Positions 1 to 64,000 of a stretch of DNA of 64,000 bases are shown here, one piece after another. The notes under the pieces were generated by a model. It searched no databases. It had not been told where the DNA came from and saw only the letters and a program-made list of their open reading frames with translations. The position numbers and the translations under genes are program-made. The stretch is from an uncultured Peptostreptococcus sp. (GTDB lineage Bacteria; Bacillota; Clostridia; Peptostreptococcales; Peptostreptococcaceae), in assembly GCA_963520775.1 (NCBI GenBank), contig CAUQSL010000007.1, positions 3,837-67,836 on the forward strand. Direction: 5' to 3'. Position 1 is the stretch's first letter; each line of letters starts with the position of its first letter.

Positions 1-675
1 CTCTTTTCCGTACACACCAATAGAATATCCACCATTTATTGACACAAGCTTCATACAAGGCACATCCGTATCACTATCTCCAATATACACCATATTTCTA
101 AATGGAACTCTAGTTTTATCTTCACTTAAATAGTCGTTGACTTTCGCGTCATTAACTTCAAGAGCACCCTTTTTTATTCTAAATAAAAATTGAGTTTTAT
201 TAGTGTAATTAATACACTGTGCAGGCCATACTGCTACCCCATCCTCGTCATAGTAAAATGAGCTCGCATAAATTTTTTTAAAATATTTTGCTACTTCAGT
301 CGCTTCTATCATTTCTTTCAAACCTGATGAAATGATGTAATGTTCTACCATTATCCCTTTTTCTTGACCATATCTATTAATCCTATCAAACCAGGTATTC
401 ACTCCAGGATATAAAGCAACCTTTGAACCATATTCGTTTAGTGTCCTTGTATTAATAATATGCTTTCCTCTTGACTCTTTAGCCATTTTATACATCCATG
501 CCAAGTTTTGATCCATATCATTATCACTAGCTAGTTTATTGGACTCAGCCCAAAATTTTTCAACTTCTTGTCCTAATGATTGTATAAATCCTTGAGCTTG
601 CATATCATTTGGTGAAAGAGTTTTATCAAAATCATAACAAATAGCTAAAACTATCTCATTTTTGTTAGTAATCAT
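1..675 (-). CDS. HAD-superfamily hydrolase, 3' end outside the window; not in the ORF track
   Basis: Manual translation from ATG at 675 (RBS GAAAGGA): MITNKNEIVLAICYDFDKTLSP...YIISSG...YIGDSDTDVPCMK. HAD motif I (DxDxT) and motif IV (GDSxTD) present; frame open to position 1. Confidence 0.85.
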   Translation of the reverse strand, partial: MITNKNEIVLAICYDFDKTLSPNDMQAQGFIQSLGQEVEKFWAESNKLASDNDMDQNLAWMYKMAKESRGKHIINTRTLNEYGSKVALYPGVNTWFDRINRYGQEKGIMVEHYIISSGLKEMIEATEVAKYFKKIYASSFYYDEDGVAVWPAQCINYTNKTQFLFRIKKGALEVNDAKVNDYLSEDKTRVPFRNMVYIGDSDTDVPCMKLVSINGGYSIGVYGKE

Positions 676-718
676 TTCTAATATCCTTTCATTACTTTAT
701 AAATTTTACCACTTGTGG

Positions 719-738
719 CAGAGATAAACAATAATTTA
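719..738 (+). repeat. Putative recombination site A (CAGAGATAAACAATAATTTA)
   Basis: Exact 20-bp reverse complement of 1467-1486 inside hsdS2. Confidence 0.85.
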
Positions 739-884
739 CCGACTCGTCCGCGCAACGCACGAATAGCTGTGAAGCAGCGTAGGCATACACCGAATCCAAA
801 CGGATGCTTGTATCCGGACGTCAAGGTGTCTGGCAGAGGCGGTAATGATGAAACTACGGAGCAGTTTTTGTATCTATTAGCGGC

Positions 885-2006
885 TTAAAGGTCGATGTTG
901 GAGACATCAAGTTCGCCGGACATAAGTTTGGGCAATAACGAATCACGAGTTGAAGCTAATATTGTGTTTTCCTCCTTGTGCTGTCCTATCATTTCAAAAA
1001 TTGGTGTAACAATTGATGTGTAACTATGAACTTCTTCAATATCTAAACTTGATATGGACATAGAAGCAATGTGTTTGGGGTAAATATGCGGTTGAGCCGA
1101 ACCTGTTTGAGCGTCAAATATTTCTTTTTGGCGTTTTTTTAGAAGTACATACCAAAAATAAACATCATCTGTCATTGAGCTATCAATAAAAGATGAGTCT
1201 GACGACCAAACAGGGACATTCCATAGACTTACATACCCTGCATTAGCTCCTGATGCCGAAATTGTAAGTATTGGCGATTGAGTATTCGCTACATTGTGAT
1301 ATGTAGAGGGCTCTAATCCTCCAGCAATTACGGGGATATCGCCAAAAATTGCATTTTTAGAAAGTAAGCTTTTTCCACGTCTGGGTGTGATATAGTCACC
1401 TATGGTACAATAACCATTTGAAATGTCAGGAAACATATTATCAAATATCGCCTGAGCTTGCTGCTCTAAATTATTGTTTATCTCTGTGTTTTGCCTAATT
1501 TTTTCATCTATAACACTGAGAATAGCAACAATATTTTTTTGAGTGTCAATATCAGGAAGTAGCACTTCTAAATTTTCAATATCTGATGGTTTTAGAGACG
1601 GATAAGCCGATACACTCTGTTCTGCTATTGCTTGCAAATATTCTGTTATCTCTTTTTGAGTTAGCACATAATATATGTAGTCTGGAATCGCTTTCTCTGT
1701 GTTTACATCAATGACTGCAAAGCCAGTAGATACCAAAAAATTCTTGGGCTGTTCCTTGATAATTCCATAGTGCAACTGGTTAGGTCTTACGGTTGAATAA
1801 ATAATACTATTCGATTTTACTTTTCTTCTTGCCCTGCTCGGTAGCTTATCCATTGATGTGTTGATATATTGTATTTCAGAAATACGATTCATAGTAATGT
1901 TACCGGTATCCAAGTAATTTACAAATTGCCAATTCTCTTTTGAAGAATATGTGTCCTGATTTGTCAAAACTATTGTACCAAGTCTAACTAATTTCCATTC
2001 GGCCAT
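885..2006 (-). CDS. hsdS: Type I R-M specificity subunit, copy 2 (two TRDs)
   Basis: Central conserved region INNNLEQQAQAIF and C-terminal RDSLLPKLMSGELDV; likely start MAEWK at 2006 after RBS GAGAGGA. Confidence 0.93.
   Translation of the reverse strand: MAEWKLVRLGTIVLTNQDTYSSKENWQFVNYLDTGNITMNRISEIQYINTSMDKLPSRARRKVKSNSIIYSTVRPNQLHYGIIKEQPKNFLVSTGFAVIDVNTEKAIPDYIYYVLTQKEITEYLQAIAEQSVSAYPSLKPSDIENLEVLLPDIDTQKNIVAILSVIDEKIRQNTEINNNLEQQAQAIFDNMFPDISNGYCTIGDYITPRRGKSLLSKNAIFGDIPVIAGGLEPSTYHNVANTQSPILTISASGANAGYVSLWNVPVWSSDSSFIDSSMTDDVYFWYVLLKKRQKEIFDAQTGSAQPHIYPKHIASMSISSLDIEEVHSYTSIVTPIFEMIGQHKEENTILASTRDSLLPKLMSGELDVSNIDL
1457..1486 (-). repeat. Putative recombination site B in the hsdS2 central conserved region
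   Basis: 26-bp CTTGCTGCTCTAAATTATTGTTTATC (1457-1482) is identical to 3712-3737; its core is inverted relative to sites A and C. Confidence 0.85.
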
Positions 2007-2019
2007 AATCTTTTCCTCT

Positions 2020-3009
2020 CTATCCAATATATTTTCGATGAGCAATTTTTACATTGCTCTGTTTTACCATTGCATACTGCAAGGTCGTATCTATCTTTCT
2101 ATGCCCCAAGAGCTGTTGTAATTGCTCAATGGGCATTCCTTTATCTATTGCCATAGTTGCAAGGGTACGCCTGAATTTATGTGGGTGTACCTTTTGCAAA
2201 CCTAATTTCTTTCCGTATTCTCTTAATCTCACTTCAACCCCTCCTATTTTCAGTCTTTTGTGAGGTGATTTCAAAGATACGAAAAGCGCCGGATTATCAT
2301 CTGTTCTGCTTTTCAAGTAATTCTGCAAATGTATCTTTGTTCTTGCATCAAAGTAAACAACCCTTTCTTTACTGCCCTTACCGAAAACAATACATTCCCT
2401 CTCATTGAAATCAATATCATTGCGGTTAAGCAGCACCATTTCTCCTACACGCATACCAGTAGAAGCAAGCATATCTATAATTGCCAAATCTCTCAGTTCC
2501 GTGCAGTTATCTCTCATAAGCTCCAACGCTTCATCAGAGTATGTTTCTTTGATGTTCGTGCCGGTTTTAACCTTATGTATTCGCCTGACAGGACTTTTCA
2601 GTATATAGTCCTCGTCCTCAAGCCACGAAAAGAAACTTGAAAGAATACGGCGTATATTGTCTATTGTAACTTTACTTGACTTTTTCTTTTCCTGATACTC
2701 TGTCAGGTATCTTCTTATATCATCTGTAACTATGCGTTTGACATCTTTTTGGAGTTCATCAAGCATAGCTTCAATAGTAGATTTGTAGTATTTAAGGGAT
2801 TTCTCGGAACAGCCCTCAATTCGTTTTGCCGACAGAAACAGTTCCATATAGTTCTGCTCCGAGTTGTTTTCTTGTTTCTTGTTTTCTGTTACATCATAAT
2901 TTGCAAAGGTATATTGCAAAACTTCTTGTAACTTCTCATTTTGTGCGTTGTTCAAGTATGGTAACATTCCTTGAACAATATCTTTGATTAAATCTTGTTT
3001 CACAGTCAA
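2020..3009 (-). CDS. Tyrosine recombinase/integrase associated with the hsdS genes
   Basis: Catalytic motifs TGMRVGE, GKGSK, HKFRR, LGH, QY; lies between two hsdS genes; RBS AAGGAGGA (start may be GTG at 3003). Confidence 0.93.
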   Translation of the reverse strand: MTVKQDLIKDIVQGMLPYLNNAQNEKLQEVLQYTFANYDVTENKKQENNSEQNYMELFLSAKRIEGCSEKSLKYYKSTIEAMLDELQKDVKRIVTDDIRRYLTEYQEKKKSSKVTIDNIRRILSSFFSWLEDEDYILKSPVRRIHKVKTGTNIKETYSDEALELMRDNCTELRDLAIIDMLASTGMRVGEMVLLNRNDIDFNERECIVFGKGSKERVVYFDARTKIHLQNYLKSRTDDNPALFVSLKSPHKRLKIGGVEVRLREYGKKLGLQKVHPHKFRRTLATMAIDKGMPIEQLQQLLGHRKIDTTLQYAMVKQSNVKIAHRKYIG

Positions 3010-3102
3010 TCCTCCTTATTTATTCTTAGAGAACGACTACGGGGCGGAAGTCCCCCGATATTAACTTCTGCCACCCTCAGAAGTTATGGGTAAGTTATAT
3101 GC

Positions 3103-3116
3103 TAAACAATAATTTA
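3103..3116 (+). repeat. Putative recombination site C (TAAACAATAATTTA)
   Basis: 14-bp core 5 bp from the hsdS1 stop codon, inverted relative to the hsdS-internal copies. Confidence 0.8.
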
Positions 3117-3121
3117 ATGGC

Positions 3122-4252
3122 TTAAAAGTCGATATCGGAGACATCGAGTTCGCCGAACATAAGCTTCGACAACAGCGTGTCTCTCAACTCTGCCATCTTA
3201 CCATTTTCCTGAATGTTAGCTTCGACTTGAGCCATGAGTTGTCCAGCAAGCGATTCAAACTCATTTAGTATCTCCTTGTCAGGCAAAAGAATAGCAGTTT
3301 TATTCATATCTCCTTGGGTAATCAAGGGTTGCGTAGAACCTCTATTCATGGAATGATAGTCAATTCTTTGAAGGATCTGATATGTGTACTCATAGAAATC
3401 ACTCGTGATGACCAGTGTATTATCCGATGTCCAGCATGGAATATTGAACCGCTGTATAGTACCATGGGTACCGACACGACCTGTCACAAGAATTCTATCA
3501 ACATGGTTAGCTTCAGAGGTATAACCCATTACCGAAGCTGCTCCAACAAGGGGGATTATAGCTTCTTCGGTTTTATCGATAGATTTCATCGGAGGACGTT
3601 TCCCGCTTGTAATAGAAGCGATATTGGCTAAAATACCTTTCTTCCACGTCTGGGGGCAAATGCCATCAAACCGATTAAAGTCCTCAAACCATGCTTGGTA
3701 AACTGCATATACTTGCTGCTCTAAATTATTGTTTATCGCATTGTTCAATGCTATTTTGTCATCAAGATCTCTTAGTATACTTCCTATTTTTCTTTGCTCT
3801 TCGATATTAGGCAACTCTATATCCAAATCAGCAACTACATCAGTTTGTACTCTTTGGCGACCCGATGACCCAACCATAGATTTAATTGCTGGATTACGAA
3901 CCAATGGGCTACAAACCAAATAATACAAAAAATCAGCATCACTAACATCTTCAATAGAACGAAAAACAATGTATTCAGTTGATCCAAAACCAACTTCATC
4001 ATCATCCAAAATAGAAACCTTTGAAATTTTTCCATTCTCCAAACAAGGTGTTATTCTTGCCATTATCGTGTCATCATTTCTAAATTTAGCTCCACCCTTA
4101 TACTCTTCCCAAATGAATTCTGTAATATCCCTACAAAACGGTTGCAATTTATCCATTGGTATTTTTTTTGCCATGATGCCTTTACCAATACTTTCTTTGG
4201 GATTGATATGAGCAATTTCGGATAGCTTTTTTATACGCCAATTACACTTCAT
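3122..4252 (-). CDS. hsdS: Type I R-M specificity subunit, copy 1 (coupled to hsdM)
   Basis: TRD motif ARITPCLENGK...GSTEYIV, central INNNLEQQ, C-terminal LRDTLLSKLMFGELDV; ATG overlaps the hsdM 3' end. Confidence 0.93.
   Translation of the reverse strand: MKCNWRIKKLSEIAHINPKESIGKGIMAKKIPMDKLQPFCRDITEFIWEEYKGGAKFRNDDTIMARITPCLENGKISKVSILDDDEVGFGSTEYIVFRSIEDVSDADFLYYLVCSPLVRNPAIKSMVGSSGRQRVQTDVVADLDIELPNIEEQRKIGSILRDLDDKIALNNAINNNLEQQVYAVYQAWFEDFNRFDGICPQTWKKGILANIASITSGKRPPMKSIDKTEEAIIPLVGAASVMGYTSEANHVDRILVTGRVGTHGTIQRFNIPCWTSDNTLVITSDFYEYTYQILQRIDYHSMNRGSTQPLITQGDMNKTAILLPDKEILNEFESLAGQLMAQVEANIQENGKMAELRDTLLSKLMFGELDVSDIDF
3712..3737 (-). repeat. Putative recombination site D in the hsdS1 central conserved region
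   Basis: Identical 26-bp direct repeat of 1457-1482. Confidence 0.85.
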
Positions 4253-5768
4253 ACCCAATCGCCCCCAGTTTCTTTCTTATTTCTTCTTCCAATTCATGAG
4301 ATTTTTTAAACATATCAGAAAGTTCCGAGGTCAATCTCTTCATCTTTTCTTCAAATGGCTCTCCATCATCTTCCTGTTCTTCAATTCCTACATATCTACC
4401 AGGAGTTAAGATATAATCTTGTTTTGCTATATCTTCTATTGATGCTATCGCTGAAAATCCCTTTTTCTCTTCTAATACTCCATTTTGAAAATCTTCAAAG
4501 GTCTTAGCTAATAAGTCAATGTCACCAAGACTTCCATCTTCTTGTATCCCTTCCGTAAAATCTCTGTGTTTTCTATCAACCATATATCCCATTTTACGAG
4601 CATCGATAAATAGCGTCTTACCTTTTTGCTTTTTATTTTTAGTGATGAACCACAATGTCACTGGAATAGTTACGCTATAAAATAACTGTGTCGGTAAAGC
4701 TACAATCCCTTCAATCAAATCATCTTCTATGATCTTTCTTCGGATTTCCCCTTCTCCAGAAGATTGGGATGATAATGCTCCGTTAGCAAGTACTAAGCCT
4801 ATTTTCCCATTAGGTGCTAAGTGGTGAATCATATGTTGTATCCAAGCATAGTTTGCATTTCCTGATGGTGGAGTTCCATATTTCCATCTAACATCATCTT
4901 TTAATTTATCTGCGCCCCAATTAGAAAGATTAAATGGAGGATTTGCCATAATGAAATCCGATTTCAATGTTTTATGGATGTCATTAAAAAATGTATCGGC
5001 ATGATAAGAACCGAAATTAGCATCAATTCCTCTTATTGCCATATTCATTTTTGCCATCTTCCATGTATCTGCATTAGATTCCTGTCCATAAACTGAAATA
5101 TTTCCTCGGTTGTTGCTATGAGCCTGCACAAATTTTTCACTCTGTACAAACATACCACCGCTGCCGCAACAAGGATCATACACTCGGCAATTATTGAAAG
5201 GCTTCAGTATAGCAACGATAGTCTTTACAATACTTGAAGGCGTGTAGAATTCTCCACCCTTTGTTCCTTCATAGGAAGCAAACTGAGCAATACAATATTC
5301 ATATGTCCTTCCCAGTAAATCTTTGCTTACTTCTGTTCCATCCATTTTTACTTCGTTGGTAAATAAGTCAACAACTTCCCCCAATACTCTTTTATCCAAA
5401 TCTGGGTTGGCATAGTTCTTAGGCAAAACATTTTTTAAACTCGCATTTTCTTTTTCAATTGCCCTCATTGCATCATCGATTACTGTACCAATTTCAGGTG
5501 TGTGTGCAGCGGAAGAAATCTTGCTCCAACGAGCTTCTTCTGGCACAAAAAAAATGTTTTCTTCTGCATATGCATCCCTGTCATTTTCGAAACCATCACC
5601 TTCTTTTAAAAGTTCCTCATAACGCTTTTCAAAGGCACTGGATATATAACGAAGAAAAATAAGTCCAACAATTACTTTTCGATATTCAGCAGCAGGAATA
5701 TGTCCCCAAAGAACACAAGCTGCGTCCCAAATTTGTTTTTCAAAACCTATCTTTGTGCTATCAGCCAT
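4242..5768 (-). CDS. hsdM: Type I R-M N6-adenine methyltransferase subunit
   Basis: GEFYTP, DPCCGSGG (motif I), ANPPF (motif IV), LTPGRYVG. Confidence 0.96.
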   Translation of the reverse strand: MADSTKIGFEKQIWDAACVLWGHIPAAEYRKVIVGLIFLRYISSAFEKRYEELLKEGDGFENDRDAYAEENIFFVPEEARWSKISSAAHTPEIGTVIDDAMRAIEKENASLKNVLPKNYANPDLDKRVLGEVVDLFTNEVKMDGTEVSKDLLGRTYEYCIAQFASYEGTKGGEFYTPSSIVKTIVAILKPFNNCRVYDPCCGSGGMFVQSEKFVQAHSNNRGNISVYGQESNADTWKMAKMNMAIRGIDANFGSYHADTFFNDIHKTLKSDFIMANPPFNLSNWGADKLKDDVRWKYGTPPSGNANYAWIQHMIHHLAPNGKIGLVLANGALSSQSSGEGEIRRKIIEDDLIEGIVALPTQLFYSVTIPVTLWFITKNKKQKGKTLFIDARKMGYMVDRKHRDFTEGIQEDGSLGDIDLLAKTFEDFQNGVLEEKKGFSAIASIEDIAKQDYILTPGRYVGIEEQEDDGEPFEEKMKRLTSELSDMFKKSHELEEEIRKKLGAIGYEV

Positions 5769-5910
5769 TTTTTAGATCTCCTAATATCATATAATTTTAA
5801 TTTAATAATCTATATATAATTCTATTTTCTAAACACTTTATATTATATCATATTTCTGTACATTAACAGTACTTATATATTTGATAATCATTATATTTTT
5901 TATAAAAAAA

Positions 5911-5960
5911 ATAGCGTTGGGAGAGAATTTTCTCTCACCAACGCTAAATATTATACAACC
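5911..5960 (-). terminator. Hairpin terminator; dispersed repeat copy 1
   Basis: TAGCGTTGG..GAGAG/CTCTC..CCAACGCTA stem with U-tract on the minus strand; near-identical to 63215-63263. Confidence 0.75.
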
Positions 5961-6039
5961 TTTTATTCATAGTCACCAACCCGATAGTTTAGAGATGGAT
6001 TTTTCTAACCAACCCGATAATTTATACTATCCTTTTAAT

Positions 6040-6615
6040 CTATTTTAATATTTTCTTTACAGTTTTCTTTAGCACTGGAACAACATCTTGAACAAACCAA
6101 GGATTCTTTGCCTGCCATCTAAAATTCAAGGGACTTGGATGAACGATTGGAAAATACTTAGGTAAATACTCATCAAAGCACCTGACTGTTTCTGTAAGAT
6201 TCTTCTTTGTCCTACCCTTGATATAGTAATCCATAGAATATTTACCGATAAGAATTGTAAGTTCAATGTTGTTTAGTTCCTTAAGTATAGGTCCATGGTA
6301 TTCCTGAGCAATAAATTTTCTAGGTGGCAAATCACCTGTTTTAGCCTTGCCAGGATAGTAAAAATCCATTGGAACTATTGCAATTTCTTTAGAATAAAAC
6401 GTATCTTTATCTATACCCATCCAAGAAATAAGGGTTTCTCCAGATTTATCATTAAATGGAATAAGTGATTCCTCCACCTTTTTTCCAGGTGCCTGACCTA
6501 CGATTAGAATCCTAGCTTCCTTATCTACTTGAAGTATTGGTGGTATGTTCTTATTTGTATATTCGGTATTTCTTTTGTCTAGTTCAATTTGCTTTATTAT
6601 ACCTTTTAGCGACAT
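6040..6615 (-). CDS. Uracil-DNA glycosylase superfamily protein
   Basis: GQAPG and HPSP motifs; likely start MSLKG at 6615 after GGAGG. Confidence 0.85.
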   Translation of the reverse strand: MSLKGIIKQIELDKRNTEYTNKNIPPILQVDKEARILIVGQAPGKKVEESLIPFNDKSGETLISWMGIDKDTFYSKEIAIVPMDFYYPGKAKTGDLPPRKFIAQEYHGPILKELNNIELTILIGKYSMDYYIKGRTKKNLTETVRCFDEYLPKYFPIVHPSPLNFRWQAKNPWFVQDVVPVLKKTVKKILK

Positions 6616-6683
6616 AGTATAACCTCCGATACTAAAAAACAAATATCTCACCATTAAATAGTGAGGCTTAAATAATATGTAGC

Positions 6684-6860
6684 TTATAGCTCTATAACCT
6701 TGTTCTCGCCCTTTGCTGAGTAAAGTATTACTATACCAGTCTCAAAGTAGAATGTTGACATTATATCTTCTTCCATTGAGTAAATTGAGCTGATAACATC
6801 GATATCAGAATCCATGATAGCAATTCTTGCCTCACGGCTTTCATCTTCAGCTAACCACTT
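6684..6860 (-). pseudogene. Possible 3' gene fragment of unknown family
   Basis: 58 open codons KWLAEDESREARIAIMDSDIDV...GENKVIEL*, with an in-frame stop just upstream and no clear RBS. Confidence 0.3.
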
Positions 6861-6909
6861 GAAACCTTAGAATAATCAGTAAAATCAATGGCTTTAGATA
6901 GTGACTTAA

Positions 6910-8445
6910 CTACTCCCACTCAATAGTTCCAGGAGGCTTACTAGTTATATCATACACAACCCTGTTAACCCCTTCAACCTCATTGATTATCCTATTTGAG
7001 ATCCTCTCCAATACATCATAAGGTATCTTGTACCAGTCAGATGTCATACCGTCACTTGATGCAACAGCCCTCAATCCAACTAGGTGGGCATATGTTCTTT
7101 CGTCACCCATTACACCAACAGTCATTACGTCTGGTAGTGTAGCGAAGGCCTGCCATATTTCCTTGTATAGGCCAGCCTTTCTTAGCTCGTCCATATATAC
7201 AGCATCGGCTTCTCTTAGGATGTCGCACTTTTCCTTAGTTACTTCTCCAATTACCCTGATTCCAAGTCCTGGTCCTGGGAATGGGTGTCTAAATATTAGG
7301 TTTTCTTCTATGCCTAATTCTAGACCCATCTTTCTAACCTCGTCCTTGAATAATTCTCTTAGAGGTTCTATTATTTCCTGGAAGTCTACATCTTCTGGCA
7401 GGCCACCAACATTGTGGTGAGACTTGATTGTTGCGGATTCTCCACTACCGGACTCTACTATGTCTGGGTAAATTGTTCCCTGCACCAAGAAGTCCATCTT
7501 TCCTAGTTTCTGAGATTCTGCCTCAAATACCCTGATGAATTCTTCGCCTATTATTTTTCTCTTTGCTTCTGGCTCTGTTACTCCTGCCAGCTTGCCTAGG
7601 AACCTGTCTTCAGCATTTACCCTGATTAGGTTCATACCGAACTTCTGTCTAAAGATTCTCTCAACGTCATCTCCCTCGTTCTTTCTTAGTAGACCATGGT
7701 CAACGAATACGCAAGTTAAATTATCGCCTATAGCCTTGTGCATTAGGGCTGCTGCTACTGATGAGTCTACACCACCACTTAGGGCACATAGGGCCTTCTT
7801 ATCGCCTACCTTTGCCTTTATTTCTGCTACCTTATCATCTATAAATGAGCTAGTAGTCCAGTCCCCACTTACCTGACAAATCTCGTATAGGAAGTTAGTG
7901 ATTATCTTATCACCTTCAATTGAGTGCTCTACTTCTGGGTGGAACTGTACACCATATAACTTCTTGTCTACATTGTGCATAGCTGCTACAGGACAATTCT
8001 TTGTAGTTGCTACTACATCAAAACCATCTGGTACTTGAAGTATATAGTCTGTATGGCTCATCCATACCTGGTTACTTGATATTCCTTCAAAAATTGGTGA
8101 TTGACCATATTCTATAAGAGTCTTACCATATTCTCTAGTCTGGTTGTCCCCCTTCTGGACCTTACCACCTAGTAGGTGGGCCATTAACTGGTCACCGTAG
8201 CATATCCCTAGTATTGGTATACCTATTTCAAATATTTCAGATGAAATCTTTGGTGAGTCTTCTATGTAGGCACTATTAGGTCCACCTGTAAATATTATAC
8301 CCTTTGGATTTTTTTCTTTTATTTTTTCTATGCTAGTAGTATATGGTAGAATTTCACAATATACATTATTTTCCCTTACTCTTCTGGCAATTAGCTGGTT
8401 GTACTGACCTCCAAAATCAATTACAAGAACTATCTCGTGTTTCAT
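6910..8445 (-). CDS. guaA: GMP synthase (glutamine-hydrolysing)
   Basis: [42 protein letters not shown]. Confidence 0.98.
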
Positions 8446-8487
8446 ATTTTCTCCCTTCTTATTCCGGCACTAGATTTATCAAATAAA

Positions 8488-8530
8488 TATACGAACAATC
8501 TAAGTCCTATTGAAATATTTTTTCGTTTTA
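8488..8530. promoter_or_regulatory. Possible PurR operator (paired PurBoxes) upstream of guaA
   Basis: CGAAC-N24-TTTCG, close to the B. subtilis GAAC-N24/25-GTTC arrangement; downstream of a TTGACT...TGATATAAT promoter. Confidence 0.35.
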
Positions 8531-8671
8531 ATTTTCTTATAACAATTATTATATCATATTATAGCTCGTATAAGTCAATCTTATTTCATCTATTATAGTA
8601 AAGTAATATAAATTCAATAGGTATGATTTTCATATACTTTTCTTCTAGTTACATATTTATAATCTTTCAAT

Positions 8672-8697
8672 AAAAAAGGGCCTTTATAGACCCTTTT
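8672..8697 (-). terminator. Intrinsic terminator after the groESL operon
   Basis: AAAAGGG..CCCTTTT stem with U-tract. Confidence 0.65.
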
Positions 8698-8704
8698 GAA
8701 ATTT

Positions 8705-8887
8705 CTAACTAAAAAATATAAACTCACTCTGTTCATTTAACACAAATTCACGTGTCTTATCACTAATCTCAACTAATATTTTTAGAACATTTTCAAAATT
8801 TTCTTCAGACTTTACTAAATCTAAGTTAGATTCCACTAGTTCTATGATTTTACTAAGTTCTTCTCTATTTTCTTTTGTGAATCCCAT
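8705..8887 (-). CDS. Small hypothetical protein (60 aa)
   Basis: ATG with GGAGGT RBS; lies between groEL and the terminator. Confidence 0.6.
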   Translation of the reverse strand: MGFTKENREELSKIIELVESNLDLVKSEENFENVLKILVEISDKTREFVLNEQSEFIFFS

Positions 8888-8933
8888 TTTACCACCTCCA
8901 TTTTTCATAATTCTATGGTATTGCAATTTTAAA

Positions 8934-11091
<2,158 letters not shown>

Positions 11092-11118
11092 TTAGCACTC
11101 ATTATTTAAGATTGCTAA
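11092..11118. promoter_or_regulatory. CIRCE element (HrcA operator)
   Basis: TTAGCACTC-N9-GATTGCTAA, one mismatch to consensus, just upstream of groES. Confidence 0.92.
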
Positions 11119-11468
11119 TAGTATACCCCTGAATTCTTAAAAAAAACTTAAACAATATATATATTATCCATTTAATATTTGCTATTAATTCTATCGCATA
11201 TTAGACACAAATATATACTTTTTTGCAAATAGGTTATAGATATTGAAATTACTAGCCTCTAGTAAATTTATACAAAAAGTTTAAAAAAACATTTAAGTTA
11301 ACTTTACACTAAAATTATCAACTTATGAATAACCTATTGATAAACCTATGAAAAAGAAAATATATTTGATAATGGTTAAAAATCAAGCAGTTCAACATAT
11401 TCAATAATAAATAGATATTAAACAAATAATAAATGTTATACAACTAAAATGATTCTTTACCCAAAATT

Positions 11469-11493
11469 AATCTACCAGCATAGCTGGTGGATT
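11469..11493. repeat. Isolated palindrome, possibly an IS200/IS605-type end hairpin
   Basis: AATCTACCAGC-ATA-GCTGGTGGATT; no adjacent tnpA. Confidence 0.35.
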
Positions 11494-11609
11494 CCTTTTA
11501 TTGTTATATATTTAAAAATGATAGTTAATCTGTTACAATAGATTAAATGACGTGAAATTTTGACATTTCAAAATCAATTCTACAGGTTTTTAAATAATGT
11601 CTTAATATA

Positions 11610-11835
11610 AAATCTTTTGCTATTCGTTAGCTGACTATCCATCTTCCAAGCTAATCTGAATCAAACTAGTTTATCATAAGAAAGGTATTTCCCTTTTTCG
11701 TGTTTAGTTGTGGTAAAATACACATGTTCCATAGTGATGACTCTTTTAGTTGATTGTTGATTTGACACCTAAATTCTACCGCAAAAGTATCACTATGGAT
11801 TTTTTATTTAATTGTTAAACTTGATTATATGATTA
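11610..11835 (-). mobile_element. Degraded IS30-family left end with a 5' transposase fragment
   Basis: From ATG 11732: MEHVYFTTTKHEKGKYLSYDKLV, then after a frameshift LIQISLEDG*SANE, resembling the IS30 N-terminal HTH (KGKHLS.EER..I...L..G.S...IAK). The start codon is inside a long inverted repeat CCATAGTGAT...ATCACTATGG. Confidence 0.65.
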
Positions 11836-11910
11836 ATACATTTTTAATTTTTATAATTTTTATATAATGTTTTTAAATTTTACCTCAATAATTTTATAGT
11901 TTTGCTAACC

Positions 11911-12786
11911 TTATTTTCCTATCTCCAACTCTCTTACATAATAAAATAGATATTGTTGTGCAAAACCTGCATCTTCACCAAAGAGGTCCATACCAAACTT
12001 TCTCATTTTAGGCAGACTCATGTCCTCTGCACCATAAAATTCCTGCATGACCCTCTTTACCCACACATCTACTGGAAAAGAATTATACTTTCTCATTCCA
12101 AATAGGGCTATACAGTCGGCAACCTTGGCCCCTACTCCCTTGAACTTCATAAGCTCCTTATGACACTTTTCATGGTCCATATCAAGGAAGGAATTCAAGT
12201 CAATATTCTCATCTATTACTGACCTTGTAGTATTATATATATACTTGTCCCTAAAGCCAGTCTTACAAGCTCTTAGGTCTTCTATACTTGCCTTGGCCAA
12301 CTCCTCTGGTCTAGGAAAGGCATAGTAGTTCTTGCCCTTGTAGCTACCTATCCTCTTCCCATACCTTTCTGAAATATTATTAATAGCCCTCTGTATCATA
12401 GGTATCCTATTATTTGACGATATTATAAACGAAATCAACATCTCCCAGCCATCTTGTTTTAAAATTCTTATACCTGGTCCAAATTCCACTGCCTTTTTCA
12501 AATTTTCATCATGCTTGGCTAGGTCCTTCTTTAGCACCCCATAATCCCTACCAAGGTCAAAATATTCATACCATATATTTTCAAAATCTTCTAGGTTGGT
12601 GTTGTCTATGTGGATAGAATCACCCTCTTTACTAACATTGATAACCCTATCCATGGCAACCCCTGTATACGATCCATCTTCTTGTCTAATCCACCTAAAA
12701 CATTGGCCACAATCAAATACGTGGGCAGGTTCAAAATCTTCTATATCCTCTAGTACAATCCCATTTTCAACTTCTCTTATCTTCAT
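11911..12786 (-). CDS. ogg: 8-oxoguanine DNA glycosylase
   Basis: FDCGQCFRW N-terminus; HhH-GPD motif KGVGAKVADC...FPVDVWV; AGFAQQYLF. Confidence 0.92.
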   Translation of the reverse strand: MKIREVENGIVLEDIEDFEPAHVFDCGQCFRWIRQEDGSYTGVAMDRVINVSKEGDSIHIDNTNLEDFENIWYEYFDLGRDYGVLKKDLAKHDENLKKAVEFGPGIRILKQDGWEMLISFIISSNNRIPMIQRAINNISERYGKRIGSYKGKNYYAFPRPEELAKASIEDLRACKTGFRDKYIYNTTRSVIDENIDLNSFLDMDHEKCHKELMKFKGVGAKVADCIALFGMRKYNSFPVDVWVKRVMQEFYGAEDMSLPKMRKFGMDLFGEDAGFAQQYLFYYVRELEIGK

Positions 12787-12849
12787 CTTAACAAACTCTC
12801 CTAAGAATTACCTAATCATAATTTTTCTTATTAATCATGTATATATGTA

Positions 12850-13150
12850 CCAATCATATACACTTATTTACTACCTGTCGTATTAGCTTATTCATATATT
12901 TATCATACACACTTATTTACTTCTTGTCGTATTAGCTTATTCATATATTTATCATATGCACTTATTTACTACTTGTTGTATGCACTTATTTACTACTTGT
13001 TGTATGCACTTATTAACTACTTGTCGTATGCACCTATTTACTACTTGTCGTATGAGCTTATTTATCTATTTATCATATGCACTTATTTACTATCTGTCGT
13101 ATGAGCTTATTTATCTATTTATCATATACACTTATTTATTACTTATCATA
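12850..13150. repeat. Tandem repeat, about 22-bp unit (CACTTATTTACTACTTGTYGTATG-like)
   Basis: More than 10 degenerate copies. Confidence 0.85.
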
Positions 13151-13282
13151 TAAATACTTATTCTCAAATTCAAGATTTTTTGCCACTAGTCTTTATATTA
13201 ATACGGTTCTTTACATAAAATATGAGTTAGTTCCTTTATATAAAAAGCAGCTATACATTAGTACAACTGCCCTACCTTGCTA

Positions 13283-13657
13283 CTAGCCATTAAGCCTATC
13301 TCTGAATTCATCAGGGCTTAAGACGTCTTCAATTTTTGCATTTACCTCTACAACCCTTAGTCCTGTCATGCTCATTACTTGCTCTTCAATTATTTCCTTA
13401 AGCTTCGTGTAGATATCCCTAGCATTTTTTCCAAATTCTAGCCATAATCTAAGGTCAACAGCTACTTCTTCTTCTCCAACTTCTACATTGATACCGCTAC
13501 TTTCATTGCCCCTACCAACTATTCCTGAAAAAGCTCCATTACTCTTAACTGTTGTAATTCCGTCTTGACCCTTAATAGCCATAGCTACTATCTTAGCTAT
13601 TACCTGTTCTTCAAATATTAACTTGCTCTTACTTTCTACATTATCCTTATATTCCAT
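13283..13657 (-). CDS. Asp23/Gls24 family envelope stress protein
   Basis: VIAKI...GINVEVGEEEVAVDL...MTGLRVVEVN. Confidence 0.9.
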   Translation of the reverse strand: MEYKDNVESKSKLIFEEQVIAKIVAMAIKGQDGITTVKSNGAFSGIVGRGNESSGINVEVGEEEVAVDLRLWLEFGKNARDIYTKLKEIIEEQVMSMTGLRVVEVNAKIEDVLSPDEFRDRLNG

Positions 13658-13689
13658 CCTTACACCTCACTATTAAACTTTTTGTACGC

Positions 13690-13935
13690 CTGTAATGGTA
13701 TTTGATTTCCTGTACTTGTATTTGTACCCATAGACTTCTATTTGTAACCATAGACTTGTATTTGTACTCCCTACTGGTACTTGCTTATATATACTGGTAC
13801 TGGTACTTGTACTCATATACTTATATTTGTAACCATAGACTTGTATTTGTACTCCCTACTGGTATTTGCTCACATATACTGGTTCTTGTACTTCTGTACT
13901 TGTATTGCTCACACATACTAGCATTTGTCCAAGTA
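13690..13935. repeat. Low-complexity tandem repeat region
   Basis: Recurring ACTTGTATTTGTACTCCCTACTGGTA and CCATAGACTT units. Confidence 0.75.
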
Positions 13936-13950
13936 ACTTTTACCCTATAG

Positions 13951-14445
13951 CTACTTTAACTTCCTAATTATTGTATCAAAAACACTTACAACAAATGGAT
14001 TCTGGTCAAATAACTGACCAATGATATTAGCTACAAGGACTACTAGGCTTATTACTAATGTTTTTAAAAAACCAATCCATAAAAATAAAATTGCAATTAT
14101 AATTCCAACTATGGTAGCTACAACTGTATTTGGTTTGTCCTCGTAGGCAGCTAGCAAGATTCCCTCTAGTTTTTCCACAAAAGTTTTCTTTTTAATATCT
14201 CCAATTAGTGGCTTTCTCTTTTCACCACTTGGTTTTTCTGAATATTCTTGCTTATAGGTAGGCTCTTCATAGGCCTGAGAATACGCTCTTTCAGGTTCTT
14301 CCTTTTTTACTTGTCTAGAAACACTGTCTTCAAATATTATCCTGGCTTTTGCAGGCTCAGTCTTGATAGTTGCCTCCTTGACAGGTTCATCCTGACTATC
14401 AAATATATCGTCAATGTCTTCAATATGGTAATTTTCATCTATCAT
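13951..14445 (-). CDS. DUF2273-like small membrane protein with an acidic N-terminal extension
   Basis: GIIIAILFLWIGFLKT hydrophobic motif; position between amaP-like and asp23-like genes. Confidence 0.7.
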   Translation of the reverse strand: MIDENYHIEDIDDIFDSQDEPVKEATIKTEPAKARIIFEDSVSRQVKKEEPERAYSQAYEEPTYKQEYSEKPSGEKRKPLIGDIKKKTFVEKLEGILLAAYEDKPNTVVATIVGIIIAILFLWIGFLKTLVISLVVLVANIIGQLFDQNPFVVSVFDTIIRKLK

Positions 14446-14457
14446 TTCGGCACCCCC

Positions 14458-15318
14458 TTACTTAACCCTTTTAGCCTTGCCCCTAATTTCAGTTCCAGTT
14501 TTGGATTTCTTCGGGGACTTCTTAGACTTGTTGTCCTTCTTCTTTTTTTCTACATCATAGAATTTAATGTTTATTTGATCTACCCTTTGGCCGATAAAGT
14601 TTTCAACTGCCTTGTGTAATTCTTCTTGAATCATATTAGTTAGACCTGTCATACCTATAGCCTGATCCCTGTTCACAGTGTAGTAGTCACCCTGACTGTC
14701 CTCAGGTCTCAGTTGAGCCTGACCCCTAGCATTGTTAACTTCTAGTGCAAGGTCTGCACCATGGTTTCCTATCTGGCTAGCATCACCCCCTGGGTTTTGT
14801 TCTGGATCAAGCTGGTCAAAATCGGACTCTTCTTGGTCTACACTGGCAAATACCTGGTCCTCAACAAGACCTTCCTCTATAAAGTATCTTGACTTCACAT
14901 ATTTTGTATAGTCAAGTCCACATTTTATATTTATTTTCACATCTGGATTTACTTCATTATTGTTTATGGCCTTGACGCTTATGTCCAGTTGGTCTATCTC
15001 TTCAATCTGGTCTGCAGCATGTCTGATAGTTCTTTCTATAGACTTGTCGGATATCCTGATACTACCCTCATCTTCAAATAAGACCACATAGCTATCATAT
15101 GACTTTTTAAATAGTATATATATTGCCCTTAAGCATGTTACTACCACAATCAAAACCACAAGTATATTTAATATCATAGTGTAGCTAGCATCCCTCCTGA
15201 TAGGACCTACAAAAGACTTCATAAATTCTAAATCGAATGCCATTGAATATAAGACTACCACTATACATACCAGAATCAAACAATAAACTAGATTTATAAT
15301 TTTTCTAAAATTAGACAT
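14458..15318 (-). CDS. AmaP-like alkaline shock response membrane anchor
   Basis: Two N-terminal TM segments, GSIRISDKSIE motif, basic tail ending KRVK; upstream of asp23. Confidence 0.7.
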   Translation of the reverse strand: MSNFRKIINLVYCLILVCIVVVLYSMAFDLEFMKSFVGPIRRDASYTMILNILVVLIVVVTCLRAIYILFKKSYDSYVVLFEDEGSIRISDKSIERTIRHAADQIEEIDQLDISVKAINNNEVNPDVKINIKCGLDYTKYVKSRYFIEEGLVEDQVFASVDQEESDFDQLDPEQNPGGDASQIGNHGADLALEVNNARGQAQLRPEDSQGDYYTVNRDQAIGMTGLTNMIQEELHKAVENFIGQRVDQINIKFYDVEKKKKDNKSKKSPKKSKTGTEIRGKAKRVK

Positions 15319-15468
15319 ATAATTTCTCCTAATATTATATCAATATTTACATATAAGTTCACAATTCTAGTTTAGCATATAAAGGACATAAAAAAAAGAT
15401 ATTTAAGATAAATAGGGAAATATATTTACAATTAATACATTTCCCTAAACTTAAATAAGATCTTCCTC

Positions 15469-16908
15469 TTACTTCCCACTTATTAACTTATATATTTTTT
15501 CTGCATTTTTATTTTTATCACCACTGATATAGACCAATTTATTCTTGAGCTTAATCCTTACAAGTGGCCTCTTAGCACTGTTGATATACAGGTCTATCCT
15601 GCCAGACTTCTTCCCCCTAAACCTACCTATATCAATTTCTCCCATACTTATTCCATTAGTCCTTATATAGTAATCCTCTTCCAAATCATCAACCATATCA
15701 AGGTTTAAAATATCTGACCTCCTAAAATCAGTCTCATACATTCCTGACTTTACACTTATCTGGTCCTTGTTGATCCTTACTATTACATTCTTATCGATAG
15801 GAACCAGACATATAATAAAAGTTCCCAGGATTATCAACAGAAGAACTATGTTTATTACTATAGCAGACTTCTTGGCCATATTAAATTCCTGGTTCATGCT
15901 ATTTAACCTACTAGGTACAAAAATTCTTTTGTCGTTCGGGTTGGAGTACCAACCCTTTCTCCAGTAATAGTCATCATCTACATATTCAATATTTTTGGCC
16001 TGACTAAGTATGTCATTCTTCTTAGTATTGATTATCTTGGCTACAAATACTACTACTATATTTGATATAACCAGTCCTCCTATATATATTCCAAAGTCTA
16101 TATCATATAACCAGACATTTTTATACAGCCTATAAAGTATATAGGCATTTGTTAAGAATACCATTATATCCCCTATTAGGCAGGCCCTGGACCAGTATAG
16201 CTTGTCTACCCTGTTGGCCATGTAGTTAATTTTACTGTCCTCACAGTATACCTGATTTTTTCTATCACCGTATATAATATGTATAAAAAGAAAGGATAGT
16301 GATATAGCTAGACCGATAGCTATAATTATCATACAAGCAAACCTAAAATCCTGATAGTCACTAGGTAGCATACCCTTGGTTACAGCCGTAAATATCTTTC
16401 CCCCTATTAGGCTATCTATCAACAAATGTGTATAGATAAGCATAAAAGGTAGGTGGACAAGTGGATGTATTTTAATTTTATCAACCATGCTAGATACACT
16501 AGTATCTATCTTTACCAGGCCAGATCCCTTTGTCAGCCATCCCTTGTCCTCCTTTAGCCTGTATATATCCCTCATACAAAATACGGAAATATACTGGTAG
16601 TAGGCAATTATAAATATAATCCAGGTCATATAGACTATTATGAATATGGTAAGGTTAATTAAAATCATCCCTAATGTAATAACTGATCCTCCAAACAGGA
16701 TTAATTTGAAAATATCTAACCTCTTTTTATACTTTTTAAGTAGGGCGACTAGGTCTAAGTCCTCTAGCCTGTCACGGTCTACATGCATACCTAAAATCAT
16801 ACCATTTTTATATTCCAAAATATTTCTTATTACCATACCAAATGCTAGATAGACGATAAGATTAGAAATACCAATTACAACTAATAACAATATATTCACA
16901 TTAAACAC
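15469..16908 (-). CDS. Multi-pass membrane protein (DUF5808-like, C-terminal PH-like domain)
   Basis: DDDYYWRKGWYSNPNDKRIFVPSR motif; RTNG...GRF C-terminal domain; downstream of GntR. Confidence 0.7.
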   Translation of the reverse strand: MFNVNILLLVVIGISNLIVYLAFGMVIRNILEYKNGMILGMHVDRDRLEDLDLVALLKKYKKRLDIFKLILFGGSVITLGMILINLTIFIIVYMTWIIFIIAYYQYISVFCMRDIYRLKEDKGWLTKGSGLVKIDTSVSSMVDKIKIHPLVHLPFMLIYTHLLIDSLIGGKIFTAVTKGMLPSDYQDFRFACMIIIAIGLAISLSFLFIHIIYGDRKNQVYCEDSKINYMANRVDKLYWSRACLIGDIMVFLTNAYILYRLYKNVWLYDIDFGIYIGGLVISNIVVVFVAKIINTKKNDILSQAKNIEYVDDDYYWRKGWYSNPNDKRIFVPSRLNSMNQEFNMAKKSAIVINIVLLLIILGTFIICLVPIDKNVIVRINKDQISVKSGMYETDFRRSDILNLDMVDDLEEDYYIRTNGISMGEIDIGRFRGKKSGRIDLYINSAKRPLVRIKLKNKLVYISGDKNKNAEKIYKLISGK

Positions 16909-16967
16909 CCCCTATTATCTAAACCCCTAAAAAAAGTCTAAAATTATCACCAAATACCTAGAGTTCC

Positions 16968-17354
16968 TTAAAACTCTTGGCAAGGCTCAAGACCTGCAAA
17001 GATCCTCTCACATATCTTCAGAAAATCTTCCTTATCCATCCCTTTAACACTGGCTTCAGCCATAAGTAGGGTCAAGTCTGACTCAAACTTCTCCTCAAAG
17101 TCCTTGTCAACCCTTTGGCTTTTAGATACAAATGCACCAGACCTCCTATCTATCTCTATAAAGCCCTCTGTCTTCAAAATCTGGTAGGTCTTATTGACAG
17201 TCATGGTATTGATGCCAGCATCCTTGGCCATCTGCCTAACAGTTGGCAGGCTCTCACCCGGCTTCAATTCACCCCTACCTATGCCCAGGACTATCTGGTT
17301 TCTTAGCTGGACATAAATAGGTATACTAGACGATGTGTCTAAAGAAATAATCAT
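16968..17354 (-). CDS. GntR family regulator, YtrA subfamily
   Basis: PIYVQL...LPTVRQMA...INTMTVNKTY wHTH; 128 aa. Confidence 0.92.
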   Translation of the reverse strand: MIISLDTSSSIPIYVQLRNQIVLGIGRGELKPGESLPTVRQMAKDAGINTMTVNKTYQILKTEGFIEIDRRSGAFVSKSQRVDKDFEEKFESDLTLLMAEASVKGMDKEDFLKICERIFAGLEPCQEF

Positions 17355-17392
17355 ATTAGTTCCTCCTATCTCAAACTACAAGTTACATGTTT

Positions 17393-17637
17393 TATTATTT
17401 TATAAGTCTTTTTTGTATCACTATATATAATACTTAATTCGTATTATTTTATAAGCCTTCTTTGTATTGACATATATACTACTTAATTTGTATTATTTTA
17501 TAAGCCTTCTTTGTATTGATATATATAATACTTAATTTGTATTATTTTATAAGCCTTCTTTGTATTGATATATATAATACTTAATTCGTATTATATTATA
17601 AGTCTTATTTGTATTATAATATATGATACTTAGTTTG
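17393..17637. repeat. Five tandem 49-bp repeats in the gntR leader
   Basis: Units start at 17393, 17442, 17491, 17540, 17589 (TATTATTTTATAAGCCTTCTTTGTATTGATATATATAATACTTAATTTG). Confidence 0.92.
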
Positions 17638-17674
17638 TATTATTAATTATAATACAAACTACACTATAATTCAA
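17631..17674 (-). promoter_or_regulatory. SigA promoter overlapped by a palindromic GntR/YtrA-type operator
   Basis: TTGAAT-N17-TATAAT on the minus strand; perfect 13-bp arms TAGTTTGTATTAT-N5-ATAATACAAACTA (17631-17661). Confidence 0.75.
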
Positions 17675-17729
17675 GTCACTTTTACTAGCTTTACAGCTTC
17701 TTTTTTAGGTCTACTTAAAATCTCCTTAC

Positions 17730-17775
17730 AAAAAAAACACCATACCTATGACCTTTTTGTCATAAATATGGCGTC
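17730..17775 (-). terminator. Probable intrinsic terminator downstream of xpt
   Basis: CACCATA..TATGAC/GTCATA..TATGGCG stem with U-tract on the minus strand. Confidence 0.55.
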
Positions 17776-18052
17776 TTATTTCTCTACCTTATTTTATATT
17801 CTTGACCATATATTAATTGTGTGGTGGCGAATAGATTTCAATATGTTCTGGCAAATCTTAATATCTACCGTCAAATTGTAATATTCATCACCATCTATAT
17901 CAGTCATAAGATATACTTATCTACATTGCTTAAAAATATATCTATTTACTTTGCTTGAGAGTTTCCAATTTTATATTTATAAGCCTTTTTTCATGCTTAC
18001 AATAAAAATTTATTACATTGTGAACCTATTTTCTTATGTATAACTATAAAAT

Positions 18053-18622
18053 TTATTCAAAAATAACTGAATTATTTTCAAAAGCCTTGATCATGGCCTG
18101 GCTATATACATCATAACCCTGGTCTCTGAAAATCTTTCCTCCATCTTGGAAAGTTTTTTCTATAGCTATACCTATTCCCGCCACCTGAGCTCCAGCCTGG
18201 TTACATAGAGAAACAAGTCCTTTTAAAGCCTGACCTGTAGCAAGGAAGTCATCTATTATCAATACCTTGTCGCCAGCTGACAAGAAATTTCTATCAACTT
18301 TAATATCGTATTCTTTTTTCTTTGTATATGATACAACCTTACTCGTGTAGGCATCTTCTGCTAAAGTCAGAGATGCTGTCTTTTTTGCAAAAACTAGTGG
18401 CACCTTAAAATATGTAGCTGCTGCAAAGGCTATTGCTATACCTGACACCTCTAGTGTTAGTATCCTGGTAATACCCTTGTCCTTGAAATGCTCATAATAA
18501 TCCTTGCCCATTTCCATAAATAGGTTTGCATCTATCTGGTGGTTTAAGAAGTTATCAACCTTCAATATATTACCATCGAGTATCCTACCCCTTTTTAGTA
18601 TCATATCTTCTAGTAATTTCAT
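18053..18622 (-). CDS. xpt: Xanthine phosphoribosyltransferase
   Basis: LKVDNFLNHQID; PRPP motif VLIIDDFLATG. Confidence 0.95.
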   Translation of the reverse strand: MKLLEDMILKRGRILDGNILKVDNFLNHQIDANLFMEMGKDYYEHFKDKGITRILTLEVSGIAIAFAAATYFKVPLVFAKKTASLTLAEDAYTSKVVSYTKKKEYDIKVDRNFLSAGDKVLIIDDFLATGQALKGLVSLCNQAGAQVAGIGIAIEKTFQDGGKIFRDQGYDVYSQAMIKAFENNSVIFE

Positions 18623-18739
18623 TATTTTCCTCCTGTTCCTTAGAACTATTTTTATTCTTGCCCACTTAGGCCTATATTTTTGATTATCTGTATCTCTGTT
18701 TCTTCTTTCCTAGGGCCTTATCATTGATTAATTAATTAT

Positions 18740-20101
18740 TTATTTAAGACCTTTTTTCCTATCAACCAAAACAATATTTAATATCAAGGCTGCTAGAGTA
18801 CCTGTTGAAATACCAGATGATAAGATCATTTTTAGAGCATTTGGTAATCCCTGTAATATTTCAGGCTTGACTGTTACACCTACACCTAGGGCAAAGGCAA
18901 CTGATATTATCAATAACTCACGATCACCCAATTCAATCGTTGCTAGTGTCTTTATACCCTGAGCTGCTACTAATCCAAACATTATTACTCCAACTCCTCC
19001 CAAAACTGGAGATGGCATTACTGCAATTAGGGCACTTAACTTAGGAAAGACCCCTAGTATAGCTAGTATTATACCTGCTATTATCATCACATGTCTACTA
19101 GCCACCTTAGTAAGGGTGATTAGGCCTACATTTTGCGAAAAGGCTGTATTAGGACCCGCCCCAAATAGGCCTGATATCATAGAACCTACTCCATCACATA
19201 ATACACCGGCAGCAGCTCTGTCACTATCGATTTTTTCCCTTGATGCTTCTCCTATGGCCATCATTATACCAACGGTACCTATAGTGGAAACAACATAGGC
19301 AGGCACAAAAGAAAGTGTAGATGCTAAGTCAAAATGAAATCCATATCGTAATATGTTTGGTACTGCTATCCAATCAGCACTTGCTACAGATTTTAGGTCT
19401 ACCATTCCTAAAGGTATACATACCATATATCCAAATACCATTCCAATAAATACAGCCGCTGTTGACAACATACCCCTACCAAAGTGGTTTAAAAATAAAG
19501 TAAATAACATAATTACAAAGGCAACAGATATATTTTTTATAGATCCGTAGTCAGCCGCACCTACACCACCTGCTGCCCAGTCTATACTAACTGGTAATAG
19601 GGTAATACCTATCAGGGATACAACCGTACCCGTGATCAGTGGTGGGAAAAACTTCATAAGTGGCTTAATAAATCTGCTCAGTATTATTTCAACCAAAGAT
19701 CCAGTAATAGTGGCAGCCACTATACCAGCTATACCGAACTTGGCACCAACACTGATAGATGGATTTACAAAGGTGAAATCAGTACCCATCATACCTGAAA
19801 CCCTTGAACCTATAGGTCCTAACCCCTTTGACTGCAATATAGTAGTAATTCCAGATGCAAATATTGTTGCACCTACCATCAAACTAGTCTGTTCAACGCT
19901 TAATTTCAAGGCTGTACAAACAACAAGGGGTACGGCTATTATACCTGCAAAGGCTGCTAGTATATGCTGTAGGGCTAATAGGATAGATACACCCATTGGT
20001 GGTTTCGACTCTATCGAATACTTGAGTTCATCCATAGTCTTAAATTCGTCTTTTTGATCTTTTTGGTCTTTTTGGTCCATTTTTACATTAATATCTTCCA
20101 T
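18740..20101 (-). CDS. pbuX: NCS2 xanthine/uracil permease
   Basis: LQH motif, FPPLITG, signature FSQNVGLITLTKVASR. Confidence 0.9.
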   Translation of the reverse strand: MEDINVKMDQKDQKDQKDEFKTMDELKYSIESKPPMGVSILLALQHILAAFAGIIAVPLVVCTALKLSVEQTSLMVGATIFASGITTILQSKGLGPIGSRVSGMMGTDFTFVNPSISVGAKFGIAGIVAATITGSLVEIILSRFIKPLMKFFPPLITGTVVSLIGITLLPVSIDWAAGGVGAADYGSIKNISVAFVIMLFTLFLNHFGRGMLSTAAVFIGMVFGYMVCIPLGMVDLKSVASADWIAVPNILRYGFHFDLASTLSFVPAYVVSTIGTVGIMMAIGEASREKIDSDRAAAGVLCDGVGSMISGLFGAGPNTAFSQNVGLITLTKVASRHVMIIAGIILAILGVFPKLSALIAVMPSPVLGGVGVIMFGLVAAQGIKTLATIELGDRELLIISVAFALGVGVTVKPEILQGLPNALKMILSSGISTGTLAALILNIVLVDRKKGLK

Positions 20102-20206
20102 TTTTTCCTCCTCAAATTACTGATTAGCTAATATTACACAATAAAGATTTTTATAAAATAAAAACAGACCCTACTCAGTAGCGAGTCAGAAGTCTTCAAA
20201 GTTCTA

Positions 20207-20271
20207 ACTCATAGACTATAGTTTAAGGCTATAGGTAGAAACACCCCACCATATTAGGGGCTTATATGAGT
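20207..20271 (-). ncRNA. Purine riboswitch, guanine type
   Basis: ACTCATA-TAA-GCCCC-TAATATGG..GTTTCTAC-CTATAG-CCTTAAA-CTATAG-TC-TATGAGT; C at the discriminator position; followed by a terminator-like stem and U-tract (about 20158-20195). Confidence 0.93.
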
Positions 20272-20441
20272 ATGTATGTTTTTATAATTAACTATTATAT
20301 CGAAAAAGACGAAGATTGTCACCACCTTAGAGAAATATTATTCATTATGGTGGGAAATTTTGTTTGTAATTTCCTTTTTTACTAAGCTACTTTATATTCT
20401 TTCAAATCAGGTACTTTTCATTGCAAATAAGCATAAGATGT

Positions 20442-20470
20442 TTGACATATTGCCAGCATTATGATATATT
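20442..20470 (+). promoter_or_regulatory. SigA promoter for the putative antitoxin RNA
   Basis: TTGACA-N17-TATATT with extended TG. Confidence 0.7.
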
Positions 20471-20476
20471 TTAATT

Positions 20477-20592
20477 AATAAAAGGAGGAGAATTAAAACT
20501 CCCCTCCTAGCAATCCGTTAAAGACGGTGGTTTATATATGATTATTTTTAAAAAATAACCGTAACTCGCCAAAGTTAGACGGTTATTTTTTT
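20477..20592 (+). ncRNA. Putative type I antitoxin sRNA (about 115 nt)
   Basis: Promoter upstream, no ORF, ends in AAATAACCGT..ACGGTTATTTTTTT terminator overlapping the toxin stop codon. Confidence 0.6.
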
Positions 20593-20678
20593 GTAATTAA
20601 ATCTTTAATTGCCTTTATACAACTTGGAATACTTATTAGTATGCCGATTATACGAAGGACAATCTCTAATTTAAACAA
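20583..20678 (-). CDS. Putative type I toxin peptide MFKLEIVLRIIGILISIPSCIKAIKDLITKK (31 aa)
   Basis: TTG start with AGAAAGGAG RBS; hydrophobic core and Lys-rich tail; own promoter TTGTTG-N17-TACAAT near 20774-20802. Confidence 0.65.
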   Translation of the reverse strand: MFKLEIVLRIIGILISIPSCIKAIKDLITKK

Positions 20679-20993
20679 ACTAGTTACTCCTTTCTAAAGA
20701 ATTTTGCCATATTTCCATAGGCATCACCCTCTTTCCTTATGAGTAACCACCGCCACAACTTATTGCTATTTATATTGTACCATATTATATAGAATTCAAC
20801 AATAAAACGGATTGGATGCTGATTTGGTTAAAATAATCAAAATATTATCCTCTTAATTTAAGATAAAATTATACTGGAATTTTAAAATATGAACAACACT
20901 TATATAGAGATATAAAAATACAAAAAGACAACATCCATAACTATAAGTATCTTACAGATGTTGTCTCATAAATTGATAAATTATTCAATGGAG

Positions 20994-21419
20994 TTACTTT
21001 TCTATAAAGAAACTTATTTCTGCCTCTACGCACAAGTCCTGACCACAGTAAATCTTGCCTTCTCCACTCCCAAAATTTCTTCTCATCTTAGTTATTTCCA
21101 CATATATATCCAACCTATCTCCGGGTACTACCTCTCTCCTAAACTTGGCATTCTTGATACCAGAGAAAAAAGCCAACTTTCCCTTGTTTTCTTCCATAGA
21201 AAGGATGGAAACTGCTCCTGCCTGAGCCATTGCCTCTACTAACAAGACACCCGGCATTACATTGTGTTCTGGAAAGTGTCCAGTAAACCATGGTTCTGAT
21301 GCCGTAATGCACTTTATGGCATGAACCCTCTTGCCTACTTCCATTTCCTCTACCCTATCTATCAACAAAAATGGGTACCTATGTGGTATTATTTTCTTTA
21401 TTTCTTCTATATTCAACAT
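20994..21419 (-). CDS. fabZ: 3-hydroxyacyl-ACP dehydratase
   Basis: PHRYPFLLIDR, GHFP...MPGVLLVEAMAQ. Confidence 0.97.
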   Translation of the reverse strand: MLNIEEIKKIIPHRYPFLLIDRVEEMEVGKRVHAIKCITASEPWFTGHFPEHNVMPGVLLVEAMAQAGAVSILSMEENKGKLAFFSGIKNAKFRREVVPGDRLDIYVEITKMRRNFGSGEGKIYCGQDLCVEAEISFFIEK

Positions 21420-21427
21420 ATTTCTAC

Positions 21428-22663
21428 CTACTCGCTATATTTTTTAAATAGGAGGCTTGAGTTATGTCCACCAAAACCTAGTGAGTTCGATAGAGCATAT
21501 CCAACCTCCTGGTACCTAGTAGCATCGGCTACATAATCTAGATCACATTCCTCATCGGCCACCTTGTAGTTAAGGGTCTGGGGAACAAATCCATCCCTAA
21601 CTGCATAGGCACATACTATCGCTTCAACCCCTCCTGCTGCCCCTAGCATATGGCCTGTCATAGACTTAGTAGATGAAACACAAAGATTTTTAGCATGGTC
21701 ACCAAAGGCCTTCTTTATAGCCTTTGTTTCTGTAGCATCATTCATAGGTGTGCTAGTTCCATGGGCATTTATATAGTCAATCTCTTCAGGTTCTACATTA
21801 GCCTCTTCAAGGGCCAATAGCATAGACATCTTAGCTCCATCAGCATCTGGATTTGGGGCTGTAATGTGGTAAGCATCACTCGTCTGGCCATAACCAACAA
21901 TCTCACATATTATATTAGCCTTTCTTGCTAGGGCCGATTCCAGAGATTCTAGTAGAAGAACTCCTGCACCCTCACCCATTACAAAGCCTGACCTCTCCTT
22001 GTCAAATGGTATAGAAGCCCTATTTACATCCTGTGAAAGACTTAGGGCTGACATGGACTCAAAGCCTGACACTCCTAACTCGCAGATAGATGCTTCACAG
22101 CCACCTGCAAATATAGCATCCTGATAACCATCCTTTATCAATCTAAAGGCACTTCCTATCGAGTCTGTTGCTGTTGCACATGCTGTTACACTAGATGTAC
22201 ACACTCCTCTAGTACCAAGTTTTATAGATACATGAGCTGAGGCCATATTTACTATAACCTTTGGTATAAAATGAGAAGACACCTTCCTGGGACCTTTTTC
22301 TAAATACTTGGAATATGTATCCTGTATTGTTACTAGACCACCTATTCCACTACCTATAATTACACCGGTCCTATACTTATTTTCATCATTCACCTTATAC
22401 TCACTATTTTCATAAGCCTGCTTAGCTGCTGCCATAGCATACTGGACAAACTTGTCCTTTTTCTTGTGGCCATCTATATCAAAGTCCTTGGGATCAAAGT
22501 CCTTGACCTCTGCTGCCAATTTGACCTTATTCTGACTTACATCTATTCCTTCAATTAGACTAATACCGTTTTTTCCGTCTTTTATATTTTCTATAAAGGT
22601 ATCTACAGAATTTCCTAGGGCGCTGACTACACCAGCCCCTGTAATAACTACCCTTCTACTCAT
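21428..22663 (-). CDS. fabF: Beta-ketoacyl-ACP synthase II
   Basis: TACAT, NAHGTST, TGHMLGAAG, GFGGHN. Confidence 0.97.
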   Translation of the reverse strand: MSRRVVITGAGVVSALGNSVDTFIENIKDGKNGISLIEGIDVSQNKVKLAAEVKDFDPKDFDIDGHKKKDKFVQYAMAAAKQAYENSEYKVNDENKYRTGVIIGSGIGGLVTIQDTYSKYLEKGPRKVSSHFIPKVIVNMASAHVSIKLGTRGVCTSSVTACATATDSIGSAFRLIKDGYQDAIFAGGCEASICELGVSGFESMSALSLSQDVNRASIPFDKERSGFVMGEGAGVLLLESLESALARKANIICEIVGYGQTSDAYHITAPNPDADGAKMSMLLALEEANVEPEEIDYINAHGTSTPMNDATETKAIKKAFGDHAKNLCVSSTKSMTGHMLGAAGGVEAIVCAYAVRDGFVPQTLNYKVADEECDLDYVADATRYQEVGYALSNSLGFGGHNSSLLFKKYSE

Positions 22664-22686
22664 AAAAAACCTGTTCTCCTTTCAAC

Positions 22687-23433
22687 CTATATTGATGATA
22701 AACCACCATCGACGCTGATAACCTGCCCTGTGATATATGATCCTGTTTCTCCCGCTAAGAAACCTACTATATTGCCTATATCCTCAGGCTGGCCTATGCG
22801 CTTGAGTGGTATGGTCTTGATCATTCCTTCTCTTATCTGGTCTGGAATTGCGTCTGTCATATCAGTCTTTATAAGGCCTGGGGCAACTGCATTTACAGTG
22901 ATTCCATAGACACCCAATTCAGCTGCCAGAGACCTTGTAAAGCCTATTACTCCAGCCTTAGATGCTGAGTAGTTTACCTGACCTATATTACCCACTAGAC
23001 CTGCTAGTGATGATATATTTATTATGCGACCTGACTTTTGCTTTGACATCTTTCTTGCCACCTGCTTCGAGCAGTTAAATATACCCTTTAGGTTTGTATC
23101 TATGACCTGGTCAAAATCATCTTCCTTCATCCTAGAAAACAACTTATCCCTAGTTATACCGGCATTATTTACCAAGACGTCTATCCTTCCGTATTCTTCA
23201 TATATCTTGTCAAAGGCCTCTTCAACTTCCTGGAAGTTCTTTACATCGAACTTTACTGAAAATACCTCTAATCCCTTGACTGTCAACTCATCAACTATAG
23301 ATTTGGCCTTTTCATCTGAACTTACATAACTAAATCCAACCTTAAAACCATCAGATGCTAGTTTTTCAACTATGGCCTTACCAATCCCCCTAGATGCGCC
23401 TGTCACGAAGGCAACTTTCTTTATGTCATTCAT
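22687..23433 (-). CDS. fabG: 3-oxoacyl-ACP reductase
   Basis: TGASRGIG, NNAGITRD, YSASK. Confidence 0.97.
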   Translation of the reverse strand: MNDIKKVAFVTGASRGIGKAIVEKLASDGFKVGFSYVSSDEKAKSIVDELTVKGLEVFSVKFDVKNFQEVEEAFDKIYEEYGRIDVLVNNAGITRDKLFSRMKEDDFDQVIDTNLKGIFNCSKQVARKMSKQKSGRIINISSLAGLVGNIGQVNYSASKAGVIGFTRSLAAELGVYGITVNAVAPGLIKTDMTDAIPDQIREGMIKTIPLKRIGQPEDIGNIVGFLAGETGSYITGQVISVDGGLSSI

Positions 23434-23476
23434 TCTAAACCCTCCAAGTATTACTTTATTTTAGACCCTTTAAGCA

Positions 23477-24415
23477 TTATTTTAAATCTTCCAAATCTAT
23501 ATCCTCTATATCGAATATATTTTGTATGTTAATTACCCTTACATCCTTGTTTATCTTTTTTACAAATCCACTTAGGGACTTACCTGGCCCTATTTCTATA
23601 AAGGCCTGACAACCATCTGCAATCATATTTTCGACACAGTCTATAAACCTGACTGGTGAACACATTTGGTCCTTGAGATTTTCTACTATAGAGTCTACCT
23701 GCTTGTAGTTCTTTCCAGACAGGTTGGTATAGACGTCCATGTTGGGTTCCTTGTAGTCTATCTTGGCCAAGTGGTCATCTGCAAATTCCTGGGCTGCCTG
23801 GTTTAAGATTTGTGTATGGAAGGGACCTTCAACATTTAGTCTCATGTACCTCTTTATCTTGGCCTCCTTGCATTTTTCTTCAAACCTGTCAAGGGCCTCA
23901 AATTCTCCACCTACCACTATTTGACCTGGTGAATTCAGGTTGCACACAGCTAGTACATTTTCCTCTTTTGCCTGGTCTACAAGGCCTTGAATGGTTTCTA
24001 GACTAGTCTTCATAACTGCTACCATAGATCCCTTACCTCCAGCTCCTTGTCCCATGATAAGCCCCCTGTTTTTTACAAGGTCAATTCCTTCATCGAGGGA
24101 AAATACCCCTGCTGCACACAAGGCTGTATACTCACCAAGACTAAGTCCTAGACTGGCTGATATACTTATGCCATTTGGTTCTAAAACCCTGTCTTTAAGT
24201 TCTTGATATAGGCTAAGGCTATTTAAGAATATGGCCACCTGACCATACTTGGTCTTTGATAATTGGTCAAGGCTGGCTTCCTCAACTACTGAATATGTAT
24301 GGTCATCTAGGATTTCCTTGGCCTTCTTATATACCGGACTAGTTATCAAATCCCTGCCCATGCCATCGTACTGAGACCCCTGACCAGGAAATAGTATTGC
24401 TATCTTTTTGCTCAT
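23477..24415 (-). CDS. fabD: Malonyl-CoA:ACP transacylase
   Basis: FPGQGSQ, GLSLGEY, GPFH. Confidence 0.96.
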   Translation of the reverse strand: MSKKIAILFPGQGSQYDGMGRDLITSPVYKKAKEILDDHTYSVVEEASLDQLSKTKYGQVAIFLNSLSLYQELKDRVLEPNGISISASLGLSLGEYTALCAAGVFSLDEGIDLVKNRGLIMGQGAGGKGSMVAVMKTSLETIQGLVDQAKEENVLAVCNLNSPGQIVVGGEFEALDRFEEKCKEAKIKRYMRLNVEGPFHTQILNQAAQEFADDHLAKIDYKEPNMDVYTNLSGKNYKQVDSIVENLKDQMCSPVRFIDCVENMIADGCQAFIEIGPGKSLSGFVKKINKDVRVINIQNIFDIEDIDLEDLK

Positions 24416-24582
24416 TCTTAACCTATCCTTTCACTATCTAAATCGACTTTTCAAACCCAACTGGATACCTATATTTTGACACAAGCTATATTCTGATATA
24501 AGCTGTATTCTCATAAAAGGCCTAGACTCTTTAAATTCTAGTAGCATATTATCCTCAAATACCAGTTGGGATAGAATCTGGA

Positions 24583-25521
24583 TTAAATATCCAATCCCTT
24601 GACTACATCTTCGTAGCCCCTTATCAAATCTTCTATAATATCCTTGCAAGATTCCCTCTTATTAACTAGACCTGCTATCTGGCCCGCCATAACTGAACCA
24701 TTGTCGACATCCCCTTCAACTACTGCTTTTCTAAGAGCACCAGCTCCAAAGGCCTCCAGTTCTGCCTGGTCTACCCTAGCATCTTCCATGGCCTTGAACT
24801 TCTTGGCAAACTTGTTCTTGATTACCCTGACAGGGTGTCCTGTAGAGTTGCCAGTTGTCAAAGTTGAAGTATCCTTGGCCTTTAAGACCTTTTCCTTGTA
24901 AGGCTCGCTGACATTACATTCATCAGCCACCAAAAACCTAGTACCAACCTGGATACCACTGGCTCCTAGGCACATGGCTGCAGCAAATCCCCTACCGTCA
25001 GCTATACCACCTGCCGCTATAACCGGAAGAGATACGGCGTCCACTATTTGTGGAATTAGGGACATCGTGTTAGTCACACCTACGTGACCACCTGCTTCAG
25101 CTCCCTCTGCTATCATGGCTACGACACCGTCATTTCTTTCCATTCTTATAGCCTGGGCCACAGATGGTACTACTGGTATTATCTTAACCCCATGCTCATT
25201 TAGCTTGCTAAAGTACTTACCTGGATTACCTGCTCCAGTTACTACTATCTTTACTCCCTCTTCGATTACTGCATCTACTACCTCATTTATAAAGGGACTG
25301 AGTAACATAAGGTTTAGGGCAAAGGGCTTGTCTGTAAGTCCCTTTATCTTCCTTACTTCATTTACAACCCAGTCCTTGGGTGCATTACCCGCTGCTATGA
25401 TGCCTAGGCCACCTGCATTTGATACAGCAGCTGCCAATTCAGCATCTGATACCCAGGCCATACCCCCCTGAAAGATAGGGTAGTCTATGCCCAACAAAGT
25501 ACATATTTCCTTGTTTTTCAT
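24583..25521 (-). CDS. fabK: Enoyl-ACP reductase II
   Basis: YPIFQGGMAWV, EAGGHVG, MAGQIAG. Confidence 0.95.
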   Translation of the reverse strand: MKNKEICTLLGIDYPIFQGGMAWVSDAELAAAVSNAGGLGIIAAGNAPKDWVVNEVRKIKGLTDKPFALNLMLLSPFINEVVDAVIEEGVKIVVTGAGNPGKYFSKLNEHGVKIIPVVPSVAQAIRMERNDGVVAMIAEGAEAGGHVGVTNTMSLIPQIVDAVSLPVIAAGGIADGRGFAAAMCLGASGIQVGTRFLVADECNVSEPYKEKVLKAKDTSTLTTGNSTGHPVRVIKNKFAKKFKAMEDARVDQAELEAFGAGALRKAVVEGDVDNGSVMAGQIAGLVNKRESCKDIIEDLIRGYEDVVKGLDI

Positions 25522-25526
25522 GGCTC

Positions 25527-25751
25527 TTACTTTACCTTTTCTATATAATCAGCTATCTTCTTAGGAGTTCTCAGTTCCTCTATAGCCTCGTCCTCTACCT
25601 CTATATCAAATTCATCTTCTATTTCTGTCATAATATCCATTACATCTAGTGAATCTGCTTCCAAATCTTCCTGGATATCACTATCATCCTTTATATCTTC
25701 TAGTTCTATATCTAACTGGTCTGCTAATATTTTCTTAATCTTTGTTATCAT
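25527..25751 (-). CDS. acpP: Acyl carrier protein
   Basis: DLEADSLD phosphopantetheine site. Confidence 0.95.
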   Translation of the reverse strand: MITKIKKILADQLDIELEDIKDDSDIQEDLEADSLDVMDIMTEIEDEFDIEVEDEAIEELRTPKKIADYIEKVK

Positions 25752-25937
25752 TTTTATAATCTCCTTTTCATTTACCTTTAATATTTTTATTTTTAGTTTT
25801 TACTATATTGGTTCGTTTATTTGTTCATCGCTTCACTGCTTGCTATACTTGTCTATTGATTTATCCCTTGATTTTTTGATCGTTGACTCATTTATTTCAA
25901 GCGCTCTAACTTGCCTCTACTCATATTTTTATCTTTT

Positions 25938-26954
25938 CTATTTTTTCCTTATCCTTAGTAGGAAACCGCCGTAGCTTAGACCACCTCCAAAGGCTATTGA
26001 AAGTATCCTCTTCCCATCCATCTGGTCAATATCCCTATCAACTAGAACCTCTTCAAGAACTTCATTTAAGGCTAGAGGTACACTGGCCGCCGATGTATTA
26101 CCATATTTGTCTAGGTTTACAAACCACTTGTCTTCTGGTATTTGACTCTTTATAGCCAGGGTCTCAATTATTCTTTTGTTGGCCTGGTGGGGTACTATTA
26201 TTTCAATATCATCACTTGATAGGCCCTTGTCACCTAATAGCTTGTCGATTACCTTGACACCTACATCAGTAGCAAACTTGTAAATTTGCCTACCATTCAT
26301 GCCTATATATGGGTACTCCTTTTCATCTAGACTAAACCTTGAATCCAGGGTTAAGTACCTGTTGCTGTCATACTTGCCTGCCAGGTAGTCTCCTTCGATC
26401 TCTAGCTTGTAGGCCAGACTAGATGTAACATCTGGGTCTGCAAGTTCTAAGTTTTCTAGTATGGCACAACCTGCACCATCACCAAATAAGATACAAGTGC
26501 CTCTGTCCGACCAATTTACAAACTTGGATAACCTTTCAGCCCCTATTATCATGGCATAGGCAATATTCATATCTGCCATAAGTGACCTGGCAACTGCCAT
26601 ACTGTAGACAAAACCACTACAGGCTGCATTTAGGTCAAAGCAAATTGGATTACCACTAAGTCCCAACTTACCAGCTACTGTGAAAGATGATGCTGGAGTC
26701 TTGGTATCAGAGCTAACACTGGCAAAAATAACCAAACCGATCCTCGACCTGTCTATATTTAATTTTTTCAGGGCTGACTCTCCAGCCCTGGCTGCCATCT
26801 CCTCAGTAGTAATATCATCACAGATATGTCTAGTCTTGATACCTGTTCTTTCCTGTATCCAGGCGTCATTTGTATCCACAATTTTGGCAAAATATCCGTT
26901 GTCTAATATCTTTTCTCCAGCATAACTTCCCGTAGAAATTATGTTAATCGTCAT
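25938..26954 (-). CDS. fabH: Beta-ketoacyl-ACP synthase III
   Basis: AACSGF, LFGDGAG, PHQAN, GNTSAAS; likely start MTINI overlapping the fabT stop. Confidence 0.96.
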   Translation of the reverse strand: MTINIISTGSYAGEKILDNGYFAKIVDTNDAWIQERTGIKTRHICDDITTEEMAARAGESALKKLNIDRSRIGLVIFASVSSDTKTPASSFTVAGKLGLSGNPICFDLNAACSGFVYSMAVARSLMADMNIAYAMIIGAERLSKFVNWSDRGTCILFGDGAGCAILENLELADPDVTSSLAYKLEIEGDYLAGKYDSNRYLTLDSRFSLDEKEYPYIGMNGRQIYKFATDVGVKVIDKLLGDKGLSSDDIEIIVPHQANKRIIETLAIKSQIPEDKWFVNLDKYGNTSAASVPLALNEVLEEVLVDRDIDQMDGKRILSIAFGGGLSYGGFLLRIRKK

Positions 26955-27420
26955 TTTTACCTCCATATTCCCTGATGAAAAACTCATTTATATTTTTCAA
27001 GGCTTGTATCAAGGCTGGTTCTTCCTCCAACTTCAAGTCTATCATCAAATGGTCAATCATCTCATCATGAAAATTTCTATGAATCTTCTCTGCTAACACC
27101 CCTTTTCTAGTAAGGCTGCATACCACGATTCTCCTATCCCTTGAATCTTTTTCTCTTATAACATATCCCTTTTTTTCTAACTTAGTCATAGCTATAGTTA
27201 AGGTTCCCATTGTGACTTCTAGTATATCCGCTATTTCAGACATCATCTTCCTATTTCCTATACCTATGGCCTCTATAACGTGAATTTCTGTTATAGATAG
27301 GTCTTTTATACCCCTAGTTTTCAAAGATTTTTCTTCTATTGTCAATATATTTTTAAACAGTTCTACTACAATATCATTTATAACTTGACGACTATCCTCG
27401 TAACATTTATTATTGTCCAT
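26944..27420 (-). CDS. fabT: MarR-family fatty acid biosynthesis regulator
   Basis: DLSITEIHVIEAIG...DRRIV; inside the fab operon next to fabH. Confidence 0.85.
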   Translation of the reverse strand: MDNNKCYEDSRQVINDIVVELFKNILTIEEKSLKTRGIKDLSITEIHVIEAIGIGNRKMMSEIADILEVTMGTLTIAMTKLEKKGYVIREKDSRDRRIVVCSLTRKGVLAEKIHRNFHDEMIDHLMIDLKLEEEPALIQALKNINEFFIREYGGKNDD

Positions 27421-27424
27421 ATTT

Positions 27425-28168
27425 CTATCCTCCTAAAATTTTTCTATACTTATCATATCTTTTTTTAAGAGTTTTTTCTATAGAAATAGAATAGCTTTTA
27501 TCCAAGAAATTTAGTATTTCATTTTTTAAGTTATATATTTCTCCACCATCTTCTTTTATTATCTTTTCTACAAAACCATCTTCCTTTAAATCATAACTGG
27601 TTAGCCTCATTAGGTCTGCAGCCTCATCTTTCTTACTTGGTTCCTTCCATAGTATACTTGAAAATCCTTCTGGTGATAAAATCGAGTATACGCTCTTTTC
27701 TAACATCCAAATTTCATCAGTTACACTAAGGGCCAAGGCACCACCACTACCACCTTCTCCTATTATTATTGATAGACTAGGTACTCTTATGGAAGAAAAT
27801 TTGCATATACAGTTTGCTATAGCGCTAGCCTGTCCTCTTTCTTCTGCTTCAATACCACAACCTGCACCAGGTGTGTCTACTAAGGTTATTAGGGCTAGTT
27901 TGAACTTTTCTGCATACTCAGCTAATCTAAGAACTTTCCTGTAGCCTTCTGGGTTTGGCATTCCAAAATTTCTATCCTTCTGTTGTCCAATAACCATTAC
28001 AGAATATGGGCCTATAGACCCTATCCCACCTATTATAGTATCATCGTCTGAGAATAACCTATCTCCATGCATTTCAATAAAGGAATCGCAAAGATATTTA
28101 ATATAATCATAGGCCTTATTTCTTCTTGGATCTCTTGATGCACGAACCATATCCATGGCCTTCATCAT
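27425..28168 (-). CDS. accA: Acetyl-CoA carboxylase carboxyltransferase alpha
   Basis: NFGMPNPEGYRK, AEERGQ, GEGGSGGAL. Confidence 0.95.
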   Translation of the reverse strand: MMKAMDMVRASRDPRRNKAYDYIKYLCDSFIEMHGDRLFSDDDTIIGGIGSIGPYSVMVIGQQKDRNFGMPNPEGYRKVLRLAEYAEKFKLALITLVDTPGAGCGIEAEERGQASAIANCICKFSSIRVPSLSIIIGEGGSGGALALSVTDEIWMLEKSVYSILSPEGFSSILWKEPSKKDEAADLMRLTSYDLKEDGFVEKIIKEDGGEIYNLKNEILNFLDKSYSISIEKTLKKRYDKYRKILGG

Positions 28169-29022
28169 CTTCTCACCCCCCTAGACTTGTTTGTATTTGT
28201 ATGTATCTTCAGTATATTTCCTAATACAGACCTCATCTCTTCCCTAGGTAAAACCATGTCTAACAGACCATGCTCTAACAAGAATTCTGCACTTTGAAAT
28301 CCAGGAGGTAGTTCTGTTCCTGTTACCTGTTTTATTACTCTAGGTCCTGCAAAACCAATTAGAGCATTTTTCTCACCTATTACTAGGTCTCCTAAACTGG
28401 CAAAACTAGCGCTTACACCACCTGTTGTTGGGTTTGTCATTATAGATATATATAAAAGTCCCTTATCTTTGTGCCTTGCAATAGCCTGAGAAGTCTTTGC
28501 CATTTGCATAAGTGAGAACATACCCTCTTGCATCCTAGCACCACCTGAAGCTGAAAATATCAAAAGAGGTAACTTCTTTTTTATGGATAGCTCAACTGTC
28601 TTAGTTACTTTTTCTCCAACAGTTGTTCCCATACTACCCATAAGATAGTCTGTGTCCATAACTGCAATGGCAATCTTTATACCATGTATACAGGCCGTAC
28701 CACACAATACCCCCTCATCAATTTCATACTTTCGTCTAAGACTCAATTGCTTGTCCTTATACTTGGGAAATTTAAGGGGATCCCTTATTTTTTTTTCTCT
28801 AAAATATTCAACAAAGGAATCCTCATCAACTATACTGGATATCCTCTCTCTAGCAGTCATACTAAAGTACTTTCCACAATGAGGACATAGCTTGTTGATA
28901 TGGTCCATATCATCAATAAAGAAAAGAGATTCACACTTAGGGCACTTTATTACACAATCTGGTTGAATATCTACTTTTTTTACTGCCTTGTATGTTTTAT
29001 GCTTAAAGTGTTCTAAAATCAT
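28165..29022 (-). CDS. accD: Acetyl-CoA carboxylase carboxyltransferase beta
   Basis: Zn finger CPKC...CPHC, SGGARMQEG, GFAGPRVI. Confidence 0.96.
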   Translation of the reverse strand: MILEHFKHKTYKAVKKVDIQPDCVIKCPKCESLFFIDDMDHINKLCPHCGKYFSMTARERISSIVDEDSFVEYFREKKIRDPLKFPKYKDKQLSLRRKYEIDEGVLCGTACIHGIKIAIAVMDTDYLMGSMGTTVGEKVTKTVELSIKKKLPLLIFSASGGARMQEGMFSLMQMAKTSQAIARHKDKGLLYISIMTNPTTGGVSASFASLGDLVIGEKNALIGFAGPRVIKQVTGTELPPGFQSAEFLLEHGLLDMVLPREEMRSVLGNILKIHTNTNKSRGVRR

Positions 29023-30424
29023 CTTTTCTCCTCTCTAAATATGATGTATCGTATTTATTTTCAATAAAGACTTTGTCATTTATTAAATCAAGATTAAATC
29101 CTATATTAGTTTTTACACCATCAATTACGAATTCACCCAAAGCCCTATTCATTATCCTGATAGCCTCCTTCCTATCCTTACCGTAGGCTATTACCTTAGC
29201 CAACATAGAATCATAAAAAGGAAGAACCTCATAGCCTTGATAAATAGCACTATCTACCCTAACTCCATATCCACCTGGCATATTTAGAACTTCTATCTTA
29301 CCTACACTGGGTAGGAAGCCATTGTCAGAATCATAGGCATTAACTCTGCATTCTATTGCGTGTCCCCTTATTTTTATATCCTCCTGCTTGTAGGACAACT
29401 TCTCACCACACGCTATTAGTACTTGGTCCCTTACTATATCTATTCCAGTTATCATCTCAGTTATTGGATGTTCAACCTGAATTCTAGTATTCATTTCCAT
29501 AAAATAATAAGAGCCATCCTTGTCTAATAGGTATTCTATTGTTCCTACACTGGTATAAGATACAGACTTAGCTGCCCTAATTGATGTATCATATAGTCTA
29601 TCTAATATAGCCTGGTCTATATCTTCTGGTGGGGCCTCTTCTATAACTTTTTGATGATTCATTTGCAATGAACAATCCCTTGCACCTAAGTGGATTACAT
29701 TTCCATGCTCATCAGCCATCAACTGAATTTCTATATGACGAGGGGATCTTATATACTTTTCTATATATACTCCTGAATCACCAAAGGCATTTTGAGCCTC
29801 TTTTCTCGCTGAATCAAAGTGTCTTTTAAGGTCATCTATATTTTCTACAAGCCTCATGCCCTTACCACCACCACCTGACCTAGCCTTAATTATTACAGGT
29901 AAACCTAAGTCTTCAACTACTTTTTGGGCCTCCACTAAGTCTTCAACCACACCATCAGATCCATCAACGACTGGAATACCTGACTTTTTCATCATATTCT
30001 TAGATACTTCCTTATCGCCCATCATAGCCATGACCTTGCTGGTAGGACCTATAAACTTTATATTATAGATCTCACACATTCTTGCAAATCCTGGATTTTC
30101 AGATAAAAATCCAAAACCCGGATGTATTGCATCTGCACCAGTTACAATAGCTGCATTTATTATTTGTATCTTATTTAGGTAGCTATCTTTCACATTAGCA
30201 GGACCTATACATATGGCTTCATCGGCAATAGTAGCATGTAAAGAGTCCCTATCAGCGCTAGAAAATACAGCCACACTTTTTATCCCCATATCCTTTAATG
30301 TTCTAATTATTCTTACAGCGATTTCTCCTCTATTGGCCACCAAGACTTTTTTTATAGGTCTTTCATCTTTATTTGATTTTACAGACATATCAATTTCTAC
30401 TTTTCTTTTTCTAGGTCTAGACAT
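29003..30424 (-). CDS. accC: Biotin carboxylase
   Basis: ANRGEIAVRI, GGGGKGMR, EMNTRIQVEHP. Confidence 0.97.
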   Translation of the reverse strand: MSRPRKRKVEIDMSVKSNKDERPIKKVLVANRGEIAVRIIRTLKDMGIKSVAVFSSADRDSLHATIADEAICIGPANVKDSYLNKIQIINAAIVTGADAIHPGFGFLSENPGFARMCEIYNIKFIGPTSKVMAMMGDKEVSKNMMKKSGIPVVDGSDGVVEDLVEAQKVVEDLGLPVIIKARSGGGGKGMRLVENIDDLKRHFDSARKEAQNAFGDSGVYIEKYIRSPRHIEIQLMADEHGNVIHLGARDCSLQMNHQKVIEEAPPEDIDQAILDRLYDTSIRAAKSVSYTSVGTIEYLLDKDGSYYFMEMNTRIQVEHPITEMITGIDIVRDQVLIACGEKLSYKQEDIKIRGHAIECRVNAYDSDNGFLPSVGKIEVLNMPGGYGVRVDSAIYQGYEVLPFYDSMLAKVIAYGKDRKEAIRIMNRALGEFVIDGVKTNIGFNLDLINDKVFIENKYDTSYLERRKDDFRTL

Positions 30425-30441
30425 ACACTTACCTCCAAAAC

Positions 30442-30972
30442 CTATTTTTTATCCAAATTTTTGACTCTGAACAAGGCTTGTCCAAATTCTACAACTTGAC
30501 CATCACCAACTAAAACTTCCAAAATTTCACACTTGTAAGTGGCCCTAATTTCATTCATTAGCTTCATTGATTCTATAATACATACTACTTCATCTTTATC
30601 AACTACCCTACCTACTTGTACAAAAGCATCCTCTTGCGGAGATGGTTTAGAATAGAATGTACCAATCATATTTGATTCTATATTACATACATAATCACTA
30701 TTTTGGGTTTCCTTATCAACACCTTCCTCCTGACAAAAACTTTGTTTATCAATATTTTTTTCTAATATATTATCATAATCCGATTTTATATCTGTCTCAT
30801 TAAATATTTCTGAATTATTATTTTGATTAACTGAACTATTATCTATCTTGCGTTTTGTGTCTCCAATATACGTTTCTAATTCTACCTTAGTATCTCCATC
30901 GGTATAATTAAGCTTATTCAACTTATATTCTTGCATTACACTAGCTAAGTTCCTAATAAATTTTATATCCAT
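30442..30972 (-). CDS. accB: Biotin carboxyl carrier protein
   Basis: IIESMKLMNEI biotinylation motif. Confidence 0.95.
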   Translation of the reverse strand: MDIKFIRNLASVMQEYKLNKLNYTDGDTKVELETYIGDTKRKIDNSSVNQNNNSEIFNETDIKSDYDNILEKNIDKQSFCQEEGVDKETQNSDYVCNIESNMIGTFYSKPSPQEDAFVQVGRVVDKDEVVCIIESMKLMNEIRATYKCEILEVLVGDGQVVEFGQALFRVKNLDKK

Positions 30973-30994
30973 ATCACATCTCCCTATTATACAT

Positions 30995-31077
30995 ATATTT
31001 TGATATACAAACTATTCTTTTATAATTATAGAAGAGCTAAATATAAAAGTCAAGATTTTATTTTGCATATCAAAGTT
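30995..31077 (-). promoter_or_regulatory. acc/fab promoter flanked by two FabT-like palindromes
   Basis: TTGACT-N17-TATAAT (31053-31025); TTTG-N5-CAAA at 30998-31010 and 31062-31074. Confidence 0.65.
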
Positions 31078-31363
31078 TATTATTTTCTTTTTCATAATGC
31101 TTATACATTCATTTGACTAAAAACTAAATGTTTATCAATAAACACGCAAATATATTAATCGCATGAAAAATAACCTTGTTGATGTGACCCTAGCCTTCCA
31201 CAAGGTTATTTTTTATATTATTTTTTATTTTTTGTTGTCTCTTAATTTTATTTCTTATTTTTTGTTATCTCTTAATTTATTTCTTATTTTATTTCTTATT
31301 TTATTTTATGCTATCTCTTATTTTATCTTTCTTTTTTATCTATATTATTGTTTTATACCATTT

Positions 31364-32233
31364 TTAGTCTTCTAAGTCCCTAATCATATACCTTATCTTT
31401 TCTATAGCCTTTTTTTTAATATTACCTATTGATGTCGCAGAACAAGCAAGTTCTTTTGCTACCTCCTTTTGTGTCTTATCCTTTAAGTATATTTCACTTA
31501 TCACAAAACGTTCTTTTTCATCTAATGTATCCAAAGATTCTCTTATCATCCAATAATCAAATTTACGCCTCTCCTCTTGCCTGTATTTCAAGAGTAAATT
31601 CCTAGAATATTTTTCTCTAGACCCTATATCAATATCAATACAACCATCATTATCGTACCTATATTGACAGTTTCTACCCTTAACTGCCATAATAGAATTT
31701 ACCAATCTCGAAACTGGTATATCATTAAGCCTTGATATTTCTAAAATTTTTCTATAATCTATCTTGTCTTCTAGTAGGTCCATTTTGCTAGAACATATCT
31801 TATATATTGAATTAGCCTCTCTCGATACACTTATAGTTCCATACTTCCTATAAGTATTTTTTATGCTATATTTGATGCAATTATTTATATAGGTCTTCAC
31901 CTTAATTTCAGGTCGAAAATCAAACTTGTCAATACAAGAGATTACACCTATTACTCCCGTTTGAAATAAATCATCATCATCTAGCCCCCTCGATTTGAGA
32001 CTTTTTATTTCCTTATCATAACTTACTACCTTTCTCACATAGTCCATCTTACTTAATATGAATTTATTTCTAGCTAGCTCATCCCCCTTAATCGACCTCA
32101 TAAGCAATAGCCTATCATTAAAATCTTCTTTGTCTATCGATTCTAAATCTATATTCTCCCCATGATACAGAGTCTTATACTCATCATCAGTCATCAAATC
32201 TAAAGAAACAACTTCATCCACCAAGTCAATCAT
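31364..32233 (-). CDS. Alternative sigma-70 family factor (SigB/F/G-like)
   Basis: Region 2 DDLFQTGVIGVISCIDKFD; region 4 LDEKERFVI...TQKEVAKEL; ATG 32233 after GGAGGT. Confidence 0.85.
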   Translation of the reverse strand: MIDLVDEVVSLDLMTDDEYKTLYHGENIDLESIDKEDFNDRLLLMRSIKGDELARNKFILSKMDYVRKVVSYDKEIKSLKSRGLDDDDLFQTGVIGVISCIDKFDFRPEIKVKTYINNCIKYSIKNTYRKYGTISVSREANSIYKICSSKMDLLEDKIDYRKILEISRLNDIPVSRLVNSIMAVKGRNCQYRYDNDGCIDIDIGSREKYSRNLLLKYRQEERRKFDYWMIRESLDTLDEKERFVISEIYLKDKTQKEVAKELACSATSIGNIKKKAIEKIRYMIRDLED

Positions 32234-32567
32234 AAAAGCAACCTCCACCAATATTGTTTATTAGTTGTCTATCAAGCATGATAATTATTACTATTACATT
32301 ATAGACTATTTAAACTAAATATAAACTATTTTTCTAAAATAAATATATTTAATATTTTTTTATTTTATTAAAATATAATTTTTCAGTTATAATTCCTTAT
32401 ATGGTAAGATAATCACTCTATTTTATATAAATTTTCTTTATTATTTAATCTACATACAATTTTATACTTTGAATAAAAAATAACATTGAAATAGAAATAT
32501 CTTTCTTTATTCAATGTTATTTATTATTCAATGTTATTTATTATACAATATCTCTTATTTATTACGA

Positions 32568-34133
32568 TTATTGATATATTAGATTCTTAATATTAACTTT
32601 TTTGTTTATTATTATGGTTGTAAAGTATGAGTAAGTATCTAAAGACTTAGCTTTGCTTATATCTCTGTATACCAATTCACCTTCCATAGATGACTTAGAT
32701 ACTAGTATAGCATTTTCTGATATACCCTTGGCTTCTAACATTTCAATTATTTCTCTACATTTTTTATATACTTTCATTAGTACGATTGAATCAAATTTAT
32801 CTACTATTTTTTCAATCTCTTCCATACTACTTGTACATGGGTATGTGACCATTGGGTCTGTATCCATAGCAAGTGGGAAGTTATTTGATGCAGCTATATT
32901 TGAAAAAGAACTAATACCTGGTATGGTTTCCACTTCTACCTGCCCACTTATCCTCTCTAGGAGATACACATAAGTCGAATATAGCATAGGATCACCTAGG
33001 GATATAAAACCTACCTGCCTACCACTTTTCACATCATCTACTATTTCTCTTGATATGGCGTCCCAAGAACTGATTTTTTCTTGACTGTCATATGACATAG
33101 GAAAGTGCCTTTCCTTTAAGATTAAATCTTGTCTTAAATATGGCTTCACAATATTCTTTACCCTGCTTATACCACCAATTTTTGACTGAGGTAGATATAG
33201 TATATCTAATTTATGAAGTGTTTTTACTCCCTTTATAGTCATTAACTGACTATCTCCAGGACCTGTTCCTATACCATAAAACCTGCCCATTCCCTGATTA
33301 TGACTGTAGTTAAAAGTATATTTTTTCTCATCTTCACTTATAGCATCTAAAAGATTTTTTACAAACTGGTCTTGAATATACTCAAACTCTCCTAAACCTT
33401 CCATATGTAGTTCTACTTCAAATCCCTCTGACTTTAAGATATTTAACCATGAGTCCTCTTCATCACCAGCCATATCATTTCTTGCATGGTCACCTGATAC
33501 TAGTAGGAAGGGTCTTAAATGCACTTTTTTTATCCCGTCTTTTTTTAAAAAGAATATTAAATCCTCCAGTTCTGGATATCCTTCTATTGTTCCCATATAT
33601 GCCTTTATTGACTTCCTACTCAACCTATAGTCAAGTGCCGCATAGCTAGAATGAGCTTCGTGTTCAGTTCCATGCCCCATCCAAACACTTGCGGATTTAA
33701 CTACGTCATTTTTTGTATCTTTAATACTTATATCCCTTATGAAATTGCTTATAGAGTCGTAGTCTTCCAATTTAGTTAGTAGAGGCCTACCTACAATGAT
33801 TTTTTCAAACTTATGCCTATAATTGTCTACTATATTCATCATCTTATTGTACTCTTCCCCACAAATTAGGTGGAGAGACTGAATATAGACTTCCTTGTAT
33901 CCCTTTTCTAAAAGCATTTCTAGGGCTTGACTAGGATATAGTATTTCTTCACCGTCCCTTTTTTTAAGCTTTTTTATTATCATCTTTGATGTCCAAGACC
34001 TATAAAAATCATAGTCTACAAACTTATCCCTTAACTTTTTTTCACAGGCCTCTATCGTCTTCTTCCTCGTATCCATATATGATGTTCCAAAGCTTATAAC
34101 CAACAAGGCTTTTTTCTCTTTTATAATTTCCAT
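32568..34133 (-). CDS. cbiK-cbiL: Fusion of sirohydrochlorin cobaltochelatase CbiK and cobalt-precorrin-2 C20-methyltransferase CbiL
   Basis: N-half SFGTS, MGHGT, SGDHARND; C-half YGIGTGPGD, LGDPMLYST, IPGISS. Confidence 0.9.
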   Translation of the reverse strand: MEIIKEKKALLVISFGTSYMDTRKKTIEACEKKLRDKFVDYDFYRSWTSKMIIKKLKKRDGEEILYPSQALEMLLEKGYKEVYIQSLHLICGEEYNKMMNIVDNYRHKFEKIIVGRPLLTKLEDYDSISNFIRDISIKDTKNDVVKSASVWMGHGTEHEAHSSYAALDYRLSRKSIKAYMGTIEGYPELEDLIFFLKKDGIKKVHLRPFLLVSGDHARNDMAGDEEDSWLNILKSEGFEVELHMEGLGEFEYIQDQFVKNLLDAISEDEKKYTFNYSHNQGMGRFYGIGTGPGDSQLMTIKGVKTLHKLDILYLPQSKIGGISRVKNIVKPYLRQDLILKERHFPMSYDSQEKISSWDAISREIVDDVKSGRQVGFISLGDPMLYSTYVYLLERISGQVEVETIPGISSFSNIAASNNFPLAMDTDPMVTYPCTSSMEEIEKIVDKFDSIVLMKVYKKCREIIEMLEAKGISENAILVSKSSMEGELVYRDISKAKSLDTYSYFTTIIINKKVNIKNLIYQ

Positions 34134-34141
34134 ACTAGCTC

Positions 34142-34906
34142 CTATCCAAAAATTAAACTCTCTTCTATTTCATCAACACTATGTATCATCCTCTGGTAGT
34201 CTATCGTCTTTCTCTTAATGATTATCACCGGTATACCTAATTCCTCACAAGCCTCTATCTTGTCAATAAATCCACCTGCGAATCCACTTTCTTTTGTTAT
34301 TACAACCTCTATTTTAGAATGTTTTAATAAAGCTATATTTATATCTTTGCTAAAGGGACCCTTAAGTGCTATTATATTGTCTGCATTTAAGCCCATAGCC
34401 TCGCAACTTCTAATAACTTCACTTGTGGGAAGTACCCTGGCAACCAATTTTTTTCCTTTAAGTAGTTTTACATAGGTAGCCAAATTCTTGCTTCCAGTAG
34501 CTATTAGAACATTTTCCCAAGTTTTATTTTTCATAACCATATCACAAGCTTCTTCTATGGTATCAACTATGTACTCTTGCTGGTATTTTATCTCATCAAG
34601 CAAGGACCTTCTTTCAAACCTAATGTACTTAACATCTGTCTGTTCACATGCATCCATAGCATTTCTAGATACTTCAACAGCATAAGGATGGGTAGCATCA
34701 ATCACCTGTCTAATCTCCATATCCTTGATATATTGTATCATCTCTTTTTTATCCATTTTTCCGTTTATTATATTGTTTGCATGCTCCAGGGCAAGATCCT
34801 TACCAAAATCTGTTGCTACTGATAAGATGAAGTCACCAATACCTATTTCATTTAACCTGTCACATATTTTCAAACTATCTGATGTTCCACCTAAAACTAA
34901 TATCAT
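34142..34906 (-). CDS. cbiJ: Cobalt-precorrin-6A reductase
   Basis: ILVLGGT, IDATHPYA, GPFS, TKESG. Confidence 0.94.
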   Translation of the reverse strand: MILVLGGTSDSLKICDRLNEIGIGDFILSVATDFGKDLALEHANNIINGKMDKKEMIQYIKDMEIRQVIDATHPYAVEVSRNAMDACEQTDVKYIRFERRSLLDEIKYQQEYIVDTIEEACDMVMKNKTWENVLIATGSKNLATYVKLLKGKKLVARVLPTSEVIRSCEAMGLNADNIIALKGPFSKDINIALLKHSKIEVVITKESGFAGGFIDKIEACEELGIPVIIIKRKTIDYQRMIHSVDEIEESLIFG

Positions 34907-35628
34907 ATACTATACCCCCTTGGAGTTATCATTATATCGCCATCAATAAATGTTTCTTTGTTGCCCACTATTATCATAGTTGACATATCACATATTTCAA
35001 AGTCCATACTAGCCAAAGTCATTATATATTTTTCTTCATTAGACCTACCTGCATTTTTTACTATACCAACAGGTGTAGTAGCTGGCTTATATTCCCTTAT
35101 TATATTAAAGGCTGTTTCTAAATGGTCTGGTCTACCCTTACTCTTTGGATTATATATACATATAACAAAATCAGCCCTTGAAGCAAGCTCTATCCTTTTC
35201 TCTATCAAAGACCAATCTGTCATTAAATCACTCAAACTAATCTGGCAAAAGTCATGCATAAGTGGTGCCCCTAGACTTGCTGCTGCTGATATACTTGACG
35301 TAACACCCTGAACAACCCTTATATCTTCCCTCTTATCTAGTTTAGAATTTAATTCGTACACTAAACCTGCCATCGCATATACACCTGAGTCACCACCACT
35401 TATCAAGGCCACCTTATGCCCCTTAGATGATAGGTCTAAGGCTCTTGTACACCTATCAACCTCTTGCCTCATACCATTTTCAAGAATATACTTACCTGAT
35501 ACCAGGTCTTTTATAAGGTTAATATAGGTCTTGTATCCTATTATTATGTCACACTTTTTTATAGTTTCTAAGGCCTCTAGGGTCATATATTCTTTATTTC
35601 CCGGTCCTATTCCTACTACATAAATCAT
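34903..35628 (-). CDS. cbiH: Cobalt-precorrin-3 C17-methyltransferase
   Basis: SGGDSGVYAMAG, GAPLMHDF, ITPRGY. Confidence 0.95.
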   Translation of the reverse strand: MIYVVGIGPGNKEYMTLEALETIKKCDIIIGYKTYINLIKDLVSGKYILENGMRQEVDRCTRALDLSSKGHKVALISGGDSGVYAMAGLVYELNSKLDKREDIRVVQGVTSSISAAASLGAPLMHDFCQISLSDLMTDWSLIEKRIELASRADFVICIYNPKSKGRPDHLETAFNIIREYKPATTPVGIVKNAGRSNEEKYIMTLASMDFEICDMSTMIIVGNKETFIDGDIMITPRGYSI

Positions 35629-35655
35629 ACTACATCCTTTCTAAACCATGTGGTG

Positions 35656-36873
35656 CTATACTCTTCCTACAGCAATGGTAATCCCTTTATCCCTAAACAT
35701 ATTCCCAAAAAGTTTTCCTTTTGACAATATGTGACAGGCAGGTTGGGCTACAGAATATACACCAGTAATTTTTTTAACAAATTCAGACTTTTCATATAGG
35801 TCTTGGTAGGCAGCTAACCTTTCACAAGAAAAAAATTCGCTTTCTACTAGGTACTTATCACAGAAGTTCTTAATACATATTTCATCTTTCTTTATGTCTA
35901 TACTAGCAAGTTTTCTTATAGACCCTATATCTATATTAAGTGATCTTAAATATCCTAGAATTTGTGACTCAAATAAATCTGGTCTAGTATTTTTTTTACA
36001 TCCCACACCTAAGACATTTAATCTTGGTATGACCACTACTAGCTTATTTTTACGTGCATATTCGCAAATGTCTAGCTTATCACTTATAAGTATTATATTT
36101 TCTCTAACATATTTTTTGCTATCGTGTGTTGATTTTTTACTATTATCTAGCAATTTTTTACTATCGTGTGTTGATTTTTCAATACTGTCTAGCATTTTTT
36201 TACTATCGTATATCGATTTTTTACTACTATCTAGCAATTTTTTACTATCATCCATGTTATTTTCATTCATTATGGATAGTTTTCTTAGATCATCTACTAG
36301 AGTAAAGCCTCCCAATTCAGAGTCATTAAAATACTGCCTATAATCAGGATCAATATATAGGTAGTTATCCTCACCCTTTAATAAGGATCTGTTTATTTTT
36401 AGGCTCATATTTCTCAGGTTATCCACATTTGCCCCCATCTTTTTAACAAGCATATCAAAGGCCCCCTTGCCATTGATATCTGTTGCCGTAGTTATTACAG
36501 GGTTTGCACCTATATTGTCTGCAATTATCTTGCATAGATTGTTGGCACCACCCATATGACCTGATAGCAGACTTATTACATTTATACCCAATTCATCAAC
36601 AACCAAGACCGCCGGGTCTGTAAACTTGTCTACTAAGAGATTGGATATTACCCTGACTACTATGCCTGTTGCCATTATGAATACTAGGCAATCTGATTCC
36701 CTAAACATTTGCTGAGGACAACTTTTAAAGTCTCTATAGGAGACCAGGATAGAATCTAACCTTTCTCCACTATGATATCCACTCAATATAAATTTTTCAC
36801 TAGTCAATATACTATCTATCTTCATAGCAAGTTGTCTTGATTGATCAGTCAAATATATATATTTTATCTTCAT
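35656..36873 (-). CDS. cbiG: Cobalt-precorrin-5A hydrolase
   Basis: MATGIVVR, DPAVLVVD, SLLSGHMGGAN, PVITTATD; internal repeat insertion. Confidence 0.92.
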   Translation of the reverse strand: MKIKYIYLTDQSRQLAMKIDSILTSEKFILSGYHSGERLDSILVSYRDFKSCPQQMFRESDCLVFIMATGIVVRVISNLLVDKFTDPAVLVVDELGINVISLLSGHMGGANNLCKIIADNIGANPVITTATDINGKGAFDMLVKKMGANVDNLRNMSLKINRSLLKGEDNYLYIDPDYRQYFNDSELGGFTLVDDLRKLSIMNENNMDDSKKLLDSSKKSIYDSKKMLDSIEKSTHDSKKLLDNSKKSTHDSKKYVRENIILISDKLDICEYARKNKLVVVIPRLNVLGVGCKKNTRPDLFESQILGYLRSLNIDIGSIRKLASIDIKKDEICIKNFCDKYLVESEFFSCERLAAYQDLYEKSEFVKKITGVYSVAQPACHILSKGKLFGNMFRDKGITIAVGRV

Positions 36874-36881
36874 ACAAACAC

Positions 36882-37640
36882 CTATCTTGAATTTCTGTAT
36901 TCATGGCTAAAATACTTATCATATAACTTTGAATAATTATACTCTTCTCCTAAGAAGCTACCAACTAGAATCAAGGCTGTCTTATTTATACCAGCAGACT
37001 TGACCTTTTTGGAAATATCTATAAGACTTCCCCTTACTATTTCTTGGTCTGGCCAAGTTGCCTTATATACTACCACCACAGGTGTATCCAGATGATAACC
37101 ACCCTCTAATAATTGATTAACCACATCTTCTATCTTAGTAATAGATAAAAAAATTACCATTGATGTTTGATGACTTGCAAATGACCGTATAGTTTCTAAC
37201 TTTGGAACCGGAGTCCTGCCCTCTATCCTAGTTATAATTAAACTTTGGGAAACTTCTGGTACTGTGTACTCTATACCTAAGGCACTGGCTGCCCCCAAAA
37301 ATGAACTTACACCAGGCACAGATTCATAGGCTATCCCAAGTTTTTTTAACTCTTCTGCCTGCTCTCTTATTGACCCATAGATAGATATATCACCTGTTTG
37401 CAACCTTACCACTAACATCTTTTTTTCTATACCATCTTTCATTGTACTGATTATAGTTTCAAGATCCATACTTGAACTATCATATATCCTGGCCCCTGAC
37501 TTGCAATAGTCTAGAAGGTCTGGATTCACTAAGGATCCTGCATATATAACTATATCAGCCTGACTTAATAGCCTATATCCTTTAAGAGTTATTAGGTCCT
37601 TGGCTCCAGGTCCTGCTCCTACAAAATATACCTTTTCCAT
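36882..37640 (-). CDS. cbiF: Cobalt-precorrin-4 C11-methyltransferase
   Basis: GAGPG, YAGSLV, RLQTGD, SKLYD..FSHEYR. Confidence 0.95.
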
Positions 37641-38206
37641 TATTTTTCTCCACTTATAATTATTATTGGATTTTTTGGCTTTAGATAACTACCTCCACCT
37701 AGATTCTCCAAAACGGCCACACCCACCTGTATTAATTCTATATTTTTAAATCCTATTTTCTTCATAAAATTGTAGGACCTTATTGCATTTTCTAAAAGAA
37801 TATAATTTGATACTAACTTTCCACCCTTATCTAATATCTTGTAGGACCAGTCTAGTATTTCCTCTAAATTATCACCACTACCTCCCAAGAATATTGCCTG
37901 ATAGGAGTCTTGTAAACCATATTCTTTTAAAGTTATTGGTGCCTTATCCCTTATTTGAACTACATTTTTTATATTAAATTTATCTATATTAAGTCTTGTA
38001 AGCTCAAAGGCATCCTGGTCCATTTCTATTGAAGTCACCCTTATACCCTTATTTTTAAGACCTGCCTCTACTGTTATACTTCCTGTACCAGACCCAATAT
38101 CCATAAAATTATAATCTTCTTTTAGGTCTAACTTTGCTAGGGATATAGCCCTCACCTCTTCCTTGGTTATAGGCACCCTACCCAGTATAAAATCACTATT
38201 TTTCAT
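37640..38206 (-). CDS. cbiT: Cobalt-precorrin-6B C15-methyltransferase (decarboxylating)
   Basis: [24 protein letters not shown]. Confidence 0.94.
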
Positions 38207-38906
38207 TTTTCTCTCTCCACCTTACTAGTATTACAACGCACATATCATATCTTTCTATAGACAATATATCGCTTGCCAGACCTACCGTCAGCCTTTGGTT
38301 TGGGTAAGATAGGTTTTCACCTACATAAAATGTATAATTCTCTTTCCTAGCCTCTACCTCTTTGGCAATCTCTCTTGGACCTATATTGGAGTCTGTCAGC
38401 ATAACCACCTTATCATGTGTAAATATAAAATCATAATCTGGTAATCTTCCATGACTACTTGATATATAAAGATCATTCATAGGTATTTGAAAAATAGAAA
38501 AGGCGTATTGTATCGAACTTATACCGGGCACAATTTCTAAATTAGAATGACCTACTACTTGCCCAACCTGTCCTTTTTCATATTGAGCCTGTCCTTTAAT
38601 ACTATTAAGGACCTTTTTATCAACCATATTCCTTCTTATATAATCAGCAATACCATAGATAGATGGATCACCTGAGGCTAGAACTACTATATCCTTGTCT
38701 ATATTTATATTTATTTTATTAATCATTTCACCTAGATTAGACCCTATCCTATACAGGTCCTGATGGCTATAAATACCAATACTAGACCTGATAAAATCTA
38801 TATTTCTTTGCCCTCCAATTATCAGTTGGGTCCTTTTTATAATATCTTCTCCCATCCTGCTTAGGTAAAGACCCGATCCTGGACCAACACCAACTATATA
38901 TACCAT
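38196..38906 (-). CDS. cbiE: Cobalt-precorrin-7 C5-methyltransferase
   Basis: VGVGPG, LASGDPSIYG, PGISSIQY, GENLSYP. Confidence 0.93.
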   Translation of the reverse strand: MVYIVGVGPGSGLYLSRMGEDIIKRTQLIIGGQRNIDFIRSSIGIYSHQDLYRIGSNLGEMINKININIDKDIVVLASGDPSIYGIADYIRRNMVDKKVLNSIKGQAQYEKGQVGQVVGHSNLEIVPGISSIQYAFSIFQIPMNDLYISSSHGRLPDYDFIFTHDKVVMLTDSNIGPREIAKEVEARKENYTFYVGENLSYPNQRLTVGLASDILSIERYDMCVVILVRWREKNEK

Positions 38907-38994
38907 TTACACGCCTCTTTTTCTTCTATATTAACTACTTATATAATCTATATTCGTTTAAGCTAACTACTAACTATTTATCTTATACTTTAAT

Positions 38995-39140
38995 ATGTTC
39001 TTGCTGTCAACTATCTCTCTTTATTTATCTTGTCCTTTAATATATTATTGCTGTCAACTATCTCTCTTTATTTATCTTGTCCTTTAATATATTCTTACTG
39101 TCGACTATTTCTCTTTATTTATCTTGTCCTCTAATACATT
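38995..39140. repeat. Three tandem 47-bp repeats between cbiD and cbiE
   Basis: TTGCTGTCAACTATCTCTCTTTATTTATCTTGTCCTTTAATATA-like units at 39001, 39048, 39095. Confidence 0.88.
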
Positions 39141-39209
39141 TTAGCTATTTATTATTCCTAATATGTCTTGCCTACTCATATATTCTTGCTATCTACTATT
39201 GTCTCTTCT

Positions 39210-40379
39210 TTATTGTTGCTTACTTGACCTTGCAAGTAGCCTTTTATCCATAGAAAATAAGTACACTTCTAGATCTAGCTCTTCTTCACCCAACCTCATA
39301 TAAGACTTTGCCCTTTTAGCAGCCTTGTCTGCAAGCACTTGGAATACTTCCTGGTATCCTCTGTCTACAATTATATCCACCATGGCATCTGTGCTCAAAG
39401 AGCCATCAATATCCTTTAATAAGTCTAGGGGGGCTCCCAATAAGGCTAGGTTGGCAACCATTATTTCTCTTCTTGCATCAGCTATCCTACTATGACTATT
39501 TGTAATACCAGCAGATAACTTTATTAACTTACCTATATGACCCGCAATAATAATTTTCTTAAATTCTAGACGCTTACACTCCATTAACATATAGCCAATA
39601 AAATTACTCATTTTGACTATAAGATCCCTATCCATACCGTAATACTTCACCATAATTTCACTACCTATATTACCTGGAACAAGGACAATACAGTCTTTAC
39701 CTTCTGCTTTTTTGATAGCTAGTTCAGCAGATAAGGCCTTTTTCCATCCATCATCACTCATAGGCTCTACTATGCCGCTAGTCCCAATAATTGATATTCC
39801 ACCCACTATGCCTAGATTACTATTAAAAGTTTGTTTGGCGATTTCTTGACCCTCTGGTGCAAATATAGTTACTAAAATTTTCCTCTCTCCTAGAAAATCA
39901 TATATGTCAATACCTAGTTCATCTAAAAGATTTTGAGCTTCACCTATAATCATTTGAAGGGGAATCTTATTGATAGCAGGCCTATTTATATCAATCTCTA
40001 GTCCTTTTTTTGTTACCCTACCAATACCCTGACCAGATGTGATAAATAAATAGTCCAAAGATATATCAGACCTGAAGTTAGGTATCTGGTCTGGATTTAT
40101 TATTTGAACTCTAGCAAAAATATCCATACCATGTGTAGCATCTATATCATCTCCACCGTCCTTTTTTATGGAACACTGAGCCCAAGAATTACCCCTACTT
40201 ATGTTATCAACTGCTAGGTCTAAATATATACCCTTTGGTGTTCCTATCCTAATAGTATCTATATCAGAATCTGATAAAAGTATCTTTAGGGCGGCCTTGC
40301 TAGCTCCACATGCACAAGAACCACTAGTATAACCCCTCTTATATTTTTTTCCATCTACATATACAAATTCATCTCTCAA
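39210..40379 (-). CDS. cbiD: Cobalt-precorrin-5B C1-methyltransferase
   Basis: RGYTSGSCA, KDGGDDIDATHG, GISIIGTSGIVEPMS. Confidence 0.96.
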   Translation of the reverse strand: MRDEFVYVDGKKYKRGYTSGSCACGASKAALKILLSDSDIDTIRIGTPKGIYLDLAVDNISRGNSWAQCSIKKDGGDDIDATHGMDIFARVQIINPDQIPNFRSDISLDYLFITSGQGIGRVTKKGLEIDINRPAINKIPLQMIIGEAQNLLDELGIDIYDFLGERKILVTIFAPEGQEIAKQTFNSNLGIVGGISIIGTSGIVEPMSDDGWKKALSAELAIKKAEGKDCIVLVPGNIGSEIMVKYYGMDRDLIVKMSNFIGYMLMECKRLEFKKIIIAGHIGKLIKLSAGITNSHSRIADARREIMVANLALLGAPLDLLKDIDGSLSTDAMVDIIVDRGYQEVFQVLADKAAKRAKSYMRLGEEELDLEVYLFSMDKRLLARSSKQQ

Positions 40380-40476
40380 CCGACACTTCCCCCTAATTTA
40401 TGACACCCTATCTTTAGATAATATAAACCTATCTGAAATTGCTAGATATAAATATAGATTGTATGATAATATATTT

Positions 40477-40580
40477 CTACTTGAAATAGGTATTCTTATG
40501 TAGCTATATAGTAATATAATCCTACTTGAAATAGGTATTTTTGTATAGCTTATATTGTAATATAATCCTATTTGAAATAG
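40477..40580. repeat. 45-46-bp tandem repeat that includes the cbiC stop codon
   Basis: CTAYTTGAAATAG units at 40477, 40522, 40568. Confidence 0.8.
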
Positions 40581-41206
40581 TAGTATAGTATGGCATTTAT
40601 TATGGCTGCAGCCAAATTACTACCACCCTTTCTACCCCTAGATACTATATAATTAATCTTAGTATTTATAAGAGCCTCTTTTGAATCTTCTGCCCCAACA
40701 AATCCTACCGGTACTCCTATAATAGCACTTGCCTTTAGTTTAGATTCTTCAATCATCTCTATTGCCTTATACAAGGCTGTTGGTGCATTACCAAACACAA
40801 ATATTTTATCATTAGTGTCCTTAGCTGCGATTTCTACTGCAGCCATAGACCTTGTAATAGACTTAGACTTAGACAATTCTATAGTATCTTGGTCTGCAAT
40901 GAGACACCTGTATTTAACACCTAGTCTATCAAGTATTTTTTTATTTATACCACTTAAACACATTGTAGTGTCAGTGTAAATGCTAGCTCCACTTTTCAAG
41001 GCTTCAACTATTGAAATCACTGCATCTTCTGAGATTTTTAAAATATCTAAATAATCAAAGTCTGCTGTTGTGTGGATGGCTCTTTTAATTATCATCTCCT
41101 CTATTTCTGAGAAAAATTTATAACCCGGCCTAGTTTCATCTATTATATCCTGTATAATTTCAAAACTTTTTTCTTCTATTTTATCTGGATTTTTAATATA
41201 TTCCAT
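40568..41206 (-). CDS. cbiC: Cobalt-precorrin-8 methylmutase
   Basis: IEEKSF, IHTTADF, GNAPTAL, GRKGGS. Confidence 0.96.
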   Translation of the reverse strand: MEYIKNPDKIEEKSFEIIQDIIDETRPGYKFFSEIEEMIIKRAIHTTADFDYLDILKISEDAVISIVEALKSGASIYTDTTMCLSGINKKILDRLGVKYRCLIADQDTIELSKSKSITRSMAAVEIAAKDTNDKIFVFGNAPTALYKAIEMIEESKLKASAIIGVPVGFVGAEDSKEALINTKINYIVSRGRKGGSNLAAAIINAILYYYFK

Positions 41207-41210
41207 AGGT

Positions 41211-42095
41211 CTACCTCCTTCTCAAGCCTCCATCTATTATCTTTCTAAGATATTGTTTTTTATATACTTTAGAAATCTCGGAATTTTTTATTTCATATGC
41301 CAACCTATCTATATCCGTCTTATCGTTTATTCCTATACCAATACTTGTGCCTGTATGCGATATATTCAGAAAACTGTAGTTACATAAGCTAGCTAATTCT
41401 ATCAATTTTCTAAGATAGGGGGTTTTTTTTATATTTTCATTGGCCAGAGCACTAATTTCACAGGCCTGCCTAATAGATTGCATATCATCGTTTTTTATGC
41501 CAAATTCGAGCTTTGTAAAGGCTTGACTAGTTAAATCCCTATTTTCGCTGAGGCACTTATAATATTCTTGTCTACCCCTTAATTTCACAGTATTTATTTT
41601 ATTACTTGGTTCTAAAATAAACACCTTTTTAACACTTAGGTTTCCTAGTTTCCTTACTACCTGACCTTCTATTGGATCAAAAATACATATATTTTTATTG
41701 TATATAGAATCAGTAGGTTCTACCCTAGCCACTAATTTTGAAATTAATTCAGGTTCCATTTCATAACCTATGAAATCTAAAATTGCCATAACACTTGCGC
41801 CTATATATGCAGTGGAACTTGCCATCCCCTTACCTGTAGGTATATCTGACCTTATTGATAGGGATAGTCTATCCATATAAGATAGATCAATTTCAAGATA
41901 ATCTAAGACACGGGCTATTGCCTCAACTGACTTTCTTTTGCCCCTCATAGTCCTGTCTGTCATACCATGTCCCTCAGTCACTATAGCCCTTGAAAATATA
42001 TCTATACAATAAGAACTTATACATTCTATTTTATTTGAATAACCTTGAACCAATTCCCCACATGTAGCTGGACAGGTTCCATATCCTTTTTTCAT
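41211..42095 (-). CDS. pduX: L-threonine kinase, GHMP family
   Basis: CPATCGELVQG, GKGMASSTA, EPTDS, HTGT; next to cobD. Confidence 0.85.
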   Translation of the reverse strand: MKKGYGTCPATCGELVQGYSNKIECISSYCIDIFSRAIVTEGHGMTDRTMRGKRKSVEAIARVLDYLEIDLSYMDRLSLSIRSDIPTGKGMASSTAYIGASVMAILDFIGYEMEPELISKLVARVEPTDSIYNKNICIFDPIEGQVVRKLGNLSVKKVFILEPSNKINTVKLRGRQEYYKCLSENRDLTSQAFTKLEFGIKNDDMQSIRQACEISALANENIKKTPYLRKLIELASLCNYSFLNISHTGTSIGIGINDKTDIDRLAYEIKNSEISKVYKKQYLRKIIDGGLRRR

Positions 42096-43204
42096 AGGCC
42101 TTTGCCTCCAAATATACTCAAAAGAGCCCCTAGCAAAATATCATTTGACTCCCTATCCTTTATAGCTATTCTCACAAACCTATCATCCAGAGGTTCAAAA
42201 TTGCTAGCGTCCCTAATCAAAATACCATATTGTCTTACTAATAAATCCTTCAGACTAGCTGAATTATAGCCACTTTCTCTATTAATTTCAAGTAAGATAA
42301 AGGCAGAGTCTGTTTCATATTCCCTTATACCATTTATGCTGTCCAATCTATCAAGCATATACTTTCTTTCTCTTTCATAAAATAATCTCGTATTTTTACC
42401 AAATAAAAATTCATCTTTAACTTCTCTTTTTAATATTTCTAGAGTCACCTTCTCAGCCATTGAATTGACTGTCCAAGGCTCTTTTATCTTGTATAATTCA
42501 TTAATGAATTCTATATTTCTACTAAAAAGATAACCCATCCTAAGACCTGGCATACCATAAAATTTGGTCATGGCTCTTAGGATAAATATGTCATCATAAT
42601 CATAATTTATGGATGTATATAACTTGTAGTTATTACAAAACTCTATGAAGGTTTCATCAACTAATAACTTAATTGACCTTGACCTAGAGTAGTCTACTAG
42701 ACTAGATAAATCTCTTAATCTTCCATCAGGATTATTTGGATTACAAACAACCAGTCCTCCTAAGTTATCTATCATATCTAGTCTTTCAAACACATCAATA
42801 TCAAAGCTTGGTCTCTTATCTTCGCTTCCATCTATAAAATTCATATTTACTAACTCGTAGTCAATACCGGATATTTGACAGGCTCTAGCATACTCAGAAA
42901 AACTCGGCCCTATTATAGCTACACGTCCTTCTATCAACTTCATAAATAAAAATATTAGCTCAGTTGCACCATTACCAACACATATATTTTCTTCACTAAT
43001 ACTACCTATATATGTCCCTATATATGATCTTAAGTCCATATATTCTATGTCTGGATATGATCTAATACAATCTATATTGTCCAATAAAATTTCTCCTATA
43101 CCCTCTGGTATTGCAGGGTTTATATTAGAACTGAAATCTATAATAGTCCTATTCACCTTATATTTTCTTTTTATACTATCTAAATCTGCTCCATGCCCCA
43201 ACAT
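42092..43204 (-). CDS. cobD: L-threonine-O-3-phosphate decarboxylase
   Basis: DFSSNINP, GNGATE, NPNNP, TKFYGMPGLRMGY. Confidence 0.9.
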   Translation of the reverse strand: MLGHGADLDSIKRKYKVNRTIIDFSSNINPAIPEGIGEILLDNIDCIRSYPDIEYMDLRSYIGTYIGSISEENICVGNGATELIFLFMKLIEGRVAIIGPSFSEYARACQISGIDYELVNMNFIDGSEDKRPSFDIDVFERLDMIDNLGGLVVCNPNNPDGRLRDLSSLVDYSRSRSIKLLVDETFIEFCNNYKLYTSINYDYDDIFILRAMTKFYGMPGLRMGYLFSRNIEFINELYKIKEPWTVNSMAEKVTLEILKREVKDEFLFGKNTRLFYERERKYMLDRLDSINGIREYETDSAFILLEINRESGYNSASLKDLLVRQYGILIRDASNFEPLDDRFVRIAIKDRESNDILLGALLSIFGGKGL

Positions 43205-43392
43205 AATACTCCTACCTAAATTACTCTATCTTATTCAAGCCTCTTTTAAAGATACACATCCAATACCTATATATATTACTAGACCACCTATCAGTATCTT
43301 CTTTATATTTATATTGATAGTCCAGCCATCTGTATATTCTGTATATTTACATTGCTAGACCATCTACCAATATCTTCTACCTATTCATATTG

Positions 43393-44427
43393 CTAGGCAA
43401 CCACAAATATGTATATAGTCGATAAAAATAAGAGACCTACTAAACTCGACATATATAATAACCTATTAGCCCTAAGTATATCCTCTTTATCTAGACCCTT
43501 CTTAGCATCTCCTATACTGGGTTTATATACTTCTTGTCCGAAGTATGAGTTAGTACCACCCAGCCTTATCCCGAGTGCTCCTGCTACAGCCCCTTCTGGA
43601 TAGGCACAATTTGGACTAGTATGATTTTTTCTATCCCTCAGACCTATCCTAATAGCCCCCCTATAGTCATAGCCTAAAAGTAGACTTGCTATAGTAAAAA
43701 ATATAAGAGATAGTCTAGCGGGTATATAGTTAAATACATCGTCAAGCCTGGCAGGAAATAAACCTAAGTCCTTATACTGTTCATTTTTATAACCTAACAT
43801 AGAGTCCATAGTATTAACTGCTTTATAGGCAAATGCTAGTGGCAAACCACCCAGCATATAATAAAACATAGGAGCTAGCGTGCCATCTACTGTATTTTCA
43901 GCGATAGTTTCAACAGTCGCCCTAATAATTTCAGCTTCTTCAAGATTTCTAGTATCCCTACCAACTATGTAAGACAAGTGAATCCTAGCCATAAAAATAT
44001 CACCCTTTTCTAAACACATGTAAACCTTCTTTGCCTCATAGGCAAGACACTTTGTTGATAAGCAGGTACACATAGCTACAACCGATACTACCATTCCCAG
44101 ATAGGTATTTAAAATAACCAGACCTGACCATACATAGGCAAGGATGTAGCTAATTCCGACCAACACTAGCCATATAAATAGACCAGATATCTTAAGTCCC
44201 ACTGACCTATATGCTGAGTTGACAGGATTTTTCCCATCTCTACTTATACATAATAGCCTGTCTACTATATATCGAAATTTTCTTTCCAAAATAGAAATCA
44301 AACGCCCCATAAATATAACTGGATGGGGAAACCAATATGGATCTCCTACTAATAGGTCCAAAAGGTAGGCCAATATAAGAATCAAGATTATGTTTGATGA
44401 CCAAAAAATACTATAAGTTTCTAACAT
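43393..44427 (-). CDS. cbiB: Adenosylcobinamide-phosphate synthase
   Basis: GDPYWFPHPV, IVGRDT, NTMDSMLGY, SPNCAYPE. Confidence 0.95.
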   Translation of the reverse strand: MLETYSIFWSSNIILILILAYLLDLLVGDPYWFPHPVIFMGRLISILERKFRYIVDRLLCISRDGKNPVNSAYRSVGLKISGLFIWLVLVGISYILAYVWSGLVILNTYLGMVVSVVAMCTCLSTKCLAYEAKKVYMCLEKGDIFMARIHLSYIVGRDTRNLEEAEIIRATVETIAENTVDGTLAPMFYYMLGGLPLAFAYKAVNTMDSMLGYKNEQYKDLGLFPARLDDVFNYIPARLSLIFFTIASLLLGYDYRGAIRIGLRDRKNHTSPNCAYPEGAVAGALGIRLGGTNSYFGQEVYKPSIGDAKKGLDKEDILRANRLLYMSSLVGLLFLSTIYIFVVA

Positions 44428-44429
44428 GA

Positions 44430-45803
44430 CTAAACCCTACTCAATAGGTCACAAACTAGACTCAAATTGTTATAAAAATGAATATGTAAATAACTAGCTA
44501 ATGTATTTCTTGAGAAGTAACCACCTTCCCACCTATCTATTATTTGATCATCTACAATTTTTTCTATATCAAAGACGCTTTCTAGGTCTGAATGGAAACT
44601 CGAATAATGGAACTCGTGTCCACAGATCTTTTGTCCCTTACTTGCTATTAGGTTGTCTAACCTTGCAGTAGCCTGACAATACCCTACCCTCTTTAGTCTT
44701 TTTTCCATTTGGCTATAACCTTTTATAGCACCAACCATATCATACTTATTACCGTCTATATCTAACAAATAATCGCCTAAATACATTAGACCACCACACT
44801 CTGCATATATAGGTTTATCATTTATATATGCCTCATAAATACTTTTTCTCATGGCCCTATTTGCCTCTAATTCACTTGCAAATACTTCTGGAAAACCTCC
44901 ACCTATATATATAAGATCTACACCTTCAGGTAGACAAGTATCTTTCAAGGGCGAAAAAAATTCTAATTTTACTCCTATATTCTTCAATAATTCTAAATTA
45001 CTATCATAATAAAAATTAAAGGCCTTATCATAGGCAACTGCCATTTTTTTGCCCCTAGCCAAATCTAGCACATCTGGATCTTCAATAAACATACTTAGTT
45101 GGAAATTCGAATTGACAGTCTCACTCTCTGATAGTTCAATAATCCTATCTATATCAATATATTCTTCAACTAGCTGACCTAGTTTTTCTATCTTTTTGTC
45201 TAGACTTTCCATTTCCAAACTTGGAATTAGGCCTAATTGCCTTGACCCTAGGCTTATTTCATCTAAAGGTGGCAGATAGCCTAGAACTTCTAAAGAACAA
45301 TATTTTTCAATAGATTCTTTCACTATATCAAAATGTCTCTTTGTTCTCACATTATTGGCTATTACACCTACTATTTCTACATCTTTGTCCAACTTTTTAT
45401 AACCTAAAACCATAGCTGCTACAGATGCACCCATAGCTCTTGCATCTACTACCAATATAACCGGGGCTTTTAAGAGCTTTGCTAATTTTGATGTGGAATG
45501 TTTATTGATGTCAGTCCCTAGACCATCATATAGACCCATAACTCCTTCTATAATTGATATGTCACAAGTTTTGGCAGCCTCCTTATACACATACTTGACC
45601 TGCTCATCATCTAACATATAGGAATCTAGGTTTCTTGACGACCTAGATGTAACATATTCATGATAACTAGGATCTATATAGTCTGGTCCAACCTTAAAGG
45701 ATTGAACTGCTTTTCCCCTATCTACCAGCGTCTTCATTATCCCAAGACTAATCGTGGTTTTGCCAACCCCACTTCCTGTTCCTGCAATTATAATCTTCTT
45801 CAT
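44430..45803 (-). CDS. cbiA: Cobyrinate a,c-diamide synthase
   Basis: SGVGKTT, FKVGPDYID, EGVMGLYDG, AECGG. Confidence 0.95.
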   Translation of the reverse strand: MKKIIIAGTGSGVGKTTISLGIMKTLVDRGKAVQSFKVGPDYIDPSYHEYVTSRSSRNLDSYMLDDEQVKYVYKEAAKTCDISIIEGVMGLYDGLGTDINKHSTSKLAKLLKAPVILVVDARAMGASVAAMVLGYKKLDKDVEIVGVIANNVRTKRHFDIVKESIEKYCSLEVLGYLPPLDEISLGSRQLGLIPSLEMESLDKKIEKLGQLVEEYIDIDRIIELSESETVNSNFQLSMFIEDPDVLDLARGKKMAVAYDKAFNFYYDSNLELLKNIGVKLEFFSPLKDTCLPEGVDLIYIGGGFPEVFASELEANRAMRKSIYEAYINDKPIYAECGGLMYLGDYLLDIDGNKYDMVGAIKGYSQMEKRLKRVGYCQATARLDNLIASKGQKICGHEFHYSSFHSDLESVFDIEKIVDDQIIDRWEGGYFSRNTLASYLHIHFYNNLSLVCDLLSRV

Positions 45804-45943
45804 ATATACCTTCAATCTATACCTAAATTTACACTATTTCATAATAAGTTTTTTATTCGAATACTAACTTATCTAATCAAACTTTTTAAATTCTTCTCAC
45901 ATTTGAACTTGTATTATTCTTATATCTAGCCTAAGATTTCTAT

Positions 45944-46095
45944 TATACCTCGTCTGAGTTTTCTAGTTTGTTAATATACCTCATCTAAATTTTCTAGCTC
46001 TTTAATATACCTCGTCTGAGTTTTCTAGTTCTTTAATATGCCTCACCTAAATTTTCTAGTTCGTTATTATACCTTATCTAAGTTTTCTAAGTTTT
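45944..46095. repeat. Five tandem 31-bp repeats between cbiP and cbiA
   Basis: TATACCTCRTCTRARTTTTCTAG-like units at 45944, 45975, 46006, 46037, 46068. Confidence 0.88.
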
Positions 46096-46111
46096 TTATT
46101 ATGTCTATATT

Positions 46112-47617
46112 TTAAAGGTCTATTTCTATCCCAAATATTATCTGATATACTTTTTTCATATCTATATTGTTTCTTATCAAGTCTGCCAACTTATTATATT
46201 CGTTTTCTTTGATAGCCTTGTAATTTTCAACCTTAAAAGTCCTGGCTAGTCCTTTTTTTTCAGCAATATTATTTAATAGTCCAGATAGGAAGTCAGTAGA
46301 ATCAAATATACCATGACAATACGTTCCCATAATATGACCCTTACTAATCACATAATTATCATCGGGTCTAGGGTAGGTCCTTCCTAAATGAGTTTCATAT
46401 CCTTCTATCTTGCTGTTTAACAGGCCTGAGAAATAGCCCTCTTCATTACCAAAAGTCCAATTCACCTGTGAAGTTTTCTTTTCCTTTTCAAAAATAGTAA
46501 AAACATCTAATATGCCAAGACCTTTAACATATCCCTGTCTGCCATCTAATGCCTGTTCATCACTAATATACTTGCCTAACATCTGGTAACCACCACATAA
46601 GCCAATAATTAAACCACCCCTATTTACATAATCTAATATCTTGTCTTTCATAGGAGAATTATTAAGCGCCTGCATATCTCCGACTGTATTTTTAGAACCC
46701 GGTATAATTAACATATCTGGACCTAAAAGCTTACCTTCCTTGAATATTTCCAAGTCTTGGTCAAGTCCAATATATGATACTTCTACACCACCAATGTGGG
46801 CAAATACATTAAAGTCTGTATAATTCGACATATGGTCTAACTTAAGAACAAAAATGTTTAACCTATCTGACTTGTAACTTGGACTAGGTCTAGTATAGGT
46901 TTGTTCACTAACCCCATCTTCTTCATCAATACCTAATTTTTGGTAGGGAACTACACCCAAAACTGGTATTTTAGTGATCTCTTCCAGCAGTTTCACGCCC
47001 TCTTGAAAACTTTCTTTATTACCCCTAAATTTATTGATTATAAGTCCCTTAACTCTCTCTTTATAATTTGGTGATAAGAGGCTAAGTGTACCCACTATGG
47101 AGGCAAATACTCCACCCCTATCTATATCAGCAACTAAGACTACTGGTGCATCAGCGATTCTAGCCATTTCCATATTTGATATATCCAACTTATTTATATT
47201 AATTTCTACAGGACTTCCTGCACCTTCCAAGACTACTATTTCATAATCTTTTTGGTATCTCCTATATACTTCACCAAGCCAAATCATAAGATCCTCTTTC
47301 ATATCCTGATAATCACTTGAAGATATATTCTTTACAAATTTTCCCTTCATTACTAGCTGGGACATATTGTTACCTGATGGCTTTAATAGGATTGGGTTCA
47401 TATATGCTCTAGGTTCTATATTGCAGGCTTCAGCCTGAAATACTTGAGCCCTTCCCATTTCTCCACCATACTTATCAATATATGAATTAAGAGACATATT
47501 TTGAGACTTAAAGGGCCCTACCCTATATCCATCCTGCCATAAGACCCTACAAATACCAGCAGAAATTATACTTTTTCCAACATTAGATGCTGTTCCTTGA
47601 AACATTATATTATTCAT
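46112..47617 (-). CDS. cbiP: Cobyric acid synthase
   Basis: QGTASNVGKS, PFKSQNMS, EGAGSP, DIDRGGVFA, CGGYQMLG. Confidence 0.96.
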   Translation of the reverse strand: MNNIMFQGTASNVGKSIISAGICRVLWQDGYRVGPFKSQNMSLNSYIDKYGGEMGRAQVFQAEACNIEPRAYMNPILLKPSGNNMSQLVMKGKFVKNISSSDYQDMKEDLMIWLGEVYRRYQKDYEIVVLEGAGSPVEININKLDISNMEMARIADAPVVLVADIDRGGVFASIVGTLSLLSPNYKERVKGLIINKFRGNKESFQEGVKLLEEITKIPVLGVVPYQKLGIDEEDGVSEQTYTRPSPSYKSDRLNIFVLKLDHMSNYTDFNVFAHIGGVEVSYIGLDQDLEIFKEGKLLGPDMLIIPGSKNTVGDMQALNNSPMKDKILDYVNRGGLIIGLCGGYQMLGKYISDEQALDGRQGYVKGLGILDVFTIFEKEKKTSQVNWTFGNEEGYFSGLLNSKIEGYETHLGRTYPRPDDNYVISKGHIMGTYCHGIFDSTDFLSGLLNNIAEKKGLARTFKVENYKAIKENEYNKLADLIRNNIDMKKVYQIIFGIEIDL

Positions 47618-47647
47618 ATCTACACCACCTACTTACACTTAGACCTC

Positions 47648-48286
47648 TTAAGACCTATATGGGTCTCTTATCAAATCTTCACTATATGGTATAAATCCCA
47701 TCAACTCTACTATAGGAAAACCACTTGACATATCCAAAACAGTTATACTGGCATTTTGAAATCTAAAATTCCAATGAATGTCAGGAGATTTTATTAATAG
47801 GTGGGATATGATATTCCTAATCGTGCCCATATGAGAACAAATCAATATATTTTTATCATTTCCATTATTATCATCTATCAAATTTTTCAGTTCCCTAATA
47901 TTTCTCTTATACATATCGTCTAGGCTTTCACCTTCTGGAAACCTATAATCCTTATTTGAAGTCATCATTTCCTCAGTTTCTTTAGGATATTTTTCTTTAA
48001 TCTCCTCGTAATTAAGACCATCAAAAAGCCCAAAATTTATTTCCCTAAAGCCCTCCCTCTGATGGATTTTTAGTCCCTTGTAATTAGCATAGGCCCCTAT
48101 GGTATCAAGAGTCCTCTTTAGGGTGGATGTATAAATTTCATCTACATCATATTTTTTTAGATAGTCGCACAGGCCTTGAGCCTGGGCCTTGCCTATTTGG
48201 CTGAGTTCACAGTCGCTAAAGCCTGAAAAGCTCTTATGTTCATTATCAATAGTTAAGCCATGCCTTACTAGGATCAATTTATTCAT
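47648..48286 (-). CDS. cobC: Alpha-ribazole phosphatase (histidine phosphatase family)
   Basis: LVRHG, REINFG, SHMG; cob context. Confidence 0.85.
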   Translation of the reverse strand: MNKLILVRHGLTIDNEHKSFSGFSDCELSQIGKAQAQGLCDYLKKYDVDEIYTSTLKRTLDTIGAYANYKGLKIHQREGFREINFGLFDGLNYEEIKEKYPKETEEMMTSNKDYRFPEGESLDDMYKRNIRELKNLIDDNNGNDKNILICSHMGTIRNIISHLLIKSPDIHWNFRFQNASITVLDMSSGFPIVELMGFIPYSEDLIRDPYRS

Positions 48287-48287
48287 T

Positions 48288-49061
48288 CTACCACCTCATT
48301 AACACTAAAATATATATTAAAAAAAATACTTCACTTGCCTCTATTCCACACCCTAATATATCACCTGTTATACCTTCTATTTTCTTGTAACTAAAATTAA
48401 TCAGTAGTCTTTCTAGGATGAAAACTATCGGTATAGAACAAAATAAAAATAATAAACTTTCTATACCAAAACCTATATATAAGTGAAGACCGATTGACCA
48501 AATTATGGTAAAAACTATGCCTATTATTAAAGCTACACCACTACACTTACCTATAAACATATTTCCCATACCGTTTTCTCTAGCTGGTATAGTTTTGTAT
48601 GTCATAAATACTGCTCCCAACCTAGATATGATGGGCATAAAACCTATATACCAAACCATATTGTAGTCTATAAGTATGGCCATAACCACTATTTTAAGTA
48701 GAATTAAAGACATTATAGCCAGTAGACCATTAGTACCTAACCTGGGATCTTTCATTATATCTAAAATTCTATCTTTTGATCTATAGGAAAAAAGTCCATC
48801 AAAACTATCTCCAAATCCATCCATATGTAGGCCCCCTGTCACCACCAATTCTAAAACTACAATTAGTATAGACTGGAGATAGCTATTGCCTACACCTAAA
48901 AAGATCCAAGAAAAAAACAAGTTTCCACACATCAAAACTAAACCAATTATCGCCCCTACCATAGGAAAATATACAATTCCTTTATCTATGTTCGGATCAT
49001 AAGGAATATCCTTTTTTATGCTTATCCTAGTCAAAAACTGGATTATGTTTATAAACCTCAT
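48288..49061 (-). CDS. cobS: Cobalamin synthase
   Basis: TGGLHMDGFGD, IMKDPRLG, GITGDILG; likely start MRFINI. Confidence 0.94.
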   Translation of the reverse strand: MRFINIIQFLTRISIKKDIPYDPNIDKGIVYFPMVGAIIGLVLMCGNLFFSWIFLGVGNSYLQSILIVVLELVVTGGLHMDGFGDSFDGLFSYRSKDRILDIMKDPRLGTNGLLAIMSLILLKIVVMAILIDYNMVWYIGFMPIISRLGAVFMTYKTIPARENGMGNMFIGKCSGVALIIGIVFTIIWSIGLHLYIGFGIESLLFLFCSIPIVFILERLLINFSYKKIEGITGDILGCGIEASEVFFLIYILVLMRW

Positions 49062-49195
49062 AGTAGGTTCCCTCCTCTTAAACCATGATACACTAGTAAA
49101 ATTCATCTATTCAATCCTATTTTACAAGAATCATAATTTTTTATACTTAAAATCCTGGCTACTTATGTTTCAATCTTGACCTTTTATATGATGCC

Positions 49196-50023
49196 CTACT
49201 TTACTTTGATAGGCTGGCCAGATACGATGAAATACATTTCTTGACTCCTGTTAGCTATATATCTATTGAGCTTTGATGCTAGATATGTAAAATATCTAGA
49301 TAAACCCCTGTCACCTATTATACCCATTCCCAACTCATTAGTTACAAAGACTAGGTCTAAGTCCTGGTCTACTACTAGGTCCAACAATATGTCAATATGT
49401 TTAAAAACTAAACTCTCTTTTTCATCTCTTAGTTTTTTGTCACTAGCATCAAAGTCCATATCAGACTCAAAGATAATATTTGTCACCATCATAGTAAGAC
49501 AGTCAAATAATATTACCTTATAGCCCTTATCTAATATTGACTTTTCCTTAAAATGTATATCGAAATCCTTATAAACCTCTAGGGTATCCCAAGCATAGGC
49601 TTGTCTTCTTTCAATGTGCCTATTCTTTTTTTCTTCCATTTCTTCGTCAAGTATCCTAGCTGTAGCAATATAAAGGGTCCTACTTGTTTCTATCCCCTTT
49701 AATCCTATAATATCTTCAAACCCCGTATTATCTTCATATATCTTACTAACTTCGTCTATCTTGCTATCTCCGTCTATATTACTAGCTTCGTCTATCTTGC
49801 TATCTCCGTCTATATTACTAGCTTCGTCTATCTTGCTAGCTTTATCTTTCTTGCTAGCTTCATATATATTACTAGCTTTGTCTATCTTGCTAGCTTCCTC
49901 TATCCTAGTATTTTCTATACTAAAAGGACTTAATTTTTCCCTACACTTTCTTAGGCAAAGTTCTTCTGCAAACTTGCTCTTACCTGAATTAGCCCCACCT
50001 GTTACCAATATTATCCTTGCCAT
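49196..50023 (-). CDS. cobU: Adenosylcobinamide kinase/guanylyltransferase with a repeat insertion
   Basis: TGGANSGKS, YIATA, FDCLT, VTNELGMG. Confidence 0.92.
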   Translation of the reverse strand: MARIILVTGGANSGKSKFAEELCLRKCREKLSPFSIENTRIEEASKIDKASNIYEASKKDKASKIDEASNIDGDSKIDEASNIDGDSKIDEVSKIYEDNTGFEDIIGLKGIETSRTLYIATARILDEEMEEKKNRHIERRQAYAWDTLEVYKDFDIHFKEKSILDKGYKVILFDCLTMMVTNIIFESDMDFDASDKKLRDEKESLVFKHIDILLDLVVDQDLDLVFVTNELGMGIIGDRGLSRYFTYLASKLNRYIANRSQEMYFIVSGQPIKVK

Positions 50024-50029
50024 AAATAC

Positions 50030-51112
50030 CTACTTGCCCTTATCAGTCTCATTTGACTTCAAAAAGTTTCCTATGGCCTCTTGACTGAATTTAGCCATAT
50101 TATTATAGGCATATAAGGCTGAATCAATTATTGGCATAGCTAATGCAGCTCCAGTGCCTTCTCCAAGACACATATTCAGGTCCAATATAGGCTCCATTTT
50201 TAGAATATCCATTGCTAGGCTAGACCCCTTATGTGCTGATAAGTGGGATGGTATTAGGTAGTCTAAACACTTTGGGTTTATCCTATTTGCTATAAGAACA
50301 GCCGCATATGATATAAAACCATCAATTACAACAGGTATTCTATTGGCTGCACAACCTAATATAACTCCTACCATACCCCCTATTTCAAATCCACCTACCT
50401 TGGCCAGTACCTCTATGCCATCTGTAGGGTTTGGATTATTTACCTCTATAGCCTTTCTTATTACATCAGCCTTATGCTTGGTTTGCCTATTTATTTCACC
50501 TTCTTGTAAAGAAAGTATTTCCATCGGGTCTTTACCTGACATCACTGATAAAATAGCAGTAGAAGGCGTTGTGTTACCTATGCCCATTTCTCCTATACCT
50601 ATTATCTTATAATCGTCTACTATACATCTCTCTGCAACTTCTATACCAATTTCAATAGATTTCACTGCGTCATCAAGACTCATGGCTGGTCCCTGAGTAA
50701 AATTATCAGTTCCCTCTTTTATCTTATAATTAAGGACACCCACGATAGATTCTCTGCCCTTCATGCCTATATCAACTGCGAATACATCTATATTATTGGC
50801 TCTAGCTAAAGTTGCAACTCCACATTTCCCATTAACAAAATTCTCAAACTGTAATCTTGTTATATCCTGTGGATATGCTGATATACCTTCTTCATAGACT
50901 CCATGGTCACCAGCAAAAGATATTATACACTTTTTTGGCCTATCCTCAATTATATGAGACCCATAAACACCTGCCATCATACAAGATATATCTTCCAACT
51001 TACCTAAAGACTTGGGCGGATGAATCAAATCTTCCCACCTAGCCCTAGCCTTATCTATACTCTTCTTATCTAGTGGATATATATTACTAGATATACTAAC
51101 CAAAAGATTCAT
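50030..51112 (-). CDS. cobT: Nicotinate-nucleotide:DMB phosphoribosyltransferase
   Basis: SLGKLE, AGDHG, GEMGIGNTT, LGEGTGA. Confidence 0.95.
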   Translation of the reverse strand: MNLLVSISSNIYPLDKKSIDKARARWEDLIHPPKSLGKLEDISCMMAGVYGSHIIEDRPKKCIISFAGDHGVYEEGISAYPQDITRLQFENFVNGKCGVATLARANNIDVFAVDIGMKGRESIVGVLNYKIKEGTDNFTQGPAMSLDDAVKSIEIGIEVAERCIVDDYKIIGIGEMGIGNTTPSTAILSVMSGKDPMEILSLQEGEINRQTKHKADVIRKAIEVNNPNPTDGIEVLAKVGGFEIGGMVGVILGCAANRIPVVIDGFISYAAVLIANRINPKCLDYLIPSHLSAHKGSSLAMDILKMEPILDLNMCLGEGTGAALAMPIIDSALYAYNNMAKFSQEAIGNFLKSNETDKGK

Positions 51113-51224
51113 AACTTCCTCCAAAAATGCTTGTACTTCTTTTATAAATATTTTCTTTAAATTGACCTAAGTTAAACCTAAAAGCTTATACTTGATAAAA
51201 ATCAACCTAAAAATTTTACACCTA

Positions 51225-52376
51225 CTATTTGCCTATCTTTTCATTAAGATATTCAACTGCCTTTGCTAATTGTTGCTTCCTATCCTTGACCTCAATAGTA
51301 GGCTTAATACCCTTCTTATCAATAAAGTTGCCACTTGGTGTAAAGTACTGGGCAGTTGTAAGCTTATAACCACTACCATCTCCCAACTGTAACATTCCCT
51401 GAACTAACCCCTTACCATAAGTAGTTTCTCCTATTGATATTCCGGCCTTATTGTCAAGTATGGCCCCTGTCAATATTTCCGATGCGGATGCTGAATTTCC
51501 ATTTGTAAGAACTACTATAGGCTTGTCTACTTTTTCCTTGTCGCTACTTTTTAGGTATTGCTTATGTCCCTGTCTGTCCTTTGTATATACAATGACTGCC
51601 TTGCCTAATATCCTATCACAAATATCTTCTACAACAGTCAAAAGTCCACCGCCATCATCCCTCACATCAAGTATCAAGGCTCTCATTCCCTGACCCTCTA
51701 GTTTCGTTAAGGCAGCCCTAAAATCCTTGGCTGTATCTTCTTCAAAACTTTTTATATTAATATATCCTATCTTGTTTTCTAACATTTTACTCTCTAAAGA
51801 TACAATCTTTATTTCTTTTCTAGTTATTGTCTTATCAAGTTTTTTTCCATCTCTTAAAAATGTGATTTTTACGCTAGTATTTTCATGACCCCTTATATTC
51901 TTTACTGCTAGATCCATTTCCCTATAAGAATATTTTTTGCCATTTACAGCCACTACAAGATCACCCTTTTTAACACCAGAACCCTTAGCAGGACTATTGT
52001 CCATAACAGACTCAACTCTTATATATCCACTGGCCTTGTCAGCACCAACCACAAATCCGATTCCTACATACTTGCCAGTAGCAACTTCTAATAGCTGTTT
52101 CATCTCATCTGCCGTATAGTAGGCCGAATACACATCGTCAAGGCCACTAAAAAGTCCCTTATATGTAGCATCTTCTAACTTTTTATCATCAGGTTTCTTA
52201 TAAAACTCTTTCTTTATAGAATTTTCAAGTGTCTTATACTTGGCATAACTCTTATATTCTTCTGATGGCACTAGGGTTAAGAATCCTAACTTTACCATAG
52301 AAAAACTAGTGACTATAGCAGTCACAAGAACTACTAAAGTAGTCTTAAAAAATTTCTTACCTATGTCCTTTTGCAT
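51225..52376 (-). CDS. S41 C-terminal processing protease (CtpA-like)
   Basis: PDZ domain, SASASE, TYGKGLVQ, YFTPSG. Confidence 0.92.
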   Translation of the reverse strand: MQKDIGKKFFKTTLVVLVTAIVTSFSMVKLGFLTLVPSEEYKSYAKYKTLENSIKKEFYKKPDDKKLEDATYKGLFSGLDDVYSAYYTADEMKQLLEVATGKYVGIGFVVGADKASGYIRVESVMDNSPAKGSGVKKGDLVVAVNGKKYSYREMDLAVKNIRGHENTSVKITFLRDGKKLDKTITRKEIKIVSLESKMLENKIGYINIKSFEEDTAKDFRAALTKLEGQGMRALILDVRDDGGGLLTVVEDICDRILGKAVIVYTKDRQGHKQYLKSSDKEKVDKPIVVLTNGNSASASEILTGAILDNKAGISIGETTYGKGLVQGMLQLGDGSGYKLTTAQYFTPSGNFIDKKGIKPTIEVKDRKQQLAKAVEYLNEKIGK

Positions 52377-52513
52377 AAATTTACCTCTCCTCTACCATAA
52401 GAATATCTATCCTATTTTTGTCTATTATTCCGTATTTTTAAACCATATATACTATCATTTAATTTGTAACTAAGTCCTCTACGCTTAATCCTATTTAGAC
52501 ATTTAATCTGTTA

Positions 52514-53449
52514 CTAGACCTTGTCTAGAATATTTATAGCTTCATTAACTATTCTCTCACTAGTCAAACCGAAGTGCCTATATAGGTCATTGGACCTTCC
52601 AGACATACCAAAACTATCATTAACACCTATTATTTTCATTTTAACTGGGCATTTTTCTACTATAACTTCTGCTACCGATGAACCTAATCCCCCAAAAATA
52701 CTGTGGTCCTCCACAGTTATTATTCCTCTAGTTTGCCTAGCAGAAGATACAATTAAATCAACATCTATTGGCTTTATAGTCGACATATTGACTACTCTAG
52801 CGCTTATACCCGTTTCCTCAAGTTGTACGGCTGCATCTAGGGCCTTTTTAACCATGGGTCCACAAGCTAGTATACTTATATCTCTTCCTTCTCTTAAGAC
52901 CCTGCCCTTTCCTAGTTCAAATATATAATTTTCATCATTTATATCTTCCGTATCATCTCTTACCAACCTCATATAAGTTGGACCCTTATCATTGGCCATA
53001 AATTTAGTCATACTAGCTGCCTCTATTGCATCTGCTGGTACCAAGACCTTCATATTGGGAAGAACCCTCATGCTAGCTATATCTTCAAGACTTTGGTGGG
53101 TTGCCCCATCAGGACCTGTCATAAGCCCCGCATGACTTGCACATAACTTAACATTTAAGTTTCCTATACATACAGTATTTCTAATAACCTCATAGGCTCT
53201 TCCAGTTTCAAAAACTGCAAAGGAACTAGCAAAAACTGTCTTGCCTGTTGATGCCAAACCCGCTGATACACCTAACAAATTCTGCTCAGCTATACCAACA
53301 TCTACAAACCTTGATGGGAAAGCTGTTTTGAAATACTCTGTTTTCGTAGATTTTGATAGGTCTGCATCAACAACTATTATATTCTCACTCTTATCACCTA
53401 TATCCACAAGGGCCCTACCAAAGGCTTCTCTCATTGAACTACTACTCAT
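52514..53449 (-). CDS. Transketolase, C-terminal subunit
   Basis: GIAEQN, GPDGATHQ, TVEDH. Confidence 0.92.
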   Translation of the reverse strand: MSSSSMREAFGRALVDIGDKSENIIVVDADLSKSTKTEYFKTAFPSRFVDVGIAEQNLLGVSAGLASTGKTVFASSFAVFETGRAYEVIRNTVCIGNLNVKLCASHAGLMTGPDGATHQSLEDIASMRVLPNMKVLVPADAIEAASMTKFMANDKGPTYMRLVRDDTEDINDENYIFELGKGRVLREGRDISILACGPMVKKALDAAVQLEETGISARVVNMSTIKPIDVDLIVSSARQTRGIITVEDHSIFGGLGSSVAEVIVEKCPVKMKIIGVNDSFGMSGRSNDLYRHFGLTSERIVNEAINILDKV

Positions 53450-53457
53450 AAAATCTC

Positions 53458-54270
53458 CTATCTTAACTCTTGCATAGCTAACTTATATTCCGCTTCACTA
53501 GGCACCCTACTATGCCAGTCGCATACATTTTCCATAAAGGAAACTCCCTTACCCTTTATTGTATTTGCAATCACTAAAACCGGCTTAGAATCAATTTTTT
53601 CAAAAGTATTAAGGGCACCAAATATCTGGTCAAAATCATGTCCATCTATTTCTAATACATACCAACCAAAGGCTGTAAACTTCTTAGTTATAGACCCCAA
53701 ACTCATAACCTCATCTGTAGTCCCATCAATTTGAAGGCCATTCATATCAACTATAGCCAGTAGGTTATCTAACTTGTACTGGTTGGCAAACATAGCTGCT
53801 TCCCATACCATGCCTTCTTGTAATTCTCCATCTCCAAGTAGTGCGTAAACATTATAGTCAATATCAGAAATTTTAGATGCTAGGGCCATGCCACATGCAG
53901 TTGATAGACCTTGACCTAAGGATCCCGTAGACATATCTATCCCACTTACCCTCAGCATATCTGGGCTACCCTGTAAGTCTTGATTTATTTGCCTAAATCC
54001 ATCCAGTTCTTCTTCCATTAAAAAACCCTTGGCTGCTAGAGTTGCATATATAGCCGGAGAAGAATGCCCTTTACACATTACAAACCTATCCCTATCCTCT
54101 TTTTGCGGTTGATGTGGATCTACATTCATCTTACCAAAATAAAGGGCTGTCAATATATCTACACAGGATAATGCACCTCCCAAGTGACCAGACTGAGCCT
54201 TGTATATCATCCTAACTATATTTCTTCTTATGGTCTTTGATTTTTCATATAAGTCCTTATAATCTATCAT
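53458..54270 (-). CDS. Transketolase, N-terminal subunit
   Basis: SGHLGG, RDRFVMCKGH, TGSLGQG, GDGELQEG. Confidence 0.92.
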   Translation of the reverse strand: MIDYKDLYEKSKTIRRNIVRMIYKAQSGHLGGALSCVDILTALYFGKMNVDPHQPQKEDRDRFVMCKGHSSPAIYATLAAKGFLMEEELDGFRQINQDLQGSPDMLRVSGIDMSTGSLGQGLSTACGMALASKISDIDYNVYALLGDGELQEGMVWEAAMFANQYKLDNLLAIVDMNGLQIDGTTDEVMSLGSITKKFTAFGWYVLEIDGHDFDQIFGALNTFEKIDSKPVLVIANTIKGKGVSFMENVCDWHSRVPSEAEYKLAMQELR

Positions 54271-54536
54271 AAATTCTTCCTTTCTATATGGGCCAGTATT
54301 CTCATAATCTTAAATTTATATAAAATTAGTCACACTGGTACATTTTTATTATACTATATATACTTTACTAGGTGTACTTATATGATATACTTGAGATATT
54401 ATTGTAATTTTTATAATAGAAATTAGTTGACATAGTCCTATCCATAGGTTGTAATATATAATATGATTAAACATAAAGAACAATTTAAGAAACTTGTAAT
54501 TAACAAAGTGAATGTAAAGTATTAAGGGGGACCTAT

Positions 54537-54923
54537 ATGATTTATGGAATTGGTAGTGATATTATTGAAATAGACCGTATACGTCAGGCTATTGACAGAA
54601 ATCCACATATTATAGACAAGCTTTTCTCTGATAGAGAAAAAGTCATGCTTGACACAAAGGGTTTTAGACCAGAATCCGTTGCCGGAAACTTTTGTGCCAA
54701 GGAAGCTATAGTCAAGTCACTTGGTCTAGGTTTGAGGGGATTTAAAATAAAAGATATAGAAGTTCTAAGGGATGAACTGAACAAACCCTACCTAGTTGCA
54801 AGTGGTGACTTTAAAGATATATGTGAAAAATTAGGAATCAGTCAAGTAATGGTAACTATATCCCACTCCAAAAACTATGCAACAGCTAGTGCAATTGCCC
54901 TTATTTCACCTACAAAAAAATAG
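54537..54923 (+). CDS. acpS: Holo-ACP synthase
   Basis: GIGSDIIEIDR, FCAKEA, ISHS. Confidence 0.95.
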   Translation: MIYGIGSDIIEIDRIRQAIDRNPHIIDKLFSDREKVMLDTKGFRPESVAGNFCAKEAIVKSLGLGLRGFKIKDIEVLRDELNKPYLVASGDFKDICEKLGISQVMVTISHSKNYATASAIALISPTKK

Positions 54924-54956
54924 CCTTGGAAGAGAACTTCTATCTCACCAAGGCTA
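54920..54956. terminator. Hairpin between convergent acpS and vncS; diverged copy of the dispersed repeat
   Basis: TAGCCTTGG..GAGA/TCTC..CCAAGGCTA. Confidence 0.7.
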
Positions 54957-55035
54957 GATATTCTATTAACTAGTTGTAATTAATTTAGGGACTCCTTTAT
55001 ATTATAATCGACTTCTTTATATTATAATCAACTCC

Positions 55036-56367
55036 CTATATTACTTTACTATTATTTAGGCTTATTTTAAATATAAAATTCGACCCATCTTGCTGTACTT
55101 CATGGTTTATATTATAATTATTTAAAAGATTACCAACTATATAAAGACCTAAACCATTGCTGTTTTTCTTATTCAAGTCAAATTTTACATCAAATACCTT
55201 ATCCTTATCTAGATATTTGCTACTAGTAGGCAGATTTTCAATATATAGCCAATCACCTTCTATTCCTATATTAATAAATCCACCCTTATCAGTATACTTG
55301 ACAGCATTACTTATCAAATTGGATAATATTATCTTTAGGGCAGTTTGACCAATATAGATAGTTTCTTTTGAAAGATAGTTATTGATCCTTATGTTTTTTT
55401 GGTTGGCTAATACCTCATACTTACCGATTACAAGGTCTAATATTGTCTTAATTGCTATTAATTTTTCATCATCCTTTAAGTTATCTAAAGAAGATACTGA
55501 TAATATTTGAGTAACATTTTGAGTTAATCCGTCAACTATGTCAATACAATCACTAATATAAAGGTCTCTATCCTTATATTTACCAATATTATACTTCATA
55601 TTTTCTAATATTATTTTTAAGCTTGCTAAAGGGGTCTTTAATTCATGAGATGCTCCCTTTAAGAAATCATATTTGATTTTTTCTAGCTTTAAAATTTCCT
55701 TATTCTTAAACTCTAAATCATCAATAGCTCTTAAAAGGGTAAAATATAAATCATTAATTTGCTCTTTTAAGTGACCTATTTCATCATTTGAATCAACTAT
55801 TAGGCGGGCATCCTTATCAAGTTTCATCATTTTATCTGTTACAGTATTTATATCCTCAATATTATTTTTAATTGATTTTGCATACACAAGAGATACTATG
55901 ACAGAAAATACAAGTGATGCTAAAAGCGAATATGGCAAAAATTTAAAACAGATATTTTTTGCATCTTCATGCATATCAGCTGTAGATACAAATTGTAGTT
56001 CTAACTTTTCTCCGTTATTTAGTCTTACTTGCCTTTCTTCAATTATAAGAGAATTGGTCTTGCTAGACTTATTTATATCTATCTTATTTTTTATCTCTAC
56101 TTCATTTTTCTTATTTTTTACCTTAACAAAGGCCTTTATAGAACTGTTTTTTGAATAAAAATCCAAAAACTGTTCTATATAACCTATACTTTTTCCATCA
56201 ATATTAGAAGAAATTTTATTTGCTTCAGAATATATTTCTTCCTTCCTAGTTTCAAGATATGTCTTAGGAAAAATATAAAATACTAAGGAATTAGTTAATA
56301 TAATTATAATTCCAAGAATAGAGAATATCTGTATGAACATTTTAGGGAATATCTTTAAATTCTTCAT
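55036..56367 (-). CDS. vncS: Sensor histidine kinase, VncS-like
   Basis: GASHELKTPLASLKI, NLISNAVKY, GLGLYIV; vex context. Confidence 0.85.
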   Translation of the reverse strand: MKNLKIFPKMFIQIFSILGIIIILTNSLVFYIFPKTYLETRKEEIYSEANKISSNIDGKSIGYIEQFLDFYSKNSSIKAFVKVKNKKNEVEIKNKIDINKSSKTNSLIIEERQVRLNNGEKLELQFVSTADMHEDAKNICFKFLPYSLLASLVFSVIVSLVYAKSIKNNIEDINTVTDKMMKLDKDARLIVDSNDEIGHLKEQINDLYFTLLRAIDDLEFKNKEILKLEKIKYDFLKGASHELKTPLASLKIILENMKYNIGKYKDRDLYISDCIDIVDGLTQNVTQILSVSSLDNLKDDEKLIAIKTILDLVIGKYEVLANQKNIRINNYLSKETIYIGQTALKIILSNLISNAVKYTDKGGFINIGIEGDWLYIENLPTSSKYLDKDKVFDVKFDLNKKNSNGLGLYIVGNLLNNYNINHEVQQDGSNFIFKISLNNSKVI

Positions 56368-57017
56368 TTTCTCTCCAACTTATAACCAACATTTCTAATA
56401 GTTACTATACAATCCAAGCCTAATTTTTTTCTCAATTCCTTGATATAAACATCTATTACACGGTCAAATGGAATTTCTTCCGTTTCTTTCCACACATTAT
56501 CTATAATCTGCATCCTAGTTAATGCTTGCCCTTCATTATCTATCAGGTATTTTAGTATCTCCAACTCTTTAGCATTTATGTCAACATCTTGATCGCCTAG
56601 TTTGGCCGTATAACTGGTAAAATTAACTTCTAAATCCTTATACTGGAACTTTTCTATATTGGAAAAATTCTTTTTTATTAGAGAATCCACCCTAGCCTTT
56701 AATACCGGTAGAGAGAAGGGTTTTTCCATATATCCATCTGCCAGATTGGTAAAGGCATCTATCTTATATTCTTCATCACTAAATGCCGTTAGAATTAGTA
56801 TTGGCAAATTACTAGTTTTTCTTATCTCCTTTAAAACATCTAAGCCGTTTACAAAGGGTATTTGTATGTCTAAGATAACTAGGTTAATATCGCTATTAAA
56901 TTTTTCTAAGGCCTGTCTTCCATCTTTTGCCTCAACAATGGTATATCCAAATTCTGATAGATATTCACTTATACCTTCTCTAATTGTTTTGTCATCTTCA
57001 ACAACTAGTATTTTCAT
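56364..57017 (-). CDS. vncR: OmpR-family response regulator, VncR-like
   Basis: Receiver domain plus PFDRVIDVYIKELRKKL. Confidence 0.87.
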   Translation of the reverse strand: MKILVVEDDKTIREGISEYLSEFGYTIVEAKDGRQALEKFNSDINLVILDIQIPFVNGLDVLKEIRKTSNLPILILTAFSDEEYKIDAFTNLADGYMEKPFSLPVLKARVDSLIKKNFSNIEKFQYKDLEVNFTSYTAKLGDQDVDINAKELEILKYLIDNEGQALTRMQIIDNVWKETEEIPFDRVIDVYIKELRKKLGLDCIVTIRNVGYKLERK

Positions 57018-57058
57018 AACTAACCTCCATTTAGTTTTATTCTTCTTTAGTTTTATCC

Positions 57059-58438
57059 CTATTTAGTATCAACTAAGAGGTCTTTTGGATTTTTCTTTAG
57101 GGTAGCTGATGTTGATATTAATAATGATACAATAAGTACTATTACCATAAATATAACTACATAAAACATAGCTTTAGGTAAAACAGTTACGTCTAGACTC
57201 GTTAGGGTCTTATTGAAACCATCAACCTCAGCTCCACCACCTAGTTGGCTGGCTGATGCTTGACTTGCAAACTTTTTAGTTATATCACCTGTAACCTTAT
57301 TTAATATACTATTTCCTAGCATTTTACCCATATAGCCTGCCAAGAAATATGAACCTATAAAGGCCGGTATTGATATAAATATTAGTTCCACCAAAAACTG
57401 TCCAAATATCTTTGCCTTTGTAAAACCTAGGGATAATAATATGGCAATTTCTTTTTTCCTAGCATTCATCCACAAGAATAGCAGTAAAGAAACTACTAGT
57501 CCAGCAAATATTAAGGAGCCTACAAATAGTTTATTGGCTATTGAATATATAGCTGCTATGGACTCTTGAAGGGCTGGGTAGTTTGATGAACTCTTTACTA
57601 AATAATATTCTTGCCAATTTATATCCAGCTTGCTTAGAGAATTTATTACCTTATCTAACTTCTTATTTCCCTTTACAAAAAACGTAGCATCCTGATATAC
57701 TGCTGTATCTTCAGTATTTCCATATACTCTAGCAGCGCTAGCTATATCTGTGATTAGGGTATTTTCATATAGTTCTTGGGCAGCACTTACACCACCCTCG
57801 TTGTGGCCATCAAATAGCCCCTTAATTTCTACTTCTACAGTTTCATTTGCTCCCTTTTCATTATCTGCATCAAATAAGTTAGACCTTATCTTTAGCTTAT
57901 CACCAACTTTTAGCTTATTTTTTTTAGCTAGATCCTTATGGATTAAGACCTTATTTTTATCCTTGTCATTTAAGTGGTTTCCTTCAACCAATTTATATGC
58001 ACCAGAAACAAACTTAGTTTCCTTTGATGAATCATTAACACCTGTCAACATTACAGTTCGCTTAAAGTTTTTAGCCCTTTCTTCTGATTGATTGGCAAGG
58101 GTTTCTTGATTTTCTATAATATCATGATCAACTAAATCGGCTACACTATTTATCCTTTTTACATAGGAATCTATATCCTTATTTTCTAATATTTTTTTTA
58201 TATCCTGACCTTTTACATTTCCACCACCCCTAGGAGTACCTTGGTTGACCTGCCTGTTTATTTCCATAGAAAAACTATTGGTTATATTACCAAAGGTTTC
58301 TTCAGAGGCCTTATCTGTAGCATCCTTGATAGACAAACTAATAAGGCTTAGTGTTGACATTGATAGGATAACCAGGAAGATTATCAATGATTTTAGACTT
58401 TTTCTTCTTACATATGCAAAAGCATTCTTTATCATCAT
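57059..58438 (-). CDS. vex3: ABC transporter permease, Vex3-like
   Basis: NAFAYV.RK, NITNSFSMEINRQVNQGTPRG, as in pneumococcal Vex3. Confidence 0.85.
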   Translation of the reverse strand: MMIKNAFAYVRRKSLKSLIIFLVILSMSTLSLISLSIKDATDKASEETFGNITNSFSMEINRQVNQGTPRGGGNVKGQDIKKILENKDIDSYVKRINSVADLVDHDIIENQETLANQSEERAKNFKRTVMLTGVNDSSKETKFVSGAYKLVEGNHLNDKDKNKVLIHKDLAKKNKLKVGDKLKIRSNLFDADNEKGANETVEVEIKGLFDGHNEGGVSAAQELYENTLITDIASAARVYGNTEDTAVYQDATFFVKGNKKLDKVINSLSKLDINWQEYYLVKSSSNYPALQESIAAIYSIANKLFVGSLIFAGLVVSLLLFLWMNARKKEIAILLSLGFTKAKIFGQFLVELIFISIPAFIGSYFLAGYMGKMLGNSILNKVTGDITKKFASQASASQLGGGAEVDGFNKTLTSLDVTVLPKAMFYVVIFMVIVLIVSLLISTSATLKKNPKDLLVDTK

Positions 58439-58447
58439 TACACCCCC

Positions 58448-59092
58448 CTAAATAACTTTTTCTACTTGTTTAAGCTTTCTATCGCCTAACTCTAATATTA
58501 TATCTGCTGCATTCGCTACTTCCTTACTGTGAGTTACAACAATTACACACTTATTTCTTTCCTTAGCTAGTTTTTTCAATATAGATATTATCTCCTCAGC
58601 TATAGAACTATCGAGGTTTCCAGTTGGCTCATCAGCTAATATTATAGGTGCATCTGATACTAGGGCTCTCGCTATAGCAACCCTCTGTTGTTGTCCTCCT
58701 GACAATTTCATTACATTTCTTTTTATTTGACTCTTATCAAGACCCAGATCAAACAAAATTGTTTCTGAAGCCTTCTTGTTTACTAGTCTAATATTTTCAA
58801 GTGGTGTTAGGTAGTCAATCAAATTATAGTTTTGAAATACAAGGGCAATATTATTTTTCCTATGATTAGAATAACCCCTTATACTTATATCTTCATTTTT
58901 GAATAAAATTCTACCACTATTTGGTTTGTCTAGACCCGCTAATAGGGATAACAAGGTTGACTTACCTGCACCTGATTTACCTATTATTGCATAAAATTGA
59001 CCAAGTGCGAACTTCTGACTTACTGAAAGCAGCACATTTTCATCAGAACTCGAATAAGTATATGTAACATTCTTCATCTCTAAGACGTCCAT
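58448..59092 (-). CDS. vex2: ABC transporter ATP-binding protein, Vex2-like
   Basis: GKSGAGKS, LSGGQQQR, ADEPTGNLD. Confidence 0.88.
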   Translation of the reverse strand: MDVLEMKNVTYTYSSSDENVLLSVSQKFALGQFYAIIGKSGAGKSTLLSLLAGLDKPNSGRILFKNEDISIRGYSNHRKNNIALVFQNYNLIDYLTPLENIRLVNKKASETILFDLGLDKSQIKRNVMKLSGGQQQRVAIARALVSDAPIILADEPTGNLDSSIAEEIISILKKLAKERNKCVIVVTHSKEVANAADIILELGDRKLKQVEKVI

Positions 59093-59187
59093 TCTTTCCT
59101 CCTCACTTATATTAGATTTTTACATCTTTTATATCTTTTATATCCTTTTAACAACGTATATTCCATTTTTAATGATATTTTATACTC

Positions 59188-59378
59188 CTTTTTGATACCT
59201 TGTATCTTTTCTTCTAGCTTGTAGTCGCTTTTGATAGCTTGTATTTTTTCCTCTAACTTGTAGTCGCTTTTGATGCCTTGCATCTTTTTCTTCTAGCTTG
59301 TAGTCGCTTTTGATACCTTGCGTCTTTTTCTTCTAAATTGTAGTCGCTTTTGATACCTTACATTTTTTTCTTCTACCT
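59188..59378. repeat. Tandem repeat, about 40-41-bp unit, 4-5 copies, between vex1 and vex2
   Basis: TTTTGATACCTTG..TTTTTCTTCTAGCTTGTAGTCGC units. Confidence 0.88.
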
Positions 59379-59414
59379 TATGCCTTGTATCCCTTTTTGA
59401 TATTCTATATTATC

Positions 59415-60692
59415 CTAACTTATCTTAGATAAGATTTCCTTTGGTTTCCTAATTAAAATCATTATACTTGCAATAAGGACAGAAACTACAATTATTAGGA
59501 CCAAGATACCATATGTTTGTAAAAAATTCAATATAGCTTCTAATTTGCCTAGCCTACTTATTAGACTATCAGCAAGGTTGCTTGAAACATCTGGCTGGAT
59601 AAGTCCATCCATCAATCTCTCTATTAATACATTTCCAAGTATAAAGGAAACTATGCTTGCAGGTATGGATATTAATATCAGTTCAAGTATAAATTGACCT
59701 ACAATAATTACCTTACCTACACCTATTGATAGGAGTATACCTATCTCATATAACCTTTCCCTTAGCCATAAGACTAGTATCAAGGAGAGAACTATAACAG
59801 CTCCTACCATAATCGAATAGGTCATAATTTTTATGATATGCCTTACACCACTCAAAGACTCCAAAGTCTCGTCAAAGGCCTTTGTGTCTTTTTCAAGTTT
59901 ATAATTTGACCAGTCAATATCTAATTTTTTTAGTTTATTGACGACTTTCTTTGTCATACTTGGCTTATCAAGGAATATCCCTAGTTTATTGACAAGTCCA
60001 TTACTTGACGACTTATTAATTGCCTTTTGACTAGAACTATAGTCAACAAAAACCATATTTTCACTAAAATCAGAAGATAAACCTGTATACTTCTCCTGCT
60101 TCTTACCCGAAAAAATTCCCACAATCTTGAAATTATAGGCCAAGTCTGAATCAGGTTTACCTGTTTGAAGCAATTTTAGACCTATAATATCGTTTAATTT
60201 AAGTTTATTCTTTTTAGCAAAATCTCGATGTACAAGTATTTTGCCTCTATCATCTTTTTCTATATGCCTACCCTCTTTAATAGTAAAACTACCACTAGTG
60301 AATAAGATATTCCTACTAGTTGAACTATTCGCCTCCATTGCTAAAACATTTTTAAATTCTTCAGGAAGACTATCCCTTTGAACAGCTTGTTTCCCTTCAA
60401 CTACGCCTACATTAGTGGGTTTTGCCAAAGAGTCATATTGGCTGACAAGTTCTTTAACTTCATCGATTTTATTTAAAGATTTAAATTGTCCCAAGTCAAA
60501 ATATCCATTATCCTTTCTATATATTGACAAGGATGAATTTGAAGACCTATATAGGAAATCTTCTAGGCTACTACTTGATTTCATCACACTTAAACACGAG
60601 TACAAACAAGAAAGAACTAGTGTTAAAATAATGAATACTATAAGTGTCCTGTTTTTCTTCCTCATCACATAGGCCATAGCATTTTTTATCAT
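59415..60692 (-). CDS. vex1: ABC transporter permease, Vex1-like
   Basis: NAMAYVMRKKNRT, TGLSSDFSEN, LWLRERLYEIGI, KPKEILSKIS. Confidence 0.85.
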   Translation of the reverse strand: MIKNAMAYVMRKKNRTLIVFIILTLVLSCLYSCLSVMKSSSSLEDFLYRSSNSSLSIYRKDNGYFDLGQFKSLNKIDEVKELVSQYDSLAKPTNVGVVEGKQAVQRDSLPEEFKNVLAMEANSSTSRNILFTSGSFTIKEGRHIEKDDRGKILVHRDFAKKNKLKLNDIIGLKLLQTGKPDSDLAYNFKIVGIFSGKKQEKYTGLSSDFSENMVFVDYSSSQKAINKSSSNGLVNKLGIFLDKPSMTKKVVNKLKKLDIDWSNYKLEKDTKAFDETLESLSGVRHIIKIMTYSIMVGAVIVLSLILVLWLRERLYEIGILLSIGVGKVIIVGQFILELILISIPASIVSFILGNVLIERLMDGLIQPDVSSNLADSLISRLGKLEAILNFLQTYGILVLIIVVSVLIASIMILIRKPKEILSKIS

Positions 60693-60778
60693 TTTACCAC
60701 TAGCTCCTTTTTAATTTTTTATGCCACGACTAATCTGATTATAATATCATACTAATCTATTTTTACATCACAAGTATT

Positions 60779-61675
60779 TTAATTTTTTATGCCGCAAGTA
60801 ATCGCATCTACCGGACAAGCATTCTTACACCTAGCACACCTAATGCACTCTAGGTGGTTACAATTTTCAACCGGATCTACATTCATCTGACATACTCTTT
60901 TACATCTTCCACACTTGATACATTTATCCTTATCCAACCTATACCTAAATACTGAAATAGGGTTAAATAATGAATATACGGCCCCAAGAGGACATATATA
61001 CTTGCAAAAAGGCCTATATATTACTATTGAAAGCAATAAGGTAAGTACCAAAATTAACCCCTTCCAATAATATAGAAAACCTATTGCACCCCTCATAGTC
61101 TTATTTAACAAAACAAGTGGTATTCCACCCTCTAACATCCCAACAGGGCATATAAGTTTGCAAAAATATGGTGATCCCTGTCCTAGGATATCAACTAAAA
61201 ACATAGGTAATATTATTACAAAAACCAATAATATAAGGTATTTTAGTTTCCTTAAGTGCTTATCAAATTTAAAAGTTTCCACCTTTTTTACAAAGGGAAT
61301 CTTGTGTAATAGGTCTTGGACTAGACCAAATGGACATAGCCAACCACATACAAACCTCCCAATAAGGGCACCCAAAAAGAATAGAGTTCCAACTACATAA
61401 TAGCTAAATCTGAAATCAGAGTTGCCGATTACAGCTTGTAATGCCCCTATTGGACATGAACCCTTTGCCCCTGGGCATGAATAACAATTCATCCCCGGAA
61501 GACAAACTTTTTTTAGGTTTCCTCCATAGATTTTGCCAGTTTTAAATCCTTCAAAGTAAGAATTCGTAACTAGAAACCAAAATGATTGAAAAAGGTGTCT
61601 AAAACGGTCCATTATTTTATACCTGTTTTTTTTCGTACCAATATTTATCAAATTCTTTACTCTATCCAATTCCAA
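60779..61675 (-). CDS. 4Fe-4S binding membrane protein (NapH/MauN-like)
   Basis: CYSCP, CGWLCPFG, FCKLICP, FCKYICP; two C-terminal ferredoxin motifs; start uncertain. Confidence 0.88.
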   Translation of the reverse strand: MELDRVKNLINIGTKKNRYKIMDRFRHLFQSFWFLVTNSYFEGFKTGKIYGGNLKKVCLPGMNCYSCPGAKGSCPIGALQAVIGNSDFRFSYYVVGTLFFLGALIGRFVCGWLCPFGLVQDLLHKIPFVKKVETFKFDKHLRKLKYLILLVFVIILPMFLVDILGQGSPYFCKLICPVGMLEGGIPLVLLNKTMRGAIGFLYYWKGLILVLTLLLSIVIYRPFCKYICPLGAVYSLFNPISVFRYRLDKDKCIKCGRCKRVCQMNVDPVENCNHLECIRCARCKNACPVDAITCGIKN

Positions 61676-61814
61676 TACACTCCATACAAATTCTTATAGC
61701 CTTATCAAGTACTACTTGTGCTTCTCCAATATTGTATCCATGATAGATCATAAGCATACTGACAAGCACAAGCACTATTGAGAAGGTACGGCTTTTAAAA
61801 AAATTCTTTTTCAT
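61662..61814 (-). CDS. Small CXXC membrane protein, CD1871A-like (50 aa); not in the ORF track
   Basis: Manual translation MKKNFFKSRTFSIVLVLVSMLMIYHGYNIGEAQVVLDKAIRICMECIGIG*. Confidence 0.85.
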   Translation of the reverse strand: MKKNFFKSRTFSIVLVLVSMLMIYHGYNIGEAQVVLDKAIRICMECIGIG

Positions 61815-61841
61815 ATATTTTCACCGTTTCACATATATTAT

Positions 61842-62972
61842 TTATTTCTTTATGTTTGCTAATTCTTTTTCTATTATCTTCTTCCAACCCTCTGCATTTC
61901 TAGCTCCAGAATAAGTATCTCCTACTATATTTCCGTTTTTATCTACAAAGAAAGTTTCTGGTAGGGCCTGTATACCAATTAATCTACCATTGAAAAGTGT
62001 ATGATCAGGTGTTAGGAAAGGATATGATGCCTTTGTTTTTTCCTGAATTAACTTGGCCTTTTTTATAACTTCCTTGTTGATACCCTGTTCATCAAGTGTA
62101 TCTGTTACTATACCAACTATATTTACACCCTTGCCCTTCATTTCATTTTGAACCTTGGCAAGGTCTGGTATTTCTCTAACACAAGCTGTACACCATGTTG
62201 CAAATACATTAACCATTGTTAAGTCGTACTTAGCAAAGTCTTTTCCTGTGAAGTCTTTTCCATCTATATCCTTTGTTGCTAGGTTAGCTAGACCCTTATC
62301 TGAATTCTTATCGAAGGCCTGTGTTGCCTCTAAATCACTCTTTTCTGATAGGACAAATCCATTTTCTGGACGATCTTTCTTTTCTATAATTTCAATCTTA
62401 GTTTTGGCAAATTCTTCTAAGAAAGTTCCCTTAGTTGAACTCTTTGTACTCATATAATAGTTATATTTGCCATCCTTAGATGTACCTAGTTTTTTGTGTG
62501 TATCACACTTAGTTATTTTAGATATTTCATCTTCTGACATAGACTTGTCGAACATACCAATTGTTCCTACTCTTTCAAGACTAGACTTCCACTTTTCATA
62601 TCCATCACCCATCTTATCAACAGTAGCATTTTTCTGTTCATCAGTCATCTTGTTAAATGTTAATGTAGCATACTTTAGGTCCTTATCTACTGGACTTTGG
62701 TCGTCTAACATCGCTATCATCTTACTTGTTAGATCTTTTTTAAGATTTTCTGATAAAATGAACTTTAATCCCATATATTCGTATGTATACTCATCCTTTG
62801 CTGGTAGGGTATATTCAGATGGTTTGAACTTTCCATTTTGTGCTGCCTCATTAGAACTTACAACTTGTGTACCATTATCACCAGCCTTCTCTGTCTTTTG
62901 ACAACCGGCAACTCCTAAAGCTACACATAGGGTAAGTGCTAGACCTGCTCCTTTTATTACATTTCTTTTCAT
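61842..62972 (-). CDS. TlpA-family thiol-disulfide oxidoreductase lipoprotein
   Basis: Lipobox VAGC; C-terminal thioredoxin fold ATWCTAC, ALPETFFVD. Confidence 0.88.
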   Translation of the reverse strand: MKRNVIKGAGLALTLCVALGVAGCQKTEKAGDNGTQVVSSNEAAQNGKFKPSEYTLPAKDEYTYEYMGLKFILSENLKKDLTSKMIAMLDDQSPVDKDLKYATLTFNKMTDEQKNATVDKMGDGYEKWKSSLERVGTIGMFDKSMSEDEISKITKCDTHKKLGTSKDGKYNYYMSTKSSTKGTFLEEFAKTKIEIIEKKDRPENGFVLSEKSDLEATQAFDKNSDKGLANLATKDIDGKDFTGKDFAKYDLTMVNVFATWCTACVREIPDLAKVQNEMKGKGVNIVGIVTDTLDEQGINKEVIKKAKLIQEKTKASYPFLTPDHTLFNGRLIGIQALPETFFVDKNGNIVGDTYSGARNAEGWKKIIEKELANIKK

Positions 62973-63061
62973 AATTCGTCCTCCTTAAAATATTTTTGAT
63001 TTAGTCAATAAAATTGATTATCTTACTTTTATATTTCAAATATAAGCCTTTACATGTATAT

Positions 63062-63092
63062 ATTATACTACTTTTATGAAACATGTATGAAA
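63062..63092 (-). promoter_or_regulatory. Promoter with an OmpR-type direct repeat upstream of the -10
   Basis: Minus strand reads TTTCATA-catg-TTTCATA-N7-TATAAT. Confidence 0.55.
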
Positions 63093-63214
63093 TTGGATTT
63101 TTTTATAAAAAATTTGTGATAACTTGGAAAATGTTGGTACATTTCTCCTTAAATTTTTTTGAACGATTAAAATTATACACTAGATTTGATGTGTGTTCTA
63201 TTTTTTGAAAATAT

Positions 63215-63263
63215 ATAGCGTTGGGAGAGATTTTTTCTCACCAACGCTATATATTATACAACC
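63215..63263 (-). terminator. Hairpin terminator after cls; dispersed repeat copy 2
   Basis: Near-identical to 5911-5960, including the flank ATATTATACAACC. Confidence 0.75.
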
Positions 63264-63293
63264 ATTTATAACCAAATCATATCTTTCACAAAC

Positions 63294-64000
63294 CTATACC
63301 AAAGGTGCTACAAATCTCCACAAGCACTGTATAATCCTTAGAGAAGTTGACCTACCGCTTGCATACTTCTCGGTTACTTCATATGATGCTTTGAATATAT
63401 TTTCAAAGTCATCTCTCATATCTTTTATACAGGCTGCATTATGTATAAATACTCCATTTTCAAAATGGTGATAAAGGCTTCTATAGTCCATATTAATTGT
63501 GCCTATAATTGCAGTTTTGTCATCTGATATAATTTGCTTTGAATGAATGAAACCTGGCATATATTCGTATATTCTTACACCATTTCTTGCTAGGCTTCCA
63601 TAATATGACCTAGTCATCTTATATACAATCTTTTTATCAGGTATTCCTGGCGTTACTATCCTTACATCTATACCTCTCTTGGCGGCAAGTGATAATTCTT
63701 CAACCATATTGTCGTCTATCAGCAGGTATGGACTCGTTATGTACACATACTCTCTTGCCTTCTTTATTAGGTTCATATAGGCACTTTCTGCCAATAATTC
63801 TTCCTTTAGTGGATTTTCTGCAAAGGGCTGAATTATTATATTATCGCCACCTGTAGCATTTTGTTTTTTGCTAGGTATATTTCTCCTACTATCATCTTTT
63901 GCTTTAACAAGCCCTTCTTTTGTACATACTTCTTCTTTGATATGATCTTCTTCTCTACTAATAAAATCTTCTTGTATTATATCTTCTTTACAATGATTTA
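63294..64000 (-). CDS. cls: Cardiolipin synthase, 5' part outside the window
   Basis: YITSPYL; HKD motif HSKQIISD...GTINMDYRS; frame open to the window end. Confidence 0.9.
   Translation of the reverse strand, partial: NHCKEDIIQEDFISREEDHIKEEVCTKEGLVKAKDDSRRNIPSKKQNATGGDNIIIQPFAENPLKEELLAESAYMNLIKKAREYVYITSPYLLIDDNMVEELSLAAKRGIDVRIVTPGIPDKKIVYKMTRSYYGSLARNGVRIYEYMPGFIHSKQIISDDKTAIIGTINMDYRSLYHHFENGVFIHNAACIKDMRDDFENIFKASYEVTEKYASGRSTSLRIIQCLWRFVAPLV

What the first reader, a model, noticed from the sequence alone, without database searches (positions are those of the whole stretch)
719..3737. Four-site hsdS shufflon with alternating-orientation recombination sites
Seen: the core TAAACAATAATTTA (TAAA-CAATAA-TTTA, short inverted arms around an asymmetric 6-bp spacer) occurs four times: A 725-738 (+), B within 1467-1486 (-), C 3103-3116 (+), D within 3722-3737 (-). 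B and D lie in the INNNL codons between the TRDs of each hsdS. A and C lie downstream of each hsdS stop. A tyrosine recombinase sits in the middle. Established: recombinase-driven hsdS rearrangement gives phase-variable methylomes (pneumococcal ivr/SpnIII and tvr/SpnIV). Inference: both hsdS genes are co-oriented and look static, but each second TRD is an individually invertible cassette (A-B, C-D). D-A or B-C inversions followed by a second flip would give all TRD1 x TRD2 combinations.
Basis: partly seen in the sequence, partly recalled or inferred. Interest (0 to 1): 0.8.

Follow-up and report, generated by a model that had tools for sequence, protein, structure and literature searches.

The report
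Four-site restriction-specificity switch, rare state
This is a known kind of bacterial DNA switch that rebuilds the DNA-reading part of a restriction enzyme by flipping gene halves at four short sites, here caught in an uncommon setting in which both reading genes are complete at once.

Summary
The four 14-bp sites are real and lie as described. The locus is hsdM–hsdS1–tyrosine recombinase–hsdS2–HAD gene–hsdR, all on one strand. It has the layout of the S. suis SsuCC20p phase-variable Type I system (PMC10790761): four identical TAAA-N6-TTTA sites, two invertible TRD2 cassettes and a central recombinase. Of 239 recombinase-homologue loci, 111 resolved all four sites. Cassettes occur in both orientations and both slots, and near-identical loci differ by a flip. 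An inverted cassette truncates its HsdS. Among relatives with the recombinase co-oriented with hsdM, 91 of 97 have exactly one complete hsdS, extending the S. suis rule. The window is one of only four loci with two complete hsdS, a state not seen in S. suis. Best reading: a recombinase-driven specificity switch that mostly makes coupled exchanges, with rarer single flips. Switching in this genome is inferred; no reads of it were found, and an assembly artefact for the two-gene state is not excluded. The scan noted this kind of locus before on other DNA (e1-4733332, e1-2221697). New member of a known kind.

The parts
4242..5768 (-). hsdM, Type I methyltransferase subunit (508 aa)
   Evidence: PF02384 + PF12161; ORF
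3122..4252 (-). hsdS1, complete (376 aa): TRD1a (about 3736-4252) + TRD2a; start overlaps the end of hsdM
   Evidence: PF01420, two stretches; length; start read
3722..3735 (-). site D, in the INNNL codons of hsdS1
3103..3735 (.). invertible cassette C-D carrying TRD2a
   Evidence: 96% identical over 633 bp to a cassette that lies inverted in the other slot of locus L164
3103..3116 (+). site C, 5 bp past the hsdS1 stop; joined to a TRD1 it reads NNNL-M-A-stop
2020..3009 (-). Xer-like tyrosine recombinase (329 aa from TTG; a GTG start at 3003 is possible), catalytic residues intact
   Evidence: 64% identical to the recombinase of L311, a locus with the SsuCC20p repeat sequence
885..2006 (-). 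hsdS2, complete (373 aa from ATG 2006): TRD1b (about 1481-2006) + TRD2b
   Evidence: PF01420; length
1467..1480 (-). site B, in the INNNL codons of hsdS2
725..1480 (.). invertible cassette A-B carrying TRD2b and a 146-bp tail
   Evidence: 20-bp perfect inverted repeat; run X1 holds contigs with the inverted-type junctions at A and B
739..884 (.). 146-bp tail between the hsdS2 stop and site A; similar tails in L117, L133, L141, L143, L177; function not established
   Evidence: no credible Rfam hit; folding z -1.4; single copy in the genome
725..738 (+). site A, outer site on the hsdR side
1..675 (-). HAD-family hydrolase gene between hsdS2 and hsdR (runs off the window; hsdR follows at G000:C7:227-3388)
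   Evidence: PF12710; ORFs on contig C7

Best explanation
[quoted passage not shown] The tyrosine recombinase binds the TAAA/TTTA arms and exchanges strands across the asymmetric 6-bp spacer at four identical sites, ordered > < > < along the operon. Two fixed-frame TRD1 half genes each read into a slot, and two TRD2 cassettes can be flipped or can swap slots. A forward cassette completes an HsdS; an inverted one stops translation just after INNNL and gives a probably inactive half protein. Four specificities are reachable. Exchanges are mostly coupled or filtered so that exactly one hsdS is complete; single flips and recombinase-inverted states are rarer. This assembly shows the uncommon state with two complete hsdS, predicted to give two methylation motifs at once. 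Shown: anatomy, family-wide rearrangement, in-frame products. Taken from S. suis: dependence on the recombinase, expression of the downstream hsdS. Inferred: switching in this strain, inactivity of the halves, the cause of the coupling.
For: Exact sites far above chance. Same layout in 111 of 239 homologue loci. The spacer is identical at all four sites in 108 of 108 loci with full flanks, with nine spacer variants between loci; this is partly by construction, since sites were picked at up to 1 mismatch, but the mismatches fell in the arms. Near-identical loci differ by a flipped cassette: L132/L191 (100% over 671 bp, reversed), L078/L079 (99.8%), L060/L150 (96.9%). 19 of 52 genome-contig ends and 8 of 76 metagenome-contig ends within 3 kb of the recombinase stop within 2 nt of a core. 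Run X1 has contigs 98-99% identical to TRD1a, TRD1b and the recombinase, with both TRD1 joined to cassette 3' ends and site A joined to a cassette 5' start. SsuCC20p: same layout, 14-bp repeats, switching abolished without xerD, downstream hsdS expressed (PMC10790761).
Against: No run holds this locus whole (best share of words 0.20), so alternative junctions in this genome are not shown. The cassettes in X1 are not this window's TRD2s (almost no cover of either). The two-complete state was never seen in S. suis assemblies or long reads. Both 3' sites deviate from the family's flank consensus, so the locus could be slow or stuck, although flank deviation is no commoner in same-orientation loci (3 of 9 vs 26 of 103, p 0.69). 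Homologues were found through the recombinase, so deleted, locked loci are invisible in the counts.
Confidence: 0.87

Rival explanations
1. The two-complete state is an assembly mosaic: the culture mixes one-complete states (cassette 1 forward/2 inverted, and the reverse), and a short-read assembler stitched the two forward cassettes across the shared 1.6-kb middle.
For: The cassettes are 1.6 kb apart, beyond short-read phasing; the genome is in 41 contigs. The other three two-complete loci (L133, L151, L157) all come from metagenome assemblies. S. suis long reads had none.
Against: Mixed junctions tend to break contigs at the cores, whereas this 72-kb contig runs through all four. A mosaic would need two states at similar frequency (inference). 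A zero-complete state also appears in an isolate-titled assembly (L059).
Confidence: 0.2
2. Each exchange is an independent single inversion; the one-complete-hsdS excess comes from selection or instability (two specificities cost more self-cleavage, none leaves no defence), not from coupled chemistry.
For: Single-event states exist: 7 of 98 same-orientation loci and 9 recombinase-inverted loci; L132/L191 differ by one flip.
Against: S. suis long reads showed no intermediates, and the authors propose coordinated double recombination. Recombinase-inverted loci always hold one complete hsdS whatever the cassette orientation, yet 7 of 9 still have opposite cassettes (not separable from either model: p 0.14 against the co-oriented group).
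Confidence: 0.35
3. Shuffling runs by excision and reintegration of a circle between the direct pairs (D with B, C with A), as at the pneumococcal tvr locus, alongside or instead of inversion.
For: D/B and C/A are direct copies. One isolate assembly holds a separate 2,369-bp contig (L030) that begins and ends on same-direction cores and carries one cassette plus the recombinase segment, 100% identical to that in L029. Two S. suis isolates lack xerD, TRD2 and TRD3. The S. suis paper describes TRDs switching place.
Against: L030 may be a contig broken at both cores. Excision-reintegration keeps the product of the three segment orientations (my deduction), so it cannot alone give a single-cassette flip such as L132/L191.
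Confidence: 0.3
4. The locus is a frozen relic in this strain: two constitutive hsdS genes, no switching.
For: Rare state; altered flanks at A and C; no reads of this genome to show switching.
Against: Recombinase full length with all catalytic residues; four perfect cores, two of them outside coding sequence; relatives with the same 146-bp tail occur with the cassette in either orientation and slot.
Confidence: 0.1

Closest known systems
SsuCC20p of Streptococcus suis (Roodsant et al. 2023, PMC10790761; Willemse and Schultsz 2016, PMC5198162)
   Same: Order hsdM, TRD1, repeat-flanked TRD2, recombinase, TRD3, repeat-flanked TRD4, passenger genes, hsdR; four identical 14-bp TAAA-N6-TTTA sites; lone TRDs ending INHHL-V/A-A, like INNNL-M-A here; clearly homologous recombinase and HsdM (by eye against Table S1). 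TRD1a resembles S. suis TRD3, whose half-site is GAG (by eye).
   Different: Spacer CAATAA instead of TCATCA; two complete hsdS here, never in S. suis; HAD gene instead of two hypothetical genes; 146-bp tail in the second cassette; the paper's search at over 90% identity found the system in streptococci only.
'Epigenetic invertons' catalogue (Huang et al. 2020, PMC7672463)
   Same: Supplementary repeat table lists cores of this family: TAAACGATAATTTA (Clostridium saccharolyticum, Fusobacterium equinum) and TAAATTATCATTTA (Treponema denticola, Akkermansia muciniphila); the text names an hsdM-hsdS-invertase-hsdS-hsdR type in E. faecalis T8.
   Different: The loci tested there use several distinct repeat pairs, and the paper states that inversions always keep both reading frames; here one repeat serves all four sites and inversion truncates.
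Pneumococcal tvr / SpnIV (Kwun et al. 2018, PMC6265443)
   Same: [quoted passage not shown]
   Different: Direct repeats only, two repeat types, excision-reintegration, TvrAT and attenuator; here alternating inverted sites and no toxin-antitoxin pair.
Pneumococcal ivr / cod / SpnIII (PsrA/CreX; Huang 2020 passages and search listings)
   Same: Recombinase-driven TRD exchange at short inverted repeats within hsdS.
   Different: Several repeat classes, some long, and silent oppositely oriented donor hsdS genes (from PMC10790761 passages, and recall).

Membership tests
SsuCC20p-type four-site Type I shufflon | Order hsdM, TRD1, cassette, recombinase, TRD1', cassette, hsdR, co-oriented | tested here: met
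SsuCC20p-type four-site Type I shufflon | Two identical sets of 14-bp inverted repeats flanking the two TRD2 cassettes | tested here: met
   same TAAA-N6-TTTA format as the repeats
SsuCC20p-type four-site Type I shufflon | Recombinase homologous to SsuCC20p XerD | tested here: met
   64% identity over 332 columns to the recombinase of L311, which bears the S. suis repeat sequence; long identical stretches with the Table S1 XerD by eye; no computed alignment to the published protein
SsuCC20p-type four-site Type I shufflon | Exactly one complete hsdS in every observed state (an observed property of the S. suis locus) | tested here: not met
   two complete ORFs here; met in 91 of 97 co-oriented relatives. 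So this is the same design, not SsuCC20p behaviour in the strict sense
SsuCC20p-type four-site Type I shufflon | Alleles coexist within a clone, dependent on the recombinase | not testable with these tools
   no run holds this locus whole; only relatives' junctions
SsuCC20p-type four-site Type I shufflon | Allele-specific m6A motifs | not testable with these tools
   needs methylome sequencing
tvr / SpnIV | Direct repeats only, two repeat types | tested here: not met
   one repeat type in alternating orientation
tvr / SpnIV | tvrAT toxin-antitoxin genes before the recombinase | tested here: not met
   only 93 bp between site C and the recombinase start; no ORF of 60 aa or more there
ivr / cod / SpnIII | Silent, oppositely oriented donor hsdS genes and several repeat classes | tested here: not met
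   both hsdS co-oriented; one perfect repeat class

The most novel reading that the evidence does not exclude
The recombinase works on all four sites at once, so the 8 recombinase-forward states fall into two closed sets. The three ways of pairing four sites turn a one-complete state into exactly the other three one-complete states (the S. suis alleles A, D, E, H). From this window's state they give only two-complete or zero-complete states. This strain would then run the same hardware as a dual-specificity / restriction-OFF toggle, entered by one rare single flip. The closest laid relative (run X1) shows both TRD1 joined to cassette 3' ends, the zero-complete partner state, and a short non-coding cassette tail is enriched among same-orientation loci (4 of 9 vs 5 of 103, post hoc p 0.002).
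Probability: 0.2. Interest if true: 0.65.

Novelty: new member of a known kind. Interest (0 to 1): 0.33.

Why it matters
The switch itself is known. Two things add value. First, the SsuCC20p design, reported from streptococci, is widespread among gut and oral Firmicutes and beyond, and its one-complete-hsdS rule holds across that range (91 of 97). Second, the mechanism behind that rule is stated to be unknown (PMC10790761), and a locus that starts on the wrong side of it is a ready test: coupled four-site exchange predicts toggling between two specificities and none, whereas independent flips predict a quick return to one-gene states.

Tried and rejected
Degenerate 3' flanks as the cause of the two-complete state: not supported (3 of 9 vs 26 of 103, p 0.69). 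The 146-bp tail as a structured RNA or repeat family: no credible Rfam match (one microRNA hit at 26 bits against a cut-off of 90, outside the tail), folding z -1.4, single copy. Promoter/terminator scan: counts at shuffle level (18 vs 21.4; 4 vs 3.5), nothing concluded. Active half-HsdS homodimers: considered; the S. suis wild-type methylome showed only two asymmetric motifs although the lone TRD3 is transcribed, and the cut falls inside the central helix (alignment to 1YF2), so rejected as the main reading; not modelled. X2 junctions (TRD1a to a cassette 3' end; a TRD2a-like 3' end beside a flank that matches the hsdR side of L166) may come from several strains and were given little weight. 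The 17-nt S. suis motif scan gave 94 stretches, of which 3 carried Type I R-M genes (L311, L341, L357). Full-text search for six core variants found 2 unrelated papers. The fifth exact core (C2:54568) and a 1-mismatch copy (C2:129196) have no hsdS called nearby (for the latter; the former's context looks intergenic) and fit chance. Plasmid hits (13 records) were not mapped.
Full report
OBSERVATION. The core TAAACAATAATTTA occurs exactly four times in the window: A 725-738 (+), B 1467-1480 (-), C 3103-3116 (+), D 3722-3735 (-). About 0.0007 copies are expected per 3.1 kb and 0.36 per genome; the 1.70-Mb, 33% G+C genome has one more exact copy on another contig. All genes lie on the minus strand: hsdM (4242-5768), hsdS1 (3122-4252), a tyrosine recombinase (2020-3009), hsdS2 (885-2006), a HAD hydrolase gene, then hsdR just left of the window. 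B and D encode INNNL between the TRDs; C is 5 bp and A 146 bp beyond the stops. In reading direction the sites run > < > <. The recombinase keeps R187, K211, H277, R280, H303 and Y312 (read).

WHAT A FLIP DOES. An in-silico walk over the four inverted pairings gives 16 states, with all four TRD1 x TRD2 fusions in frame. An inverted cassette stops its HsdS 2 residues (cassette C-D) or 49 residues (cassette A-B) after INNNL. The cut falls inside the central helix (alignment to 1YF2). From the window's state the new fusions need two flips with the recombinase left inverted, or three with it forward.

RELATIVES. Of these 239, 111 showed four sites in the > < > < order; 128 were dropped (short contigs, no core found after the recombinase, or other layouts). 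With the window, 112 loci were classed. Recombinase co-oriented with hsdM: first cassette forward/second inverted 41, the reverse 50, both forward 4 (window, L133, L151, L157), both inverted 3 (L056, L059, L132). Recombinase inverted: 9. Orientation unknown: 5. Without the window, 91 of 97 have exactly one complete hsdS (binomial p 1e-20 against independence; kin are not independent, but merging loci with 97% identical middle segments leaves 90 against 7). Among isolate-titled genomes the count is 18 of 20, with two zero-complete and no two-complete locus. The spacer is the same at all four sites in 108 of 108 loci with full flanks while nine variants occur between loci (partly by construction, as sites were chosen at up to one mismatch). 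Of 27 cassette families shared at 90% or more, 15 occur in both orientations and 12 in both slots; the window's C-D cassette is 96% identical to an inverted second-slot cassette in L164. L132 and L191 are 99% identical and differ by one reversed 671-bp cassette; L078/L079 and L060/L150 show the same. Contig ends cluster on the cores: 19 of 52 and 8 of 76 ends within 3 kb of the recombinase.

READS. No indexed run holds the locus whole (best share 0.20). Four of 24 runs were laid. X1 has contigs 98-99% identical to TRD1a, TRD1b and the recombinase at depth 3-5; TRD1a and TRD1b continue through the core into cassette 3' ends, and site A continues into a cassette 5' start. These are the inverted-type junctions, but the cassettes are not this window's, the run is a mixture, and contigs drop rare variants. 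Switching in this genome is therefore inferred, not seen.

HOW IT WORKS. Established for tyrosine recombinases (own knowledge): arms are bound, strands are exchanged across a spacer that must match, and spacer direction sets inversion or deletion. Here one site type serves all junctions, so cassettes can flip, swap slots or be excised. The strong excess of one-complete states shows that outcomes are coupled or filtered. My deduction: the three ways of pairing four sites turn one one-complete state into exactly the other three, which are the four S. suis alleles; the window's state belongs to the other set, whose members have two complete hsdS or none. Single events do occur (7 same-orientation and 9 recombinase-inverted loci), which gives a way between the sets. 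The data do not separate coupling from selection: recombinase-inverted loci, where gene number cannot select, are 7 of 9 opposite (p 0.14 against the co-oriented group). A role for circles is open: L030 begins and ends on same-direction cores and shares its recombinase segment at 100% with L029 from the same assembly. The two-complete state could be an assembly mosaic (about 0.2); the other three cases are metagenomic.

COMPARISON. The closest described system is SsuCC20p (PMC10790761; I read parts 1-2 of 6, the Discussion, passages, supplement 1 and part 1 of 26 of supplement 2). It has the same order, 14-bp repeats TAAATCATCATTTA, recombinase-dependent switching and an expressed downstream hsdS. 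No assembly or long read had two complete hsdS, only truncated ones, or an inverted xerD, and the authors call the mechanism unknown and speculate on coordinated double recombination. A stored locus with that repeat sequence, L311, has a recombinase 64% identical to ours. PMC5198162 (part 1 of 4) gave the first description. Huang 2020 (PMC7672463; outline, sections 14, 17-19, part 1 of 21, supplement search) lists cores of this family in four other genera. tvr (PMC6265443, passages) shares the 2+2 layout but uses direct repeats. PMC9881135, PMC7394358, PMC11741434 and PMC6122466 were seen as passages only and add general context. Five searches found no paper with this exact core or a cross-species count of the one-complete rule; the library lacks most subscription papers, and unread supplements may hold such loci. 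Two earlier scan notes describe four-site loci on other DNA; I had reached SsuCC20p before reading them and did not check their loci.

VERDICT. Real, and a new member of a known kind. Interest is modest (0.33): the design is published, but this locus is a rare exception to a family-wide rule whose cause is untested.

Noticed in passing
L212, L079, L202 (full ORF); L078, L037, L039, L040, L052 (similar 204-208-bp tails): Some TRD2 cassettes carry a passenger: a 68-aa cysteine-rich ORF right after the hsdS stop, inside the invertible unit, so it flips with the cassette. Not searched against families.
   Followed up: partly
window 739-884; L117, L133, L141, L143, L177, shorter forms in L049, L226, L261: A conserved non-coding cassette tail with an internal inverted repeat; 4 of 9 loci with such a tail have same-orientation cassettes against 5 of 103 without (post hoc Fisher p 0.002).
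   Followed up: partly
L056:4749-10451: Three TRD1 halves, three inverted cassettes and two recombinase copies in tandem: a duplication between direct sites or a misassembly; no complete hsdS.
   Followed up: no
   Followed up: no
L259:4440-12912 and L265: Variant with the recombinase directly after hsdM and two different repeated spacers (TTCTCA and TGATAA) in direct orientation, tvr-like.
   Followed up: no
L028:7841-8023 (G000:C2:193886-194024): A 139-bp fragment 94% identical to hsdM (window about 5548-5686) lies near the end of another contig of the same genome, with no other hsd gene called there.
   Followed up: partly
L311:6004-6672: The cassette (second-position) TRD of this locus resembles the window's first-position TRD1a by eye, hinting that TRDs move between positions over longer times.
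   Followed up: no
window 5770-8445: The R-M block sits next to a uracil-DNA-glycosylase-family gene and a GMP-synthase-like gene (name from recall of the sequence, no call); guaA 3' ends are common integration spots (recalled). Only 1 of 14 same-genus genomes matched the recombinase segment at length, in line with horizontal gain.
   Followed up: no
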